From NCBI GenBank assembly GCA_051382335.1, contig JBBCAX010000383.1, positions 1 to 10,020 of the forward strand: DNA of 10,020 nucleotides, written 5' to 3'. A program made the position numbers and the translations under genes. The DNA is from Deltaproteobacteria bacterium TL4. GTDB taxonomy: Bacteria > SAR324 > NAC60-12. Positions 1-10,020 of this stretch are shown here, piece by piece; positions within the stretch are counted from its first letter, which is position 1, and the number at the start of each line of letters is the position of its first letter. The notes under the pieces are model-generated. The model saw only the letters and a list, made by a program, of their open reading frames with translations. It did not search any database and was not told where the DNA came from.

Positions 1-630
1 ATGTCCCTCTGTGGTGAAGATTGGAAAGGTCAGGCAATTCCTCAAATGCTCCACCCCATCCTCCCGCAAGATCCCCCAGGACATCAAATGCTGACGAATG
101 ACCGGAATTTTACCCTGATAGGTTCGAGGCAAGGTTTTCGGCAAAGAGTGATCGGAGAATCCAATCCGAAAGGTTTGGAGTAACTCAGGATGGGTTAAGC
201 CTCTGCTTTGCAGGTATCGCAAAGCGGGAGGATTATTTTTCAAGGCTCGTTCGTAAAAACTAATCACACCCAAAGCGTCTTTTTCGCTTGCGGGATCAAG
301 GGGATTTGAGGTATTGTTTGTTTCAACAGGTTCTTTCACGGAACTCTGTGTGTGTTGTGGATTTTCACGGACTAAGCTTCCTACGGCTGTTGTGAAATCC
401 ACACCTTCTTTCTTCCTGATGAAGTCGATGAGATCGCCTCCCTGATGACACCCCAAACAATTCCAGACTCCCTTTTGCGGGTTGACTGAAAACGAGGGTG
501 TTTGCTCCTGATGAAAAGGACACAAGCCTTTCCATTCCTTACCTTGCTGCTTTAAGACCACGCCCCGTTTCTGGATTTCCGCGACGATGTCCAAACTTCG
601 CTTAAGCGACTCCATGTCTTGTTTTCCCAT
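1..630 (-). CDS. CHC2 zinc-finger DNA primase-like (DnaG/Toprim-type) protein, 5' part; continues beyond the left edge
   Basis: ATG at 630-628 with RBS GGAAGGAG about 7 nt upstream, open to position 1 (210 codons). Manual translation MGKQDMESLKRSLDIVAEIQKRGVVLKQQGKEWKGLCPFHQEQTPSFSVNPQKGVWNCLGCHQGGDLIDFIRKKEGVDF contains the CHC2 zinc finger CPFH...CxGC. It is followed by ALRYLQSRGLTHPELLQTFRIGFSD...EHLRNCLTFPI, typical of the primase catalytic-core N-terminus. Context (overlapping small ORF, divergent XRE) suggests a mobile-element primase rather than housekeeping dnaG. Confidence 0.9.
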   Translation of the reverse strand, partial: MGKQDMESLKRSLDIVAEIQKRGVVLKQQGKEWKGLCPFHQEQTPSFSVNPQKGVWNCLGCHQGGDLIDFIRKKEGVDFTTAVGSLVRENPQHTQSSVKEPVETNNTSNPLDPASEKDALGVISFYERALKNNPPALRYLQSRGLTHPELLQTFRIGFSDHSLPKTLPRTYQGKIPVIRQHLMSWGILREDGVEHLRNCLTFPIFTTEGH

Positions 631-892
631 GTGTGTTTCTCCTTCCTTGGTTCTCTTGTCTCAATATCTCAAAAATCACATCCCGCAGAAAATTCAAGGT
701 TTCCCGCAATTGCAAAGGATTCACACTGGCTCTGCCAGTCCGATACAGCAGATCTTTCTGCCTTATTTCATCCCCCTCAATGACGAAAGTCACCTGACGT
801 TCCTCATTCATCTGAGGCTGTTTTAAGCAGCCTCCCGAACACAAAAGATAGGCTCCTTTGAAAATATCACTCGTTTCAATCTCTGTTCTCAT
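602..892 (-). CDS. Small hypothetical protein (96 aa), DUF5659-like, probable element accessory or DNA-binding protein
   Basis: Good RBS (GAGGAG) upstream of the ATG at 892. The 3' end overlaps the primase start by 29 nt, suggesting coupling. The pattern ETSDIFKGAYLL...RQVTFVIEG resembles DUF5659 proteins (recognised by eye). Confidence 0.7.
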   Translation of the reverse strand: MRTEIETSDIFKGAYLLCSGGCLKQPQMNEERQVTFVIEGDEIRQKDLLYRTGRASVNPLQLRETLNFLRDVIFEILRQENQGRRNTHGKTRHGVA

Positions 893-931
893 GAGTCTCC
901 TCGTTTATGCGATCATTACTGAATTATTTTT

Positions 932-988
932 ATAGCGTATCAGCTAATTATGTTAACTGCTTTTACGCATAACAATATTATGCTTAAT
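932..988. promoter_or_regulatory. Two tandem palindromic sites 30 bp apart (putative XRE operators or dif-like sites), overlapping a likely leftward promoter
   Basis: ATAGCGTATCA-GCTAA-TTATGTTAACT (932-958) and TTTACGCATAA-CAATA-TTATGCTTAAT (962-988, core GCATAA-N5-TTATGC is perfect). Minus-strand TTGACT (1004-999) lies 16 nt from CATAAT or 18 nt from TAATAT. Confidence 0.55.
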
Positions 989-1032
989 AGCTTTTTAAAG
1001 TCAAACCATATTTTGCTATCAGTCATAATTAT

Positions 1033-1061
1033 TTGACATAAAAAGCACAGCAAGCTATAAT
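1033..1061 (+). promoter_or_regulatory. Sigma70 promoter for the XRE gene
   Basis: Perfect consensus TTGACA (1033-1038), 17-bp spacer, TATAAT (1056-1061), about 70 nt upstream of the XRE ATG. Confidence 0.8.
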
Positions 1062-1133
1062 TATACGAAATAATCAGATACTTAGAACAAAACTAAGCAA
1101 AGTATTAAACGTTTCAATGTAATGGGTAGAATT

Positions 1134-1502
1134 ATGAACATCGCTGAAAAAGTAAAAAAAATCAGAAAAGCTAATAAGTGGTCTCAACAAGAATTGGCGG
1201 AACGTATCGGAGCGCATATCACTCACATTAGCAGAATTGAAACCGATAAATATAAACCTTCTGTGGATTTTCTAAAAAAAATCGCGGATGCTTTTGAGGT
1301 AACTGTTGATTATTTAATTGATGACGTCCAAGAAGAATTTGAGATTAAAGTGGAGGATAAAAGCGTTGCCGAAAGGGTTCGATTAATCGACAGCCTAGAA
1401 GACGCGGATCGAAAAGCTCTTTTACAAATTATTGACACCATGTTAGTCAAAAAGAAAATGAAAACCTTTTTAGAACACGAACTGCAAGCTGTTCCCTCAT
1501 AA
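1134..1502 (+). CDS. XRE/Cro-CI family helix-turn-helix transcriptional regulator
   Basis: MNIAEKVKKIRKANKWSQQELAERIGAHITHISRIETDKYKPSVDFLKKIADAFEVTVDYLI is a canonical HTH_3 pattern, followed by a C-terminal helical extension. Alternative start at 1122. Confidence 0.93.
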   Translation: MNIAEKVKKIRKANKWSQQELAERIGAHITHISRIETDKYKPSVDFLKKIADAFEVTVDYLIDDVQEEFEIKVEDKSVAERVRLIDSLEDADRKALLQIIDTMLVKKKMKTFLEHELQAVPS

Positions 1503-1539
1503 AATACATTTTTCCATATTTTTTCTATTTCCGACCTTT

Positions 1540-1687
1540 CTTTTCCTAAAATAATTTTGTAAGAAATCGATAGAACCTTTCAAACTCTGGGGAGAAATTT
1601 TGGAAGGAGATAGATCACATTCCTGTTTATTCCCCCTTTAAGCTTTATTTATCACGATTACAGCCTCATCTTTTATTTTAGGAAAAG
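1540..1687. repeat. 15-bp perfect inverted repeat pair bracketing 118 bp
   Basis: CTTTTCCTAAAATAA (1540-1554) and TTATTTTAGGAAAAG (1673-1687) are exact reverse complements. No flanking direct repeat is seen. Confidence 0.75.
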
Positions 1688-1690
1688 CTA

Positions 1691-1727
1691 TGTTCTTAAA
1701 ACGGACTCGTTTTTAAGAGCAGTTTTT
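1691..1727 (+). terminator. Possible intrinsic terminator or hairpin downstream of the XRE gene
   Basis: TGTTCTTAAAACG-GACT-CGTTTTTAAGAGCA stem (one bulge, one G-U) followed by GTTTTT. The stem is AT-rich, so it is weak. Confidence 0.4.
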
Positions 1728-1794
1728 GAGTGGGTTAAAATATTATCATTGGTTATTATGTGGTTGGAATATTTTTTTTAGAAAGGAAAATCGT

Positions 1795-2574
1795 ATGAAG
1801 AGTTGTTATCAATTGTATGTTTCCTGGGAAATCCAGGTTTGGAAAAGAATTTTTATCCCGTTTGTTATCTTGCTTGCTGTGCTTTTGACCTTCAGCTTTG
1901 TTGGGATTGAGGAAAGCTATGCGATTAGTCCGGAGGAAGTTAATAAAAAGCTAAGAGTATCAGCACGTGATGGAAATGTGAATGAGGTCCTCAAGTGGCT
2001 CAAAGAGGGCGCAGATATCAATTCCAGTGTGAAAAATAATCGAACAGCTTTGATGTCCGCATCTGAAAATGGACACACTGAAGTGGTTAAAATTCTGGTT
2101 GGAGCAGGTGCTGACGTCAATGCCAAAACAACAGCGGTACAGCTAGAATCTGGAATGAAAAGTATGGACAAACCCACCAGTGGTTTTACAGCCTTAATGT
2201 TAGCGGCGAATAAAGGACACACTGAAACGGTTAAAGCTTTGATAGAAGGAGGTGCCGATGTTAACGCTAAAGTGGTTTCTGACACCTTTTTAGGAAATGA
2301 TACCGCTTTGATTAGTGCCGCTAAAAAAGGATATGTTGAAATAGTAAAATTCTTAATTCAAGCAGGAGCTGATGTAAATGCACAACGTAGGGATGGTGAT
2401 TCTGCACTTTATCTTGCTGTAAACCACGAAAAAGCTGAGGTAGTAAAAGTCCTTATTGCGGCAAATGCAAATGTTAACATCAAAGATAATGAAGGTTTCA
2501 CTCCAATACGCATGGCAAAGTATTACAAATATACTGAAATAATAAACCTTCTCGAACAAGCGGGAGCACAGTAG
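1795..2574 (+). CDS. Exported ankyrin-repeat protein (about 6 ANK repeats), candidate immunity or partner protein
   Basis: ATG 1795 follows RBS GAAAGGA and is preferred over TTG 1726. KRIFIPFVILLAVLLTFSFVGIEESYA looks like a signal peptide or membrane anchor. Repeats include TALMSASENGHTEVVKILVGAGADVN, TALMLAANKGHTETVKALIEGGADVN and TALISAAKKGYVEIVKFLIQAGADVN. Confidence 0.92.
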   Translation: MKSCYQLYVSWEIQVWKRIFIPFVILLAVLLTFSFVGIEESYAISPEEVNKKLRVSARDGNVNEVLKWLKEGADINSSVKNNRTALMSASENGHTEVVKILVGAGADVNAKTTAVQLESGMKSMDKPTSGFTALMLAANKGHTETVKALIEGGADVNAKVVSDTFLGNDTALISAAKKGYVEIVKFLIQAGADVNAQRRDGDSALYLAVNHEKAEVVKVLIAANANVNIKDNEGFTPIRMAKYYKYTEIINLLEQAGAQ

Positions 2575-2624
2575 CAAAATCTGTATTACTTGAAGTAATA
2601 AACCCTTAAAACCAAGAGGTAAGA

Positions 2625-5600
2625 ATGGCTTCAGAACTGATTGAAGAATTAAAAGATATTGAAACTACAGAAGAATTTTTGGGAATTATCAATCAAAAAG
2701 GATCTCAGTTGATAACAGAAATTTCTCTTTTTGACCCCATAGAAATCAATGCTCTAGTGACTCACTTCAAAGGGGAAATGGAAGAGGTGTCTCAAACTTT
2801 GGATTTCGTAACCCAATTAGCGACAGGACAATTTCAGAAGCTGGACGAAATCATCAAAAACCCTGAACTTCCTCTTGAATTTATCAATAATCTTTCCGAA
2901 GACGCCATCCAAACTCTCTTGAATTTAGAACCATTAAAAGATTCCCGGTTTGATCAGGCCAAAACCGCTATTCAGGTTATCAATACTTTCATGAACATTG
3001 AAAGCTGGGATGATTTTGAAAACAAGGTGCTTGAAAAAATAAAAACCCGGACTTCTCAGTTTTGGACGGATCTGGAAAGTCTTCCCAACCAGTTAACGCA
3101 GGGCTTTGAAGCTGTTTTGCAAAAGGAATTTCAAAAGCGTGGACTGGGTGAGGTTGGGAGGAAAATAGGACAGGTGATAAACATCATGGACATGCTCACC
3201 GACGTTGAACGTCTTCCAGACCTCATCAATCAGCCGGAAGCCTTTCAAACAGCGATTCAATCTCTTACTCCAGAATATTACATTGAGCTGAAAGACATGG
3301 TGTGGCAACAAGCGGAGCTTAAAATACACCAGGGCGCTGGAAATCAAGTGACTCAAATGCTCCAGGAAGTCAGGGATCATGAGATAAAAAACTGGCCTCC
3401 ATTTTTTCTCAAGCACTCAAGAGTATTTTTAGACACGCGGATACCAGGTCTTGATTTAGACGCTGTTAAAAAAGCATTAACTTTTCCAGTATTGATGGCT
3501 CAAATGCTGGAAAATCCAGGCGAGGCCGGCAGGGAACTTTTAGCCCAGGCCATTCAATATCAGTATGGGATTACTGAAGTATCGGCTGAGACCTTCAAAG
3601 ATGCTAAAAAAACCAGCATTTTGATGGCTGAAGTTTTGCTGCGACAACAGCCACAATTTCAGAAGTTAGGGAACAAAGCTCAAATACTTACAGATATCAT
3701 TGAAAAAGTAATTGATGGAAAACCTGAAGCTCTTGAAGCGGCACAGATAAAAGTAAAAAACCTTTTTGAAGGAGAAATCAAGAATCTCGCTATCAATGAA
3801 GCCGCCAAGTTTGTACCTGGTTTAGCTCCTTTTGTCCCTTTTTTGGAAGCGGTTGAGACAGGCTCTGAACCCAAAGAAATTGTGGTTGGAGTACTGAATA
3901 CCCTGGTTGTTATGTCAGTTAATCCCACTGCGGCGTTATTCTTCTCTCCGGCTATTGGAATCGCGGCAGATAAGATAGACGCCTGGTTTAGTGAGCGATT
4001 TCATTCCATGCAAGCAAGCACACCTATGTTAGAAGCGGTGGTGGAAAAAGCGGATGTAGACGCTATTGTGAGTGATCATACCCAGGAAATTAAAGCGGAG
4101 GATGTTGATGGCCAGGTCAACCCTGATTATGATCAAGTGGAAATTACCTACAAAGGAGATCCGCGAGAAATTTCGGTTCGTAATCCAATAGAAGGAAAGA
4201 TTGTTGGGGTATTTCGTGATCAAAGGGAAATATACATTCAAAGTGTGGTTGATGGCACAGTGCATCACCTTTCAGGATTGGATGAGACTTTTTTTGAGAT
4301 GATGATGCAAGTGTTGGAAAATTTTTGGGAGACAGGAGAAGTCATACCCTCTGGAACAGTTTTGGGACTGGCTTATCTCGATCCCGAATCCGGTCAGGGA
4401 AGTGATCCCACGGAAGCGACGTTCCGGTATGAAATCGAGGCTGGATATATTTTGGGCGGTACTGAGCAGAAACTCCTCAACGCTCAAGAATATTGGCGAG
4501 ATGGTGGACCCCATCTAGTGCCAACGACTTGGGATGACGCGCTAAGCGTTATGTTTGGAGGAAAGCTTCCTGAATCTATCAAAGGTTTTAATCGAGATGA
4601 GAATAAAGATGGCGAAGTGGATGGGAATATCGCCATTACTTTGCGCAAGGGAATTTTAACCCAAATGGTCAACAGTCCTGTCAATGGACAAATCCATGAG
4701 ATCATCAAAGCCCCTCCCGCTCAAGAACCCGCTCTTATTATCAAATCGGAAGATGGCACTTTGCATAAGCTTTCCGGGTTGGATCTGGATTACGCGCATT
4801 TTAAGCAAGGGGATTCTATTCAAGCGGGAAAACCTATTGGCTGGATCGCTTCTATTGACTCACTTTTCGGCACCAATGTTACTCTCCATTATGAAATCCA
4901 GTTAGGGGAAAAGATTGGCGGAAGCGATTACAGGGATGTCACTATAGATCCTTCCGACTATTGGGAAGATGGAGGAAAGATTGAGGCGGCATTAGTCAGA
5001 ATAGACGCAGTTGGGGAACAACTGAATGAAAACGATTTTTCGGGTTTTCAGGTTCAATTGAATGTGGATGTTAGCAGGGAATTAGTCTTAGATATGAAAC
5101 TAACCAATCCAGACACGACCTTTCATACGATAGCTTCCACGCGACTAACAGGAACTTCAACTCTTCAAATAACCATCCCTGCCGCGGAAATCAGTTATGA
5201 ATTTCAAAAACCAGGAGAACACTATGCGCTCAGCGAATCCTTTATGATTGAAATTAAGTCGGATTTGGATTTTTCCAGCGAAGCCTCTCCTGTGTTGGTA
5301 AGCCTGATGGGATCATCGAAAGAGTTTACCCATCGTTTAACTGTAGTCGATACTGATGCCGGGCTTGTTGAACAATCCACCAATCAGTTCAAAGACGCTG
5401 TTCAACAGTTTGGGGATTCATTCACCGTGGATTCCAATTTTCAAATCAATCAGTCAAAACAACACATGAAAGAATTGTTAATAGGGCTAAAAACCATTAA
5501 CAATGATTTAGTTGATGAAATGTCAAAATCCCAACCAAATCCTGATGAAATTTCACGTATGCTGGGTGAGTGGAATGCCTATAAACCTAATCTCAACGCC

Positions 5601-6335
5601 TTTTATCAGATAGCCACCAATCCACAAGTTAGCTCCAACGCTTACTACCGTGGGTATGAAGTGAGCCATCCCCAACAGCTTTTACGCCCTTTGCTCAGTG
5701 CTTCTCAAACCTTAGATCAAATGTTGATCAGAGCCCAAAGTTGTCTGAGAGATGGCAAACCTTTTCCAGTGGATCATACCGTGATTGACACGTTTGATTC
5801 ATTAGAAGACCGCACTGACAACTGGGAAGATTATGTCCAAAATGCTGAAGTTTCTACCCCAGCAGTCCCTAATTCCATCAAGGTTCCAGAATCGGAATCC
5901 CGTTGGCAAATGGTGATGTATCAAATGTTGCGTCCTGAGGCTAAAGGAGATTTACTTCCGGAAATAACTCACTCCTTTCACGCTCCTAATGCCGAGGGCG
6001 AGATGAGAGGAAGCGTTGGAGTTTCTTATGACCACACCCATCAAGGAGAGGCAAATGTTCACGTTCCTTTAGACGGGAGAATTCAGCATGTCACGGAAGG
6101 CTCGGTTTGGATTCTGGCTAATGACGGCACGGTTCATCGTTTTTCCAATCTGTCTTCTATTCCTCAAGATATTCAGGACAAATACGCATTGTATCAACAG
6201 ACCAAAAACGAAATGGATCGCAAAATCAGTCTTGGAGATCAAATCGGAACTTTAGCCAGCGGTGAATCCATCAACTATGAAATTTATGGTCTTGGAGATC
6301 TCGACTTTGAACAATTTGCTCAATATTACTCCTGA
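2625..6335 (+). CDS. N-terminal part of a giant secreted RTX-type protein (helical region, hydrophobic segment, 3 degenerate M23-like repeats, Calx-beta/Ig-like module), truncated by MITE insertion
   Basis: 1236-aa ORF with RBS AAGAGG. M23-like repeats at about 4128-4508, 4620-4976 and 6006-6299. The last 11 codons (LDFEQFAQYYS) and the stop come from the MITE. Confidence 0.85.
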   Translation: MASELIEELKDIETTEEFLGIINQKGSQLITEISLFDPIEINALVTHFKGEMEEVSQTLDFVTQLATGQFQKLDEIIKNPELPLEFINNLSEDAIQTLLNLEPLKDSRFDQAKTAIQVINTFMNIESWDDFENKVLEKIKTRTSQFWTDLESLPNQLTQGFEAVLQKEFQKRGLGEVGRKIGQVINIMDMLTDVERLPDLINQPEAFQTAIQSLTPEYYIELKDMVWQQAELKIHQGAGNQVTQMLQEVRDHEIKNWPPFFLKHSRVFLDTRIPGLDLDAVKKALTFPVLMAQMLENPGEAGRELLAQAIQYQYGITEVSAETFKDAKKTSILMAEVLLRQQPQFQKLGNKAQILTDIIEKVIDGKPEALEAAQIKVKNLFEGEIKNLAINEAAKFVPGLAPFVPFLEAVETGSEPKEIVVGVLNTLVVMSVNPTAALFFSPAIGIAADKIDAWFSERFHSMQASTPMLEAVVEKADVDAIVSDHTQEIKAEDVDGQVNPDYDQVEITYKGDPREISVRNPIEGKIVGVFRDQREIYIQSVVDGTVHHLSGLDETFFEMMMQVLENFWETGEVIPSGTVLGLAYLDPESGQGSDPTEATFRYEIEAGYILGGTEQKLLNAQEYWRDGGPHLVPTTWDDALSVMFGGKLPESIKGFNRDENKDGEVDGNIAITLRKGILTQMVNSPVNGQIHEIIKAPPAQEPALIIKSEDGTLHKLSGLDLDYAHFKQGDSIQAGKPIGWIASIDSLFGTNVTLHYEIQLGEKIGGSDYRDVTIDPSDYWEDGGKIEAALVRIDAVGEQLNENDFSGFQVQLNVDVSRELVLDMKLTNPDTTFHTIASTRLTGTSTLQITIPAAEISYEFQKPGEHYALSESFMIEIKSDLDFSSEASPVLVSLMGSSKEFTHRLTVVDTDAGLVEQSTNQFKDAVQQFGDSFTVDSNFQINQSKQHMKELLIGLKTINNDLVDEMSKSQPNPDEISRMLGEWNAYKPNLNAFYQIATNPQVSSNAYYRGYEVSHPQQLLRPLLSASQTLDQMLIRAQSCLRDGKPFPVDHTVIDTFDSLEDRTDNWEDYVQNAEVSTPAVPNSIKVPESESRWQMVMYQMLRPEAKGDLLPEITHSFHAPNAEGEMRGSVGVSYDHTHQGEANVHVPLDGRIQHVTEGSVWILANDGTVHRFSNLSSIPQDIQDKYALYQQTKNEMDRKISLGDQIGTLASGESINYEIYGLGDLDFEQFAQYYS

Positions 6336-6493
6336 ATAAAATCAGAGACTTATAAAGTCGTATTAGAATTAATGATAGGTTTGGCCTGAAAAACGGGAAA
6401 TAATAACCTTGCATTAATTCATTCATAAAATAAAACCACTGATATTATTGAATAATTAAAACTAAAACCATGAATCAAATGTTCAAAGTCCAG
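6300..6493. mobile_element. 194-bp MITE (non-autonomous IS derivative, possibly IS1634-related) with 6-bp target site duplication GGAGAT
   Basis: Left end CTCGACTTTGAACAATTTGCTCA versus reverse complement of the right end CTGGACTTTGAACATTTGATTCA (13/14 terminal identity, 18/23 ungapped). Flanked by GGAGAT at 6294-6299 and 6494-6499. Interior is AT-rich (about 25% GC over 6336-6469) with no transposase. Confidence 0.88.
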
Positions 6494-9400
6494 GGAGATA
6501 TGACCAAAGATGTTTCCACCTGGAGTCACTTTGACGCGCAGGAATATTGGAACAACGGAGGTATTGGCTTGGAAGTGGTCACTTCCGACGGGTTGCAGGG
6601 GGTTTCTATTGAGGAAGGGGGTCAGGAGCGGCTGACGTTTCGGTTGAAGGTGGCGCATACGGGGGAGCTTAAGTTGAAGCTGAGGTTTAATTATGAGGGG
6701 ACGGCGGAAGAGGATCGGGTATTTGCGTTTTATTATGAAACTTTAGGGGCTGATGGCAGTAGGGTACAGCATTATGAGTCTGAGCTTGAGGTGATTTTTC
6801 CGGCTACTGAGGCGGATGGCTCGGATCAGGGGGGTTCTCTGGAACAGCGGATTTTGGTTTATGTCAAGAGTGATGATGATCGGTCGTTTTTATCGGCTTT
6901 TGAGCAAACGAAGCTGCAATTCGCGCTGATTCAGGCGGGGGCAACGACACCAGATCAGTTTCAGGCTTTGAATTTTGAGCTTGTGTCTCAGGAGACGGAT
7001 GTGTCCATGACTGGACCGGAAATGATGGCGGAAGATCAGGCAAAATGGGGAGCATCTTCGACGGATATTCAGAATTTGTATCGGGAGGCTTCCAACGCTT
7101 ATTATTTGAGCGCATATAGTCAAATCAGCAATCCATTGGATTTGACCTCGGCAACCAATGATCGTCTGAAAGGGTTTGAAAAAGAACAGGAAGCTTATCT
7201 TCTTCAGGAAAAACTGGCCAAGGAAAACTATGTTGTGGGGAATACTTTGAACAACATTATTTTTGCGGGCGATGGGGCTGATATTTTGAAGGGGAATGGA
7301 GGCGATGATCGTCTTTTTGGAGAAAGGGGTGATGATGTTTTGGATGGGGGTGAGGGCAATGATACGCTGATTGGTGGTCTGGGCAACGATTTACAGCGGG
7401 GTGGTCAGGGTGATGATCAGTACATTTATGGAGGTGGACTCGACATCATCCAGGAATTGCAGGGGGAAGGCACGGATCAGGTTCTGATCGACGAGCTTGA
7501 GTTGAGTGAAGTGACGCTGGGAGTTTTTGAGGAGCAACTGCTGGTCAAACTCAATGAGCAAAACCAATTGCTGATCAGTTGCCATGTGGAAACCGTGGTG
7601 TTTAAAGACCGGACGCTTCAGCTTGGCGATGTGCTTCAATATCCTGAAAAATACAACGCGCTTCTTTTAACCAGCGATCCGTCTTTAGAATGGTCTCAAC
7701 GAGAAATAATCGGAACACAGGGTGACGATATCCTTGACGCCTTTGATCCTGGAAATGTTGGCGCGTCTCAGTACACCTCTCAACAGAGCCAAAAAAATAA
7801 CAGCATTTATGGGTTGGGAGGCAATGATATTCTCAAAGGACAGTTTCGGGATGATACCCTGAATGGCGGTCAGGGGGATGATACGCTGTATGGAAATTTT
7901 GGCAACGACACGCTGATCGGCGGTGAAGGTGATGACAAACTGGATGGTGGTTGGGACAACGACGAACTGTCTGGGGAACAAGGCAATGACCAACTGGCGG
8001 GGGGAACTGGACATAACCGGTTCTATTTCAAACCAGGCGACGGCAAGGATACGCTTGAGGTTTTTCAAGGCGGAGGGGCGTTCGCCGCAAGTCATCAACT
8101 GATTTTGGATGAACTGGTTTTTGAGGCGGAGATTGACAAAAACAGCCTGCGTCTCAGTCGGGAGATTGATTCGTTGCAAATTTTTTACAGCGTGGATGAT
8201 TCGGTCATTTTGCGGGATTGGTTTTTACAGGATGACGAACACAGAAATCAACAACTGACCTTTGCCGATGGCAGTCATTGGAACCTTCCCGCACCTGATG
8301 CTATTCTCTTTGGCTCTATGGTTAAGGCGGATCAACTGGTGTTTGCCTCAAGTGAGGTTCATCTGCTTCACGCGATAGAAAACGCCGCTGTGACTCAAGG
8401 CACAGCACAAACCGATCTGATTTATGGACATCAAAAGAGTGAACGTTTGGTTGGCGGTCAGGGAGATGACAAACTCTATGGCCAAGACGGAGATGACCTT
8501 CTGCAAGGCGGGGAAGGCGCTGATTATCTGGTTGGAGGAAAAGGCAAAGACCTGCTTGAAGGGGGACTGGGGCATGACAGCTATCTGATTCAGTTGGATG
8601 AAGGCCATGACAAAATTATTGAGGCGGGTGGAACGGATACTTTGGTCTTTGGAGCGGGGATTGATCCCAAGACCATCATCCTCAAACGCTTTGTGGAGGG
8701 ATTGAAAATAGCGATGCCTTTGGGGGGTAATCAGTACCAAACGGTGCAGGTCCTGGATTGGGAAAACCCTGAACATAAAATTGAACGCTTTAATTTCGCC
8801 AATGGCGTGTCCTGGGATTTGAGCACGATTGAAAGCAAAGCGGGAGATTTTTTTGGTAAGACCTTGGCAGGTACCGCTGGCTCAACCGGCGATCCTTGGG
8901 AATCGTCTTTCGATGGGGCGATGTTTGAACATTCGTTGATCGGGGATTTTGTTAGTATACAAAGCAAGGATGGGTCGTTGGTGTTGCAGAAACGGCAGGA
9001 GTATTTGGCGGATCGAAGGGAAATTTTTAATACCCGAATTGCGTTTAAGTTTGATGGGCATACGCTTGAAATCGGGGCGGATGGGGTGGTTATTCTGGAT
9101 GGTGTTTCAAAGGTCGGGCACGTAGTCCCGACCTACCAAGACCTGGTTGCTATGGAACCAGGGAAAAACGGTCCTGTGTACACCATTACCACGTCTCAGG
9201 GGGATGTGTTGAAAGTGGTCGCTCAGGGAGTTGGGCTGGATTATACCTTTACAGCCTCAGAAAGTCGAGAGCCCGCTTCGTTTGAGGGTTTGAGCGGATC
9301 GCCGGATGGAGACGCGGCCAACGACTGGCTGACGCGGGACGGATCGAAGGTCACCGACTTGCTGGGGTTTGCTCAGGATTGGAAAGTTCGGGCTGAAGAA

Positions 9401-10020
9401 AGCCTCTTGACGTTCTGGAAAGAAGGGATCGAACTGAATTTGAAAAGTTATTTGGTAAGTGTTTTTGAAGAGTTGCGCGGGCAGTTGGAGGAGCTTAGTT
9501 CTCAGTTGACCGTGGACCGTTCACAGTGGGAGTCTTTGGAGGCGGGAAGTGAGACGTCTGAGTTTGGTGCTATTGAGACGCTTGAAAACGCATCACAAAC
9601 AGGTGTGGGGGAAAGTGAGAGTGTCAGGCTTTATCGGGAAACACTGTCCCAGATTGAAACCTTGTTGGAAAAGGTGCTTCAAGGGTTCAGCGGCACTTCG
9701 CTGGCGGAATTGCGACTGCTTCAGGAGGCTTTGACCAGCCTTCAAAACGAGGTTCAGTTCAGTCGGATTGGAGCGAATTGGTATCATCAACAGGTGGATT
9801 GGTTGAATCTTGAAGCGGAGCGTCAAGGGCTGGAATTGACGTGGTATGAGGGACAACTCATTCCTGGCGGAATTGATGTCAGGCCGGAAGATACTCGGGA
9901 TCGGGAGCGGTTGGTCATTGGGAAAGATCAGAACGAATTGACAGGCACAGACGCCGATGAGTTTTTGCTGGGGGATGAGCGGGACAATTTGCTGCAAGGC
10001 GGCAAGGGGCAGGATCGGTT
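6470..10020 (+). CDS. C-terminal part of the giant RTX Ca-binding-repeat protein (Calx-beta-like, RTX nonapeptide clusters, HCBP-related domains, VWD-like domain); runs off the right edge
   Basis: Frame open from ATG 6470 (also 6479, 6500) to the window end, about 1183 codons by manual translation. Many GGxGxDxLx repeats. HCBP-related motifs SVILRDWF...QLTFADGSHWNL and VQVLDW...IERFNFANGVSWDL. VWD-like GDPWESSFDG...GLSGSPDGDAANDW...FAQDWKV. Confidence 0.92.
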   Translation, partial: MNQMFKVQGDMTKDVSTWSHFDAQEYWNNGGIGLEVVTSDGLQGVSIEEGGQERLTFRLKVAHTGELKLKLRFNYEGTAEEDRVFAFYYETLGADGSRVQHYESELEVIFPATEADGSDQGGSLEQRILVYVKSDDDRSFLSAFEQTKLQFALIQAGATTPDQFQALNFELVSQETDVSMTGPEMMAEDQAKWGASSTDIQNLYREASNAYYLSAYSQISNPLDLTSATNDRLKGFEKEQEAYLLQEKLAKENYVVGNTLNNIIFAGDGADILKGNGGDDRLFGERGDDVLDGGEGNDTLIGGLGNDLQRGGQGDDQYIYGGGLDIIQELQGEGTDQVLIDELELSEVTLGVFEEQLLVKLNEQNQLLISCHVETVVFKDRTLQLGDVLQYPEKYNALLLTSDPSLEWSQREIIGTQGDDILDAFDPGNVGASQYTSQQSQKNNSIYGLGGNDILKGQFRDDTLNGGQGDDTLYGNFGNDTLIGGEGDDKLDGGWDNDELSGEQGNDQLAGGTGHNRFYFKPGDGKDTLEVFQGGGAFAASHQLILDELVFEAEIDKNSLRLSREIDSLQIFYSVDDSVILRDWFLQDDEHRNQQLTFADGSHWNLPAPDAILFGSMVKADQLVFASSEVHLLHAIENAAVTQGTAQTDLIYGHQKSERLVGGQGDDKLYGQDGDDLLQGGEGADYLVGGKGKDLLEGGLGHDSYLIQLDEGHDKIIEAGGTDTLVFGAGIDPKTIILKRFVEGLKIAMPLGGNQYQTVQVLDWENPEHKIERFNFANGVSWDLSTIESKAGDFFGKTLAGTAGSTGDPWESSFDGAMFEHSLIGDFVSIQSKDGSLVLQKRQEYLADRREIFNTRIAFKFDGHTLEIGADGVVILDGVSKVGHVVPTYQDLVAMEPGKNGPVYTITTSQGDVLKVVAQGVGLDYTFTASESREPASFEGLSGSPDGDAANDWLTRDGSKVTDLLGFAQDWKVRAEESLLTFWKEGIELNLKSYLVSVFEELRGQLEELSSQLTVDRSQWESLEAGSETSEFGAIETLENASQTGVGESESVRLYRETLSQIETLLEKVLQGFSGTSLAELRLLQEALTSLQNEVQFSRIGANWYHQQVDWLNLEAERQGLELTWYEGQLIPGGIDVRPEDTRDRERLVIGKDQNELTGTDADEFLLGDERDNLLQGGKGQDR
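7238..7430 (+). repeat. RTX nonapeptide cluster 1
   Basis: AGDGADILK GNGGDDRLF GERGDDVLD GGEGNDTLI GGLGNDLQR GGQGDDQYI. Confidence 0.9.
7712..8030 (+). repeat. RTX nonapeptide cluster 2
   Basis: GLGGNDILK GQFRDDTLN GGQGDDTLY GNFGNDTLI GGEGDDKLD GGWDNDELS GEQGNDQLA GGTGHNRFY. Confidence 0.9.
8399..8590 (+). repeat. RTX nonapeptide cluster 3
   Basis: GGQGDDKLY GQDGDDLLQ GGEGADYLV GGKGKDLLE GGLGHDSYL. Confidence 0.9.
9111..9136 (-). repeat. GTAG-type REP-like palindrome inside the coding sequence
   Basis: Minus strand reads GTAG-GTCGGG-ACTACGTG-CCCGAC-CT, with a perfect 8-bp stem AGGTCGGG/CCCGACCT and an 8-nt loop. Confidence 0.5.
9944..10020 (+). repeat. Start of RTX nonapeptide cluster 4 (truncated by window)
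   Basis: GTDADEFLL GDERDNLLQ GGKGQDR. Confidence 0.8.

What the first reader, a model, noticed from the sequence alone, without database searches (positions are those of the whole stretch)
6294..6499. Hidden 194-bp MITE splits one giant RTX gene; precise excision restores frame and exact repeat spacing
Seen: terminal inverted repeats CT(C/G)GACTTTGAACA at 6300 and 6493, flanked by duplicated GGAGAT (Gly-Asp), in frame with the upstream ORF at 6294 and the downstream ORF at 6494. Deleting 200 bp fuses them into YEIYGLGD-MTKDVSTWSHFDAQEYWNNGG. This puts the (D/E)YW motif exactly 22 residues after the Y of YEI, as in intact repeat 2 (YEIQLGEKIGGSDYRDVTIDPSDYW). Two apparent genes and an intergenic gap are therefore one gene of at least 2398 aa. 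Inference: C-starting ends and a 6-bp duplication fit an IS1634-family derivative. It may be a simple knockout or a reversible on/off switch by precise excision, as known for IS492 in eps and IS256 in ica.
Basis: partly seen in the sequence, partly recalled or inferred. Interest (0 to 1): 0.85.

Follow-up and report, generated by a model that had tools for sequence, protein, structure and literature searches.

The report
Mini-transposon knocks out giant RTX gene
A 194-base jumping DNA element, present about 50 times in this genome, sits inside and splits one gene of a family of giant, likely secreted proteins; this is most likely an ordinary knockout rather than an on/off switch, although the element keeps two predicted binding sites for a DNA-bending host protein across three genera.

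Summary
Observation confirmed. 6300-6493 is a MITE: 47 left and 51 right ends in the genome, 20 of 25 near-full copies identical, 37 different 6-8-bp target duplications. The flanks are one gene: 6 of 6 paralogs that span the site do so in one frame with the same spacing. The family call is wrong: the shared 17-bp ends belong to an IS701-family element (NCBIfam NF049999 over cut-off; IS1634 14 bits against 100), with duplications longer than the canonical 4 bp. The switch idea has no support: frame restoration follows from any duplicated target, only the filled allele is assembled, this is one of 6 gene hits among 36 sites, and 6 of 9 family members are broken by different repeats. New here: a 194-bp relative in two other genera (56-70% identical, no net indel) keeps IHF-consensus sites 41 and 50 bp from the ends, as if folded by IHF like the IS10 end. 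The host gene family (ankyrin or beta-propeller gene, variable helical N-terminus, degenerate LytM repeats, conserved RTX part) was found only in this genome. The scan had not noted this element on other DNA; it noted two other MITEs in this genome.

The parts
6300..6493 (.). 194-bp MITE (non-autonomous element), about 50 copies in the genome
6300..6316 (+). left terminal inverted repeat, 17 bp
   Evidence: I15
6477..6493 (-). right terminal inverted repeat, identical for 17 bp to both ends of the IS701-family element of this genome
6294..6299 (+). target-site duplication, left copy (6 bp)
6494..6499 (+). target-site duplication, right copy (6 bp)
6340..6352 (+). predicted IHF site, perfect consensus, 41 bp from the left end; same position in G015 and G007
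6432..6444 (-). predicted IHF site, one mismatch here, perfect in G007 and 9 of 10 full-length G015 copies; 50 bp from the right end
6470..6472 (+). outward-reading ATG inside the MITE that opens the apparent second ORF; not kept in G015 or G007
2625..6299 (+). 5' part of the interrupted gene (1225 codons): variable helical N-terminal region and three LytM/M23-like repeats; reading stops at 6333-6335 inside the MITE
4077..4460 (+). LytM/M23-like repeat 1
4524..4910 (+). LytM/M23-like repeat 2
5877..6550 (+). LytM/M23-like repeat 3, cut near its end by the MITE
6500..10020 (+). 3' part of the interrupted gene (at least 1173 codons), family-conserved region with RTX calcium-binding repeats; runs off the contig
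7341..8535 (+). RTX nonapeptide repeat clusters (54-bp spaced DNA repeats)
   Evidence: D2; PF00353, PF06594
1726..2574 (+). ankyrin-repeat gene directly upstream; 7 of 7 family members with upstream DNA have an ankyrin or beta-propeller gene here

Best explanation
A 194-bp MITE with about 50 near-identical copies sits inside one member of a family of giant RTX-repeat genes and splits it; it was likely moved there in trans by an IS701-family transposase that has the same 17-bp ends, likely with help from host IHF bound at two subterminal sites, and the result is most likely a plain knockout of a dispensable paralog. Shown: the element, its copies, its 6-8-bp duplications, the shared ends, the family of the transposase, the single-gene origin, the conserved IHF-consensus sites. 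Inferred: the transposase binds the two ends, cuts the element out and inserts it with a 6-8-bp staggered cut at AT-rich DNA; IHF bends each arm so that two ends only 194 bp apart can pair; the truncated 1236-aa product has lost the C-terminal part that type I secretion would need; copies in needed genes were purged, while this one persists because the family is redundant and is decaying in a genome-wide burst of insertion sequences. Reversion would be the rare, transposase-independent slippage open to any such insertion, not a programmed switch.
For: Copies and duplications: (37 sites, 12 of 6 bp, 21 of 7 bp, 4 of 8 bp, all different; 21% GC in the 21 intact-copy duplications). Partner: 7 left and 6 right ends of a larger element with the same 17 bp, one pair sharing an 8-bp duplication; its 144-aa remnant best matches NF049999; a 69%-identical relative in G015 scores 231.8 bits against cut-off 170, IS1634 14.4 against 100; G009 holds a whole element with a 7-bp duplication and its own MITE with an 8-bp one. 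One gene: 6 of 6 paralogs spanning the site. Knockout pattern: 6 of 36 sites lie in long open frames against 1115 and 1039 of 2000 control positions; 6 of 9 family members are cut by multi-copy DNA, 4 of the 5 others by elements with a copy next to a PF01609 transposase; 565 of 890 contig ends are multi-copy. IHF: sites at +41 and -50 in three genera, variation falling on the free positions; 8 to 16 of 2000 shuffles give such a pair; IS10 has an IHF site reaching bp +42 that aids end pairing (PMC3159471). A type I HlyD gene passes its cut-off.
Against: The middle of the partner element is not assembled in G000, so no intact transposase gene was seen there, and G007 gave only one weak fragment. 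The 6-8-bp duplication does not fit the 4 bp given for IS701 (PMC2266710). The host's four HU/IHF-family genes stay under the curated IHF cut-offs. The autonomous ends in G000 and G009 have no inward site within one mismatch at +41 or +50; only one G015 end has. Three lineages are few and share descent. Other short elements with the same ends are 149, 158, 201 and 246 bp and lack the two positions. The count of broken paralogs is inflated by assembly breaks at repeats, and 3 of 9 members end in collapsed repeats, so their state is unknown. This target (50% GC) is less AT-rich than most. The C-terminus of the gene is off the contig, so its secretion signal was not seen.
Confidence: 0.8

Rival explanations
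1. Reversible on/off switch: the MITE inserts into and excises precisely from this gene often enough to give phase variation of a surface or secreted protein.
For: Precise excision drives phase variation for IS492 in epsG and IS256 in icaC, and 4 of 7 IS insertions in Xanthomonas LPS genes reverted, at 0.01-5% for reverting types (10.1101/2023.04.27.538605, passages). The element is short and folds as a hairpin (z -3.7), which brings the two duplications together. The target is a likely surface or secreted protein.
Against: Frame restoration is automatic for any duplicated target. No hotspot: 37 different sites, no other paralog carries this MITE at the matching place. Only the filled allele is assembled. 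Sister genes are broken by unrelated elements. The partner is a DDE transposase related to the IS4 family, not an IS110 recombinase like IS492's (family traits recalled, and PMC2266710).
Confidence: 0.07
2. Gene fission: the insertion leaves two working genes, the MITE lending an in-frame ATG (6470) to the RTX half, so the conserved C-terminal part is still made and exported without the variable N-terminal part.
For: The ATG is in frame with the 3' part; the cut lies about 20 codons before the block where paralog identity rises from 22-60% to 78-100%; 4 of 49 right ends are open for 80 codons in the ATG frame, against 1 and 2 in the other frames. MITE-ORF fusions are known (PMC3184786).
Against: One frame in three fits by chance and 4 against 1 and 2 is not a clear excess; no promoter-like site in 6200-6600; no Shine-Dalgarno-like run before 6470; the ATG is not kept in G015 or G007; the cut falls inside a LytM-like repeat, not between domains; the element is young (20 identical copies), so there has been little time for selection.
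Confidence: 0.1
3. Assembly artefact or two natural genes with a chance intergenic palindrome.
For: The assembly is fragmented (445 contigs) and often breaks at this element (49 partial hits).
Against: The contig runs through the element with unique flanks and a site-specific duplication; paralogs are continuous across the site.
Confidence: 0.03

Closest known systems
Prokaryotic MITEs moved in trans by a cognate IS (Nezha with ISNpu3, Chunjie, Correia; PMC3184786 and PMC10969869, passages)
   Same: Under about 200 bp, AT-rich, terminal inverted repeats shared with an autonomous IS, target duplications, hairpin fold, mostly intergenic, occasional gene knockouts (mcy, avrA, hopX1, pyrE are named there).
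   Different: Partner is an IS701-family element; duplication varies 6-8 bp; two inward-facing IHF-consensus sites at fixed distances and a fixed length kept across three genera. Correia has one shown IHF site, described there as acting on transcription.
IS701 family (PMC2266710, passages; NCBIfam NF049999)
   Same: Transposase passes NF049999; size about 1450-1480 bp; YREK motif incomplete (no K in any of 41 loci); ends carry the ACT-Y core of the family consensus.
   Different: Duplication is 6-8 bp here and 5 bp in 17, 7 bp in 2 of 34 related loci examined, not 4 bp; two pyrimidine positions of the end consensus are not met.
IS10 outside end (IS4 family; PMC3159471, passages)
   Same: An IHF consensus site next to the terminal repeat (to bp +42), whose bend aids pairing of the ends.
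   Different: IS10 has the site at one end only and is 1.3 kb; here both ends of a 194-bp non-autonomous element carry one, at +41 to +53 and +50 to +62; binding not tested.
IS492 in epsG and IS256 in icaC (seen as summarised in 10.1101/2023.04.27.538605)
   Same: A mobile element interrupting a gene for a likely surface trait.
   Different: Those show repeated insertion in one gene and measured reversion; here one site among dozens, another transposase family, no reversion data.
MITE knockouts of mcy genes in Anabaena (as summarised in PMC3184786 and PMC10969869)
   Same: A MITE inactivating a very large accessory gene in a natural isolate.
   Different: Target here is one paralog of a genome-specific RTX family already hit by several other elements.

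Membership tests
MITE | short, no transposase gene | tested here: met
   194 bp, no ORF of its own beyond 11 and 8 run-through codons
MITE | terminal inverted repeats and target-site duplication | tested here: met
   17-bp arms; 21 of 24 intact copies with 6-8-bp duplication, control 1 of 552
MITE | many dispersed copies | tested here: met
   47 left and 51 right ends
MITE | ends shared with an autonomous IS in the same genome | tested here: met
   17 bp identical to 7 left and 6 right IS ends
MITE | mobilisation in trans shown | not testable with these tools
   needs a transposition assay
IS701 family (partner element) | transposase profile | tested here: met
   NF049999 231.8 bits, cut-off 170, for the G015 relative; G000 remnant 65.8 bits over 144 aa, same best family
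IS701 family (partner element) | incomplete YREK motif | tested here: met
   R in place of K, F or Y at the first position, in nearly all of 41 loci; K in none
IS701 family (partner element) | size 1400-1550 bp | tested here: met
   1479 bp in L062; 1444-1575 in related loci; not measurable in G000
IS701 family (partner element) | 4-bp target duplication | tested here: not met
   6-8 bp in G000, G009, G015; 5 or 7 bp in distant relatives. So: IS701-like transposase, atypical clade
IS701 family (partner element) | end consensus ---YACT-Y--YR | tested here: inconclusive
   ACT-Y core met; positions 4, 12 and 13 not met
IS1634 family | transposase profile | tested here: not met
   NF033559 14.4 bits, cut-off 100
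IS1634 family | 5-6-bp duplication, 1500-2000 bp | tested here: not met
   25 of 37 sites have 7-8 bp; partner about 1480 bp
IS4 family, ISPepr1 subgroup | 7-8-bp duplication, CT ends, AT-rich targets | tested here: met
IS4 family, ISPepr1 subgroup | complete YREK motif and IS4 profile | tested here: not met
   no K; IS4 models 45 and 42 bits against cut-offs 115 and 250
Phase-variable IS switch (IS492-eps, IS256-ica) | repeated insertion at one site or gene | tested here: not met
   37 different sites, one in this family; other strains of the species not available
Phase-variable IS switch (IS492-eps, IS256-ica) | empty and filled alleles coexist, high-rate precise excision | not testable with these tools
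   only the filled allele is in the assembly; needs reads or PCR
RTX cytolysin (HlyA-like) | whole-protein family score | tested here: not met
   NF033943 161.8 bits against cut-off 1000, from the repeats only
RTX-repeat type I secretion substrate | GG-rich calcium-binding nonapeptides and a type I system in the genome | tested here: met
   PF00353 118.8 bits; TIGR01843 over cut-off on C228
RTX-repeat type I secretion substrate | C-terminal secretion signal | not testable with these tools
   gene runs off the contig
Active M23 peptidase | LytM fold | tested here: inconclusive
   Foldseek ranks LytM/M23 domains at the top (prob 1.0) but best E 0.007; PF01551 19.4 bits under cut-off 28.7
Active M23 peptidase | HxxxD and HxH zinc motifs (recalled) | tested here: not met
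   absent or partial in the window's three repeats by inspection of alignment A1

The most novel reading that the evidence does not exclude
This MITE is not a passive deletion remnant but a length-locked, host-folded transposition substrate: IHF bound at two fixed subterminal sites bends both arms so that an IS701-type transposase can pair ends only 194 bp apart, and selection on that geometry has held the length and the two sites constant across three genera while the rest drifted to 56-70% identity. This would explain how such a short element out-multiplies its autonomous partner (about 50 copies against about 7).
Probability: 0.45. Interest if true: 0.5.

Novelty: new member of a known kind. 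Interest (0 to 1): 0.3.

Why it matters
As a gene knockout it is ordinary: it corrects an annotation (one broken gene, not two) and adds a MITE-IS701 pair with an unusual 6-8-bp duplication. The part worth a specialist's time is the element's build. Very short DNA resists the bending needed to pair two ends, and how MITEs get round this is rarely addressed; a 194-bp element with two IHF-consensus sites at fixed distances in three genera makes that directly testable with a few base changes and spacer lengths. Second, the broken gene belongs to a genome-specific family that looks like a polymorphic type I-secreted system with an upstream partner gene, which deserves its own look.

Tried and rejected
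Reads for the uninterrupted allele: no sequencing run was listed, so this stayed untested. Orthologs of the host gene: not found in 30 relatives with a 165-aa query, in 87 other genomes of the class with a profile, in genome contigs, among longer proteins (weak evidence); one 29% hit in metagenomes; of 13 hits among 1.84 billion representatives the best 7 match this genome's own paralogs by length and identity (my inference) and 6 are weak. So the single-gene test rests on paralogs. IS1634 and IS4-ISPepr1 as partner: rejected. MITE as an internal deletion of the resident IS: rejected, they share only the terminal 17 bp. Outward promoter or terminator: 0 found. Known RNA family: 0 matches. The element in phages: 7 loose pattern matches, none with a duplication or similarity, judged chance; in plasmids: no match. 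N-terminal region: model of pLDDT 58.6, all helical, no fold match; Atlas scores 0.76 at most. A named ISfinder match was not found: the end alignments in the supplement of PMC2266710 are not held as text, and the ISAba11 passages gave no end sequence. A citable excision rate for IS4/IS701-type elements was not found; that such rates are low is recalled. Searches for a MITE with paired IHF sites and for an ankyrin-paired RTX polymorphic family showed no matching title or abstract; this is not proof of absence from print.
Full report
1. The observation. The window is the whole of contig C383 of genome G000 (6.6 Mb, 445 contigs). Inverted arms of 17 bp lie at 6300-6316 and 6477-6493 and the same hexamer flanks them on both sides. 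ORF 2625-6335 ends at a stop inside the element; a second ORF opens at an ATG inside the element (6470) and runs off the contig. There are 1225 codons before and 1173 after the element, in one frame.

2. It is a young, abundant MITE. BLAST finds 74 pieces in G000; 25 are near full length, 20 of them identical. Counting ends gives 47 left and 51 right; 21 of 24 intact copies have a target duplication, against 1 of 552 mismatched flank pairs. Adding 16 left-right pairs matched across contig breaks by their duplication gives 37 sites, all different: 12 of 6 bp, 21 of 7 bp, 4 of 8 bp. Duplications are AT-rich (21% GC in the intact copies, genome 43%). Only 6 of 36 scorable sites lie inside a frame open for 80 codons on both sides, against 1115 and 1039 of 2000 control positions. 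The other interrupted frames look like an RCC1-type repeat protein, a binding protein, a sensor kinase, a PEP-utilising enzyme and a peptide synthetase (read by eye, not scanned).

3. The partner is IS701-like, not IS1634. A search for the terminal motif found two further end types at contig ends: one leads into a start codon and a transposase N-terminus, the other out of a transposase C-terminus. There are 7 left and 6 right ends, and one pair shares an 8-bp duplication. The middle is not assembled, apart from an internally deleted 144-aa piece whose best family is NF049999, IS701 family. Relatives occur in 3 of 60 related genomes. The G015 protein scores 231.8 bits on NF049999 (cut-off 170) and 14.4 on IS1634 (cut-off 100). 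G009 holds a whole element with nearly the same ends and a 7-bp duplication, with its own 158-bp MITE and an 8-bp duplication inside it. Among 41 related loci from other taxa I examined the ends of 34: most have CT(C/G)GACTTT-type ends, 17 with a 5-bp and 2 with a 7-bp duplication, the rest none or unclear. The YREK lysine is absent from all 41 loci scored. De Palmenaer 2008 (PMC2266710; passages and a supplement search) gives 4 bp for IS701, 5-6 for IS1634 and 7-8 for ISPepr1. So the transposase files under IS701 while the duplication does not: an atypical clade. The MITE shares only the terminal 17 bp with the resident IS, so it is a parasite of it, not a deletion of it.

4. One gene. No ortholog was found elsewhere, but G000 has paralogs.

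5. The host gene. Members have a variable, helical N-terminal region (13-51% identity), two or three repeats with a LytM/M23-like fold (Foldseek top ranks, best E 0.007) whose zinc motifs are degenerate (motifs recalled), and a C-terminal part 71-89% identical between members with RTX nonapeptides. It is not an HlyA-type cytolysin by family score. A type I HlyD gene is present. In 7 of 7 members with upstream DNA the neighbour is an ankyrin (3) or beta-propeller (4) gene. I read this as a likely secreted, cell-wall-binding polymorphic family; its function is untested. Of 9 members, 6 are cut by multi-copy DNA: this one by the MITE, C98 twice, C194, C245, C280, C360; for four of these five a copy of the element lies within 500 bp of a PF01609 transposase hit. 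The other three end in collapsed repeats and cannot be judged. 565 of 890 contig ends are multi-copy. The family is thus being hit by whatever moves in this genome.

6. Switch? Getting the old frame back on loss of an element and one duplication copy is a property of every such insertion. A switch needs a hotspot and coexisting alleles. There is no hotspot, no paralog has this MITE at the matching place, and each 30-bp flank occurs once in the assembly, next to the element. Reversion of IS insertions does occur in nature (10.1101/2023.04.27.538605; passages) and the hairpin fold (z -3.7) could aid slippage, so it is not excluded; I give it 0.07. Fission into two working genes gets 0.10: the MITE's ATG is in frame and the cut is about 20 codons before the conserved block, but the ATG is not conserved, no promoter-like site was found and the frame excess is 4 against 1 and 2 of 49.

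7. What was not expected: the element's interior. The MITE matched 1 of 60 related genomes by BLAST (G015), and an end-to-end pattern found elements in 3 of 87 (G015 10, G007 2, G009 1). G015 and G007 copies are 194 bp (one 193), 70% and 56% identical to ours without gaps, mostly with 6-8-bp duplications. Outside the terminal repeats, conservation peaks at positions 36-53 and 133-152 (15-16 of 18 and 16 of 20 in every pair) against 30-47 of 79 in the core. These blocks hold the IHF consensus WATCARNNNNTTR (PMC9820253; passages), facing inward 41 bp from the left end and 50 bp from the right. Over 13 full-length copies (1 G000, 10 G015, 2 G007) the left site varies only at R and N positions; the right site also varies at its last two positions in two sequences. 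Shuffling the core gives such a pair in 9, 16 and 8 of 2000 trials. In IS10 an IHF site reaching bp +42 folds the end and aids pairing (PMC3159471; passages). Limits: three related lineages; no binding test; host HU/IHF genes under the curated IHF cut-offs; the autonomous ends mostly lack the sites; other short elements with these ends have other lengths and no such sites.

8. Against what is known. MITEs that share ends with an IS, sit mostly between genes, sometimes knock genes out and sometimes carry an IHF site are described in PMC3184786 and PMC10969869 (passages). This is a new member of that kind. I saw no title or abstract on a MITE with paired, position-locked IHF sites and the scan's own notes hold no look-alike; two notes describe other MITEs in this genome, not checked here. 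PMC7145654 and PMC9771954 (passages) added nothing. Figures and image supplements of PMC2266710, which hold the end alignments, could not be seen and bear on the subgroup name.

9. Verdict. Observation confirmed; interpretation partly supported; best explanation a knockout by an IS701-driven MITE (0.8); interest 0.3.

Noticed in passing
window 1726-10020; G000 C116, C194, C245, C268, C280, C297, C360, C98, C445, C66: A family of at least 9 giant genes found only in this genome: upstream ankyrin or PQQ-type beta-propeller gene, variable helical N-terminus, 2-3 degenerate LytM repeats, then a C-terminal RTX part about 90% identical in DNA. Looks like a polymorphic type I-secreted system with a cognate partner gene in front of the variable end; the constant part may be homogenised by recombination.
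   Followed up: partly
G000 C101:3477, C136:1123, C337:302, C385, C221: Another insertion sequence sits in this MITE at the same base (after position 119) in three copies with different outer flanks, so the MITE's central AT palindrome is a preferred target; a second element enters at three other positions (C310, C86, C80).
   Followed up: no
L060:753-2397 (G009) and G000 C171, C87: MITEs and further IS ends have inserted into the 5' region of the autonomous partner itself, in G009 right at its start codon, which may silence it.
   Followed up: no
G009 C2, C3, C7, C30; G006 C1; G015 C29:793733, C30:1249979: Several unrelated short elements (149, 158, 201, 246, 464, 470 bp) use the same terminal repeat; the longer ones may be nested.
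   Followed up: partly
G000 C33:6337-6530 and C54:34731-34924: The MITE's outward ATG is in frame with a long downstream ORF; at C33 the insertion is near the start of a 1200-codon gene and could supply its start.
   Followed up: partly
window 1-1502: A CHC2 zinc-finger primase gene and a 96-aa ORF on the minus strand, facing away from an HTH_3 regulator; the contig start is a three-copy repeat. C245 has a similar HTH gene upstream of its family member, so the family may ride on a mobile module.
   Followed up: no
window 938-950 and 1072-1084: Two more perfect IHF-consensus sites in the divergent intergenic region upstream of the HTH gene.
   Followed up: no
G000 C62:31428-31469: A 42-bp palindrome made of two terminal-repeat-like arms with no duplication found.
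   Followed up: no
G000 C90:49850-62959: An unrelated very large RTX-repeat gene, over 13 kb of repeats.
   Followed up: no
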